A DNA stretch of 10,633 bases, from the IMG/VR virus record IMGVR_UViG_2548876964_000002; one strand, written 5' to 3'. The translations under genes were made by a program, and so were the position numbers. The notes under the pieces were generated by a model. The model ran no database searches, was not told the origin of the DNA, and saw only the letters and a list, made by a program, of their open reading frames with translations. The DNA is from a virus. Its lineage: Duplodnaviria; Heunggongvirae; Uroviricota; Caudoviricetes. Positions within the stretch are counted from its first letter, which is position 1, and each line of letters begins with the position of its first letter. Positions 1 through 10,633 of this stretch are shown piece by piece.

Positions 1-97
1 ATTTGGTCTGGATTATTGGTAGTGCCTGTTCTTTCAAAGCGTATGATATTTGCGCATCCCATGCCTTTTCGAGAATGGCTAATTGTTTTTTATTCAT
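1..97 (-). CDS. Hypothetical protein, N-terminal 32 codons only (runs off the left edge)
   Basis: ATG at 97..95 overlaps the helicase stop (TGATG on the minus strand); frame stays open to the window edge (MNKKQLAILEKAWDAQISYALKEQALPIIQTK...). Position matches the gene after P in lambdoid phages. No recognisable family. Confidence 0.4.
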   Translation of the reverse strand, partial: MNKKQLAILEKAWDAQISYALKEQALPIIQTK

Positions 98-1533
98 CAG
101 AATCCTCCTTTCTTCTTGGACTGCGGTTCCTCGCGTTCACGTCGGCGCATTTCAGCAGACTGTTGGTCTGTGTCATAAATAGCGCCATTTGCCTGAATGC
201 AATACACCGTGCCGGTATTGCCATGACGATTGAGACGAAGGATTAGTTCGGTTTCACCAGGTGGAACACTGTCATCAAAAGCACCTTCACGATGGATCCC
301 CACCCAATAATCGCAATCCTGTTCAATCTGCCCTGTATCTCGTGAGTCACTTGGTAATGGGCGTTTATTGGTTCGGCTTTCCAGTGCGCGGTTAAGTTGC
401 GTCAGAAGCACAACAACGCAATCAAGCTCTTTGGCAAGGTTCTTCAGTCCTTTGGTGATCATGCCGTAAGCAAGGTCGTTGCGATCGGCCTTCTCAGCGG
501 TCATTAGTGTCAGGTAATCGACCAGAATCATGCCAACACATCCTTTTTCTCGCTTGATTCGACGGCTTTCGCTGACGATTTGAGCCAGAGATAATCCCGG
601 CGTGTCGTCGATGTAAAGCATGTCGATTTCACTCAAGCGATTGGCTGTTTCGATCGCCCTGTTGAAGTCACCATCGTAATCACCCTGATAGCCGTCATCG
701 GCGTCATTTGTCGCCGGAAGGTAAAAAATATTCGGGTTAACACCAGACTTCTGCCCTACCAGTTTTTCCAGTATCTGATCACCTGGCATTTCAAGGCTGA
801 ACATCAGAGCGGGCTTTTTCTCATGCACTGCGCAATTGATTGCCATCTGGCTGTATAGCGTCGTTTTCCCCATCTTAGGGCGAGCGCCAATGACAAACAG
901 AGAGCCTTTCACCAGACCTTTCGGTGACAGCATCCTGTCCAGCGATGGGATCCCTGTGCTCATTCCCCGTTGTTCGCCTGATGGGTCAAATCGCTTCTCA
1001 AGGTCGCTAACCCAGTCTTCCATGACCTCGCCAAATGAGCGAAGGCCGCGACGCGATCCGGTTTTTGCATGGTCTGTCAGTTGCGTGAAAATCGCCTGAA
1101 TAGCTTCGTACTTCTGCGTCGCAGTCATTCCGTTGCGGGAATAGAGCAATTCCGTCGCTTCAGTCATGCGGTTGATGGCGTAGCGTTCCATTGCGGTTTC
1201 ACGAACCTGCATTGCATAGGCAACGATGTTTGCTGCGCTTGGCGTGTTCTTTGCGATCTCAGCGATATAAGCAAAACCGCCAACAGACACCGTTAACGAT
1301 TTACGCTCCAGTTCATCGAAAAGCGTCAGGCCATCTACTGGCTTTTGCTCCCGGTGCATTCTGGTTATTTCTTCGAAAAGGATTTTGTGTGGTCGGCTGT
1401 AAAATGAATCAGGCTTCAGCATCGCCAGAACTTTCTGGACGCGCTCACTGCTGTCATCATCCAGAAGCAATCCACCAATCACCGCCTGCTCTGCCTCGAT
1501 GCTATGGGGCGGCGCATAAAAATTATCGGTCAT
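97..1533 (-). CDS. DnaB-family replicative DNA helicase (phage replicative helicase in the lambda P position)
   Basis: Long minus-strand ORF with DnaB-like N-terminus (HSIEAEQAVIGGLLLD) and Walker A motif GARPKMGKTT. Preferred start is ATG at 1533 with GAGGG 8 nt upstream; an in-frame GTG at 1548 is the alternative. The 5' end overlaps the 3' end of the upstream initiator gene. Confidence 0.9.
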   Translation of the reverse strand: MTDNFYAPPHSIEAEQAVIGGLLLDDDSSERVQKVLAMLKPDSFYSRPHKILFEEITRMHREQKPVDGLTLFDELERKSLTVSVGGFAYIAEIAKNTPSAANIVAYAMQVRETAMERYAINRMTEATELLYSRNGMTATQKYEAIQAIFTQLTDHAKTGSRRGLRSFGEVMEDWVSDLEKRFDPSGEQRGMSTGIPSLDRMLSPKGLVKGSLFVIGARPKMGKTTLYSQMAINCAVHEKKPALMFSLEMPGDQILEKLVGQKSGVNPNIFYLPATNDADDGYQGDYDGDFNRAIETANRLSEIDMLYIDDTPGLSLAQIVSESRRIKREKGCVGMILVDYLTLMTAEKADRNDLAYGMITKGLKNLAKELDCVVVLLTQLNRALESRTNKRPLPSDSRDTGQIEQDCDYWVGIHREGAFDDSVPPGETELILRLNRHGNTGTVYCIQANGAIYDTDQQSAEMRRREREEPQSKKKGGF

Positions 1534-2422
1534 CGTGTTCACCCTCACGAACTTTCAGGTAGGTATTATCGTTAAGCAGGAAATCAAATCCCTTTTTGTG
1601 CCAGATAGTTCCGCGTTGATGGTTTGGACGCTCTTCGAACATCCATCGGCAATTTTCGCCTACGTAGCTCAAATAATTTCTCCAGTCCTGCATCGTGAAC
1701 CCATGCCCGTCAAGCTGGCGTGTTATCACTCCGGCTTTGCGCCAGAACGTTCGGATCTGGTTTTTACGCTTGTCATTCAGTGCGCGGATTCTTGGCGCTT
1801 CAGGAAGGATTTCGTGGTAAGCATCGACAACATCCTGACAGCTGACGGAAGGTTTTTTCTTGTCAGACTTTTTGTCTGCTGTGGCACTCTCTAATACGTC
1901 AGTATTAGAGATAATATTATTATATTCTTTATCTGTGGTAATTTGCTGGTAATCTGCTGGTACAGTATTGCTTACAGGCATTGGTATTGCTGGCTTTGAG
2001 GTGGTAATTTGCTGGTAATCTGCTGGTACAAAATTTGACTGATAATCGTCATATTTCTCTACCGAGAAAACTGAGAATTTACCGTGTGAAACCCAGTCAA
2101 TCATGCCGAGTTTTTTGAACTTTCTAAGCAGGTACTGAACGCGATCTGGTTTGAGTCCTGTTTCAAACGCCAGAGAGTTTCTACCGCCAAGTAGCTTCCC
2201 TCTGCCTACCAGAATTTCTCCTGCGTCAGTCATTACATACTCAGGCGTATGCTTTGTTTTGAGGATTAAGTGAACCCACAGATGCGCTGCTTCTGCGTCC
2301 TTGTAAAACGGCACATCCATAATTTTACGGTGCAGCAAGGCATACCCCTTACCGCTGCTTTGATGCGGTTGTTGTAGCCTTCTGGCCTCTCTGGCTTCGG
2401 CTAGATTAGATATGTTACTCAT
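1523..2422 (-). CDS. Replication initiation protein, lambda O-like, with the origin embedded in the coding sequence
   Basis: 299-aa ORF directly upstream of the helicase; AAGGAG Shine-Dalgarno 7-8 nt before the ATG. The middle of the ORF carries direct iterons that encode a repeated [10 protein letters not shown] peptide, as in lambda O where ori lies inside the gene. Confidence 0.8.
1895..2030. repeat. Candidate replication origin: AT-rich tract plus direct iterons
   Basis: Exact 30-bp direct repeat gtggtaatttgctggtaatctgctggtaca at 1935-1964 and 2001-2030. Each copy holds two sub-repeats of the form TAAT(T/C)TGCTGG, and a degenerate copy ggtattgctgg sits at 1982-1992. An AT-rich tract lies at 1895-1930, on the downstream side in the O reading direction. 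Confidence 0.7.
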
Positions 2423-2561
2423 GACCTTTCTCCTTCTGCATCAGCTTCACTTTTTCCAACTCAGCCCGGAATCGACCAGGCTGCTTGAAGCTGGACAGGA
2501 AGCGATCACGTAGTATGTGTTTGTGAATTTTGTCCTGGTAAGGACTGAGTTGTTTTGTCAT
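2415..2561 (-). CDS. Small hypothetical protein (48 aa) between cII and the O-like gene
   Basis: Not in the supplied ORF track (under its length cutoff). ATG at 2561 with AGGAG 5 nt upstream; stop TAA at 2417..2415 overlaps the O-like start. Translation: [48 protein letters not shown]. No family recognised. Confidence 0.4.
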
Positions 2562-2593
2562 AATTACTCCTGTGGATTGATCCAGTAATTCCC

Positions 2594-2890
2594 TCAGAAT
2601 TGCATATCAATTTGCTTAAAATCCTCGGTGGCAGCCGGGGATTTTTTCTTTGTGATTTCATCAAGCGCATACTTAAAAGCCCTGCTAATCGGACTGATGT
2701 CTGATGCCATTCCGAAAGCACACAAGACCGAAGCAATAAATCTCCAGTCCGTTCTGCTTATCTTCGATTCATGACAGCCAATCATCTTTGCCAGACCGCG
2801 CTGGGTAAGCGTTGACAGGTTGATGAGTAAATCTGTTTCTGCGCGATCAACGTCGCGCTGTGATAGTTTGCTGTAACTTGTTTGTTCCAT
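2594..2890 (-). CDS. cII: CII-like transcriptional activator
   Basis: 98-aa ORF immediately downstream of cro and nutR. C-terminal [18 protein letters not shown] parallels the recalled lambda CII tail KKRPAATERSEQIQMEF, and the central HTH region is similar in layout. Confidence 0.85.
2623..2650 (+). terminator. Rho-independent terminator antisense to the cII 3' end (oop-RNA-like)
   Basis: Stem cctcgg/ccgggg (one G-U pair), 6-nt loop, then attttttctt. It lies on the plus strand inside the 3' end of minus-strand cII, matching the placement of the lambda oop terminator. No convincing promoter was found upstream. Confidence 0.45.
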
Positions 2891-2975
2891 TTCTTAAGAT
2901 TTCCAGTAGTGAATAGTTAGTTGAAAGGTATGCGTGGAAACGCATATGGCCTTAGTTGGTCAGATATCTTGGAAC

Positions 2976-3021
2976 TCGCTTTTCAGCGACGTAGGACGAA
3001 TGTCCGTTGTTACAAAGAGCG
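2976..3021 (-). promoter_or_regulatory. nutR-like site (boxA plus hairpins)
   Basis: Minus-strand reading: CGCTCTTTGTAACAAC (boxA-like), hairpin GGACATTCGTCC, spacer TACG, then TCGCTGAAAAGCGA (5-bp stem, GAAA loop). Sits between cro and cII and mirrors the nutL arrangement at 4219-4265. Confidence 0.6.
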
Positions 3022-3031
3022 GATCCGCTTA

Positions 3032-3247
3032 TTAAGCGGCTTTGTGTTCCGGCGGGAACACGTCATCAAGACTGACTTTTGCGCCTAACTTGTTTAGGCA
3101 CGCAACAAGAGCACGGCATGTTTTAAGGTCTGGGAAGCGACGACCAGATTCCCAATGTCCGATAGCTCCCTGTGTGCATCCAACTGCCTTAGCAAGTGTT
3201 GTTTGAGAGATATTCAGTGACTCTCGATATTTTCGTAGGTTGCTCAT
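3032..3247 (-). CDS. cro: Cro-like HTH repressor (71 aa)
   Basis: Divergent from cI and followed by nutR and cII. ATG at 3247 with GGAGG upstream; HTH motif QTTLAKAVGCTQGAIGHW. The ORF-track extension to 3418 is rejected because it runs through the promoter region. Confidence 0.8.
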   Translation of the reverse strand: MSNLRKYRESLNISQTTLAKAVGCTQGAIGHWESGRRFPDLKTCRALVACLNKLGAKVSLDDVFPPEHKAA

Positions 3248-3273
3248 ATGCCCTCCATAGTAACCATAACGCA

Positions 3274-3302
3274 ATAATACGATATGTACTTTTAGAATGC
3301 AA
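3274..3302 (-). promoter_or_regulatory. PR-like sigma70 promoter driving cro
   Basis: On the minus strand: -35 TTGCAT (3302..3297), 17-bp spacer, -10 TATTAT (3279..3274), about 30 nt upstream of the cro ATG. Operators are expected here but could not be delimited by eye. Confidence 0.55.
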
Positions 3303-3358
3303 ACAAAAAATACATCTTGTGCATGGATGATTTTAGTACAGAGCGTAATAATAAGGGT

Positions 3359-4018
3359 ATGAAAATGAAATGGTATGAACTGGCTAGATCCAGAATGAAA
3401 GAGCTCGGCATAACTCAAGAGAAGTTAGCCGAAGAGCTTGGTATGACGCAGGGTGGAATTGGTCACTGGTTGCGCGGATCTCGTCATCCATCTCTTGACG
3501 AGATTGGTGTGGTGTTTAAATACCTTGGTATTGATAACGTCTCATTCAACCACGACGGTACATTTTCACCTGTTGGCGAATACTCATCTGCCCCCGTTAA
3601 AAAACAATATGAGTACCCTGTTTTTTCTCATGTTCAGGCCGGTATGTTCTCGCCTGAGCTTAGAACCTTTACCAAAGGTGATGCGGAGAGATGGGTCAGC
3701 ACAACCAAAAAAGCCAGTGATTGTGCGTTTTGGCTTGAAGTTGAAGGTAATTCCATGACCGCGCCAACAGGATCCAAGCCAAGCTTTCCTGACGGGATGT
3801 TAATTCTCGTTGACCCTGAGCAGGCTGTTGAGCCAGGTGATTTCTGCATAGCCAGACTTGGTGGTGACGAGTTTACCTTCAAGAAACTGATCAGGGATAG
3901 CGGTCAGGTGTTCCTACAACCACTAAACCCGCAATATCCAATGATTCCATGCAATGATAGCTGTTCCGTAGTAGGGAAAGTTATCGCCAGCCAGTGGCCT
4001 GAAGAGACATTTAGTTAA
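3359..4018 (+). CDS. cI: CI-type prophage repressor with LexA/S24-like autocleavage domain
   Basis: C-terminal ~135 aa ([36 protein letters not shown]...[12 protein letters not shown]) matches the lambda CI C-terminal domain as recalled, almost residue for residue. N-terminal HTH ([22 protein letters not shown]) is unlike lambda. Start is ambiguous among ATGs at 3359, 3365 and 3317; 3359/3365 are favoured. Confidence 0.9.
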
Positions 4019-4050
4019 CAGCCTCACCACTCTAAAACACACAACAATAA

Positions 4051-4078
4051 CCCGACCTTAGCGTCGGGTTTTCTTTTT
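4051..4078 (+). terminator. Rho-independent terminator after cI
   Basis: Stem cccgac/gtcggg with a 6-nt loop, followed by ttttcttttt, about 33 nt past the cI stop. No rexA/rexB-like ORFs lie between cI and PL. Confidence 0.65.
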
Positions 4079-4144
4079 CCAAAATATAAACCCATTAAAT
4101 ACAAAGCGTTATAAAAAACTAAACCATATTTAGAACATTTTGTA

Positions 4145-4173
4145 TTGACTCAGTAAAGTACACATCGTACTAT
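4145..4173 (+). promoter_or_regulatory. PL-like sigma70 promoter
   Basis: -35 TTGACT (4145-4150), 17-bp spacer, -10 TACTAT (4168-4173), in an AT-rich tract upstream of nutL and N. OL operators are presumed to overlap but were not defined. Confidence 0.65.
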
Positions 4174-4218
4174 TTAGCTATCAGCAGGAAGCTGGAAGCC
4201 AAACGGAACAGACTGGCA

Positions 4219-4265
4219 GGCTCTTTAAACAACGTCGAACACTCGACTACGTGGCTGAAAAGCCA
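4219..4265 (+). promoter_or_regulatory. nutL-like site (boxA plus hairpins)
   Basis: GGCTCTTTAAACAAC (boxA-like), hairpin GTCGAACACTCGAC, spacer TACG, then TGGCTGAAAAGCCA (5-bp stem, GAAA loop). Same tripartite layout as nutR. Confidence 0.6.
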
Positions 4266-4290
4266 GATCACCCAACCACATAAGCTGTGG

Positions 4291-4338
4291 GATGCAATGC
4301 CGAAGCAACCGTCTCAGGAGGGGCTTCGAGATTGCATC
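4291..4338 (+). other. Large imperfect hairpin in the N leader (candidate RNase III or translational-control element)
   Basis: gatgcaat (4291-4298) pairs with attgcatc (4331-4338) and cgaagc (4301-4306) pairs with gcttcg (4323-4328), leaving a 16-nt apical loop. Lies between nutL and the N Shine-Dalgarno; lambda has an RNase III-sensitive hairpin in the equivalent leader. Confidence 0.45.
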
Positions 4339-4363
4339 GCCAAAGTTTATTCGGGAGGAATCT

Positions 4364-4636
4364 ATGTCCAGAAAAACAGAATTTAAAGGAACCGCAGCTT
4401 CTCGCCGTAGAGCTCGTCGTGCAAATCTGCAAAGTCAGGAGGCGATCAGCTCCGACAAGCTACACAGGCCAACCCCTTCACGAGTGGTCTTGCAATGCAA
4501 GCGCAAACCAGCAATGAGAGCAGAAGTGATAACTCTGACAACGTTGACCAGAAAATATGAAGGTTCAACTTGTCTTCCGAACGTAGCCATTTACGCGGCA
4601 GGCTACCGGAAATCAAAACAACTGACGGCGAGATGA
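4364..4636 (+). CDS. N: N-like transcription antitermination protein (90 aa)
   Basis: First gene after PL and nutL; GGGAGG Shine-Dalgarno before the ATG at 4364. Arginine-rich motif near the N-terminus (TAASRRRARRANLQ), as in boxB-binding N proteins. The track's upstream start at 4292 falls inside the leader hairpin and is rejected. Confidence 0.75.
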   Translation: MSRKTEFKGTAASRRRARRANLQSQEAISSDKLHRPTPSRVVLQCKRKPAMRAEVITLTTLTRKYEGSTCLPNVAIYAAGYRKSKQLTAR

Positions 4637-4694
4637 CTTGTGTTGGTCGCCAGAAAATGAAATTAGGCAGCAAACCACTTATTTGAGGTGAGAT

Positions 4695-4781
4695 ATGGAA
4701 GAAGAATTTGAAGAGTTCGAAGAGCATCCGCAGGATGTGATGGAACAATACCAGGACTATCCGTATGACTACGACTACTGA
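4695..4781 (+). CDS. Small hyper-acidic peptide (28 aa), lambda orf28-like
   Basis: MEEEFEEFEEHPQDVMEQYQDYPYDYDY, preceded by GAGGTGAG Shine-Dalgarno; the 3' end overlaps the ral start. Same position and size as the small ORF recalled between N and ral in lambda. Under the track's length cutoff. Confidence 0.5.
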   Translation: MEEEFEEFEEHPQDVMEQYQDYPYDYDY

Positions 4782-4965
4782 TAAAAATCAATGGTGTGGA
4801 CAATTCAAGCGATGCAATGGATGCAAGCTGCAATCGGAATGCATGGTTAAGCCTGAAGAAATGTTTCCTGTAATGGAAGATGGGAAATATGTCGATAAAT
4901 GGGCAATACGAACGACGGCAATGATTGCCAGAGAACTTGGTAAACTGAACAACAAGGCTGCCTGA
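4765..4965 (+). CDS. ral: Ral restriction-alleviation protein (66 aa)
   Basis: MTTTTDKNQWCGQFKRCNGCKLQSECMVKPEEMFPVMEDGKYVDKWAIRTTAMIARELGKLNNKAA matches the lambda Ral sequence as recalled, including the Cys-rich motif. Confidence 0.8.
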   Translation: MTTTTDKNQWCGQFKRCNGCKLQSECMVKPEEMFPVMEDGKYVDKWAIRTTAMIARELGKLNNKAA

Positions 4966-4982
4966 TGGCGGCCTTTATTTTT
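4956..4982 (+). terminator. Rho-independent terminator overlapping the ral stop codon (tL1-like)
   Basis: Stem ggctgcc/ggcggcc (one G-U pair), loop tgat containing the ral TGA, then tttattttt. Confidence 0.55.
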
Positions 4983-5030
4983 GGCATAAACAACAGAATA
5001 AACACAGCACTGAATTATTTGAGGTGAGAT

Positions 5031-5501
5031 ATGACAAAATCATGGAGCGTACCTTTTCCTGAATCAGAAACTGAACATGATGGAATGCCTGTTTTCTGGA
5101 GATTCCAAGCGACAGTTGAAGAAGATGGAATCAAAATATTCGCACTTCAATATATAGCTTTTCATCAGACAGATCATTATGCATGGTTGGTTCCTGCGCA
5201 TTGGATTGTTAATTTTAAACCAGCACCAAATCAGTGGTTACAGGAATGGAAACAAAGGAGAAATAGATATGCAATTAAGAAAGTAGCAAAAAATGCCGAA
5301 AGATCTTTTGCATTCCCGACGAAGAAACTTGCCATTGAAAGTTTATTGCGCCGGAAGAAGTACCATTTAATGAGAATCAAACAAGATTTGGCTGTTGTAT
5401 CAACTCTTGTTGATGGGATGAAGAATATTGATACATCAATACCAGATATTGAATATAACTTTGGACACAACCAAGAAACAGAAAATTGGGTGTTTTATTA
5501 G
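5031..5501 (+). CDS. Hypothetical protein (156 aa), visibly AT-rich, moron-like, no recognised family
   Basis: Clean ORF with GAGGTGAG Shine-Dalgarno and no predicted membrane segments. Composition is clearly more AT-rich than its neighbours by eye (not computed). Sits at the sieB / P22 gene 17 position and is bracketed by terminators at 4956-4982 and 5606-5631. Confidence 0.7.
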   Translation: MTKSWSVPFPESETEHDGMPVFWRFQATVEEDGIKIFALQYIAFHQTDHYAWLVPAHWIVNFKPAPNQWLQEWKQRRNRYAIKKVAKNAERSFAFPTKKLAIESLLRRKKYHLMRIKQDLAVVSTLVDGMKNIDTSIPDIEYNFGHNQETENWVFY

Positions 5502-5515
5502 TACGAATAAGCACT

Positions 5516-5543
5516 GTGTATTCATTCCAACGAGTGAATACAC
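5516..5543. repeat. Perfect 9-bp inverted repeat (GTGTATTCA ... TGAATACAC) with 10-nt spacer
   Basis: Seen directly, 15 nt after the stop of the 156-aa gene. No T-run on either strand, so it is not a standard intrinsic terminator. Confidence 0.5.
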
Positions 5544-5605
5544 GGAGCAATGTCGCTCGTAACTAAACAGGAGCCGACTTGTTCTGATTATTGGAAATCT
5601 TCTTT

Positions 5606-5631
5606 GCCCTCCAGTGTGAGGGCCTTTTTAT
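5606..5631 (+). terminator. Rho-independent terminator upstream of cIII
   Basis: Stem gccctc/gagggc, loop cagtgt, then ctttttat. Confidence 0.6.
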
Positions 5632-5695
5632 ATGCATACCAATAACGCTTCACTCGAGGCGTTTTCGTTATGCAATCAAACAGAAGGAGCATCCT

Positions 5696-5866
5696 ATGCA
5701 ACAGTTCGCTATTGCAGGGGCGGCATCGGTTCGCCCTTTCAACCCGATTTTATCGGTACAGCATTCACGAAAAAATATTTTAACCGGAGCAGACTTTAAA
5801 CAACCAAGAATGAAAAGCTTGCTCGAAAAGCTTTGGGATATTTTGAAACAACAAGGCCGCCCATGA
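5696..5866 (+). CDS. cIII: CIII-like protein (FtsH inhibitor, 56 aa)
   Basis: MQQFAIAG...LLEKLWDILKQQGRP parallels the recalled lambda CIII (MQYAIAG...LIDILNQPGVP). GAAGGAG Shine-Dalgarno before the ATG at 5696. The track's upstream start at 5591 spans the terminator and is rejected. Confidence 0.75.
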   Translation: MQQFAIAGAASVRPFNPILSVQHSRKNILTGADFKQPRMKSLLEKLWDILKQQGRP

Positions 5867-6033
5867 GTTTTACAGATAACTGGTCAGACGAAGAATTCAT
5901 TCGTCAGATGAAAGAATTAATCGGTAACGAAGGAGATATTCATGTCACTTGCAACCACCGTGAAGGAGAGCAAGTTACAGAGACGCATGTACACGCAGCA
6001 GGCGTTAATGTATCGCCAGAAGGGAGATCGTGA
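5863..6033 (+). CDS. Small protein at the kil position (56 aa); possible Kil-like host division inhibitor
   Basis: ATG overlaps the cIII stop (ATGA), so the two are translationally coupled. Assigned by gene order only (cIII then kil then erf in P22-like phages); sequence not recognised. Confidence 0.45.
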   Translation: MSFTDNWSDEEFIRQMKELIGNEGDIHVTCNHREGEQVTETHVHAAGVNVSPEGRS

Positions 6034-6122
6034 AGGTGTTCGCGTATTTTTAAATGCGGCAAAGACTGAAGTATTAAATCAGCGTTATTTCCTTGGGCCA
6101 TGTCCATTCTGAGAACAATCAT

Positions 6123-6728
6123 ATGAGCAAAGAATTTTACGCAAGACTGGCAGCTATTCAGGAAAATCTGAACGCGCCCAAGAATCAGTACAACTCATTC
6201 GGTAAATATAAATACAGAAGCTGCGAAGACATTCTTGAAGGCGTTAAGCCGTTACTGAATGGTCTGTTTTTATCAATCAGCGATGAAGTTGTGTTGATTG
6301 GTAATCGGTATTACGTGAAAGCCACGGCAACTATTACCGATGGCGAAAACAGTCATACGGCAACCGCTCTTGCACGAGAGGAAGAAAGCAAGAAAGGAAT
6401 GGATTCTGCACAAGTTACGGGAGCTACAAGCTCTTATGCACGCAAGTATTGCCTCAATGGTTTGTTCGGCATTGATGATGCGAAAGATGCAGATACAGAC
6501 GAGCATAAACATCAGCAGAACGCAGCAGCAAAGCAATCAAAACCATCACCTACACCTGAACAGGTTCTAAAAGCATTCACTGACGCAGCATTGCAGAAAA
6601 ACACCGTAGAAGAGCTTAAACAGGCGTTCGCCAAAGCGTGGAAGATGCTCGAAGGCACACCGGAGCAGCACAAAGCGCAGGACGTTTACAACATCAGACG
6701 AGACGAATTAGAAGGAGCGGCTGCTTAA
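6123..6728 (+). CDS. erf: Erf-family single-strand annealing recombinase
   Basis: N-terminal two thirds (MSKEFYARLAAIQENLNAPKNQYNSFGKYKYRSCEDILEGVKPLL...GATSSYARKYCLNGLFGIDDAKDAD) closely matches P22 Erf as recalled; the C-terminal third diverges. Start set at the internal ATG at 6123. Confidence 0.9.
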   Translation: MSKEFYARLAAIQENLNAPKNQYNSFGKYKYRSCEDILEGVKPLLNGLFLSISDEVVLIGNRYYVKATATITDGENSHTATALAREEESKKGMDSAQVTGATSSYARKYCLNGLFGIDDAKDADTDEHKHQQNAAAKQSKPSPTPEQVLKAFTDAALQKNTVEELKQAFAKAWKMLEGTPEQHKAQDVYNIRRDELEGAAA

Positions 6729-7111
6729 TGGCACATTCGATTACTGTAAGACTAAACAAGCCCGCAAGAGAGTTTCAGGCCGGGGAAAATATCGGATTCA
6801 ACATCCGTGCTGGCGTTCAGTATTACGATCGCCAGACAAAAAAGAAAGAATGGACAAACTACAACGCCGTTGTATTTGCCAAGCCGGGAGCGCAAGCGGA
6901 TTACTACCGTAGTGTTCTTGTTGAAGGTGGCATTGTAGAAATTACCGGAGAAAACATCAGGGTTGATGTTTATCAGGGGCAAAATGGTCAATCAATCACT
7001 CTTGAATTACTGAATGCAAAGATTGGATTTGCAGCTTCAGGAAATGGCCCGCAGCAGCAAAGTAGTAACCAGCAGAACACCCCTGTATACGACGATTCCA
7101 TCCCATTCTGA
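6728..7111 (+). CDS. Phage single-stranded DNA-binding protein-like (127 aa)
   Basis: ATG overlaps the erf stop (TAATG). Gln/Gly-rich linker and acidic tail ending DDSIPF, resembling the SSB C-terminal DDDIPF tip. Start set at the internal ATG at 6728. Confidence 0.65.
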   Translation: MAHSITVRLNKPAREFQAGENIGFNIRAGVQYYDRQTKKKEWTNYNAVVFAKPGAQADYYRSVLVEGGIVEITGENIRVDVYQGQNGQSITLELLNAKIGFAASGNGPQQQSSNQQNTPVYDDSIPF

Positions 7112-7134
7112 TTTAGAAAAATAAGGATTTAATT

Positions 7135-7428
7135 ATGCCAGCGCCTCTGTATGGTGCGGATGACCCGCGCCGCTGTTCCGGCAATTCCGTATCGGAGGTG
7201 CTGGATAAATTCAGGAAAAATTACGACCGGATAATGTCGCTACCGCAGGAAACAAAAGAGGAAAAGGAATTTCGCCACTGCGTATGGCTTGCAGAGAAAG
7301 AAGAACGCGAGCGAATTTACCAGACATCAATCCGACCATTCCGCAAAGCCACATATACCCACTTCCCTGAAATTGACCCGCGCCTGCGTAATTACCGCTC
7401 ACGCTATGGCGCTATCAGTAATAACTGA
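7135..7428 (+). CDS. Hypothetical protein (97 aa); possible Abc2-like anti-RecBCD protein
   Basis: AAGGA Shine-Dalgarno; follows the erf-ssb module, where P22-like phages carry abc genes, and the size fits Abc2. Sequence identity could not be verified from memory. Confidence 0.6.
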
Positions 7429-7438
7429 GGAATTTACC

Positions 7439-7606
7439 ATGAGAGGACTTGCATACAATCCCAGCATTCTTCCGGCAGAAATGATTATTCGCCAGCGCGT
7501 AAAGCCAATGCCATCGAGAGAGGAATTACTTAAGAGAAATTCTTTTCCGTCAGTAAATCAAAACAAATATCTGAATGCGATGTTGCGTAAAGGAGGCAAG
7601 CAGTGA
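7439..7606 (+). CDS. Hypothetical small protein (55 aa)
   Basis: GAGGA Shine-Dalgarno before the ATG at 7439; stop overlaps the next start (GTGA). The track's longer 7289 ORF is treated as an out-of-frame overlap with the previous gene. Confidence 0.5.
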
Positions 7607-7902
7607 GTGTATGTCTTATTGATAAACGTCGACGTGGGCAACAAATACCATCTGTTGAAATGCCGAATCACACATGGTTTTGCGTACTTGATATCGATGG
7701 TATGGATACGTTGGTTGACACTCGTCATTACTGCGATACCGCAACAGCTACTCCGGCGAAAGCAAAGAAAATTGCTGCTCTGATAGAAAACTGGACTCCA
7801 CCTGATGGTTGGTGCAATGGGAATGATCGAGATTGGCATGAAAAAATGAAGGGCTATATCTGCGATTTCTTACGTAAATGCAACGGATTCAGGGTGATGT
7901 GA
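7603..7902 (+). CDS. Hypothetical protein (99 aa), Cys/Trp-rich
   Basis: GTG start at 7603 with AAGGAGG 6 nt upstream; coupled to the preceding ORF. No family recognised. Confidence 0.6.
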
Positions 7903-7903
7903 C

Positions 7904-8458
7904 ATGAACAAGATTGACTATCAGGCACTGCGTGCCAAGGCAGAAAAAGCAACGTGTGGTGAGTGGTCGCTCGAATATGGAGAGGAGAGATTTGATGCTG
8001 GTGATGCGCTAATTCATCGTGAAGTTGTTGGATATCTTCCCATTTGCAGAATTGAAGGAGCGCATCCTGAAAGCGGTTTCGATGAAGATTTCCAGATGGA
8101 ACAGCAGGCCAATGCTGAATTTATTGCTGCCTTTAATCCAAAGGTTGCTTTGGCACTGCTGGATGAACGGGAAAGAAACCAGCAATACATCAAACGCCGC
8201 GACCAGGAGAACGAGGATATTGCGCTAACGGTAGGGAAGCTGCGCGTTGAGCTTGAAGCAGAAAAACAGCGGGCAAAAGTTCTATTTATGGAAAATGCTC
8301 GGCTTAAGTCAGGCATAGCCGGTCTGATACACCTCGGTATTCGATATGCAGATGTTGAGGTCATGAAAATTGCTGGAGATGCCCAGCTTTCTACCCCATG
8401 CACTGACAGCATCATAAACAGCATTGCAACAGGCATTCGCATCAAAGGAGGTGAGTAA
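7904..8458 (+). CDS. Ead/Ea22-like family protein (184 aa)
   Basis: N-terminus MNKIDYQALRAKAEKATCGEWS and internal ANAEFIAAFNPKVALALLDE resemble the Ead/Ea22-like family common in lambdoid early regions (from recall); coiled-coil-like central segment. Confidence 0.65.
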   Translation: MNKIDYQALRAKAEKATCGEWSLEYGEERFDAGDALIHREVVGYLPICRIEGAHPESGFDEDFQMEQQANAEFIAAFNPKVALALLDERERNQQYIKRRDQENEDIALTVGKLRVELEAEKQRAKVLFMENARLKSGIAGLIHLGIRYADVEVMKIAGDAQLSTPCTDSIINSIATGIRIKGGE

Positions 8459-8634
8459 TGCGTGTGGCATGTATCGGCTTGTTACCGTACCCGACTCGTT
8501 TTTGGGCTTCTGCGCTAATTGCAAAGCCGCATGTCCTGATGGCTGACAACATCATCCCGGCACCAAAGCGCCGCCATACCGGTATTGCATCGGCACGACG
8601 AGCAGCAAAGAAACGCAGGAGAGCAAAACGATGA
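8458..8634 (+). CDS. Hypothetical small, highly basic protein (58 aa)
   Basis: ATG overlaps the previous stop (TAATG) with AAAGGAGG upstream. Ends in a basic tail ARRAAKKRRRAKR. Under the track's length cutoff. Confidence 0.45.
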   Translation: MRVACIGLLPYPTRFWASALIAKPHVLMADNIIPAPKRRHTGIASARRAAKKRRRAKR

Positions 8635-8819
8635 AAAACCGTAAAGCAAAGATTCTGTTAGTTCGTAGAAACGCTCCTGGCGTCTGGCAGTGGGTGAGAC
8701 TCAGCAACCGACGGGTGGGGTTAATGAAACATTACGGGATGATGGATTGTGGTTTTTGCAAAAAGCCCAGCGCGGCGCAAAACCGCTGGAAAAACCACTT
8801 GCGTACTAAAGGAGAGTGA
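8631..8819 (+). CDS. Hypothetical small basic protein (62 aa)
   Basis: ATG overlaps the previous stop (ATGA); contains a CGFC motif. Confidence 0.5.
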   Translation: MKNRKAKILLVRRNAPGVWQWVRLSNRRVGLMKHYGMMDCGFCKKPSAAQNRWKNHLRTKGE

Positions 8820-8820
8820 T

Positions 8821-9030
8821 ATGGCTATTGCCGCAAGTTACACCATGCATCTCTATTGTGACTGCCGCCAGTGTACGGAAGGTGTATATCCAGTGCCAGA
8901 CTTCGGAGAGTATATCGGCACGTCATGGGCTGGTTGTGCAAAAGAGGCGCGTAAGGATGGCTGGCGAATAAGCAAAGACAAAACACGTGCTTTTGCGCCT
9001 GGGCATAAAGTTTTGAGGATTAACAAATGA
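8821..9030 (+). CDS. Hypothetical small Cys-rich protein (69 aa), possible zinc-binding
   Basis: AGGAG Shine-Dalgarno before the ATG at 8821; motif CDCRQC plus a further Cys. Start set at the internal ATG. Confidence 0.55.
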   Translation: MAIAASYTMHLYCDCRQCTEGVYPVPDFGEYIGTSWAGCAKEARKDGWRISKDKTRAFAPGHKVLRINK

Positions 9031-9830
9031 CCACTATTACCAGAGAACAAGCTCTGAAAATTATTGAGGCAGCCGATGAGGTTATTAGTGCGCTTGCCGG
9101 AACTAACGAGGATGTTCACCCTGGTAGCGATAACATGCTACGCCTGTGGGATGACCTGAATGACCGTTACGCGCCGCCGGAAGTTGTGCGTGAGCTGGCA
9201 CGGATTGCGCTGGCATCGTTGGAAGCAAAACCAATAGGTGCATTCCACATTGCAGAACAGCAAGTTGACGGCACAAGTGACTACCTCAAGGATGGAGAAT
9301 GGCCTATTGATAATGGGACAATTGAAGTATACGCCGCCCCTCCAGTGCCAGTAGTACCTGAAGAAAAACCAATGCCTAACCCTCTTAGCATGTACGCGGT
9401 CGATGCTGTTGCCGCTATTGCAGAGGTGAGAGGCTGGAACGCCTGCCGCGCCGCCATGCTTCATGGTGCCGAACCTGTAAGCCAAACTTACAAGTCACAA
9501 CACACGCAGTTTGAACAAGTTGCTGACCTCTACGAAATGCAATTTGATGACGGTCGCACTTGTGCCTTTCACACTGATGCGCAAAAGGCTGCGCAATGGC
9601 TTCAGGCATGCGACGGAAACAGGGTTCAGGAATACGTGAAGCTGGAGCGATTGCGTAATGCGCTATCGGGCAACTCTCCGGTAACTCCGGATGGTTGGGT
9701 TATGGTGCCGAAGGAACCAACTCAGGCCATGATTAAAGCGTGGCTATCAGAGATTGCTAACTTTCGCGGTCATGCTGCTGGTTACAGGGCTGCTCTTGAG
9801 GCAGCACCACAGGAGGTTAACCGTGGCTAA
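9027..9830 (+). CDS. Hypothetical protein (267 aa), early-region protein of unknown function
   Basis: ATG overlaps the previous stop (ATGA). Long clean ORF with Pro-rich central linker (PPVPVVPEEKPMP) separating two domains. Confidence 0.75.
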   Translation: MTTITREQALKIIEAADEVISALAGTNEDVHPGSDNMLRLWDDLNDRYAPPEVVRELARIALASLEAKPIGAFHIAEQQVDGTSDYLKDGEWPIDNGTIEVYAAPPVPVVPEEKPMPNPLSMYAVDAVAAIAEVRGWNACRAAMLHGAEPVSQTYKSQHTQFEQVADLYEMQFDDGRTCAFHTDAQKAAQWLQACDGNRVQEYVKLERLRNALSGNSPVTPDGWVMVPKEPTQAMIKAWLSEIANFRGHAAGYRAALEAAPQEVNRG

Positions 9831-10107
9831 CCTGCAACTTGCCGTCAAAGGTGAATACTTCGATGCCATGATTCGCGGAGAGAAAACAGAAGAGTATCGC
9901 CTGTGTAATGACTACTGGAATAAGCGAATTATGTTCCGGGAGTATGACCGCCTGATTATCACAAAGGGATATCCGAAGCGCGACGACTCCAGCCGCAGAA
10001 TAGACGTCCCGTATGACGGATATGAAATCAAGACAATCACACATCCCCACTTCGGCGATAAACCGGTAAAGGTGTTCGCGATAAATGTGAATATCGGCAA
10101 TGAATAA
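9823..10107 (+). CDS. Hypothetical protein (94 aa), ASCH/PUA-like fold suspected
   Basis: GTG start at 9823 with AGGAGG 6 nt upstream, overlapping the previous stop. N-terminal LAVKGEYFDAMIRGEKTEEYR resembles the ASCH-domain signature by pattern only. Confidence 0.55.
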   Translation: MANLQLAVKGEYFDAMIRGEKTEEYRLCNDYWNKRIMFREYDRLIITKGYPKRDDSSRRIDVPYDGYEIKTITHPHFGDKPVKVFAINVNIGNE

Positions 10108-10110
10108 CAA

Positions 10111-10168
10111 CCCTCGCATTTGCGGGGATTTCTTTTATCTGAACTCGCTACGGCGAGTTTTGTTTTAT
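10111..10168 (+). terminator. Tandem rho-independent terminators ending the early-left operon
   Basis: First: ccctcgc / gcgggg with one bulge, then atttcttttat (10111-10138). Second: perfect 7-bp stem aactcgc/gcgagtt, loop tacg, then ttgttttat (10142-10168). Confidence 0.6.
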
Positions 10169-10248
10169 GGAGATGATTATGGTCTGTTCAACATTCAACC
10201 ATCTAACGTTACAGAAATACCAGCCAGACCCTGAAGATTTATGCTCAC

Positions 10249-10633
10249 TGAACCGCCCCGGAAATCCTGGAGACTAAACTCCCTGAGAAAGAGGTAAACA
10301 GGATGACTAAAAATACTCGTTTTTCCCCCGAAGTCCGTCAGCGGGCGATTCGTATGGTTCTGGAAAGTCAGGATGAATATGACTCACAGTGGGCGGCAAT
10401 TTGTTCCATTGCCCCAAAGATTGGCTGTACGCCGGAGACTCTGCGTGTCTGGGTTCGCCAGCATGAGCGGGATACCGGGGGCGGTGATGGTGGGCTCACC
10501 AGCGCTGAACGTCAGCGTCTGAAAGAGCTGGAACGTGAAAATCGTGAACTGCGCCGCAGTAACGATATCCTTCGCCAGGCTTCCGCTTATTTTGCGAAGG
10601 CGGAGTTCGACCGCCTCTGGAAAAAATGATGCC
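10249..10633 (+). mobile_element. IS3-family insertion sequence (IS629/IS1203-like), left end and OrfA; continues past the window
   Basis: Left terminus begins TGAACCGCCCCGG at 10249. OrfA follows, and ATGATGCC at 10626 matches the recalled IS629 OrfB start (MMP...) in the overlapping frame. Confidence 0.8.
10303..10629 (+). CDS. IS3-family transposase OrfA (HTH plus leucine-zipper subunit)
   Basis: 108-aa [25 protein letters not shown]...[35 protein letters not shown] matches IS629-type OrfA as recalled. Confidence 0.9.

Follow-up and report, generated by a model that had tools for sequence, protein, structure and literature searches.

The region between cII and the O-like initiator gene in the window (the whole 10,633-nt stretch of DNA that we analysed) is very probably the standard lambdoid junction of the form cII–tO/oop/pO–orf48–O, belonging to a prophage of EHEC O111 (E. 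coli) (Table 1). Neither the 48-codon open reading frame (ORF) nor the hairpin found in this region is a product of chance; both are kept across dozens of related loci. The presence of an oop cassette together with orf48 in the cII–O gap is already known from P22, HK022 and Shiga-toxin phages, the cII–oop–orf48–O arrangement having been described by Hayes (2012) and being annotated in the P22 record BK000583. As a discovery, the junction carries little weight, given that records of P22, HK022 and Stx phages have shown its layout for some two decades. The gene orf48 is widespread and under purifying selection, has the lysogeny activator on one side and the replication initiator on the other, and occurs in phages used as models (P22, HK022) as well as in Shiga-toxin phages of medical relevance.

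Table 1. Coordinates of the features at the cII–O junction of the window.
Feature	Position	Strand	Basis
O-like replication initiator, P22 gp18/HK022 O type	1523..2422	-	PHROG 345, E = 2e-87
orf48/O junction	2415..2435	-	read directly from the sequence
orf48, 48 aa	2415..2561	-	DUF2740; equivalent to HK022 Orf48, HK620 HkaW and VT2-Sakai H0097
Predicted pO	2536..2564	+	position of 'promoter oop' in P22 record BK000583
Conserved lambdoid linker, 33 bp, ACTGGATCAATCCACAGGAGTAATTATGACAAA	2554..2586	-	exact match, 0 expected by chance
Predicted oop-like antisense RNA, ~77 nt	2572..2648	+	homology to lambda oop; 5' end predicted
cII, 98 aa, lysogeny-establishment activator	2594..2890	-	Pfam Phage_CII, E = 5.4e-32; PHROG 191
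tO, intrinsic terminator of the oop-like RNA	2618..2650	+	within the last 55 nt of cII; terminator scan

Read from the sequence, the distance from the cII stop to the O ATG is 171 nt, compared with 32 nt in lambda (cII end at 38653, O start at 38686), in agreement with the original prediction of a gap of about 170 bp that exceeds the one in lambda. The same prediction placed in this gap an unannotated minus-strand ORF of 48 aa with a Shine–Dalgarno sequence and a stop overlapping the O start. The ORF, its Shine–Dalgarno sequence (AGGAG, 2571–2567, 5 nt ahead of the ATG) and the overlap are all present, but the word 'unannotated' was wrong: RefSeq lists the gene in the source genome as WP_000166207.1, 'DUF2740 family protein', and it is also annotated in the VT2-Sakai, P22, HK620 and HK022 records. 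The neighbouring cII appears in RefSeq as a CII family regulator. The overlap between orf48 and O spans 8 nt (ATGAGTAA, 2422–2415), with the orf48 stop codon TAA at 2417–2415 and the Shine–Dalgarno sequence of O (AAGGAG) at 2435–2430. At the other end of orf48, the 33-bp linker, which was described by Hayes (2012), covers the oop 5' end, the orf48 Shine–Dalgarno sequence and ATG, and the pO −10 element. Within the O-like gene, two direct repeats (1935–1969 and 2001–2035) form the ori iterons, and iterons are annotated in VT2-Sakai.

The product of orf48 matched the Pfam family PF10872 (DUF2740) over the whole profile (1–43 of 43) with a score of 99.4 bits (E = 8.9e-29; gathering threshold, 27 bits), as well as PHROG 1913 (E = 2.7e-28), while no NCBIfam model matched it. 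Orf48 is 100% identical to HK022 Orf48, HK620 HkaW and VT2-Sakai H0097, and 85% identical to P22 Orf48. The protein is basic (pI 10.1) and was modelled by AlphaFold2 as two helices (residues 7–23 and 28–44) separated by a turn (mean pLDDT, 80); fold searches with Orf48 returned generic helical matches only. A profile search among 1.84 billion proteins recovered 15 representatives at E ≤ 0.001, several of which were fragments or spurious, and it revealed no informative domain fusions, so that no functional clue came from this search. One of its matches (P0059) was an apparent read-through or mis-called cII–orf48 fusion. A candidate from Opitutales in the genome scan (L016) was dropped as a chance match within a 754-aa protein. 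In the literature on DUF2740, hkaW and orf48, we found no functional study of Orf48 and no proteomic or ribosome-profiling report of it, and in the P22 papers found orf48 appears only as a component of constructs. An equation of orf48 with gnarl1 (PMC12373910 and its bioRxiv version) was rejected as a coincidence of names, the number being a library number and the gene coming from lytic phages. The DUF2740 family also carries a spreading mis-annotation as 'tail protein'.

Comparison of homologous sequences indicates that orf48 is a real gene. In a small set of diverged DNA sequences (n = 8), pooled pN/pS was 0.41 in frame compared with 1.08 and 1.25 in the two shifted frames, with a value of 0.21 for codons 12–25 and pairwise dN/dS of 0.10–0.35. 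The length was 46–48 codons in all diverged homologues, and 15 residues, many of them charged, were invariant in homologues down to 58% identity. Conservation across relatives had been named beforehand as a check on the ORF, and the gene was found to be conserved and unbroken: the frame is open in 8/8 diverged homologues, and reading frame and gene order are kept down to 51–58% identity. Nearly all of 94 orf48 loci have CII upstream, a spacer of 32–35 nt and the 8-nt overlap downstream, an order and overlap that extend to an Erwinia phage at 58% identity, and the window is identical in arrangement. Synonymous diversity dropped from 0.59 in mid-gene to 0.32 where orf48 overlaps pO and to 0.16 where it overlaps O. 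The second codon is NCA in every case, which preserves the TG of the extended −10 element on the opposite strand.

The in-frame constraint, the invariant residues and the narrow range of lengths all argue against a reading in which the ORF is a translated leader only, encoding no functional protein and delivering ribosomes to the O start by coupling. The same is true of a divergent homologue (P0056) that lacks the GHE motif of the overlap yet keeps the core. We consider such a leader rather unlikely, although several observations are in its favour. Lambda, 933W and H-19B have no orf48, which makes the gene dispensable for the basic lambdoid programme, and in these phages the linker ATG itself opens O. 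At both ends of orf48, the DNA sequence is under constraint from other signals, pO and the ribosome-binding site of O. In HK97, the slot between cII/oop and a gp18-type O holds a 53-aa ORF (gp53), which likewise starts at the linker ATG and overlaps the O start; its beginning, MTK..YQ(D/E)K, is shared with Orf48 and encoded by the pO-bearing DNA, whereas the remaining protein is unrelated to Orf48 and belongs to no Pfam family, and gp53 overlaps O by 14 nt, where orf48 does so by 8. As a leader, the ORF might have been left behind when modules were shuffled, with translation starting at the conserved ribosome-binding site of the lambda type.

An identical Orf48 protein was found next to four oop/cII types and two unrelated initiator types, the latter with N-domains of the PF04492 and gp18 types. 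Orf48 moves between phages as a free-standing mosaic cassette flanked by two conserved linkers, so that its partner is most likely invariant (for example a host factor or the nucleic acid of the linker) and not a particular CII or O allele. The role of Orf48 is narrowed by this assortment independent of cII and O alleles and by the overlaps at both ends of the gene (pO and the O start), which together make a simple genetic test of orf48 worthwhile.

The genes downstream of the initiator might point to another role, that of a replication accessory factor for phages with their own helicase (a DnaB-like helicase or a Toprim–DnaB primase-helicase) and not a lambda-P-type loader. Where the downstream gene could be read (about 85 orf48 loci), the initiator is followed by one of these two helicase types, although the sampled loci are close relatives and not independent observations. 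Two of the phages without orf48, lambda and 933W, use the lambda P loader, and in linker-bearing loci of the lambda-P type the ATG directly opens a long O frame in at least 46 of 52. Orf48 would also be translationally coupled to the initiator, judging from the overlap. Nevertheless, we regard an accessory factor as quite unlikely. In one locus (L171), the genes after orf48 are a hybrid O, a lambda-type P and Ren; this locus, together with the identical Orf48 beside two unrelated initiators, weakens the claim that Orf48 occurs only with phage-encoded helicases. The identical Orf48 also counts against Orf48 contacting O specifically, and the helicase correlation is explicable by linkage of orf48 to O genes starting MSN.

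A CIII-like role for Orf48, in which it would stabilise CII by inhibiting the FtsH protease, was rejected as very unlikely. Lambda CIII, a 54-aa FtsH inhibitor, is likewise a small helical early protein of the lysis–lysogeny decision, and Orf48 is similar to it in size and predicted helical character, with an 'LRD...QPG' resemblance by eye; encoded beside cII, Orf48 would moreover be co-expressed with it from pR. However, lambda CIII is encoded in the pL operon and has no detectable homology to Orf48 (hhalign profile comparison, probability 1.3%), Pfam gave DUF2740 only, with no CIII match at E ≤ 0.01, and the window apparently has a CIII-like ORF of its own (5696–5866, by eye). P22 and HK022 also have their own c3/cIII genes, which counts against this role.

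On the plus strand, a terminator scan of the region revealed four terminator-like sites compared with 1.1 expected from shuffles, the strongest being tO, a 12-pair hairpin (2618–2645) followed by TTCTTT. An intrinsic plus-strand terminator within the 3' end of cII had been predicted, and the hairpin with its T run bears this out. Both were retained in 20/20 sequence variants examined, despite differing cII C-termini, and the stem was 95.5% paired over 11 diverse homologues, with three compensatory pairs, compared with 41–59% for slid partners. These compensatory changes make it highly improbable that the hairpin arose by chance or has a role in the cII message, with no antisense RNA ending there; the poor −35 element of the proposed promoter would fit this alternative, but four quite different hairpins occupy this one place, each followed by a T run that is found only on the antisense strand, and RNAs ending there have been sequenced in P22 and mapped in BTP1.

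The predicted oop-like RNA would be antisense to the 3' end of cII (2594–2648) and to the cII–orf48 spacer. Its sequence is identical to that of lambda oop at 58/77 positions in an ungapped alignment (75%), and the 79-nt RNA 2572–2650 folds with −30.2 kcal/mol (z = −4.6; 0/200 shuffles as good). The likeness to lambda oop extends to position, strand, the 32 nt that separate the cII stop from the following ATG, the predicted length of 77 nt, coverage of the last 55 nt of cII, a 5' stem-loop followed by a terminator hairpin, and a −10 element (CATAAT) overlapping the next ATG. The two differ in the −35 element, which is TGGTAA inside orf48 here compared with TTGAGT inside O in lambda, and in the 5' stem-loop, which pairs in another register here. 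The mapped 5' end of lambda oop (38675) corresponds to G2572 of the window, P22 oop reads (GAUUGAUCC) start at the equivalent of 2575, and it is by analogy with such phages that we infer the exact oop 5' end and the activity of pO in the O111 prophage. Oop RNAs have been detected experimentally in BTP1 and in P22, both of which carry orf48. In the P22 record BK000583, the annotated oop promoter spans the start of orf48 and the annotated oop terminator lies within c1, at positions equivalent to those in the window, while P22 differs in having its own oop body and terminator, a shorter RNA (63 nt observed) and another c1 allele. The signature of an oop-like antisense RNA that had been recognised in the sequence is thus upheld by identity to lambda oop, the P22 annotation and covariation of the stem. 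Rfam has no oop family and gave nothing but sub-threshold chance matches within 2350–2950, so there was no curated oop model to score against.

The predicted promoter pO consists of a −35 element (TGGTAA, 2536–2541), a 17-nt spacer, a TG at 2556–2557 and a −10 element (CATAAT, 2559–2564), and it spans codons 1–9 of orf48 on the opposite strand. The TG and −10 element are retained in nearly all variants and match the P22 annotation; the −35 element agrees at only 3/6 positions, which is why a generic consensus scan did not call this promoter. The oop-like RNA had also been expected to be antisense to the small ORF, a claim that fails on the predicted start (2572–2575), which lies upstream of the orf48 ATG (2561). 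Beginning 11–14 nt upstream of this ATG, the RNA would therefore not be antisense to the coding sequence, and the oop unit would overlap orf48 only through its promoter, in codons 1–9.

Taken together with lambda, these features suggest a mechanism in which pO, with its TG-extended −10 element, would fire leftward relative to the pR operon and give a transcript of ~77 nt, from ~2572 to ~2648, that stops at the hairpin inside cII. Lambda oop, 77 nt in length, is antisense to the cII 3' end, and it is reported to down-regulate cII in a manner dependent on RNase III (Krinke and Wulff, 1987). The oop-like RNA would similarly lower CII and push development towards lysis. A ribosome-binding site of the lambda type, used by O in lambda, would here be used by orf48, and the Shine–Dalgarno sequence of O itself would be carried by the last orf48 codons. 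With this sequence inside orf48 and the orf48 stop overlapping the O start, a message from pR would yield Orf48 and O together, presumably through translational coupling. The oop-like duplex would stop 1–4 nt short of the orf48 Shine–Dalgarno sequence, and we infer that it could also reduce the synthesis of Orf48 and O. A link between lysis–lysogeny control and replication, as put forward in the original prediction, is plausible in that the predicted oop 5' end abuts the orf48 ribosome-binding site, but it is not new, a connection between oop and replication having been discussed by Hayes (2012). In lambda, the geometry between oop and O is a matching one.

We further suggest, very tentatively and as a rather improbable reading, that the predicted two-helix, basic Orf48 is a trans-acting regulator that binds either the linker, which always accompanies it, as DNA or RNA, or an invariant host factor. 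Its targets in the linker could be the pO promoter as DNA, or the oop 5' end and the ribosome-binding sites of orf48 and O as RNA; a host target could be an invariant replication or RNA-decay factor. Such a regulator would fit the invariant Arg and Lys residues of Orf48, and also the way in which the gene assorts freely with all cII and O alleles. If so, Orf48 would tune oop output or O synthesis and link the lysis–lysogeny decision to the initiation of replication in the many phages with this gene (P22, HK022, HK620 and several Shiga-toxin phages).

The window shares its gene order and the 8-nt overlap between orf48 and the initiator with P22, HK022, HK620 and VT2-Sakai. Likeness is high to VT2-Sakai and the Stx1/Stx2 phages, with 98.6% DNA identity over the region of the window. 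The immunity region of the window, with its LexA-like repressor (231 aa), is unlike that of VT2-Sakai, and the window pairs it with an HK022-type cII/oop.

The 48-codon ORF between cII and the O-like initiator, together with the surrounding layout of cII, oop (the lambda-type antisense RNA against the cII 3' end), orf48 and O, is already known and already annotated. Whereas the original prediction called the ORF unannotated, RefSeq labels it 'DUF2740 family protein' in the source genome, and its product (Orf48, also known as HkaW or H0097) matches Pfam PF10872 with an E value of 8.9e-29. It is 100% identical to HK022 Orf48, HK620 HkaW, VT2-Sakai H0097 and the mEp043 and mEp235 proteins, with 85% identity to P22 Orf48 and 58% to ORF62 of Erwinia phage Midgardsormr38; the VT2-Sakai record annotates it as 'bacteriophage HK022 Orf48'. 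The window is 100% identical, across all 10,633 bases, to a prophage carried by E. coli O111:H8 chromosomes, and 651 bp around the cII-O junction are 98.6% identical to VT2-Sakai, the Stx1-converting phage and Stx2 II.

All sequence features originally listed are present in the window, where the lambdoid early-right operon is encoded on the minus strand. The cII-O spacer is expanded as claimed (171 nt separate the O ATG from the cII stop, versus 32 nt in lambda), and orf48 does have a Shine-Dalgarno (AGGAG) 5 nt from its ATG and a TAA lying inside the first codons of O, giving an 8-nt overlap, ATGAGTAA.

Coordinates of features in the window
Feature	Position	Strand
DnaB-like helicase	97-1533	-
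O-like initiator	1523-2422	-
35-nt direct repeat, two copies	1935-1969; 2001-2035	
orf48, 48-codon ORF	2415-2561	-
AAGGAG in last orf48 codons	2435-2430	
Predicted pO -35, TGGTAA	2536-2541	
33-bp linker	2554-2586	-
TG of extended -10	2556-2557	
orf48 codon 2	2556-2558	
Predicted pO -10, CATAAT	2559-2564	
orf48 Shine-Dalgarno, AGGAG	2571-2567	
Predicted oop-like RNA	2572 to about 2648	+
cII	2594-2890	-
tO hairpin	2618-2645	+
cro-like HTH gene	3032-3247	-
LexA-like repressor	3323-4018	+
Frameshifted (pseudogene) ORF	4164-4386	+
N-like antiterminator	4364-4636	
CIII-like ORF, 56 aa	5696-5866	+
Partial CDS of interrupted gene	10179-10250	+
IS1203, start	10303	+
ALIL frameshift pseudoknot	10584-10633	

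An oop-like intrinsic terminator within the cII 3' end had also been predicted, and the comparative evidence for this terminator, tO, is strong. A 12-pair hairpin followed by a T-rich tail lies within the last 55 nt of cII, and a 79-nt RNA spanning 2572-2650 has a predicted fold of -30.2 kcal/mol (z = -4.6). From 94 related loci we obtained 46 distinct versions of the region; on the antisense strand, all 20 versions examined have a GC-rich hairpin and then a T run, and the hairpins fall into at least four clearly distinct sequence types (HK022/window, lambda, HK620 and P22). Pairing in the stem reaches 95.5% across 11 diverse aligned sequences, with three pairs showing compensatory changes, and drops to 41-59% when the 3' partners are slid.

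The mapped 5' end of lambda oop (38675) aligns with G2572, and the resulting predicted RNA of 77 nt shows 75% gap-free identity to lambda oop. The -10 of its predicted promoter, pO, is the complement of the orf48 ATG and the three preceding bases, with a TG before it that makes an extended -10, while the placement of the -35 matches the P22 annotation, where it reads TGGTCA. A search of the window against Rfam returned no oop match because Rfam has no oop family. Transcript evidence is available for relatives with orf48: sequencing of P22 oop gave a 63-nt RNA with 5' end GAUUGAUCC (PMC13397905), which corresponds to window position 2575, and the transcriptome annotation of BTP1, a P22-like prophage, includes an OOP RNA (PMC7067206). 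In a 2025 review, OOP is listed for 'lambda and Stx phages' with a length of 77 nt. The predicted RNA runs through the spacer into the 3' end of cII, its 5' end stopping just short of the AGGAG. Its start lies upstream of the orf48 ATG, by 11 nt on the lambda homology and by 14 nt on the P22 reads, so it would not be antisense to the orf48 coding sequence, and overlap is limited to the promoter, which covers codons 1-9. Thus, the oop-like antisense RNA of the original interpretation is supported, but its proposed antisense relation to the small ORF is not.

Comparison of eight diverged DNA homologues with 51-92% protein identity (the window, P22, the Erwinia phage and prophages of Enterobacter, Citrobacter, Atlantibacter, Pseudescherichia and Biostraticola) indicates that the amino-acid sequence of Orf48 is under selection. 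The frame is open in all eight; pairwise dN/dS is 0.10-0.35 for well-diverged pairs; pooled pN/pS is 0.41 in frame (0.21 over codons 12-25) versus 1.08 and 1.25 when the frame is shifted; and 15 residues are invariant (K3, H13, K14, I16, R18, D19, R20, L22, Q27, R30, R32, E34, K39, H47 and E48). Synonymous diversity is 0.59 mid-gene, 0.32 in codons 1-11 and 0.16 in the last three codons, and these dips fit extra DNA-level constraints from pO and the O start. In a small case of a promoter constraining a codon, codon 2 is ACA, CCA, GCA or TCA in the diverged homologues, encoding T, P, A or S, respectively; the amino acid varies while CA stays fixed, and with it, on the complementary strand, the TG that extends the pO -10.

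The junction closely resembles those of known lambdoid phages. In lambda, 32 nt likewise separate the cII stop from the next ATG and are nearly identical in sequence, the CATAAT -10 overlaps the ATG exactly as in the window, and the oop-to-O geometry is exactly the oop-to-orf48 geometry seen here. The P22 record (BK000583) places 'terminator oop; similar to phage lambda' within the 3' end of c1 and 'promoter oop' across the orf48 start, followed by orf48 and gene 18 with an 8-nt overlap. A conserved 33-bp linker, ACTGGATCaATCcACAGGAGTaATTATGaCAAA, which spans the oop 5' end, Shine-Dalgarno, ATG and pO -10, was given by Hayes et al. (Hayes 2012) and occurs in the window without mismatch. Unlike the window, 933W, H-19B and lambda are without an ORF in this slot, whereas HK97 has an unrelated 53-aa ORF there (gp53; 1340-1501 of locus L097) that shares with Orf48 only MTK..YQEK, encoded by the pO-carrying DNA, overlaps the O start by 14 nt and belongs to no Pfam family.

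Upstream of orf48, a CII-family gene is found in 94/94 loci, with a spacer of 32-35 nt in 86, and the 8-nt overlap of the orf48 stop with the next gene's ATG recurs in nearly all of them. Downstream of orf48 comes one of two unrelated kinds of initiator: lambda-type O (PF04492) and then a Toprim/DnaB primase-helicase or, as in the window, the P22-gp18/HK022-O type and then a DnaB-like helicase. Both start with MSN, so the first O codons travel with the end of orf48. One and the same Orf48 protein occurs beside four cII/oop types, some with CII proteins only about 35% identical, crossed with both initiator types, which on comparative grounds identifies it as a free-standing mosaic cassette between two conserved linkers. 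Among 52 linker-carrying lambda-P-type loci, in at least 46 the linker ATG is itself the start of a long O reading frame. The single orf48 case (L171; 1631-3989 of IMGVR_UViG_2563366903_000025) has orf48, then a hybrid O with an MSNLATV-type N-terminus, lambda-type P and Ren, showing that the cassette is able to recombine into lambda-type replication modules. Given these 52 loci, L171 included, the association of orf48 with phage-encoded helicases is most simply explained by linkage rather than function. In four orf48-carrying viral contigs (L031, L035, L054 and L076), a 164-aa NUMOD4/HNH_3 homing-endonuclease-like gene separates lambda-type O from the next replication gene.

In relatives, oop RNA made from pO terminates at tO inside cII, and in lambda it pairs with the cII message, leading to RNase III cleavage, less CII and a shift towards lysis. 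By analogy, the same mechanism would operate in the O111 prophage. The pR message would be translated into Orf48 from the lambda-type ribosome-binding site, and ribosomes ending at the orf48 TAA would re-initiate at the overlapping O ATG, probably aided by the AAGGAG within the last orf48 codons, such that Orf48 and O are made together. Since the oop duplex would end 1-4 nt from the orf48 Shine-Dalgarno, it may also reduce synthesis of both proteins. This would be the suggested coupling of lysis-lysogeny control to replication initiation, which has the same standing here as for lambda O.

No paper found in our literature search addresses the function of Orf48/DUF2740. PHROG 1913 labels the family 'tail protein', as do several RefSeq phage records (P22 NC_002371, NC_008464, NC_019706 and others); this is almost certainly a propagated mis-annotation, since Orf48 is the 48-residue product of an early-operon gene. 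With a pI of 10.1 and a net charge of about +6, the protein is basic; it is predicted to form two helices, 7-23 and 28-44, connected by a conserved FKQPG turn (AlphaFold2, 17-sequence alignment; mean pLDDT 80). A profile search among 1.84 billion representative proteins yielded only 15 matches at E <= 0.001, including several fragments, repeat-protein artefacts or mis-called fusions, which points to a narrow family confined to lambdoid prophages of Enterobacterales. Because Orf48 assorts freely with all cII and O alleles and has invariant basic residues, we tentatively favor as its partner either a conserved host factor or the nucleic acid of the conserved linker, rather than CII or O. A CIII-like role was rejected (hhalign probability of 1.3% versus lambda CIII) and is also countered by the window's own apparent CIII-like ORF. 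That ORF, MQQFAIAG...SLLEKLWDILKQQGRP, resembles lambda CIII (MQYAIAG...LIDILNQPG) by eye; it has no Pfam match at E <= 0.01 and is labeled hypothetical in RefSeq.

Elsewhere in the window, the direct repeats inside the O-like gene are 94% identical, each contain GGTAAT..CTGCTGGTA sub-repeats and correspond to 'ori iteron 1/2' in the VT2-Sakai record, which places the replication origin within O, as in lambda. The N-like antiterminator gene (Pfam N_peptide, E 8e-32) has a frameshifted ORF immediately upstream of it, and a copy of IS1203 (IS3 family), with its ALIL frameshift pseudoknot, interrupts a prophage gene of which a partial CDS remains.

Follow-up and report, generated by a model that had tools for sequence, protein, structure and literature searches.

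Sequence analysis of a cI repressor gene of the Nil2/Stx-phage immunity type in a P22-like prophage of EHEC O111:H8

Introduction

The window analysed here, a single stretch of 10,633 nucleotides from the virus IMGVR_UViG_2548876964_000002, holds a complete lambdoid early region that is reversed relative to the lambda orientation (Table 1). Its cI gene raises the question of what kind of repressor it encodes: the C-terminal part of the protein is that of lambda CI, the DNA-binding part is not, and the gene is not followed by rexA and rexB. A first-pass annotation of this DNA had read these features as a new chimera with the usual rexAB exclusion genes missing, their function being either lost or moved to another locus such as an AT-rich gene for a 156-aa protein. 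Our analysis leads to a different reading, to which we assign a probability of about 0.9: the window cI appears to be an intact repressor gene of the known immunity type of Nil2, Stx2 II, 1717, 2851, YYZ-2008, the PA-series phages and the P22-like coliphages, as part of a P22-like prophage located next to sbcB in EHEC O111:H8.

A 2008 paper set out which domains make up this repressor family and predicted for it RecA-mediated inactivation as in lambda together with a different operator specificity (PMC2629481). In a 2022 survey, 'Clade I' unites lambda CI with a group of Stx-phage CIs whose overall identity is 61% (PMC8951638); judged from the text of that paper, the Nil2/Stx-phage CI type appears to correspond to this clade.

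Results and Discussion

The features of the region are collected in Table 1. Domain content, identities, junctions and the operator motif with its conservation were read directly from the sequences, and the promoters and the terminator were recognised by consensus.

Table 1. Features of the immunity region and of neighbouring genes, in window coordinates.
Feature	Position	Strand	Remarks
DnaB-type helicase gene; O-like replication gene	within window	-	
cII	2594..2890	-	Pfam Phage_CII, E 5e-32
CII-box TTGC-N6-TTGT (TTGCTGTAACTTGT), putative PRE -35 region towards cI	2868..2881	+	inside the 5' end of cII
cro	3032..3247	-	71 aa, HTH_3 all-helical type; Pfam HTH_3, E 4e-12
PR promoter for cro, TTGCAT-17-TATTAT or TTTGCA-18-TATTAT	3274..3303	-	promoter scan; annotated PR in AP005153; overlaps OR1
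Putative operator OR1, TAATACGATATGTACTT	3275..3291	.	0 mismatches; over the -10 and spacer of PR; annotated in AP005153
Putative operator OR2, AAATACATCTTGTGCAT	3308..3324	.	2 mismatches, weakest; abuts the putative PRM -35; annotated in AP005153
Putative PRM, weak, TGGATG-17-AATAAT	3324..3352	+	by reading the sequence; maintenance promoter in AP005153
Putative operator OR3, TAGTACAGAGCGTAATA	3334..3350	.	in the spacer and -10 of putative PRM; annotated in AP005153
cI repressor gene	3359..4018	+	219 aa from ATG 3359 or 217 aa from ATG 3365; stop codon counted in
cI head segment, immunity-specific, non-lambda	3359..3607	+	no DNA similarity to lambda
cI segment for the lambda-type hinge (cleavage site) and C-terminal oligomerisation/autocleavage domain	3608..4018	+	93.6% nt identity to lambda cI
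Intrinsic terminator of the cI transcript	4049..4079	+	hairpin 4049-4070 plus T-run
Putative operator OL3, AAATACAAAGCGTTATA	4097..4113	.	pattern match; annotated in AP005153
Putative operator OL2, TAGAACATTTTGTATTG	4131..4147	.	over PL -35; annotated in AP005153
PL promoter, TTGACT-17-TACTAT	4145..4173	+	promoter scan; strong PL-like; overlaps OL1 and OL2
Putative operator OL1, AAGTACACATCGTACTA	4156..4172	.	over the PL spacer and -10; annotated in AP005153
nutL-like site, boxA GCTCTTTAAACAA then boxB hairpin GTCGAACACTCGAC	4220..4247	+	by reading the sequence; hairpin in scan
N antiterminator gene	4364..4636	+	90 aa; Pfam N_peptide, E 8e-32
ral	4765..4965	+	
AT-rich 156-aa ORF	5031..5501	+	in the PL operon after ral; PHROG 1636
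Erf-family recombinase gene, then further genes	after the 156-aa ORF	+	

Domains and start codon of CI

Pfam assigns an HTH_3 domain to aa 11-58 of the cI product (E 8.3e-11) and a Peptidase_S24 domain to aa 87-209 (E 8.9e-29). The start of the gene has been placed at three positions. The first-pass annotation took the first of two adjacent ATGs, at 3359, GenBank phage records use the second, at 3365 (217 aa), and PGAP begins the gene at 3323, inside OR2 and the PRM -35, which is probably an over-extension. The sequence AAGGG at 3353-3357 has the correct spacing only for the second ATG, while the predicted start of the PRM transcript, ~3359, coincides with the first; if this transcript start is right, the cI mRNA would be leaderless, as in lambda.

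A lambda-type tail on a different head

Residues 84-219 of CI (the tail) align with residues 102-237 of lambda CI without a gap and with ~98% identity, three residues being different (BLASTP; lambda sequence from NC_001416), which bears out the lambda-like C-terminal domain that had been recognised in the ORF 3359-4018. In contrast, the first ~83 residues (the head) share only ~21% identity with lambda, roughly 16 of 76 aligned columns. In the DNA, homology to lambda sets in sharply at 3608 (TATGAGTACCC...) and extends to 4012, with 93.6% identity over 405 bases; no DNA similarity to lambda was found in cI upstream of 3608. Codon differences between the tail segment and lambda comprise 25 synonymous and 3 non-synonymous ones, hence the segment is under purifying selection.

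The likeness to lambda covers the hinge and the whole C-terminal domain: the cleavage site Ala94-Gly95 and the dyad Ser132/Lys175 align with lambda A112-G113, S150 and K193 (precursor numbering). With an HTH domain, a Peptidase_S24 domain that contains the Ser/Lys dyad, and the Ala-Gly site in the hinge, the protein has the make-up of a LexA/CI-type autocleaving phage repressor. The tail matches the PDB chains 3bdn, 8gmu, 2ho0, 1kca and 1f39, solved lambda CI structures among them, with E values from 1e-63 to 1e-96; for the head, the closest solved structures are weak HTH_3 matches only. These alignments support the view that the window CI is mosaic relative to lambda, the lambda-type hinge and C-terminal domain being joined to a different HTH domain, and to this extent the chimera claim stands.

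The relationship of the head to the Cro encoded next to it, which had been pointed out earlier, also holds: an alignment of Cro with CI aa 10-71 shows 35% identity over 62 residues (E 6e-11), and the motif TQG-IGHW, in the predicted recognition helix, is found in both proteins. Judged by sequence, Cro and the CI head are paralogues. This Cro is 100% identical to the Cro proteins of Nil2 and AP005153, its closest solved structure is 28tn_A (E 4.5e-17), and a GGAGGG Shine-Dalgarno sequence lies ahead of its ATG. When it is compared with lambda Cro position by position, without alignment, only 4 residues coincide.

The layout of the switch is shared with lambda, with a divergent cro, three operators at OR and three at OL, and a homologous terminator. 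The DNA-binding domain and the type of Cro differ, and the window, having neither the lambda CI DNA-binding domain nor lambda-type operators nor a lambda-type Cro, falls outside the lambda immunity group (imm lambda).

A comparison with HK97 places the joints precisely. Window positions 2552-3022 (cII and the nutR region) are 95% and positions 3608-4018 are 94% identical to HK97; between these flanks, 585 bases (3023-3607) comprising cro, OR and the cI head replace the 610-base lambda-type cassette of HK97. The right-hand joint of the 585-base cassette lies in the linker between the two CI domains. OL (4081-4200) is again of Nil2 type, and therefore the lambda-like tail and terminator form a patch between two Nil2-type operator regions. 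As the tail-coding segments of the window, Nil2 and lambda are mutually 91-93% identical, the exchange is not recent. The cI region illustrates the modular evolution of phages with textbook clarity, the immunity cassette having been swapped with a crossover in the repressor linker.

Relatives of the known immunity type

The full 660-base cI is matched over at least 80% of its length, the limit used for counting, by 62 phage records with 92.9-99.5% nucleotide identity. The upper end, 98.8-99.5%, belongs to the P22-like coliphages vB_EcoP-683R2 (99.5%), vB_EcoP-720R6, Dewey, Louie and phi458, which differ from the window cI by a few substitutions (and, in 683R2, by one Cro residue). An identity of 92.9% is found for Nil2, the 'Stx1 converting phage' AP005153 (strain Morioka V526), Stx2 II, 1717, 2851, YYZ-2008 and the PA-series Stx2a phages. 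VT1-Sakai was also considered as a carrier of this CI type and was rejected, its CI tail being only 61% identical. The window CI and the CI of Nil2 (CAC95084; phage deposited as AJ413274) are 97% identical at the amino acid level from end to end, and none of the differing residues (D47, E48, V62, W111, C122, D200 and S219) lies in the predicted recognition helix.

The head itself is 96-100% identical at the amino acid level in 63 phage records: the Stx-phage forms stand at 96.3% (78/81) and phi458 at 100%. The rule of thumb given by Casjens is that CI heads of less than 92% identity have different specificities (PMC2629481). More distant are the repressors of the Salmonella phages epsilon34 (gp46), g341c (C1) and SPN9CC, which unite the same head and tail families in one protein but are more diverged (head ~50-54%, tail ~79%) and for which a different specificity is predicted.

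Nil2 and the Stx phages (Stx2 II, 1717, 2851, YYZ-2008, the PA series and AP005153) share with the window the two-domain CI, Cro, the six operator positions and the layout of PR, PRM and PL. With a near-identical CI head, the same Cro and the same operator set at OR and OL, the window belongs by sequence to the Nil2/Stx2 II-type immunity group. From these sequence relationships we conclude that its CI is of the already known Nil2/Stx-phage repressor type, and as a discovery the cI feature matters little. The type is common: the head-plus-OR DNA (3240-3607) is present in 776 of 5426 complete E. coli genomes, compared with 618 for the lambda-type cI head, so that in sequenced E. coli it is more frequent than the immunity type of lambda.

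Operators and predicted specificity

A motif search of the control regions, which the first-pass annotation had proposed, gave six putative 17-bp operators, three at OR and three at OL, with partial dyad symmetry and the consensus AArTACA-N3-TGTAyTT. If no more than one mismatch is allowed, the pattern ANTACRNNNYGTANT is found 5 times in the whole window against 0.73 expected, and 5 is reached in 0 of 200 shuffles, although the count is partly circular, since the pattern was derived from the very sites that were then counted. All 5 matches fall in OR or OL. When 2 mismatches are allowed, no enrichment is seen over the whole window (10 found, 10.9 expected), so that the informative results are the clustering and the count made with one mismatch or none.

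Two further lines of support are independent of this count. In AP005153, putative operators are annotated at the same six positions. Moreover, the substitutions between the window and AP005153 avoid the half-sites: the half-site core differs at 2 of 72 positions and the rest of the control region at 42 of 158 (Fisher p 3.6e-6). These 42 include 5 differences among the 18 positions of the central three bases and 35 among the 128 positions that no operator covers. At OR2, the central 3 bp alone differ between the window and the AP005153 lineage. The operator consensus proposed for the epsilon34 repressor, WTACRAWWTGTAT, has the same core as the window operators (PMC2629481), TACR-N3-YGTA in its epsilon34-type form.

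The lambda operators are built of TATCACCGC-type half-sites and are unrelated to those of the window: no lambda half-site was found in OR or OL within 2 mismatches, the best having 3 mismatches of 9. A non-lambda immunity specificity, as the first-pass annotation had predicted, is thus well supported in silico.

The geometry of the sites also departs from that of lambda. The distances between operator centres are 33 bp for OR1-OR2, 26 bp for OR2-OR3, 25 bp for OL1-OL2 and 34 bp for OL2-OL3, and inspection by eye found no conserved fourth site between OR1 and OR2. In lambda the corresponding centres are 24 and 20 bp apart; lambda-style pairwise cooperativity therefore cannot be assumed across the 33 bp of OR1-OR2 and the 34 bp of OL2-OL3. 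Further, OL and OR are separated by ~0.8 kb instead of the ~2.4 kb of lambda (NC_001416 coordinates), because the window has no rexAB. Given this geometry and this distance, the pairing rules may be different from those of lambda. The centre of OR2 lies at about -43 from the predicted start of PRM, a promoter that was missed by the generic promoter scan.

Proposed mechanism of the switch

The following mechanism may be proposed. The HTH_3 head of CI would bind the six predicted operators, three over PR/PRM between cro and cI and three at PL, and from these sites would repress PR and PL. From OR2, beside the PRM -35, it would probably activate PRM, and at high concentration it would probably shut PRM off from OR3. 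Cro, with the same recognition-helix motif, would compete for the same operators. Since the hinge and the C-terminal domain are ~98% identical to lambda, the functions expected of the tail are dimerisation, pairwise cooperativity, OL-OR looping over ~0.8 kb and RecA-stimulated cleavage, the last presumably at Ala94-Gly95 by Ser132/Lys175. Self-cleavage of the lambda CI tail is established, and the near-identity of the two tails suggests that the window CI would likewise undergo RecA-stimulated self-cleavage on DNA damage. The cI transcript would end at the lambda-type terminator directly after cI, with the rexAB cargo slot empty. No experiments on the window CI protein were found in the searchable literature; we therefore infer DNA binding to the predicted sites, PRM activation, cooperativity, looping and RecA-dependent cleavage from homology.

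A bolder version of this scheme is that the lambda C-terminal domain, placed on a different operator geometry, mediates cooperativity through the close pairs OR2-OR3 and OL1-OL2 and not through OR1-OR2, and that O111:H8 is immune to Stx2a phages of the same type. We hold this to be unlikely. If it were true, the same oligomerisation domain would serve a switch logic unlike that of lambda, with consequences for the order in which PR is repressed and PRM is activated and shut off, and the non-Stx prophage should make O111:H8 immune to many Stx2a phages of its immunity type. Independently of this, the immunity type is common to non-Stx P22-like prophages and to many Stx2a phages, and resident prophages may therefore influence which Stx phages lysogenise or are induced in EHEC.

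The slot after cI

Lambda RexA and RexB gave no match in the window by tblastn (best E 1.0 and 1.8), and the stretch from the cI stop (4018) to PL contains no ORF. From the cI stop to N the window contains only a terminator, the PL-like promoter and the nutL-like boxA/boxB, which agrees with the earlier statement that rexA and rexB are missing and that cI is followed by a terminator and PL only. To call these genes usual was less fortunate. Among 50,697 phage records rexA occurs in 19 (lambda isolates, 434, SfI, ev243 and a few distant relatives), and it is present in 99 of the 5426 E. coli genomes as compared with the 618 that carry a lambda-type cI head; at least five-sixths of the latter are therefore devoid of rexA. 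HK97, with a CI nearly identical to that of lambda, has no rex and carries gp49/gp48 in the slot.

Other relatives fill the same place differently. The Stx phages with the window cI type have ~1.5 kb between cI and OL, including a 173-aa ORF (PHROG 2602), whereas the window has a 62-bp terminator segment only. In g341c and epsilon34, two other, unrelated ORFs follow the repressor gene, and Casjens and colleagues explicitly compared these two ORFs to rexAB (PMC2629481). The P22-like coliphage 683R2, the relative checked in detail, has the same terminator segment as the window and no gene between cI and N, the cargo slot being empty in both.

The most tenable alternative concerns how this slot came to be empty. 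Window positions 4041-4076, at the post-cI terminator, are 89% identical to the rexB stop and the terminator after rexB in lambda, the stem showing a compensatory G-C to A-T exchange; the hairpin folds with a dG of -12.4 kcal/mol (z -4.1). We did not find this homology between the cI terminator of the window and the rexB terminator of lambda stated in the papers that we consulted. It means that what the window lacks here in comparison with lambda is precisely the rexAB block, and as the lambda-like cI tail also ends at the stop codon, one may envisage a clean deletion of rexAB from a lambda-like cI-rexA-rexB-terminator operon, with the exclusion function lost in this lineage. However, rexA is rare and most genomes with a lambda-type cI do not have it, the unrelated cargo between cI and OL in the relatives fits a variable slot better than a single ancestral rexAB, and no rex remnant is seen in the 22 bases that separate the cI stop from the terminator homology. 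We regard such a deletion as possible, though rather doubtful. Because rex is rare and the occupants of the slot are varied, we favour the view of rexAB as cargo in a variable slot, while the homologous terminator alone decides neither for insertion nor for deletion. The absence of rexAB is real but ordinary: these genes are rare cargo and not a standard part of lambdoid immunity.

Prophage context

In several independent EHEC O111:H8 genomes, a P22-like prophage adjacent to sbcB matches the window with 100% identity. The prophage has P22-type head genes and, unlike the Stx phages, carries no stx in the region examined. Two IS1203 insertions are present in it, one in ninH and one near xis, because of which the prophage may be defective, with cI perhaps maintaining only a cryptic element. 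The same insertions could be taken as a sign that cI is itself a decaying relic that no longer acts as a repressor, but cI has kept an intact reading frame together with its catalytic and cleavage residues, the substitutions in the tail relative to lambda are overwhelmingly synonymous (25 to 3), the operators, PR, PL, the terminator and cro are all intact and conserved, and the region is 100% identical across the O111 genomes. We consider decay of the gene very improbable.

The 156-aa gene

It had also been suggested that the exclusion function was moved to the AT-rich gene at 5031-5501. The gene does stand out by its composition, 34-37% GC against ~45% nearby, and its place in the PL operon, following ral, is roughly that of sieB in lambda. 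On the other hand, AT-richness by itself is no sign of exclusion, and the protein has no match in Pfam or PADLOC; PADLOC likewise gave no match for Ral, the Stx-phage 173-aa ORF and three other early-left ORFs. The 156-aa protein falls in PHROG 1636, a family of unknown function, with homologues from Enterobacterales that are all named 'hypothetical protein'. An AlphaFold2 model built from 19 aligned homologues is unreliable (mean pLDDT 53.8, pTM 0.33). Accordingly, we give the proposed relocation of the function hardly any weight.

Finally, the idea that the gene is a new chimera defining a previously unseen immunity specificity, which can appeal to the mosaic protein if lambda alone is used for comparison, can in our opinion be set aside, as end-to-end matches to the full-length gene exist in 62 phage genomes including Nil2, 776 complete E. 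coli genomes carry the module, those phages share Cro and the operators with the window, and the domain composition of the family had been published already (PMC2629481, PMC8951638).

Further elements of the early region

The CII-box at the 5' end of cII is the one match in the window, a number within chance expectation (1.74), and its position, where lambda has PRE, is the sole argument for it. The element at 4220-4247 we take to be nutL by analogy with the established lambdoid nut sites, and a related copy of it lies on the cro side in relatives. Downstream of it, a GGGAGGA Shine-Dalgarno sequence is located 7 nt upstream of the N start codon at 4364.

Immunity cassette and operators

Judged from the nucleotide comparison, a 585-bp stretch comprising cro, the control region OR and the cI segment for the repressor head is a clean cassette replacement relative to phage HK97: the flanks, at 2552-3022 and 3608-4018 of the window, are 94-95% identical to those of HK97, and the right joint falls in the cI linker. 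The deposited structure PDB 28tn_A ('lambda repressor-like protein') matches Cro over its full length with an E value of 4.5e-17; a structural template is therefore available for Cro of the window and, distantly, for the CI head. The putative operators lie 33 and 26 bp apart, centre to centre, in OR (3275-3350), and 25 and 34 bp apart in OL (4097-4172), the two regions being separated by only ~0.8 kb. This geometry is unlike that of lambda, despite a cooperativity domain that is ~98% lambda-identical.

Coordinates of the features discussed (window positions unless a phage record is named)
Feature	Position	Strand	Remarks
cro	3032-3247	-	Close solved relative, PDB 28tn_A
Terminator	4049-4070		Directly 3' of cI, within the lambda-homologous stretch 4041-4076
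156-aa ORF	5031-5501		PL operon, after ral; AT-rich, 34-37% GC
173-aa ORF	3662-4183 (AP005153, 'Stx1 converting phage'); 4162-4683 (phage Nil2)		PHROG 2602, function unknown

Start codons of cI and N

Three cI starts are in use, at 3323, 3359 and 3365. The first, chosen by PGAP, falls within OR2 and the -35 element of PRM, the putative maintenance promoter, and is probably over-extended. The start at 3359, which the first-pass annotation took, would be leaderless if the putative PRM fires at ~3359, and that at 3365, used in the GenBank phage records, is preceded at good spacing by a Shine-Dalgarno sequence, AAGGG. Salmonella phage g341c likewise has the two adjacent Met codons.

Downstream of cI, the 'frameshifted hypothetical protein' pseudogene called by PGAP at 4164-4386 spans PL, nutL and the N leader, and is probably an annotation artefact. 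The N start annotated in Nil2 and the Stx phages corresponds to 4292 (114 aa), but the strong GGGAGGA Shine-Dalgarno sequence and the arginine-rich motif at the N-terminus agree with a start at ATG 4364 (90 aa; gene end at 4636).

The rexAB slot and the small ORFs

Positions 4041-4076 are 89% identical to the lambda rexB stop codon and the terminator after it, with a G-C pair of the stem replaced by A-T through compensatory changes. Relative to lambda, what is missing between the stop codon of cI and the terminator of the operon is thus exactly the rexAB block. Stx phages that share this cI have the 173-aa ORF between cI and OL, in the slot occupied by rexAB in lambda. The ORF gave no match in a PADLOC scan; it is a candidate cargo gene expressed from the prophage and appears to be unstudied.

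The 156-aa ORF belongs to PHROG 1636, of unknown function, and matched nothing in Pfam and PADLOC scans. Its homologues, found in Enterobacterales (Escherichia, Pectobacterium, Brenneria and Rosenbergiella), are annotated only as 'hypothetical', and the AlphaFold model of the protein is poor (pLDDT 54).

State of the prophage

Two copies of IS1203 (IS629-type) interrupt the prophage, at 14130-15343 and 29303-30516 of the O111:H8 prophage-bearing sequence, and it may be defective. One copy sits in ninH. The other disrupts a small gene that lies between xis/int and the gene for an ASCH-domain protein; the end of the window (10251-10633) falls inside this copy. Some O111 genomes match the window just to 10250 and hence do not carry this second insertion.

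Follow-up and report, generated by a model that had tools for sequence, protein, structure and literature searches.

The window analysed here, a 10,633-nucleotide stretch of a lambdoid prophage with 100% identity to E. coli O111 prophages, carries the same 19-nt translation-start module in front of two different genes of the early-left (PL) operon, and comparison with related phages suggests that this module probably also acts as a short-homology recombination joint for accessory cassettes. The element is repeated, is positioned at gene starts, is shared by unrelated cargo genes in unrelated upstream contexts and has breakpoints of similarity at its edges. The operon order in the window is N, orf28-ral and then a 156-aa gene (HK97 gp45/933W L0079; referred to below as gp45). 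The genes and the two copies of the element are as follows.

4292-4636, + strand: N-like antitermination gene (Pfam N_peptide, 5.8e-32; phrog_271), homologous to N of HK97 and 933W
4679-4697, + strand: 19-mer copy 1, consisting of A/U-rich TTATTT, the Shine-Dalgarno (SD) sequence GAGGTGA, the spacer GAT and the ATG of orf28
4695-4781, + strand: orf28, a very acidic 28-aa peptide (phrog_16060, 7e-19, 28/28 aa; net charge -12)
4765-4965, + strand: ral, restriction alleviation (Pfam Ral, 3e-47)
5015-5033, + strand: 19-mer copy 2, the last three bases of which are the start codon of the 156-aa gene
5031-5501, + strand: 156-aa cargo gene (HK97 gp45/933W L0079; phrog_1636, 1e-111, aligned over residues 1-156/156)

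The repeated element and the genes that it precedes

The sequence TTATTTGAGGTGAGATATG has exactly two copies in the window, both on the + strand with a start-to-start spacing of 336 bp, and no further copy was found there at up to three mismatches. None of 200 dinucleotide shuffles contained even one match, with none expected by chance, and between positions 4200 and 6100 the 19-mer is the sole perfect direct repeat of such length. The repeat is exactly 19 bp long, as the preceding base is C versus A and the base following the ATG is G versus A; homology between the copies beyond 19 nt was rejected because these adjoining bases differ, the breakpoints of this class of pair lying at -14 to -16. 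Both copies terminate in the ATG of real genes, and the DNA that follows the two ATGs is unrelated. The original prediction had described an exact 19-bp repeat before an orf28-like peptide and an AT-rich 156-aa gene, with unrelated sequence after each ATG, and on all of these points, including the gene identities, it is borne out.

The N-like gene is the promoter-proximal gene of PL and fixes the direction and the context of the slot. The orf28 reading frame overlaps the start of ral by 17 nt. The SD sequence of ral itself is weak (duplex of only -4.0 kcal/mol), so ral is probably translationally coupled to orf28. A recognisable ral ORF follows orf28 in most contigs with the element before orf28, and the two genes appear to move as a single cassette. 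The GC content is ~35-39% across the 156-aa gene versus ~45-52% across N; sequence searches of the gp45-type protein against Pfam, PADLOC and the PDB gave no match. A gene for an Erf-family annealing protein lies ~1 kb downstream (6093-6728; Pfam scan). The promoter scan found no promoter-like site in 4600-5040 and only two, at 4145 and 5869, in 3900-6300. A 15-nt similarity between the end of ral (4948-4962) and 5847-5861 was set aside as probable chance; its second copy overlaps the 3' end of an ORF that stops at 5866 and that we take to be a cIII-like gene in a different frame.

Translation-start properties

The SD:anti-SD duplex of the 19-mer is 7 bp long with an energy of -11.5 kcal/mol, among the strongest in the operon, and the element probably works as the ribosome-binding site (RBS) of the downstream gene. 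In the mRNA it would form an open, strong initiation region made up of the A/U-rich TTATTT, the 7-nt SD GAGGUGA, the 3-nt spacer GAU and the ATG, from which any cargo ORF placed behind it could be translated from the N-antiterminated PL transcript. For annotators this carries a warning that orf28-type mini-ORFs behind the 19-mer RBS are probably real.

Copy 1 has no stable fold (z = 0.45), neither copy folds better than its shuffles, there is no inverted repeat inside the 19-mer and no Rfam match was found near it. An explanation based on RNA structure was dropped because of the missing Rfam match and the lack of a fold that beats the shuffles. The suggestion that identical modules equalise the translation of the two genes is not supported: by a rough accessibility estimate, the energies for opening the initiation regions are 5.05 kcal/mol for copy 1 versus 10.06 kcal/mol for copy 2.

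Comparison with related phages

In HK97, 933W and TL-2011a, N is followed by GGCAGCAAACCAC and the 19-mer and then directly by gp45, with one copy of the element and the same flanks. In phage 2B8, which has the same upstream sequence and one copy of the 19-mer, orf28-ral comes next and Ea10 after it. Both cassettes are carried by the window and by phi367. As the two cassettes (orf28-ral and gp45) are stacked, the head occurs twice in direct orientation, 336 bp apart, and the two copies bracket the 336-bp orf28-ral cassette, which is precisely the indel relative to HK97 and 933W.

At least 120 viral contigs, a set that includes many near-identical prophages, have the exact 19-mer at gene starts, where it precedes at least 12 unrelated ORFs; with up to three mismatches allowed it precedes at least about 16. 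A 32-mer that contains it occurs in 85 cultured Escherichia/Shigella phage records. Nine of the cargo ORFs belong to different PHROG families, and the cargos are variable, functionally uncharacterised ORFs in a hyperplastic region. The last three bases of the element are always the start codon of the downstream ORF, and the element sits either after the N flank or after the terminal hairpin of a cargo. Among gp45 starts located through a gp45 anchor, 112/123 have the exact 19-mer, as do 33 orf28 starts in the anchored census. When pairs with the same upstream sequence and different cargos are compared, similarity stops exactly after the ATG in 76%, and on the left it tends to stop at -14 to -16, -25 to -29 or -61/-62. 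The proposal that linker homology at gene boundaries marks junctions of module exchange is thus upheld, both by relatives with the same flanks, which break exactly at the 19-mer, and by the range of cargos found when the 19-mer was sought at related gene boundaries. Further stacks include MEEQA followed by gp45, MEALV followed by gp45, MEALV followed by orf28 and orf28 followed by MDEEV, among others. The whole genomes of HK97 and lambda have one copy each at up to three mismatches; the 19-mer is specific to the slot and is not a general phage RBS.

Among 5426 complete E. coli genomes the stack of orf28-ral and gp45 is rare, with 16 carriers. The three other contigs found with this stack show 1-2 nt of difference between the copies, copy 1 having GATAT or GATGT in place of GAGAT, so the exact identity of the copies is particular to the O111 prophage lineage. 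These two observations would suit a recent event in this genome alone, such as gene conversion or a local duplication, with no wider meaning. However, either junction, with the exact 19-mer, is also found on its own in other genomes (N-19mer-orf28 in 2B8 and at the 33 orf28 starts; N-19mer-gp45 in HK97, 933W and many others), so local homogenisation need not be invoked, and we regard a purely local event as very unlikely.

When positions 1, 7 and 14 of the element are set against the cargo, all four combinations occur. Such mixed haplotypes inside the element are an indirect sign of recombination, and single-base four-gamete patterns could reflect recurrent mutation. The diversity of the element is as low as that of first and second codon positions. 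The proportion of segregating sites (1/19 in the element versus 14/100 at third codon positions of gp45) shows no significant excess of constraint on the element over its neighbours, and we make no claim of purifying selection.

A contig with three copies (L150) was considered as a case of unequal crossing-over and discarded as most likely a scaffolding artefact because its junction contains an N. A species-level genome scan gave eight matches to the 19-mer, of which only that in E. coli is plausibly related. The matches in Listeria, Clostridium and several metagenome-assembled genomes are in line with the ~4 chance matches estimated for the 596 Gb scanned, and the scan is therefore uninformative on taxonomic spread.

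The linker beyond the 19-mer

The 19-mer is the 3' end of a conserved linker that is usually 31 nt long (GCAGCAAACCAC plus the 19-mer). The earlier view of the joint as a 19-bp sequence is therefore correct as to the 19-mer at gene starts and too narrow as to the extent of the conserved joint. The additional parts of the linker in the window are listed below.

4637-4666, + strand: outer left linker (3' flank of N), where left breakpoints cluster at -61/-62 from the ATG
4667-4678, + strand: 12-nt extension GCAGCAAACCAC, which joins copy 1 to make the 31-nt linker; breakpoints cluster at -25 to -29
4954-4984, + strand: terminator-like hairpin and T-run (9-bp stem at 4954-4975 plus TATTTTT; consensus scan)
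4983-5014, + strand: body of the internal linker, GGCATAAACAACAGAATAAACACAGCACTGAA, the first 30 nt of which are common to lambda and 2B8 downstream of ral

The 31-nt form is usual at the first position of the slot. The stretch at 4637-4666 is common to two classes of N end, that is, to phages with different N alleles. The extension GCAGCAAACCAC lies 5' of the 19-mer in at least nine otherwise unrelated upstream contexts, which converge at GCAGCAA(A/G)CCAC. At internal positions the joint lies within a linker of ~60-80 nt that consists of a hairpin, a T-run, GGCATAAACAAC and the RBS module; a profile of the linker would comprise a hairpin, a T-run, GGCAnnAAnCAC and the RBS. In the window the internal linker opens with the hairpin, which includes the stop codon of ral (the fold of 4950-5056 has z = -2.5). 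A stem-loop terminator thus precedes copy 2, and one lies in most internal linkers, whereas none is present before copy 1; most other cargos end in an equivalent hairpin, GGCCGCATAGTCGGCC. The same leader as that at 4983-5014 precedes gp45 behind three different upstream cargos, and alternative RBS modules are found behind the same upstream half of the linker.

These features bear on two further explanations. Since the core of the element comes close to an ideal SD, is well spaced and has an A/U-rich stretch upstream, unrelated genes might have converged independently on an optimal RBS, with neither shared ancestry nor a role in recombination. However, the identity spans all 19 positions, extends usually for 12 nt and sometimes for about 45 nt further upstream, is used by no other gene of HK97 or lambda, and is set against a chance expectation of zero matches. 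Convergence is effectively refuted already by the nested upstream homology, and we give it almost no credence. The repeated sequence at every cassette head and the hairpin at most cassette tails also recall an integron-like system, in which the element would be the site of a dedicated site-specific recombinase. This, too, is extremely unlikely: the 19-mer has no inverted repeat, the left ends fall at several discrete positions instead of at a single fixed crossover point, the linker has alternative 3' modules, and among the scanned ORFs near the slot there is no match to an integrase or site-specific recombinase family, only the Erf annealing protein.

The right edge of the slot

The far side of the gp45 cassette is defined by the following features.

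4996-5012, + strand: left half of a split direct repeat, GAATAA[ACACA]GCACTG (alignment with lambda and 2B8)
5505-5516, + strand: right half of the split direct repeat, GAATAAGCACTG, the last 6 nt of which open bsq4 (alignments)
5511-5623, + strand: right boundary of the slot, the 'bsq4; boundary sequence' of Sf6, identical in the window, Sf6, lambda and HK97

The bsq4 stretch ends in a tL2A-like terminator stem at 5606-5623 (terminator scan; Sf6 features bsq4 and tL2A). The halves of the split repeat bracket the gp45 cassette relative to lambda and 2B8, and lambda has a single GAATAAACACTGCACTG in their place. Alignment with these relatives, which lack the 156-aa gene, places the left junction of the gp45 indel at 5012/5013, after GCACTG and 2 nt upstream of copy 2, and the right junction at 5510/5511, at the start of bsq4. 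The supposition that the 19-mer marks the junction at which the AT-rich gene was recombined in is thus right in so far as gp45 is an indel relative to lambda and 2B8, whereas the indel bracketed by the two copies, relative to HK97 and 933W, is orf28-ral. As the gp45 junctions relative to lambda fall at the GAATAA..GCACTG repeat, the 19-mer is not the sole joint.

A translation-start module as a probable recombination joint

In the explanation that we favour, the 19-mer would be the ribosome-binding head of an intergenic linker that separates small accessory-gene cassettes in a slot running from N to bsq4/tL2A, at the promoter-proximal end of PL in lambdoid phages of Escherichia and Shigella. 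As the same 19-31 nt (longer in some contexts) stand before many cargos in many phages, they would provide a shared homology patch that ends exactly at the start codon. Homologous or short-homology recombination at the linker could then exchange, stack or remove entire cassettes while keeping the joints gene-precise; phage annealing proteins of the Erf/Red/RecT type or host RecA are candidate enzymes. Recombination between the two copies in the window would delete orf28-ral and yield exactly the arrangement of HK97 and 933W. The support for recombination at the linker is all comparative, and from it we infer that the arrangements arose at the linker rather than by exchange elsewhere followed by selection.

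Some lambdoid module exchanges have been explained by short conserved flanking sequences, and the minimal homology for Red or RecA recombination is ~30 bp (PMC2327257). The 19 bp are below this rough minimum for efficient recombination (PMC2327257), and since the window copies have no more than 19 bp in common, they would support deletion only inefficiently. The stack could not be formed from two single-cassette forms by one simple equal crossover; it needs either a step of unequal or illegitimate recombination or an ancestor that was already stacked.

It could be argued instead that the element is kept mainly as a regulatory site (a translational operator, or else a sequence recognised by a nuclease, a small RNA or an RNA-binding protein), recombination being a by-product. 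The positions outside the SD (TTATTT, the GAT spacer and the upstream GCAGCAAACCAC) are kept across unrelated contexts, the diversity is low, the element is slot-specific, and cluster K mycobacteriophages have analogous start-associated sequences that are suspected of being binding sites (PMC3203893). However, the element has neither an Rfam family nor a stable or conserved fold, the test of constraint gave no significant result, no factor emerged as a candidate for binding it, and the nested left boundaries and alternative RBS modules resemble a recombination mosaic more than one fixed operator. We consider it rather unlikely that regulation is the main function, and equally so that the site co-regulates whichever accessory gene follows N. 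Such a role is compatible with the recombination joint and the two are not exclusive.

A bolder extension of the joint reading, which we offer tentatively and as rather unlikely, is that the N-bsq4 slot is a recombinase-independent, integron-like cassette array, many of whose cargos would be counter-defence or host-takeover factors like Ral. Its universal joint might run from a terminal hairpin, in which the stop codon lies, through a T-run and a spacer to the RBS-ATG head. Selection might maintain this joint because early proteins, small and mostly acidic, could be traded quickly among lambdoid phages through it. Genes for counter-defence and host takeover could in that case be sought by means of the linker, which would also be a natural system for measuring the share of short-homology recombination in phage mosaicism.

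Comparison with known systems

It has long been debated whether phage modules are exchanged through short conserved linkers or mostly by illegitimate recombination followed by selection. The present locus is an unusually clean case, with one 19-31-nt joint, a dozen or more cargos, several stacks, natural pairs with and without a cassette between identical flanks, and the annotated partner boundary bsq4; the question of the linker is therefore testable in the genetics of lambda, HK97 or 933W. The linker also flags a hot spot of uncharacterised small early genes beside the anti-restriction gene ral, including in Shiga-toxin phages, and can be used to find more of them.

Short conserved boundary (linker) sequences belong to the Susskind-Botstein modular model of lambdoid phages, and those of phage Sf6 are named in the series bsq1-7. 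The present element resembles them in being a short non-coding sequence at a gene boundary with unrelated flanks and with breakpoints at its edges. The bsq4 sequence of Sf6 is the right edge of the same slot. The 19/31-nt element is present in Sf6 at 25072-25102, yet lies outside the annotated bsq features: the Sf6 GenBank record lists bsq2-7, none of which covers this interval, and the HK620 record has no bsq features. Unlike bsq, the element is a complete SD-to-ATG module, which makes the joint gene-precise, and it recurs inside the slot between stacked cassettes.

The unit can also be compared with the morons of lambdoid phages, which are promoter-gene-terminator insertions. Like a moron, the accessory gene gp45 is AT-rich, has a terminator behind it and is placed between conserved genes; unlike a moron, it has no promoter of its own, and the unit is RBS-gene-(hairpin).

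In T4-type phages, promoter-early stem-loop (PeSL) cassettes flank non-essential ORFs of unknown function in hypervariable regions, and recombination between PeSLs explains insertions, deletions and replacements between close relatives (PMC2839356, PMC4122927). A terminator-like stem-loop lies in the internal linker before copy 2 and in most other internal linkers, but not before copy 1. The PeSL carries a strong sigma-70 promoter, whereas none was found in or beside either copy of the 19-mer; expression here relies on the upstream PL promoter and N antitermination, and the conserved core is an RBS. The mini-circles of PeSLs are not known for the 19-mer linker.

The start-associated sequences of cluster K mycobacteriophages (SAS/ESAS) are conserved asymmetric sequences with an SD core just upstream of the ATGs of unrelated non-structural genes (PMC3203893). 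The 19-mer similarly places GAGGTGA 3 nt before the ATG of unrelated ORFs, the SAS distance being 3-7 bp. The SAS is a different, 13-bp sequence, GGGATAGGAGCCC (PMC3203893), with 93 sites across the cluster K genomes in the right half of each, whereas the 19-mer occurs once or twice per genome in one slot; unlike the 19-mer, the SAS is not known to be tied to mosaic breakpoints.

Boundary sequences have been proposed, but are seldom identifiable, and linkers have been called unidentifiable at most boundaries (PMC3029335). The literature searched, which did not extend to the original HK620 and Sf6 papers, describes no such linker. The 19-mer linker would be a clear instance of a type of phage recombination joint that is known but has seldom been documented.

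The repeated 19-mer and its operon

The + strand from about 4290 carries the early-left (PL) operon of a lambdoid prophage, with the following genes.

4292-4636, +: N-like antiterminator (Pfam N_peptide)
4695-4781, +: orf28, 28 aa (phrog_16060)
4765-4965, +: ral (Pfam Ral, 3e-47)
5031-5501, +: 156-aa gene, HK97 gp45 / 933W L0079, hereafter gp45 (phrog_1636, end-to-end alignment)
6093-6728, +: Erf recombinase, further downstream (Pfam ERF)

A small phrog_2123 gene and an ORF at about 5696-5866 separate gp45 from erf; by our own comparison with lambda CIII, the ORF is probably cIII-like. The GC content of gp45 is about 35-39% (AT-rich), compared with about 45-52% for N. The region 4560-5140 is 100% identical to E. 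coli O111 prophages (for example that of strain 11128); of the 5426 complete E. coli genomes, 2088 have parts of it, while the stacked orf28-ral and gp45 arrangement is present in only 16.

The 19-mer TTATTTGAGGTGAGATATG is present as two exact copies on the + strand, one ending in the ATG of orf28 (copy 1, 4679-4697) and the other in that of gp45 (copy 2, 5015-5033); both genes are real. The window contains no third copy even with 3 mismatches allowed, and no other perfect direct repeat of this length lies in 4200-6100. The adjoining bases differ at both ends, which fixes the repeat at exactly 19 bp. With two exact copies and no match in 200 dinucleotide shuffles, the repeated start module of the original prediction is real.

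A separate 15-nt near-repeat links the 3' end of ral (AACAACAAGGCTGCC, 4948-4962) to that of the presumably cIII-like ORF ending at 5866 (AACAACAAGGCCGCC, 5847-5861, in a reading frame unlike that of ral); both sites immediately precede the start of the next gene, and we estimate a chance expectation of about 0.1 for such matches. At the far end of the window, Rfam ALIL pseudoknot RF01497 matches 10584-10633 (+; 51.2 bits, E 5e-11; truncated by the window end) and accompanies an ORF at 10303-10629. The pseudoknot is the signal for frameshifting in an IS3-family transposase, and an insertion sequence therefore probably starts near 10300 within the prophage.

Predicted translation signals

The GAGGUGA core of the element gives one of the operon's strongest pairings with the 16S rRNA 3' end (7 nt, -11.5 kcal/mol); a 3-nt spacer separates it from the ATG, and the upstream stretch is A/U-rich. 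The original prediction that the two genes are translated equally is unsupported, as opening the initiation region is predicted to cost 5.05 kcal/mol at copy 1 against 10.06 kcal/mol at copy 2. Neither copy forms a fold that beats its shuffles, and the element has no Rfam match. A specific regulatory site, which would be compatible with the dual-use reading preferred below, is unlikely. No promoter-like site was found near either copy, which, taken with established lambda biology, suggests that the cargos (the ORFs behind the element) are expressed from PL, with N reading through the small hairpins.

The orf28 peptide (MEEEFEEFEEHPQDVMEQYQDYPYDYDY, 28 aa) is aromatic-rich and extremely acidic (net charge about -12). 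In most contigs examined, orf28 is followed by a recognisable ral ORF; ral overlaps orf28 and has a poor Shine-Dalgarno sequence (-4.0 kcal/mol). orf28 may be either a coupling leader for ral, which is probably its role, or a functional mini-protein.

Cargos, contexts and breakpoints

The exact 19-mer occurs in at least 120 IMG/VR contigs and heads at least 12 unrelated ORFs of 28-156 aa (about 16 with 3 mismatches permitted). Nine of these cargos each fall in a separate PHROG family, none of which has a known function; the sole gene of known function in the cassettes is the 66-aa ral ORF after orf28 (restriction alleviation). Of 13 cargo proteins examined, ten are small and acidic (pI 4-4.9). 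The exact 32-mer was found in 85 cultured phage records, all of them Escherichia/Shigella lambdoids, with differing virion types (933W, Sf6, mEpX1 and 2B8, for example). Local homogenisation, a process confined to this genome, is very improbable.

The whole genomes of HK97 and lambda hold one copy each at up to 3 mismatches; the 19-mer is therefore specific to the slot between N and the boundary sequence bsq4/tL2A and is not a general phage RBS. Convergence on an optimal RBS, for all the strength of the pairing, is scarcely credible. In both lambda (45170-45188) and HK97 (36232-36250), the start codon of holin gene S forms the end of a look-alike with 4 mismatches, TTATTGGGGGTAAGACATG, which could reflect chance plus RBS likeness, or be distant kin of the element.

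At least nine unrelated upstream contexts meet at GCAGCAA(A/G)CCAC directly before the 19-mer, so that the usual conserved unit is 31 nt. In anchored searches, for which cargo 5' ends served as queries and the element was not presupposed, the exact 19-mer stood at 112 of 123 gp45 starts. Three main variants stood at the orf28 starts, GTGATATATG at 42, the lambda type at 34 and GTGAGATATG at 33; in these tallies the exact form is somewhat over-counted because loci are pooled over all three scans. Among 201 distinct occurrences, pairs with the same upstream sequence and different cargos lost similarity exactly past the ATG in 76%, and pairs with the same cargo and different upstream sequences lost it at -14 to -16, -25 to -29 or -61/-62 from the ATG.

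Arrangement of cassettes in the window and its relatives.
HK97, 933W, TL-2011a: N...GGCAGCAAACCAC + 19-mer, directly followed by gp45
2B8: 45 nt upstream as in HK97/933W/TL-2011a, exact 19-mer, orf28-ral, Ea10; without gp45
Window, phi367: orf28-ral and gp45 cassettes stacked
Lambda: diverged head CTATTTAAGGTGATATATG in front of orf28

The flanks are alike in relatives holding one cassette or the other. Compared with HK97, the window differs by an indel of the 336-bp orf28-ral cassette, whose edges are exactly the two 19-mers. The comparison with lambda and 2B8 gives the gp45 cassette (504 bp) as the indel: homology ends after GCACTG (5012), 2 nt upstream of copy 2, and restarts at GCACTG (5511), and the cassette ends carry a split direct repeat, GAATAA[ACACA]GCACTG and GAATAAGCACTG. 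The AT-rich gene, proposed to have been recombined in at the 19-mer, is thus indeed the lambda/2B8 indel, but the two 19-mers bracket orf28-ral instead. Further stacks include MEEQA|gp45, MEALV|gp45, MEALV|orf28 and orf28|MDEEV. In IMGVR_UViG_2630968826_000009 (about 600-900), linker, 19-mer and the 5' part of gp45 seem to be duplicated in tandem (246 bp), but the junction includes an N base, so that this is probably an artefact of assembly or scaffolding rather than a product of recombination.

The larger linker and bsq4

Most cargos terminate in or at a small hairpin, usually GGCCGCATAGTCGGCC, whose loop often contains the stop codon; ral has its own version (4954-4975). Several unrelated cargo proteins end in ...KAA or ...GEEE, encoded in this conserved hairpin region (loci L009-L128), which suggests that the linker provides their final codons and the stop. 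After the hairpin come a T-run and GGCATAAACAAC, and next an RBS module, of which there are several: the 19-mer with leader AGAATAAACACWGCACTGAA, or AGAGGCTAACATG, AGAGGTGAATATG or TATGGGGTAAAAATG, each with a separate cargo. Otherwise the linker runs directly into a tail (window 5511-5623) that is identical among the window, Sf6, lambda and HK97. The Sf6 GenBank record labels this tail 'bsq4; boundary sequence', and its 3' end is tL2A; no Sf6 bsq feature covers the 31-nt element, though Sf6 contains it. A perfect 9-bp inverted repeat, GTGTATTCA...TGAATACAC (5517-5544), lies at the start of bsq4 and is kept in lambda, HK97 and Sf6.

Interpretation and comparison with known systems

The best-supported reading of these sequences is that the 19-mer is a dual-use element, an RBS head and a short-homology joint. 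The head would render any cargo placed behind it expressible and, because it is common to many cassettes, could double as a joint at which cassettes are swapped, stacked and deleted. The joint is favoured by the pairs of relatives with and without a cassette together with the breakpoint statistics, by mixed haplotypes within the element, by the annotated boundary sequence (bsq4) at the other side of the slot and by the Erf annealing protein encoded close by. Red and RecA recombination are reported to need a minimal homology of roughly 30 bp (PMC2327257), which the 31-mer reaches. Against it, the copies in the window have just 19 bp in common, one equal crossover of two single-cassette forms cannot give the stack, the gp45 cassette is joined at another microhomology relative to lambda, and a constraint test on the element gave no significance. 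The proposal that short linker homology drives module exchange was essentially right, given the 19-mer at unrelated cargos and breakpoints at its edges; the repeat is real, and the putative joint spans at least 31 nt and has the already known bsq4 as its partner.

No description of this element was found in the searchable literature, the original HK620 and Sf6 papers being outside its coverage. The linker model of phage mosaicism could be tested cleanly at this locus, and the element marks a hot spot for small, mostly acidic early genes. Neither an integron-type site nor a moron describes it, and site-specific recombination is an extremely doubtful explanation. In the way it works it parallels the PeSL cassettes of T4-type phages (PMC2839356), although the PeSL promoter is missing here, and its position resembles that of the cluster K mycobacteriophage start-associated sequences (PMC3203893), which differ in sequence and copy number. 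The element has those defining features of lambdoid boundary (linker) sequences that were tested; such sequences are proposed sites of homologous recombination and are rarely identifiable (PMC3029335, PMC2327257).

Follow-up and report, generated by a model that had tools for sequence, protein, structure and literature searches.

Evidence for purifying selection on orf28, a small acidic gene overlapping ral in lambdoid phages, and its possible role in restriction alleviation

Genome context and identity of orf28

The analyzed window, i.e. the whole stretch of 10,633 nucleotides under study, comprises the early region of a lambdoid prophage in the pL direction, and its closest matches are E. 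coli O111 prophages (100% identity). The gene order is cI, an N gene of the 933W type (4364-4636), orf28, ral and a gene for a 156-aa protein, the equivalent of 933W L0079, while erf, an SSB-like gene and abc2 are located farther downstream. The orf28 CDS (4695-4781, plus strand) is composed of 28 codons beginning with ATG and a TGA stop codon, and is classified in PHROG 16060. The gene encoding the antirestriction protein Ral (66 aa; PF11058, E=3e-47; phrog_1055) occupies positions 4765-4965 of the same strand. The two genes share 17 nt (4765-4781), with ral in the +1 frame relative to orf28.

The predicted orf28 product is identical (28/28 residues) to the translation of nucleotides 34271-34357 (complement) of lambda J02459, which corresponds to lambda orf28 (lambdap47, GenBank AAA96576.1, PHROG 16060). 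It matches phrog_16060 with E=7.1e-19 across residues 1-28 of 28, and divergent homologues match the same family with E values from 3e-7 to 4e-10. The position within the pL operon, downstream of N and both adjoining and overlapping ral, is also that of the orf28 family. As a sequence feature, orf28 is therefore already known from the annotation of lambda: it is named “orf28: hypothetical protein” in NC_001416 and “orf28; similar to lambdap47” in the DE3 record. In J02459 lambda orf28 is mislabelled as “ral”. The overlap with ral and the downstream hairpin are the same in lambda as in the window; however, lambda carries an insertion of sieB/esc that separates N from orf28, whereas in the window, phage 21/DE3 and BTP1 orf28 directly follows N.

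No function has been assigned to orf28 or PHROG 16060 in the literature and databases searched, and searches of Pfam, NCBIfam and PDB sequences with the peptide gave no matches, even at permissive E-values. A published lambda interactome mentions neither orf28 nor ral. Even in lambda, studied better than any other phage, the gene has been left unassigned in the early left operon since genome sequencing. ORFs that are very small and highly charged escape annotation: the ORF was found in 883 of 5,426 complete E. coli genomes, and among the best 12 of the matching genomes only Ral is annotated beneath the match, the peptide being unannotated.

Composition and translation signals

Translation of positions 4695-4781 yields MEEEFEEFEEHPQDVMEQYQDYPYDYDY, a 28-aa peptide with a net charge of -12. 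It contains eight Glu and four Asp residues, a single His and no Lys or Arg, and seven of its 28 residues are aromatic. With -0.43 charge per residue, as against -0.11 for the runner-up, it is the extreme acidic outlier when all six frames of the window are considered (184 ORFs of 20 aa or longer), and it has the dense negative charge of DNA mimics. Shuffling the window 200 times never produced an ORF of 25 aa or longer that had a charge of -10 or lower and lacked Lys and Arg. Because the product has neither of these residues, it would probably be missed by standard tryptic proteomics.

The start codon is preceded by the Shine-Dalgarno sequence GAGGTGA (4685-4691), which is near-consensus and optimally spaced, its GAGG core finishing 6 nt ahead of the ATG. 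The Shine-Dalgarno core of ral, AGGA (4753-4756, plus strand; 8 nt ahead of the ral ATG), is embedded in orf28 codons Gln20-Asp21, so that both the Shine-Dalgarno sequence and the ATG of ral fall within the final 29 nt of orf28. The corresponding CAGGA is retained in all ten aligned ral-proximal homologues. These data bear out the sequence-only reading, which had placed the ORF and translated it exactly, and had described a strongly negative product, a strong Shine-Dalgarno sequence, a 3′ end overlapping the ral start and a lambda counterpart without assigned function; its statement that the peptide has no basic residues is true except for the one, weakly basic, His.

A cassette between copies of a ribosome-binding junction

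The orf28 Shine-Dalgarno sequence and ATG (4695-4697) are parts of a 19-nt junction, TTATTTGAGGTGAGATATG (4679-4697, plus strand). A second copy at 5015-5033 (plus strand) provides the Shine-Dalgarno sequence and ATG (5031) of the 156-aa ORF (phrog_1636). The two copies form an exact 19-nt direct repeat, and none of 200 shuffles contained two matches. The lambda junction, CTATTTAAGGTGATATATG, is slightly degenerate. Between the two copies, downstream of orf28, lies a terminator-like hairpin, AAGGCTGCC-TGAT-GGCGGCCTT followed by TATTTTTGGC (4954-4985, plus strand), which carries the ral stop codon in its loop.

The same junction sequence is found ahead of other genes in 933W, HK97, VT2-Sakai and others, and many other lambdoid phages share with the window only about 40 nt at the junction. 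In 933W, N is followed by one junction copy and then directly by L0079, with no orf28-ral. Taken together, the exact repeat in the window and the sharing of the junction alone by 933W and other phages indicate that orf28, ral and the post-ral hairpin constitute a 336-bp cassette between copies of a portable ribosome-binding junction. On this view, accessory cassettes of lambdoid phages would be able to move from one copy of the conserved 19-nt ribosome-binding junction to another.

In phages with N of the 21/lambda type, the TGA within the junction is the N stop codon, and the ancestral order is therefore N stop, 8 nt, orf28 start and a 17-nt overlap into ral. An out-of-frame fossil of the C-terminus of a 21/lambda-type N is still present in the window (4637-4686).

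Purifying selection on the orf28 reading frame

Homologous loci were gathered in three ways, i.e. by anchoring on Ral, from divergent database Ral proteins, and with degenerate DNA patterns for the peptide core. A Ral scan of genome contigs returned mostly lambda DNA contaminating unrelated assemblies.

The Ral-anchored viral loci (n=80) are unbiased regarding the peptide, and the orf28 ORF was present upstream of ral in all of them. They contain nine synonymous variants (57 copies) versus seven nonsynonymous ones (8 copies), which gives a per-site nonsynonymous/synonymous variant ratio of 0.12. One premature stop codon (E4*) and one in-frame 9-nt deletion were found in this set.

In divergent homologues an acidic ORF of 22-28 codons occupies the same place (P22, BTP1, ST160, Providencia, Proteus, Pantoea, Erwinia, Kluyvera); MEEDIEEFDEHPDDDMRQYQDYPYEYDY and MEEFDQHPDDDMSQYQDYRYEY are examples of its products. 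In the homologues inspected the ORF begins with ATG or GTG and is preceded by a purine-rich, Shine-Dalgarno-like motif. The peptides have a conserved core, F-[DE]-[EQD]-H-P-x-D-[DV]-M-x-x-Y-Q-[DE]-Y, usually followed by a Tyr/Asp tail, and the Ser17 codon differs by lineage (AGT, AGC or TCT).

Ten sequences covering Escherichia, Salmonella, Kluyvera, Pantoea, Erwinia, Proteus and Providencia were used for estimation of pN/pS. The frame is open in all ten, and even where peptide identity falls to about 60% the lengths differ only by whole codons. The pooled pN/pS in the orf28 frame is 0.14 (pN 0.12-0.15), and the value for codons 2-19, upstream of every ral signal, is 0.18; since the synonymous sites are saturated in both cases (pS above about 0.75), these ratios are approximate. 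The other five frames gave values of 0.31-5.85. Three of them carry stop codons, including antisense frame 1 (pN/pS 0.31), which is interrupted in 10 of 10 sequences, and the two that remain open have ratios of 1.78 and 3.07. The comparison of synonymous and nonsynonymous changes across lambdoid phages, which the sequence-only reading had proposed as a check, thus revealed constraint on this frame, with no tolerance of frame-disrupting variation. It argues that orf28 is a protein-coding gene under purifying selection on its amino acid sequence, and the gene is presumably translated early and abundantly.

Association with ral and separability from it

The peptide ORF is found upstream of ral in P22, BTP1, ST160, in Providencia, Proteus, Pantoea, Erwinia, Kluyvera and Cronobacter-type loci, and in further lineages. 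The stop-start overlap is 8, 11 or 17 nt and was retained wherever it was measured. This arrangement provides co-expression and possibly some translational coupling. Two Ral lineages have no peptide: in the Citrobacter type, ral is preceded by an unrelated 66-aa gene, and in the Kluyvera georgiana type, ral begins with a GTG placed directly at the junction.

The reverse situation was also observed. At least ten E. coli-phage haplotypes, including that of phage ECP1, carry a frameshifting 103-nt deletion in ral, flanked by TGGRCAAT microhomologies, and have kept the peptide ORF. Codons 1-23 are unchanged in nine of the ten haplotypes. Codons 24-28 are altered in 5/10 of them, as compared with 9/108 others (Fisher p=0.002, which is indicative only, given the phylogenetic non-independence of haplotypes), while codons 1-23 show no such increase in variation. 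In lambda-like phages the last five codons are therefore probably constrained in part by ral. An “anti-restriction protein” of phage ECP1 (phrog_14587) was considered as a replacement of Ral and ruled out, as it also occurs downstream of Ral-positive loci (5 vs 1).

In further ral-less viral and metagenomic contigs the stop codon of the peptide directly abuts the same hairpin (GGCTGCC...), with at most a remnant of a few codons of the ral frame (e.g. MTTEAA, MKIKAA or MSSIIEAA). Among 14 distinct ral-less sequences, pN/pS is 0.27 for the codons not fixed by the search pattern and 0.19 for the C-terminal Tyr/Asp tail; pattern-fixed codons were left out of these tests, and loci with a decayed peptide are invisible in this set because ral-less loci were found via the peptide core motif. 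Selection that extends to the tail in ral-less loci points to a peptide selected in its own right and not just through the overlap with ral. Retention of the peptide without ral, together with the occurrence of Ral without the peptide, argues that it is not simply an accessory or a leader of ral. To judge from these loci, the peptide and Ral are genetically separable.

These data also bear on the possibility that the ORF is non-functional, open only through the overlapping signals (the junction Shine-Dalgarno sequence and the ral Shine-Dalgarno sequence, start and N-terminal codons) and so short that mutations have missed it. The final 29 nt do carry the ral signals together with the first ral codons, the last five codons vary more where ral is deleted, and E4* and the 9-nt deletion each occur in 1/80 Ral-anchored loci. 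However, codons 2-19 are constrained upstream of those signals, the ten lineages differ in length by whole codons only, and the tail is conserved in the absence of ral. Given the selection data, an ORF without function is disfavoured and appears highly improbable.

Lar-family genes as alternative neighbours

In 12 ral-less loci, which represent one clade, a 77-aa gene of the Lar family of restriction alleviation proteins (PF14354, 36.6 bits versus a cut-off of 28.6; also phrog_599) is located directly upstream of the peptide, and its TGA overlaps the GTG start of the peptide within GTGGGTGA. Among 161 distinct loci, Ral is present in 123, none of which has Lar within 1.5 kb, and Lar is present in 12, none of which has Ral. 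The genes found to overlap the peptide therefore belong only to two unrelated and mutually exclusive families, both involved in restriction alleviation, and this overlap is the best available hint to the function of the peptide. The association with Lar counts as approximately one evolutionary event, because it is essentially confined to one clade. Since accessory genes generally concentrate in the slot behind N, the neighbourhood is weak evidence for a shared function. Furthermore, in loci L242, L250, L253, L265, L266, L268 and L276 the peptide stands alone, with neither Ral nor Lar adjacent.

The functional link with ral that had been proposed from the sequence alone is thus upheld as genomic linkage and overlap in most Ral lineages, with a Lar-family gene in place of ral in one ral-less lineage. 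It does not hold as an obligatory link, in view of the ral-less loci under selection and the two Ral lineages without the peptide.

RNA structure, predicted fold and relation to Ral

E. coli ribosomes pause or are destabilized at acidic residues encoded early in an ORF (first 30 codons), and this has a regulatory role in the MgtL leader (PMC11282234, PMC11162784). The orf28 peptide has eight acidic residues at positions 2-10, and its acidic run could therefore act in cis: pausing or abortion of the ribosome (intrinsic ribosome destabilization, relieved by the ABC-F factors EttA and YbiT) would set ral translation or terminator formation, and the peptide itself would be functionless. The position of the ral Shine-Dalgarno sequence and ATG inside the end of orf28 suits such a leader, as does the contact between the peptide stop and the terminator stem in ral-less loci. 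RNA analysis of the region did not reveal alternative structures (MFE z = -0.79; consensus energy -3.5 kcal/mol; no useful covariation), and an Rfam search gave no matches. A predicted 6-bp pairing of the orf28 start region (AUAUGG) with the ral start region (CCGUAU) was discounted as evidence, because both arms are coding-constrained. Moreover, the acidic run is broken by Phe and variable in length, while the non-acidic residues H11, P12, M16, Y19, Q20 and Y22 and the tail are selected, even where there is no ral to regulate. In addition, ral has its own Shine-Dalgarno sequence, and the Kluyvera georgiana-type ral is read straight from the junction without any leader. N-modified polymerase reads through terminators, which also counts against this model. 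A cis-acting leader of ral is, on balance, unlikely.

Natural peptide-Ral fusion ORFs (P0001, P0006 and P0011) were found as rare frameshift or deletion variants. Programmed frameshifting from orf28 into ral was rejected: the fusions of 89 aa result from deletion of 1 nt, and no slippery site was seen. An AlphaFold2 model of the P0011 fusion has no secondary structure over the peptide (pLDDT 50-55), the whole model being of low confidence (mean pLDDT 60). A profile made of the P0011 fusion and 12 copies of the window peptide (85 positions, the Ral columns included; matches to positions 1-28 evaluated) was used in a scan of 1.84 billion representative proteins, in which no larger protein carrying the motif was found. 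The matches were stand-alone small ORFs, 5′ extensions introduced by gene callers and chimeras at contig ends.

The fusions and the tight overlap with ral in most lineages would be compatible with a dedicated partner of Ral, i.e. a solubilizer, inhibitor or assembly factor without activity of its own. Its client would be a mildly basic, four-cysteine protein: the cysteines of Ral (C11, C17, C20 and C26) are invariant, and its net charge is positive. In one recombineering study ral cloned alone had little effect, and the description does not state whether orf28 was included (PMC9410887). However, the fusions are rare variants and the low-confidence P0011 model shows no confident docking of the two parts. 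Above all, the peptide is selected where ral is absent or replaced by an unrelated Lar-family protein, and Ral occurs without the peptide. We consider a role restricted to Ral to be very unlikely.

A possible role in restriction alleviation

In the pL operon of the window, orf28 is the first gene to follow N, and its start lies in the strong, portable ribosome-binding junction. We propose that its product is a polyanionic, aromatic-rich peptide of 22-30 residues, most likely intrinsically disordered. Working in trans, the peptide would serve as an acidic decoy that covers a basic surface with which a host protein binds nucleic acids. Its target would most probably be a component of a type I restriction-modification system, on which the neighbours Ral and Lar act, and it would then be an early, accessory factor against restriction that can be separated genetically from Ral. 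The location directly after N, combined with the strong Shine-Dalgarno sequence, may be taken as the position in which an anti-defence function must be expressed. We put forward this reading, a trans-acting polyanionic peptide that acts on the type I machinery as an accessory of restriction alleviation, tentatively. Several observations speak against it. The peptide has no homology to any DNA-mimic or anti-restriction family in Pfam, NCBIfam or PDB sequences, and its solitary occurrence in some loci means that neither an adjacent Ral nor an adjacent Lar is needed. To our knowledge, moreover, 28 residues is far shorter than any known DNA mimic. CRISPRi knock-down of lambda orf28 caused no plaque defect, though on a host without active type I restriction (PMC10695390); no other functional statement on the gene was found in the literature searched. 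In other work lambda orf28 was deleted only jointly with ral (PMC2327257).

A trans-acting acidic peptide might also have a target unrelated to restriction, with ral and Lar as mere neighbours in an accessory hot spot. Candidates would be the arginine-rich N protein, a nucleoid protein, or one of the nucleases and helicases to which SSB-type acidic tails dock. Such a target would fit the selection on the peptide with neither Ral nor Lar adjacent, the two Ral lineages that manage without it, and the filling of the post-N slot in other phages by unrelated genes such as 933W L0079. The acidic and aromatic tail is also similar in style to the ...YDDSIPF end of the SSB-like ORF at 6728-7111 of the window, an ORF without a Pfam match. 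This tail is not universal, however, as variants end ...YED, ...YEN or ...DH. The peptide remains constant across N types (lambda, 21, P22 gp24 and 933W), so there is no co-variation with N, and the overlapping genes are only ever members of the two unrelated restriction-alleviation families. A target outside restriction is thus possible, if doubtful; it would still make the peptide a new small host-takeover factor.

In the broadest form of the preferred, restriction-related reading, the peptide would be an overlooked common component of lambdoid type I restriction-alleviation modules, working alongside either Ral or Lar, e.g. by engaging EcoKI-type enzymes at their DNA-binding surface or at that of the HsdM N-terminus. 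This extension is rather improbable. If true, it would make the peptide the smallest known anti-restriction factor and could explain the little effect of ral cloned alone (PMC9410887). The selection on orf28, its separability from ral, the association with Lar and the junction-bracketed cassette are absent from the literature searched, and orf28 offers a concrete handle on an old question, the way in which type I restriction is relieved by Ral and Lar.

Comparison with known systems

Ral (PF11058) and Lar (PF14354) share the operon position of the peptide, and their frames overlap its frame, so they are presumably co-expressed with it. However, both are cysteine-rich proteins of 60-77 aa with no relationship to the peptide. 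The action described for Ral is to stimulate methylation of unmodified DNA by EcoKI via the HsdM N-terminal domain, and not to block DNA binding (PMC12707154).

MgtL-like acidic leaders, which depend on EttA/YbiT, are short ORFs with acidic first 30 codons and an overlap with a downstream start, and orf28 has this layout (criteria of PMC11282234). It differs from them in being selected over the whole peptide, also without the downstream gene (at least 14 ral-less sequences). The dependence of such leaders on a downstream gene or a switchable RNA is not seen in orf28, which has no significant or covarying RNA structure.

Mimics of the SSB-type acidic tail have an obligatory terminal aromatic or hydrophobic residue. 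The orf28 family does not conform to this pattern: most homologues end ...DYDY or ...EYDY, and selected variants end ...YQDYED, ...DYEN, ...YDH or ...YDS.

Ocr (T7 gp0.3) and ArdA are described as blocking EcoKI through DNA mimicry (PMC9410887; PMC2731889, PMC3439906). The orf28 product resembles them in its high density of Asp and Glu, in presumed early expression and in the neighbourhood of genes directed against type I restriction. It differs in size, the Ocr monomer being given as 116 aa (PMC3439906) as opposed to 28 aa for orf28. The peptide has no sequence similarity to either protein, by which DNA mimics of these families would be recognized, and the low-confidence AlphaFold2 model contains no predicted fold that could array its carboxylates like DNA. 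ArdA is a protein of about 166 aa. The suggestion that orf28 encodes a DNA mimic or anti-restriction factor, made from the sequence alone, accordingly retains its compositional basis and the ral neighbourhood, with no support from homology (Ocr/ArdA, Pfam, NCBIfam and PDB) or from the low-confidence fold prediction. With Ocr and ArdA the product shares only charge density and neighbourhood, and, as judged from sequence, it is not a member of any characterized family.

A parallel in size is T4 Stp, a phage peptide of 26 residues whose target is the type I enzyme EcoprrI. Unlike the orf28 product, to which it has no known sequence similarity, Stp is not acidic, and its known effect includes triggering of the PrrC anticodon nuclease. 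Being of similar size to the orf28 product, it shows that so small a peptide can act on a type I system.

Annotation and occurrence of the peptide ORF

The ORF of the orf28 peptide (window 4695-4781, plus strand) is present in 883 of the 5,426 complete Escherichia coli genomes. Ral alone is annotated under the match in the best 12 of these 883 genomes, and the P22-pbi and BTP1 records likewise leave the peptide unannotated. Annotation appears to miss this ORF systematically.

In the genome contig scan, Ral 97-100% identical to that of lambda was also encountered on contigs that are short or of low coverage, in species-representative genomes of unrelated bacteria including Pseudoxanthomonas, Nocardioides, Shewanella, Paenibacillus, Bradyrhizobium and Vibrio (loci L207-L222, L224, L227, L228 and L230). 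Several of these contigs are approximately 48.4-48.5 kb long; such occurrences look like lambda DNA contamination of the assemblies.

Variation of the peptide-ral gene pair

Natural ORFs joining the peptide to Ral were distinguished among the Ral proteins retrieved: P0001 and P0006 (89 aa each) and P0011 (85 aa), with P0001 representing a cluster of 76 sequences. Loss of 1 nt accounts for two of the fusions (...EQYQTIR-MTTTID...), and loss of 13 nt for the third (...DYDY-WCGQF...). These fusions may be real alleles or assembly errors.

A recurrent, frameshifting 103-nt deletion within ral was identified in phage ECP1 (locus L086, about 1020-1100) and in at least 10 viral haplotypes. It corresponds to window 4797-4907, is bounded by the microhomologies TGGACAAT and TGGGCAAT, and is carried in several different N and flank backgrounds. 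The deletion is either an allele spread by recombination or the product of repeated independent origin.

The peptide is missing from two Ral lineages (homologous loci L281/L282, 1201-1401; L237-L239 and L284). The ral gene of the Kluyvera georgiana type begins with a GTG codon placed directly at the Shine-Dalgarno (SD) sequence of the junction, while the upstream neighbour of the Citrobacter-type ral is an unrelated 66-aa gene (MAKITFGFC...), which overlaps it by ATGA and for which no match was found in Pfam or PHROG.

Within the ral-less Lar-type loci, a hydrophobic ORF of approximately 27 codons (MISNGNYIFIWLVTGVLMGLGFIAGGC) lies 3′ of the terminator (L254, 4813-4896), and it occupies the same position in L241, L252, L259 and L246. 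This ORF has its own GGAGG and overlaps the start of the next gene (TAAATG). A PHROG search gave no match; the ORF is a possible candidate for a small membrane peptide.

Other genes of the window

An SSB-like ORF (6728-7111), whose product has an acidic/aromatic C-terminal tail (...PVYDDSIPF), adjoins a gene for a P22-type Abc2 anti-RecBCD protein (7135-7428; PF11043). The window end contains a gene encoding an IS3-family transposase OrfA (10303-10629; PF01527); this points to insertion of an IS element into the prophage.

The N 3′ end and the junction repeat

Behind the stop codon of the 933W-type N gene, and out of frame with it, lies a fossil of a lambda/21-type N C-terminus (4637-4686, within an ORF at 4570-4686). 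It reads ...GEMTCVGRQKMKLGSKPLI up to its stop codon, a TGA contained in the junction SD. Phage 933W carries the same fossil, the trace of an old recombination in which the N body was swapped and the N 3′ end was kept together with the junction.

The junction is common to many lambdoid phages, where it precedes different genes. In the window it forms an exact 19-nt direct repeat, TTATTTGAGGTGAGATATG (4679-4697 and 5015-5033), flanking the orf28-ral cassette on both sides. Recombination between the two copies would restore the gene order of 933W, N-junction-L0079.

Follow-up and report, generated by a model that had tools for sequence, protein, structure and literature searches.

A stand-alone accessory-gene cassette between N and the PreS sRNA in a lambdoid pL operon

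SieB is a membrane-associated protein, and its gene has a promoter of its own that is active in the lysogen. In lambda, sieB (34482-35036, + strand) lies between N and ral on the strand opposite to that of pL, and the slot between ral and cIII is occupied by ea10. A classical moron has a promoter and a terminator of its own, and its gene is active in the prophage. Ral is, in the literature, a proven counter-defence gene, and orf184 (AFM76385.1), which comes from the same accessory region as ral, triggers the P4 gop-beta-cII abortive-infection system (Silas et al.). The lambda PreS sRNA is bound by Hfq and up-regulates dnaN, as established experimentally in lambda only (bioRxiv 10.1101/2024.10.31.621285).

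We analysed a stretch of 10,633 nucleotides (IMG/VR record IMGVR_UViG_2548876964_000002; hereafter the window), which is an EHEC O111 lambdoid prophage. The original prediction, made by reading the letters of this DNA, had singled out an ORF of 156 codons as a gene at the superinfection-exclusion position. We find that this ORF forms an accessory-gene cassette that stands by itself, with N and the PreS sRNA of a lambdoid pL operon on either side, and that the gene is a real, uncharacterised and compositionally distinct accessory gene. The family itself is already known as PHROG 1636.

The pL operon and its cassette hotspot

The genes, signals and junctions of the operon are the following.

4145-4173, + strand: pL-like promoter (TTGACT-17-TACTAT) from a promoter scan, just 3' of the cI-type repressor gene
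4220-4247, + strand: nutL-like site, with boxA-like GCTCTTTAAACAA at 4220-4232 and a boxB-like hairpin GTCGA-ACAC-TCGAC at 4234-4247
4364-4636, + strand: N antiterminator (Pfam N_peptide, 5.8e-32; phrog_271)
4679-4697, + strand: 19-bp SD+ATG block TTATTTGAGGTGAGATATG, copy 1 of an exact repeat, heading the orf28 homologue
4695-4781, + strand: homologue of lambda orf28, encoding an acidic peptide of 28 aa (MEEEFEEFEEHPQDVMEQYQDYPYDYDY) and overlapping the start of ral
4765-4965, + strand: ral (restriction alleviation; Pfam Ral, 3e-47; phrog_1055)
4996-5012, + strand: left junction repeat GAATAAACACAGCACTG, the final lambda-homologous bases ahead of the cassette
5013-5510, + strand: cassette of 498 bp absent from lambda (block copy 2, SD, ORF and 9 trailing bases), with alignment breaks at 5012/5511
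5015-5033, + strand: 19-bp SD+ATG block, copy 2, inside the cassette and heading the 156-aa ORF
5031-5501, + strand: 156-aa ORF with ATG start (HK97 Gp45 / 933W ST933Wp19 / PHROG 1636 family)
5505-5516, + strand: right junction repeat GAATAAGCACTG
5696-5866, + strand: cIII (ATG 5696, SD AAGGAG at 5684-5689)

The sequence at 4220-4232 is boxA-like by comparison with the boxA consensus, and the annotation of 933W places nutL at the equivalent position. The mechanical ORF start of N is 4292 and its likely start is the ATG at 4364, which is preceded by the SD GGAGGA at 4354-4359. The orf28-ral DNA is 96.5% identical to lambda, and cIII was recognised by a phrog_550 match (4e-22) on residues 36-91 of the ORF at 5591-5866.

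The 156-codon ORF and its strong Shine-Dalgarno sequence were confirmed, with GAGGTGA at 5021-5027 and the ATG 3 nt further on. As had been predicted by eye, it is more AT-rich than its neighbours, and indeed no other gene in the window is as AT-rich (GC 36.1%, versus 46.4% for the whole window). Only 0.6% of segments of its length are equally AT-rich, the GC minimum of the window starts at 5054, and the GC3 of the ORF (28.7%) is the lowest among the 20 genes measured. Its composition is thus distinct. The claim that this composition is foreign stands in so far as the gene is distinct from its flanks, but the AT-richness is in part a family trait: homologues lie 3.5-9 GC points below their flanks in 7/7 loci, including one in a genome of ~60% GC. 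Very low GC3 is limited to the E. coli/Salmonella clade of these homologues.

Lambda is contiguous across the 5012/5511 break, as judged from the alignment and from reading of the junctions. Only 18 bp of the cassette stand ahead of the ATG, and it ends 9 bp past the stop codon. Exact copies of the 19-bp block stand at the head of at least 12 unrelated ORFs (the 156-aa ORF, orf28-ral and at least 10 more) in at least 120 viral contigs. Because an identical SD+ATG block heads this many unrelated ORFs, the region is a cassette hotspot, and the 156-aa gene is one of at least 12 interchangeable cassettes in it, just downstream of N. The orf28 peptide recurs after the block in other contigs, and the neighbouring ral and the abortive-infection trigger orf184 are further cassettes behind the same block, which bears out the prediction of a variable, defence-associated slot. 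At the other end, a 3' linker CGAATAAGCACT followed by the PreS hairpin is common to several unrelated cassettes. The block sits directly ahead of the 156-aa ORF in H-19B and HK97 also, and the order of block, ORF and PreS is unchanged across 80 loci, while the flanks differ, with N or ral upstream and ea10, gp17 or cIII downstream. Among the sampled contigs, the 156-aa gene is the commonest occupant of this N-to-PreS hotspot. One other cassette of the hotspot encodes a protein with two transmembrane segments.

Hairpins, the PreS element and expression

The ORF had been described as insulated by intrinsic terminators on both sides and followed by a perfect inverted repeat. The RNA elements found in this region are listed below.

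4954-4983, + strand: terminator-like hairpin 1 at the ral stop, a 9-pair stem (4954-4975) and then TATTTTTG
5511-5548, + strand: conserved hairpin, identical in lambda, containing the 9-bp perfect inverted repeat
5544-5633, + strand: homologue of the lambda PreS/LPR1 sRNA, ~88 nt with an approximate 5' end, ending at tL2a
5606-5623, + strand: stem of terminator-like hairpin 2, which is tL2a, followed by CTTTTTAT (-10.7 kcal/mol, z -2.0)
5644-5672, + strand: terminator-like hairpin upstream of cIII (-9.9 kcal/mol, z -2.8)

Hairpins are indeed present on both sides of the ORF, and a scan of 4000-6500 gave 7 terminator-like sites, compared to 2.7 +/- 1.6 in shuffles. However, neither flanking hairpin is a part of the cassette. 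Hairpin 1 (-17.1 kcal/mol, z -3.6) holds the ral stop codon in its TGAT loop, and its lambda equivalent fails to fold (-6 kcal/mol, z +0.37). Hairpin 2 is tL2a, at the 3' end of the PreS sRNA homologue. The two terminators are those of ral and of PreS/tL2a respectively. The inverted repeat (5516-5524 and 5535-5543) is real and as RNA forms a 14-pair hairpin (-24 kcal/mol, z -4.8), but it is a feature of the lambda PreS region and is not tied to the 156-aa gene. Because lambda has both the repeat and the terminator downstream of it without having the gene, neither can be counted as part of the gene.

The region of the PreS element is 97.6% identical over 123 nt to the lambda ral-ea10 intergenic sequence, with an identical terminator stem. 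Homologues of PreS/LPR1 are defined by at least 92% identity to lambda LPR1 (bioRxiv 10.1101/2024.10.31.621285), and the element at 5544-5633 shows this level of identity and has its 3' end at the tL2a stem-loop and U-tract. A search of Rfam over 4000-6200 returned no family for the PreS-like element at E up to 1, and one chance snoRNA match. The hairpin at 5644-5672 lies just beyond a mosaic boundary at 5634, in a segment common to H-19B and, at 79%, lambda. Since cassettes are slotted directly upstream of PreS, their content might alter PreS processing or level.

Upstream of the 156-aa ORF, on the same strand, lie pL, nutL and N, with the terminator hairpin at 4954-4983 intervening; this is the layout expected for an N-dependent delayed-early gene of the pL operon, in which terminators require antitermination. 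A sigma-70 consensus scan of the + strand found no promoter-like site between pL (4145-4173) and 5869. Since the scan gave no promoter for the gene and it follows pL, nutL and N, its expression is probably N-dependent and early. With a terminator upstream and dependence on pL, no expression would be expected in a repressed lysogen, and early expression would be expected in lytic growth. This predicted silence argues against a prophage exclusion or defence role and leaves anti-defence, or modulation of the host or of DNA metabolism. A weak or non-sigma-70 promoter, or read-through in the lysogen, may exist, as the promoter search was a consensus scan only.

The PHROG 1636 family and its predicted structure

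That the protein belongs to no family was correct for Pfam, NCBIfam, PADLOC (0 hits) and PDB sequences, none of which gave a match, but not for phrog_1636, which it matches over its full length (E 1e-111, residues 1-156 on profile positions 1-156 of 156). It is 98-99% identical, also at full length, to HK97 Gp45 (NP_037731) and 933W ST933Wp19 (NP_049479). It has no homology to structural or housekeeping proteins, in agreement with what had been expected. Every PHROG 1636 member is annotated as "hypothetical" in all sources, and searches under HK97 gp45, HK97p36, ST933Wp19, phrog_1636 or NP_037731/NP_049479 returned no relevant paper. DefenseFinder, as run by others on phages carrying the gene, reported only methyltransferases, Ral and Gam and did not flag the 156-aa gene (PMC12502783). 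Fragment searches of the sequence table of the 200-gene library of Silas et al. gave 0 matches to the family.

Its carriers include model phages and phages of medical relevance (HK97, the Stx2 phage 933W and many Stx1 and Stx2 phages), and of 5,426 complete E. coli genomes 598 (~11%) have the gene. We also considered a plasmid leading-region gene and rejected it: the 11 'plasmid' records with the gene are all non-mobilisable and resemble phage or chromosome fragments, and mobilisable plasmids do not have it. A search with the profile returned 86 representatives of clusters at E<=1e-3. The superfamily comprises PHROGs 1636, 13631, 25384 and 28215 (74/74 aligned members match phrog_1636 and 62/74 match phrog_13631) and is kept across Gammaproteobacterial and marine phages, with G33, T47, K87 and A101 retained in at least 90% of the alignment. 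The 156-aa gene is under purifying selection: dN/dS against the HK97 copy is 0.075, and across 29 alleles from E. coli, 22 variant codons are synonymous and 6 nonsynonymous. Internal stops occur in 3 of the 29 prophage alleles.

The protein (18.6 kDa, pI 9.07, GRAVY -0.55) is soluble and basic, with no transmembrane segment (maximum Kyte-Doolittle 19-residue mean 0.71). Its residues 74-118 carry a net charge of +14, and this basic core is kept across the superfamily (median +11, minimum +5), with K/R retained at positions 24, 83, 84, 87, 98, 108, 109 and 117. AF2, with a 74-sequence alignment, predicts a soluble alpha/beta protein with a pLDDT of 95 (all five models >=94.4), and the model has no match among solved structures. 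An AP2 / integrase arm-type DNA-binding fold was rejected, with no significant structural or profile similarity. Structural relatives were found in BFVD from diverse phages, at E down to 5e-7, among them phiAxp-3, RG-2014 and phiEa2809, which we take to be virulent phages. This suggests that the gene is not lysogeny-specific.

Candidate functions and comparison with known systems

We hypothesize that the 156-aa ORF, without a promoter of its own, would be transcribed from pL by N-antiterminated RNA polymerase and translated from the strong SD on the 19-bp linker, and that its product would appear early after infection or induction, with none made by a repressed prophage. The conserved, very basic beta-hairpin/long-helix core would most likely bind nucleic acid or another polyanionic target in the infected cell. 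The likeliest role is an aid to lytic development, in which the protein counters a nucleic-acid-directed host defence or modulates DNA/RNA transactions of the host or the phage, and it would probably not serve to protect the lysogen. We put the probability of this pL-driven, nucleic-acid-binding, lytic reading as a whole at roughly 0.45. Binding of nucleic acid, to which the conserved basic core points, is itself plausible but tentative, and a counter-defence role is a possibility with the odds against it. Most of the anti-restriction proteins characterised so far are acidic and mimic DNA, whereas the 156-aa protein is basic. It is unlikely that the protein acts as a basic non-mimic which neutralises host nucleic-acid-directed immunity, or another host nucleic-acid transaction, by binding nucleic acid. 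The sources searched gave no experimental or homology-based evidence of function for any PHROG 1636 member.

The neighbourhoods of distant homologues suggest a second explanation, in which the protein is a DNA-binding architectural or regulatory accessory of DNA metabolism, or of lysis-lysogeny, excision or recombination, acting with Erf/RecT-exonuclease, SSB, RdgC or xis/int. Homologues at 20-63% identity are always co-oriented, in leftward early operons, between the recombination genes and xis/int; they adjoin RecT/YqaJ, SSB or RdgC and directly precede xis, AlpA or int. The conserved basic core and early-operon expression fit this explanation too. However, the E. coli copies lie at the N-proximal end of the operon, far from int and xis, and when the neighbours in 9 divergent loci were compared all against all, only the family itself was in common, with no conserved partner gene, which also led us to reject a two-gene system. 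(The overlapping upstream ORFs of ~290-300 aa in loci L089 and L216 are unrelated to each other.) Furthermore, lambda, P22 and most lambdoid phages do without the gene, it is present in only the minority of E. coli genomes counted above, and sharing a slot with unrelated cassettes is unlike core DNA-metabolism functions. We consider this explanation rather doubtful.

The same neighbourhoods also have a counter-defence side. The gene for Lar (Lar_restr_allev) lies two genes upstream of the homologue in L216, orphan C5 or Dam methyltransferases lie near homologues in L214, L215 and L092, the last of which also has a Tad2-like gene, and in the window ral is directly upstream of the 156-aa ORF. 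Guilt by association is weak here, because early-left operons often contain methyltransferase and recombination genes in any case.

A further explanation is a host-takeover or toxic early protein like Kil, Ndd or Alc, which would bind the host nucleoid, RNA polymerase or another essential target and so shut down a host process in lytic growth. The predicted early and solely lytic expression and the strongly basic charge of the 156-aa protein fit it, and the fold relatives in phages that we take to be virulent are consistent with it, as are the internal stops in 3/29 prophage alleles, which would be expected if leaky expression were costly. It is nevertheless distinctly unlikely, as the protein has no similarity to known takeover proteins and the prophage copies are for the most part intact and subject to purifying selection.

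The original prediction had placed the gene at the position of lambda sieB and P22 gene 17 and proposed an exclusion, defence or anti-defence function for it. The position is wrong for lambda, where sieB is elsewhere and on the other strand. In H-19B a P22-type gene 17 is indeed located between N and cIII, but the 156-aa ORF is present there too, unannotated. A moron that is expressed from the prophage and protects the lysogen by exclusion or defence would account for the foreign-looking composition, the variable slot and the terminator-like hairpins on both sides, and the two-transmembrane protein of another cassette is in keeping with it. Against this, no promoter was found and a terminator lies directly upstream, which implies pL/N dependence and repression in lysogens; the downstream hairpin and terminator are PreS/tL2a, which lambda has although it lacks the gene; the protein is soluble, with no transmembrane segment, SieB similarity or PADLOC match; and fold relatives occur in presumably virulent phages. 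Superinfection exclusion by the protein is therefore unlikely, and a lysogen-protecting moron has very little to recommend it. A decaying or selfish passenger without present phage function is the least credible of all, since the low dN/dS, the excess of synonymous variants, the retention of the superfamily across Gammaproteobacterial and marine phages and the confidently predicted fold outweigh the optional nature of the gene and the stop codons in some alleles.

The gene is thus widely carried, yet we found for it no name, Pfam family, solved structural relative or literature. As the commonest occupant of a compact, linker-bounded hotspot that also carries ral and an abortive-infection trigger, it offers a well-defined target to screens for counter-defence and host takeover, which have missed it so far. 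If the protein does act as a basic non-mimic against host immunity or another host nucleic-acid transaction, a widespread fold family confined to phages (PHROGs 1636, 13631, 25384, 28215 and the BFVD relatives) would gain its first characterised member, delivered as one of many interchangeable cassettes. If the protein proves ordinary, the value lies in the corrected map, in which sieB is not here and the 'terminators' belong to ral and PreS.

Among known systems, sieB resembles the 156-aa gene in being accessory and in its place in the pL region of lambdoid phages, but the 156-aa ORF is downstream of ral and on the pL strand. SieB-type exclusion was rejected, as profile similarity, an opposite-strand position between N and ral and membrane association are all lacking. 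The genes gp17 and ea10 are, like the 156-aa gene, optional genes of the operon segment between N and cIII; unlike the cassette, they lie downstream of PreS/tL2a. In most loci ea10 accompanies the 156-aa ORF, as gp17 does in H-19B and six IMG/VR loci, and because both co-occur with the ORF they are not allelic to it. Kinship was rejected for all three, with hhalign probabilities of 0.4% for SieB, 1.4% for P22-type gp17 and 0.1% for lambda Ea10. The likeness to a moron such as HK97 gp15 is that of an extra gene with deviant composition, inserted at a point where a related phage, here lambda, is contiguous; unlike classical morons, the cassette brings neither promoter nor terminator, only an SD.

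The closest likenesses are within the hotspot. The gene orf184 occupies the same hotspot, behind the same 19-bp block in 5 contigs, but its product is unrelated, of 107 aa and acidic (MEALVVERSEDGYW...), and identity of the two genes was rejected on the AlphaFold file and library table for AFM76385.1. HK97 and 933W have, like the window, the protein downstream of N and then a PreS-like element and terminator, and differ in that the 156-aa gene directly follows N, without the orf28-ral module. Lambda Ral/orf28 shares with the 156-aa cassette the N-to-PreS hotspot, the identical 19-bp block and, as predicted for the cassette, N-dependent early expression; Ral and the 156-aa protein are unrelated in sequence, size and charge, and in the window they stand as tandem modules rather than as alternatives.

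The cassette and its flanks

The window matches, at 100% identity, a prophage carried by EHEC O111:H8 chromosomes (for example NZ_CP077600), and its early-left region is arranged as follows.

3317-4018, + strand: cI-type repressor ORF
4145-4173, + strand: pL-like promoter
4220-4247, + strand: nutL-like boxA/boxB
4364-4636, + strand: N
4695-4781, + strand: orf28 homologue, overlapping the ral start
4765-4965, + strand: ral
5031-5501, + strand: 156-aa ORF
5696-5866, + strand: cIII
after cIII, + strand: kil-like and erf genes

The orf28 homologue encodes an extremely acidic, Tyr-rich 28-aa peptide (MEEEFEEFEEHPQDVMEQYQDYPYDYDY), which is conserved with few substitutions in ~40 contigs. Near the window's 3' end (10250-10633), the match to several O111 prophages that are identical elsewhere stops at 10250, and the ORF at 10303-10629 is an IS3-family OrfA whose relatives are annotated as IS1203-family transposase; thus an IS element interrupts the distal early-left region in this strain.

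Window positions 4670-5012 are 96.5% identical to lambda orf28-ral and the first 46 bp past ral, and positions 5511-5633 share 97.6% identity with the lambda sequence that comes next, the ral-ea10 intergenic region. Because lambda is contiguous at the point where the window has 5013-5510, the 156-aa ORF is a 498-bp cassette, made up of an 18-bp leader with the Shine-Dalgarno sequence, the ORF and 9 trailing bases. An imperfect direct repeat bounds it (left, GAATAAACACAGCACTG; right, GAATAAGCACTG), of which lambda has one copy. The original prediction had placed the ORF at the position of lambda sieB; however, sieB lies on the opposite strand between N and ral, and the lambda gene between ral and cIII is ea10.

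The features that had been noticed around the gene are real. The strong Shine-Dalgarno sequence is GAGGTGA at 5021-5027, and terminator-like hairpins followed by T-runs are present on both sides of the ORF, with stems at 4954-4975 (-17.1 kcal/mol, z -3.6) and 5606-5623 (-10.7 kcal/mol, z -2.0). Folded as RNA, the perfect 9-bp inverted repeat 3' of the ORF (5516-5524/5535-5543) lies at the heart of a longer, 14-pair hairpin (-24 kcal/mol, z -4.8). Overall, the region contains 7 terminator-like sites, versus 2.7 +/- 1.6 in shuffles. The hairpin at the ral stop codon (4954-4983) is specific to the ral variant of the window: the lambda equivalent has no fold (-6 kcal/mol, z +0.37), and three substitutions relative to lambda create the terminator-like structure.

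The lambda ral-ea10 intergenic region encodes the ~88-nt Hfq-dependent sRNA PreS/LPR1, which ends at its 3' side in the tL2a terminator and up-regulates host dnaN (bioRxiv 10.1101/2024.10.31.621285). Since the 3' flank of the cassette is this PreS region, the inverted repeat belongs to a conserved hairpin that immediately precedes PreS, and the downstream terminator is that of PreS (tL2a). Lambda carries both without the 156-aa ORF, so neither is a feature of the gene. In the window, as in the majority of sampled E. coli prophages, a PreS-like element lies directly 3' of whichever cassette is present, and because it abuts the cassette 3' end it may serve as the 3' UTR of the cassette mRNA. Another terminator-like hairpin is found at 5644-5672 (AACGCTTC-ACTC-GAGGCGTT, then TTCGTTAT), starting 10 bp beyond the mosaic boundary at 5634, so that terminator-like sites stand in tandem ahead of cIII, on the 3' side of the cassette; this segment is common to H-19B and, at 79%, to lambda upstream of cIII.

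Occupants of the N-to-PreS slot

A 19-bp block spanning the Shine-Dalgarno sequence and start codon (TTATTTGAGGTGAGATATG) occurs in two exact copies in the window, one heading orf28 (4679-4697) and one heading the 156-aa ORF (5015-5033). H-19B and HK97 have the block after N and the ORF straight after the block, without ral. The H-19B locus (L001, AF034975.3) has an intact, unannotated copy at 1625-2095 between N and gene 17, so the ORF coexists with a P22-type gp17. Across 80 IMG/VR loci the order block, ORF, PreS-like element is constant, with either N or orf28-ral upstream and ea10 (the commonest), gp17 or cIII itself downstream. The ORF therefore co-occurs with ea10 and gp17 and is not a substitute for them.

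An exact-block scan of IMG/VR viral contigs returned at least 120 contigs. Among the matches listed, at least 12 unrelated ORFs are found behind the block: the 156-aa ORF 62 times, making it the commonest occupant, orf28(+ral) ~40 times, a 107-aa acidic protein and an 83-aa protein 5 times each, a 121-aa protein twice, and several singletons. Nearly identical to the 121-aa protein is UDP0047 of the Silas library, listed with 2 TM segments. Most of the block-headed arrays among these matches share an end point, and several unrelated cassettes end in CGAATAAGCACT immediately 5' of the PreS hairpin. The block and this shared linker define the N-to-PreS slot as a linker-bounded hotspot for accessory genes.

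The Silas-lab accessory-gene screens describe orf184 (AFM76385.1) as lying in the ral accessory region and as a trigger of gop-beta-cII. We considered whether this was the 156-aa ORF; it proved to be an unrelated protein of 107 aa, and the Silas 200-gene library contains no member of the 156-aa family.

Family, composition and predicted structure

The 156-aa protein is HK97 Gp45 and 933W ST933Wp19, and matches PHROG 1636 (annotated as function unknown) at E 1e-111. Pfam, NCBIfam, PADLOC and PDB sequences gave no match. Among 5,426 complete E. coli genomes, 598 carry the cassette DNA, in up to 4 copies each, and the gene is always annotated there as hypothetical. 'Plasmid' occurrences are confined to 11 records, all non-mobilisable, which look like phage or chromosome fragments. 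The ORF has a dN/dS of 0.075 against HK97, and variant codons among 29 alleles are synonymous in 22 cases and nonsynonymous in 6. Internal stop codons occur in 3 of the 29 distinct alleles (L006-L085), and several database entries (P0009, P0010 and P0021) are truncated or frameshifted; some prophage copies are decaying.

Searching 1.84 billion representatives exhaustively with a profile (E<=1e-3) found 86 relatives, mostly 130-160 aa, which match PHROGs of unknown function only and show no recurring Pfam family; every source name in the superfamily is 'hypothetical'. No paper in the literature mentions the gene under any identifier that we could construct. Without exception, homologues with 20-63% identity sit within the leftward early operon of a temperate phage and in its orientation; the contexts are as follows.

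Pectobacterium and Brenneria prophages: ORF just before xis-int, downstream of RecT/YqaJ
L091: ORF upstream of an excisionase-like gene and integrase
L089: ORF downstream of RecT-YqaJ-CsrA
L092: Tad2-like ... RecT-YqaJ ... SSB-ORF ... Dam methyltransferase ... AlpA
L214 and L215: ORF 2-5 genes after a C5 methyltransferase, before int or AlpA
L216: ORF two genes after a Lar-type restriction-alleviation gene

Besides the ORF family, we found no partner gene common to 9 divergent loci, so the ORF is a single-gene module. In L216 (6100-7447) and L089 (5136-6459) the ORF start overlaps the stop of a ~290-300-aa upstream gene, a hint of translational coupling; the upstream protein of one locus is unrelated to that of the other.

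As originally predicted, the ORF is more AT-rich than its neighbours: no other gene in the window is as AT-rich (GC 0.361 versus 0.464 overall), its GC3 is the lowest of the 20 genes measured (0.287), and only 0.6% of 471-bp windows are equally AT-rich. Foreign composition is nevertheless only part of the story, because the ORF is AT-richer than its flanks in 7/7 homologue loci. Among these loci, very low GC3 is restricted to the E. coli/Salmonella clade.

AlphaFold2 with a 74-sequence alignment gave five models in agreement (pLDDT 95.0, pTM 0.81), with a three-stranded beta-meander (19-55), two short helices, a short strand (83-86) and a 33-residue helix (98-130). The protein (18.6 kDa, pI 9.07) is soluble and has no TM segment. 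The net charge of residues 74-118 is +14, with acidic termini on either side. This basic core is conserved superfamily-wide (median +11, minimum +5), with K/R kept at positions 24, 83, 84, 87, 98, 108, 109 and 117, and its charge suggests nucleic acid, or some other polyanion, as a possible ligand.

Expression and possible roles

The ORF follows pL, nutL and N on the same strand, is flanked by a terminator hairpin directly upstream and tL2a downstream, and shows no promoter-like site of its own in a consensus scan. From this operon layout we infer that only N-modified polymerase transcribes it. It would be expressed early in infection or after induction, and would be silent in the repressed lysogen.

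The ORF keeps company with Ral in the window and elsewhere with Lar, orphan methyltransferases and a Tad2-like gene, and ral and the Abi-triggering orf184 occupy the same hotspot. These neighbours give a modest prior for a counter-defence role. In a published DefenseFinder analysis of EHEC phages carrying the ORF, methyltransferases, Ral and Gam were the only genes flagged (PMC12502783). Real alternatives, at low probability, are that the protein is an accessory factor of phage DNA metabolism or regulation and, at lower probability still, that it is a toxic host-takeover protein. An exclusion or defence function expressed from the prophage is very improbable, since the protein is soluble, it lacks any similarity to SieB, and structural relatives occur in phages known to be virulent.

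The original prediction was largely correct in what it observed in the sequence. Its reading of the gene as accessory, uncharacterised and placed in a hotspot associated with counter-defence stands; the position, the identity of the terminators and repeat, and probably the exclusion/defence direction do not. Possible novelty lies in the protein's unplaced predicted fold and its activity. The ORF itself is a member of an already catalogued function-unknown family in a known kind of genomic arrangement: short conserved boundary sequences are a known phenomenon in lambdoid mosaics, and the linker-bounded hotspot is therefore not new in kind.

Follow-up and report, generated by a model that had tools for sequence, protein, structure and literature searches.

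The window analysed here is a stretch of 10,633 nucleotides of viral DNA (IMG/VR record IMGVR_UViG_2548876964_000002), and our analysis focused on positions 7135-9030. This segment was a 100% match to an O111:H8 prophage adjoining sbcB, in which the gene order is cI, Ral, Erf, SSB-like gene, Abc2 ... ASCH, IS1203, xis-like HTH gene and int. An earlier note on this DNA had placed a chain of small ORFs in the lambdoid slot between the recombination genes and xis/int, and the gene order, with Erf and the SSB-like gene as the recombination genes, bears this placement out. The segment indeed holds seven same-strand ORFs (97, 55, 99, 184, 58, 62 and 69 aa), but the coupled string to which they belong is longer than the note had described and comprises 11 genes from erf (6123) to the ASCH gene (10107) (Table 1). 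The last three of the seven are referred to below as the orphans. The 127-aa SSB-like protein is named hypothetical in RefSeq. Relatives of the 267-aa gene carry DUF551, with a 331-aa DUF551 protein in the same position of the paralogous prophage of 11128.

Table 1. Genes and terminators of the coupled string, in positions of the window
Feature	Position	Strand	Basis
ERF-family recombinase, upstream member of the coupled string	6123..6728	+	RefSeq annotation of the identical region
SSB-like protein, 127 aa	6728..7111	+	phrog_44 single-strand DNA binding protein, E 1.6e-27
Abc2, anti-RecBCD protein 2, 97 aa	7135..7428	+	PF11043, E 4.3e-64; phrog_656
DUF2737 protein, 55 aa, pI 11.0	7439..7606	+	PF10930, E 9.2e-33; phrog_1117
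DUF7739 protein, 99 aa, GTG start, 6 Cys	7603..7902	+	PF24881, E 5.6e-21; phrog_1239
Ead/Ea22-family protein, 184 aa, acidic, pI 5.1	7904..8458	+	PF13935, E 8.5e-31
58-aa orphan	8458..8634	+	phrog_13831, E 1e-41
62-aa orphan	8631..8819	+	phrog_1380, E 6.4e-40
69-aa orphan, probable Cys3-His zinc-binding alpha/beta mini-domain	8821..9030	+	phrog_926
Acidic protein, 267 aa, pI 4.7, next coupled gene	9027..9830	+	phrog_60 and others
ASCH-domain gene, last of the string	9823..10107	+	RefSeq annotation; phrog_625
Two terminator-like hairpins closing the string	10112..10160	+	Promoter/terminator scan

The junctions between the ORFs were then mapped. The overlaps quoted in the earlier note were all located (GTGA at 7603-7606, TAATG at 8456-8460 and ATGA at 8631-8634), but its description of seven ORFs linked throughout by overlaps held only in part, as three internal junctions have spacers instead, of 10 nt (7429-7438), 1 nt (7903) and 1 nt (8820). 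A further ATGA (9027-9030) joins the 69-aa gene to the 267-aa gene, the erf stop overlaps the start of the SSB-like gene (TAATG), and the 267-aa and ASCH genes share an 8-nt overlap, GTGGCTAA. The start of the second ORF (DUF2737) is at 7439 (not at 7440). At most starts, a clear Shine-Dalgarno sequence (SD) lies 5-9 nt upstream, as a rule within the final 3-6 codons of the upstream gene; that of ea22 is weak (AGGGTG). The Ead/Ea22 gene ends in codons for IKGGE, which encode the SD of the 58-aa gene, and the protein ends K-G-G-E, K-G-E and R-R-R arise because the SD of the next gene is embedded in the final codons. In operons of this kind, such an imprint warns against reading too much into "poly-basic tails". 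About 160 related loci retain this junction design.

A promoter and terminator scan of positions 5500-10633 found a single promoter-like site, at 5869-5896 upstream of the chain, and none within the erf-to-ASCH string. Strong terminator-like hairpins flanked the string on either side (5606-5663 and 10112-10160) and occurred nowhere else in the scan, and Rfam had no match within the chain. With stops and starts adjacent, SDs placed in the upstream genes and internal promoters absent, each cistron is laid out for translational coupling.

The earlier note had headed the whole chain as of unknown function, which was overstated, since ORF1 is Abc2 and ORFs 2-4 belong to Pfam families. DUF2737 (112.3 bits against a cut-off of 25), DUF7739 (75.4 against 27) and Ead_Ea22 (107.8 against 27) all scored above the gathering cut-off. 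ORF1 matched PF11043 with 213.2 bits (cut-off 25) over residues 1-97 of 97. It resembles P22 Abc2 in having the same length and a position downstream of the Erf recombinase, and differs in setting, as the 127-aa SSB-like gene lies here between erf and abc2, in the place that abc1 occupies in P22. Along its full 97 residues the protein is near-identical to P22 Abc2 (PDB 8B1T/8B1U; E 9.5e-59 against chain A of 8B1T), so by sequence it is the RecBCD hijacker characterised in P22. In that phage, Abc2 binds to RecC and diverts RecBCD towards Erf, the recombinase of the phage, and its Pro68 is a PpiB site (PMC9836394); Pro68 is kept here, within the conserved "IRPFRK".

We next asked whether the small ORFs encode proteins. 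ORFs covered 99.9% of positions 7135-9030, compared with 18% ± 12% (maximum 76%) in 2000 shuffles. Normalised N/S, a crude count of site-alleles that ignores phylogeny, was 0.20-0.47 in the annotated frames of all seven ORFs and 0.95-2.4 in the other frames; it was 0.33 for DUF2737 in its own frame, and 0.33 for the 58-aa gene against 1.0-1.5 in its other frames. The ORFs were intact in almost all of the approximately 160 loci, so neither frameshifts nor loss of constraint in relatives spoke against the earlier note. These results show that each of the three orphans is a genuine protein subject to purifying selection. The ORFs are short, and the homologues of the 58-aa protein (at 3996-4103) and the 62-aa protein are unannotated in the original 933W record, as would be expected of chance ORFs or annotation artefacts; the coverage far above shuffles, the frame-specific constraint in all ORFs, the clear SDs and the presence of each exact orphan sequence on at least 1000 contigs, annotated in RefSeq as hypothetical proteins, make such an origin hardly credible for any of them.

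The earlier note had also named no family for the three proteins. They had no match to a characterised family, in agreement with the note, but they are catalogued in PHROG, where all three families are annotated as of unknown function, as well as in RefSeq. Searches of Pfam, NCBIfam, PADLOC and PDB sequences, and for the 69-aa protein of folds including BFVD, gave no characterised match to any of the three and no known inhibitor or defence component. Peptide strings and 933W locus names gave nothing in a full-text literature search, and the orphan peptides were absent from two accessory-gene screens with searchable supplements.

The 58-aa and 62-aa proteins were confirmed as basic, with a pI of about 12 each. 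The former (pI 12.0, net charge about +14) ends in an Arg/Lys-rich C-terminal tail, KRRHTGIASARRAAKKRRRAKR, and its gene shows an in-frame 21-nt (7-aa) deletion and alternation between ATG and GTG starts among its variants. A membrane protein or lipoprotein was rejected for it, as the maximum 19-residue hydropathy was 1.24 and Cys5 is Phe in some variants. Alignments of the 62-aa family (pI 11.6 and net charge about +14 for the protein here) showed an invariant N-terminus, MKNRKAK, a C-terminal motif, KPSAAQNRWKNH, and a variable middle; tandem paralogs are common. The AF2 model of the 62-aa protein had a pLDDT of only 60.8, too poor to justify a fold search. Among Pfam zinc fingers, zf-C2H2_jaz alone was matched, below threshold (E 0.091), and a zinc finger was rejected because C40 and C43 are replaced in many members. 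Among the orphan families, longer members were likewise discarded as clues to domain fusion, since they arose by deletion, duplication or fusion through a frameshift; only one member carries a fused HTH_17 domain, from which no conclusion was drawn. The composition of the 58-aa tail and of the 62-aa family ends is reminiscent of the arginine-rich-motif peptides of lambda and P22 N and HK022 Nun, a resemblance that offers no more than a lead. They differ from these in that no homology and no cognate RNA hairpin were found, and in that the basic stretch of the 58-aa protein is C-terminal and owes part of its sequence to the SD embedded there for the following gene.

This overlap between protein ends and SDs raises the question of whether the small ORFs are translational relays or mosaic-boundary sequences, which would serve ribosome hand-over or recombination and encode functionless peptides. 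Conserved C-terminal residues do coincide with the SD embedded for the next cistron, and the same boundary sequence (aaaggaggcaaccaGTG) stands before different genes. The 62-aa family varies greatly in its middle, rare variants (P0179 and P0184) read that part in another frame, and deletion and fusion variants are known. However, all three ORFs are under in-frame purifying selection, and the invariant residues of the 62-aa family are encoded by two to four different codons, those lying off the SD (N3, K5, A6, K7, L9, S25, N26, Q50, N51 and R52) varying in their synonymous codons. A hairpin, CCAGCG...CGCTGG, lies within the coding stretch for "PSAAQNRW" of the 62-aa gene; conservation at the DNA level only was rejected for the ends of this family, since a paralogous subtype has the same motif with different codons and lacks the hairpin. 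The fold and metal-ligand pattern of the 69-aa protein are also kept down to about 30% identity, which leaves peptides without function improbable.

The CDCRQC motif pointed out in the earlier note is present in the 69-aa protein, but it is only part of a conserved, probable zinc site that includes a distant His. The family shows a CxCxxC...H signature in which, across 74 sequences with a mean column identity of 32%, C13 and C18 are invariant and C15 and H62 are retained in 90% or more. The AF2 model was confident (pLDDT 82.6), and no fold match was found in PDB or BFVD. The four-ligand set in a compact predicted fold suggests that the 69-aa protein is probably a zinc-binding mini-domain. Lambda Orf73/TraR is a C4 zinc protein, and lambda Ea8.5 is a zinc finger fused to a homeodomain-like fold. 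The 69-aa protein is like both in size and region and has a conserved Cys/His ligand set, but it shows no sequence or fold similarity to them and its ligand pattern is unlike either.

The 69-aa family, which has no Pfam entry, comprises at least 1200 clusters at 50% identity and spans lytic and temperate phages of several families. Members were found in Ackermannviridae (Det7 gp132 and Limestonevirus), Rogunavirus AKS96 and Klebsiella siphophages, always within runs of small genes. The neighbours of remote homologues are mostly unannotated small genes, with a downstream DUF551 gene recurring once. That the family is maintained over several Ackermannviridae genera fits a stable function better than a part in an arms race, and finding its target would annotate more than 1000 protein clusters at once.

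To place the chain among known phages, we compared it with related early operons. [quoted passage not shown] It differs in that a P22-type Erf/Abc2 module stands here in place of Exo/Bet/Gam; the exo-xis genes orf60a, orf63, orf61 and orf73 are absent, no ORF of the chain matching the DUF1317, DUF1382 or TraR-like families, and lambda itself lacks all three orphans. A tblastn search against lambda aligned residues 51-123 of the Ead/Ea22 protein only, which indicates that a lambda-type Ea22 C-terminal domain is lacking. This protein had no PDB sequence match at E ≤ 0.01, the C-terminal domain of lambda Ea22 being covered if it is in the library.

In the "ea" regions of Sf6 (genes 21-25), HK620 (hkaG-hkaJ) and CUS-3, the first 1.0-1.1 kb (abc2, DUF2737 and the start of Ead/Ea22) was 93-96% identical to the chain, but the match extended no further than these 1.0-1.1 kb, about half of the segment, and no top match reached the cassette of 58-aa, 62-aa and 69-aa genes. 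In 933W, this cassette follows ea22 with 81-95% protein identity. The arrangement of Ea22, 58-aa gene, 62-aa family (one or two copies) and 69-aa gene recurs in Stx phages (933W and VT2-Sakai) and in P1-like phage-plasmids. Because P22-like phages match only the 5' half and the cassette matches Stx-type phages, the chain is a mosaic of two lineages, a P22-like 5' part and a Stx-phage-type cassette. With moderate confidence, we read the region as the distal, dispensable accessory segment (the "ea" or exo-xis region) of an early-left operon, belonging to a lambdoid prophage of E. coli O111; that it is an early-operon accessory chain encoding real proteins is very likely in our judgement. A region of this type is textbook and already annotated, and it leaves the understanding of the phage unchanged. 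The interest lies in three early proteins whose reality is clear, which abound in the prophages of pathogenic E. coli (Stx phages included) and which can be tested at little cost.

One role for the orphans is suggested by genes already studied in the exo-xis region. Ea22 is pro-lysogenic, Orf60a, Orf61 and Orf63 are pro-lytic, and Orf73 is a TraR-like RNA polymerase binder; Ea22, Orf63 and Orf73 are reported to be modulators of the lysis-lysogeny decision or of transcription, not anti-defence proteins (PMC8614690, PMC7093339). The orphans may similarly be lysis-lysogeny modulators instead of defence inhibitors. They lie in the same region; where upstream DNA was included, related loci, 933W among them, almost always have an Ea22-family gene directly ahead of the 58-aa and 62-aa genes; and the 58-aa and 62-aa families were found only in temperate elements, namely lambdoid phages and P1-like phage-plasmids. 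However, members of the 69-aa family are frequent among strictly lytic phages (Ackermannviridae and Rogunavirus), for which there is no lysogeny decision, and homology to Orf60a, Orf61, Orf63 or Orf73 was not found. We consider this role rather unlikely for the orphans.

A lysogen may also profit from genes of its prophage, and superinfection exclusion genes, a defence system or a small toxin-antitoxin pair are frequent in prophage accessory regions; some toxins resemble the 58-aa and 62-aa proteins in their small size and strong basicity. Expression in the lysogen finds little footing in the layout, as the cassette has no promoter-like site within it or shortly ahead of it and its genes sit in a repressor-controlled early operon. 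PADLOC gave no hits, and no hydrophobic segment would span a membrane (maximum KD19 1.24). Such a benefit is, if anything, slightly less probable than the relay function discussed above.

An early host-directed or counter-defence role of the orphans is plausible by analogy with their neighbours, as the same operon carries two known counter-defence genes, Ral (4765-4965) and Abc2, the first ORF of the chain. The gene products would be made only after infection or induction, as early proteins, and their targets would be macromolecules of the host or the phage. The conserved basic ends of the 58-aa and 62-aa proteins would most likely serve to bind nucleic acid or an acidic partner, and the 69-aa protein may be a mini-domain, stabilised by zinc, whose target is conserved throughout Enterobacterales, a breadth suggested by the presence of its family in strictly lytic phages as well. 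The earlier note had proposed the orphans as candidate inhibitors. Inhibition of host repair or host defence by them is a tentative reading to which we give somewhat less than an even chance. Its most specific form is speculative and correspondingly doubtful: the 69-aa protein would be a new Cys3-His zinc fold that inhibits an Enterobacterales-wide defence or repair factor, and the Ea22-linked pair of very basic 58-aa and 62-aa peptides would form a second counter-defence module, of temperate phages, that binds nucleic acid or an acidic host protein. DefenseFinder analysis of EHEC phages reported only anti-RM systems, Ral and Gam (PMC12502783), and at least three of those phages (phi296, phi346 and phi419) carry the orphan genes.

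The results showed that the segment holds seven plus-strand ORFs (97, 55, 99, 184, 58, 62 and 69 aa), as an earlier note on this DNA had described, and that ORFs cover 99.9% of it, compared with a mean of 18% and a maximum of 76% in 2000 shuffles. The three stop-start overlaps cited there (GTGA, TAATG and ATGA) were all found, together with an additional ATGA overlap, and the other junctions are gaps of 10, 1 and 1 nt. A clear Shine-Dalgarno (SD) sequence precedes most starts, while ea22 has only a weak one (AGGGTG). At most junctions the SD lies within the final codons of the preceding gene (AAAGGAGGcaagcaGTG, AAAGGAGGTGAgtaATG, gcAGGAGAgcaaaacgATG, AAAGGAGAgtgatATG), and the junction sequences are conserved in about 160 related loci irrespective of the upstream gene. 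Because these SD-bearing sequences encode them, the protein ends read K-G-G-K-Q, K-G-G-E, K-G-E and R-R-R-A-K-R. The poly-basic tail described for the 58-aa protein is present; its R-R-R part (CGC AGG AGA) coincides with the SD of the gene that follows. One boundary sequence (aaaggaggcaaccaGTG) stands before different genes among relatives, as would be expected of mosaic module boundaries.

Features in and around the chain of seven ORFs (window positions)
Feature	Position	Detail
Chain	7135-9030	plus strand
ral	4765-4965	plus strand; 66 aa, Ral-family antirestriction protein (RefSeq)
DUF7739 gene	7603-7902	GTG start within GTGA overlap
58-aa gene	8458-8634	
62-aa gene	8631-8819	
69-aa gene	8821-9030	
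GTGA overlap	7603-7606	
TAATG overlap	8456-8460	
ATGA overlap	8631-8634	
Additional ATGA overlap	9027-9030	
C-terminus RKGGKQ	7590-7606	encoded by next cistron's SD
C-terminus IKGGE	8441-8460	encoded by next cistron's SD
C-terminus RRRAKR	8613-8634	encoded by next cistron's SD
C-terminus TKGE	8802-8823	encoded by next cistron's SD
Coupled string	6123-10107	erf to ASCH gene
Promoter-like site	5869-5896	
Terminator-like hairpin	5606-5663	before string
Terminator-like match	8102-8117	weak, within ea22
Terminator-like hairpin	10112-10160	after string
117-aa ORF	9754-10104	longer ORF at the ASCH gene
ASCH gene	9823-10107	label from RefSeq
Gene remnant	~10179-10250	annotated
IS1203/IS629	10303-10633	start of element
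ALIL frameshift pseudoknot	10584-10633	of IS1203/IS629

The coupled string exceeds the chain, with 11 genes and six overlaps. We found a single promoter-like site in 5500-10633 and convincing terminator-like hairpins on either side of the string; the nine terminator-like matches in total are little in excess of shuffled sequence (5.5 ± 2.4). This architecture implies that the cassette (Ea22, then the 58-, 62- and 69-aa proteins) is switched on with the early operon when the phage infects or is induced, and stays silent in the lysogen. Small weight was given to the reading that these three orphans benefit the lysogen.

The whole 10.6-kb window is 100% identical to an E. coli O111:H8 prophage (e.g. 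NZ_CP077600.1) adjoining sbcB. Its RefSeq plus-strand order is a LexA-family repressor, the Ral antirestriction gene, small hypothetical genes, ERF recombinase, a 127-aa protein, a 'phage anti-RecBCD protein', DUF2737, three to four hypothetical proteins, ead/Ea22 and, at the end, the ASCH gene, IS1203, an HTH gene and integrase. Replication genes, cII and cro-like genes lie in the opposite orientation, and from this arrangement the chain lies within the early-left operon of a lambdoid prophage. Ral is a second known counter-defence gene of this operon. The IS3-family element IS1203/IS629 stands between the operon and the HTH and integrase genes and disrupts a gene. Although RefSeq gives the last gene of the string an ASCH label, the longer 117-aa ORF at this place gave no Pfam match at E≤0.1, its sole match being phrog_625, a family of unknown function. 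Comparison of the 1.9-kb chain with NC_013364.1 (1187092-1188987 and 2648963-2659212) showed 100% identity in two prophages of E. coli O111:H- 11128, one beside sbcB that matches the window and one by wrbA that carries lambda-type O/P replication genes and a Ser/Thr kinase; this suggests a recent exchange between co-resident prophages.

The earlier note had called the chain one of unknown function, which goes too far. ORF1, with the Erf gene upstream, is Abc2: the whole protein fits the PF11043 model (E 4.3e-64), and all 97 residues align with P22 Abc2 (PDB 8B1T; E 9.5e-59), Pro68 being retained. ORFs 2-4 belong to the Pfam families DUF2737, DUF7739 and Ead/Ea22. The Ea22 protein aligns with lambda Ea22 at residues 51-123 only, and a sequence search of solved structures gave no match for it. 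Six cysteines occur in the DUF7739 protein, which some RefSeq genomes label 'hypothetical' and others DUF7739.

The orphans had no sequence match in Pfam, NCBIfam, PADLOC or PDB. They match PHROG 13831, 1380 and 926 over their full length, all families of unknown function, and are hypothetical proteins in RefSeq; identical copies of each are found on at least 1000 contigs, named 'hypothetical' or 'prophage protein'. A full-text literature search with the peptide strings returned no paper, and two screens of phage accessory genes do not list the peptides in their supplements. We then counted distinct site-alleles in relatives taken from IMG/VR and from records of phages. The normalised non-synonymous/synonymous ratio in the annotated frame was 0.33 (58 aa), 0.47 (62 aa) and 0.20 (69 aa), like abc2 (0.41) and ea22 (0.30), and 0.95-1.7 in the two other frames; the count is crude and without phylogenetic correction, but its frame specificity is clear. 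One variant of the 58-aa gene (933W type) has lost 21 nt in frame, and the gene's start switches between ATG and GTG with the TAATG or TAGTG overlap maintained. The three orphans are real genes, and the readings that they are artefacts or pure translational relays carry small weight.

A survey of about 160 loci in many mosaic backgrounds showed a recurrent order: an Ea22-family gene, the 58-aa gene, one or two 62-aa-family genes, sometimes the 69-aa gene, and a 267-aa or DUF551-type gene. In 933W the cassette lies at 4876-3555, in the exo-xis region; the original record leaves the 58- and 62-aa homologues unannotated, and L0068, whose start is extended, corresponds to the 69-aa gene. Lambda has Ea22 alone. 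The P22-like phages Sf6, HK620 and CUS-3 match the first 1.0-1.1 kb of the chain, whereas Stx-type phages match its cassette part; the chain is therefore a mosaic. Homologues of the 58- and 62-aa proteins also occur on P1-like phage-plasmids (FO818745.1 (RCS47), MF356679.1 (D6) and the P1 variants MH422554.1 and MH445380.1), and the chain query matched 627 places on E. coli plasmids. Public variants (P0179, P0184, P0052, P0048, P0128, P0176) include 62-aa genes whose middle is in another frame before the frame is restored, a 62-69 fusion, a 69-aa tandem duplication and fusions that join the Ea22 N-terminus to the 62-aa protein.

The 58- and 62-aa proteins are strongly basic (pI 12.0 and 11.6, net charge about +14 each), with no membrane-spanning hydrophobic segment; their neighbours are acidic, Ea22 with a pI of 5.1 and the 267-aa protein with one of 4.7. 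The 62-aa family is confined to temperate phages of Escherichia, Salmonella and Yersinia and to P1-like phage-plasmids, and tandem paralogs joined by ATGA are common. N-terminal MKNRKAK-L, an internal S-N and C-terminal K-P-S-A-x-Q-N-R-W-K-N-H show little or no variation, while the middle of about 35 residues differs among subtypes. Invariant residues use two to four different codons each (for Q-N-R, CAA AAC CGC vs CAG AAC AGG by subtype), so the constraint is at the protein level. The AF2 model is poor (pLDDT 60.8). A zinc finger was ruled out, C40 and C43 not being conserved.

The 69-aa family is far broader. With tblastn, 427 phage records gave a match, among them phages of Salmonella, Klebsiella and Dickeya. 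The members in Ackermannviridae (Det7 gp132, Limestonevirus), Rogunavirus AKS96 and Klebsiella siphophages are without exception surrounded by a series of small genes that lack annotation. When 1.84 billion cluster representatives were searched with a profile, 1207 matched at E≤1e-3, of which 143 reached E≤1e-10; almost all of them stand alone, at 60-90 aa. Longer ones are deletions or fusions, with one exception carrying an HTH_17 domain. Across 74 sequences C13, C18 and W48 are invariant, and at least 90% of the sequences retain Y12, D14, C15, G33, A43, G47, A59, P60 and H62, which suggests a CxCxxC...H zinc site. The AF2 model is a compact beta-knuckle-beta-alpha-beta-beta fold (pLDDT 82.6).

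The orphans are very probably real early accessory proteins within a coupled operon. Because Abc2 and Ral share this operon, a host-directed or counter-defence role is a reasonable candidate, and inhibition of host defence or repair, in keeping with the earlier note's listing of the orphans as candidate inhibitors, is put forward tentatively. Against it, the studied genes of this region are developmental or transcriptional modulators, no link between the orphans and known inhibitors was found, and DefenseFinder, run by others on EHEC phages of which at least three carry orphan genes, reported anti-RM systems, Ral and Gam and nothing else. That the orphans modulate lysis-lysogeny instead seems rather unlikely, and the 69-aa family's presence in strictly lytic phages speaks against a lysogeny-specific role for that protein. 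As a hypothesis, the earlier interpretation of the chain is partly supported; both the region and the genes in it were known and had been annotated before. The most rewarding experimental target is the 69-aa zinc-motif family. A remote homologue (29% identity) in L172 (GCA_002035265.1, 5001-5910) is directly followed by a DUF551 protein, as in the window's relatives, a hint that the two families may be functionally connected.
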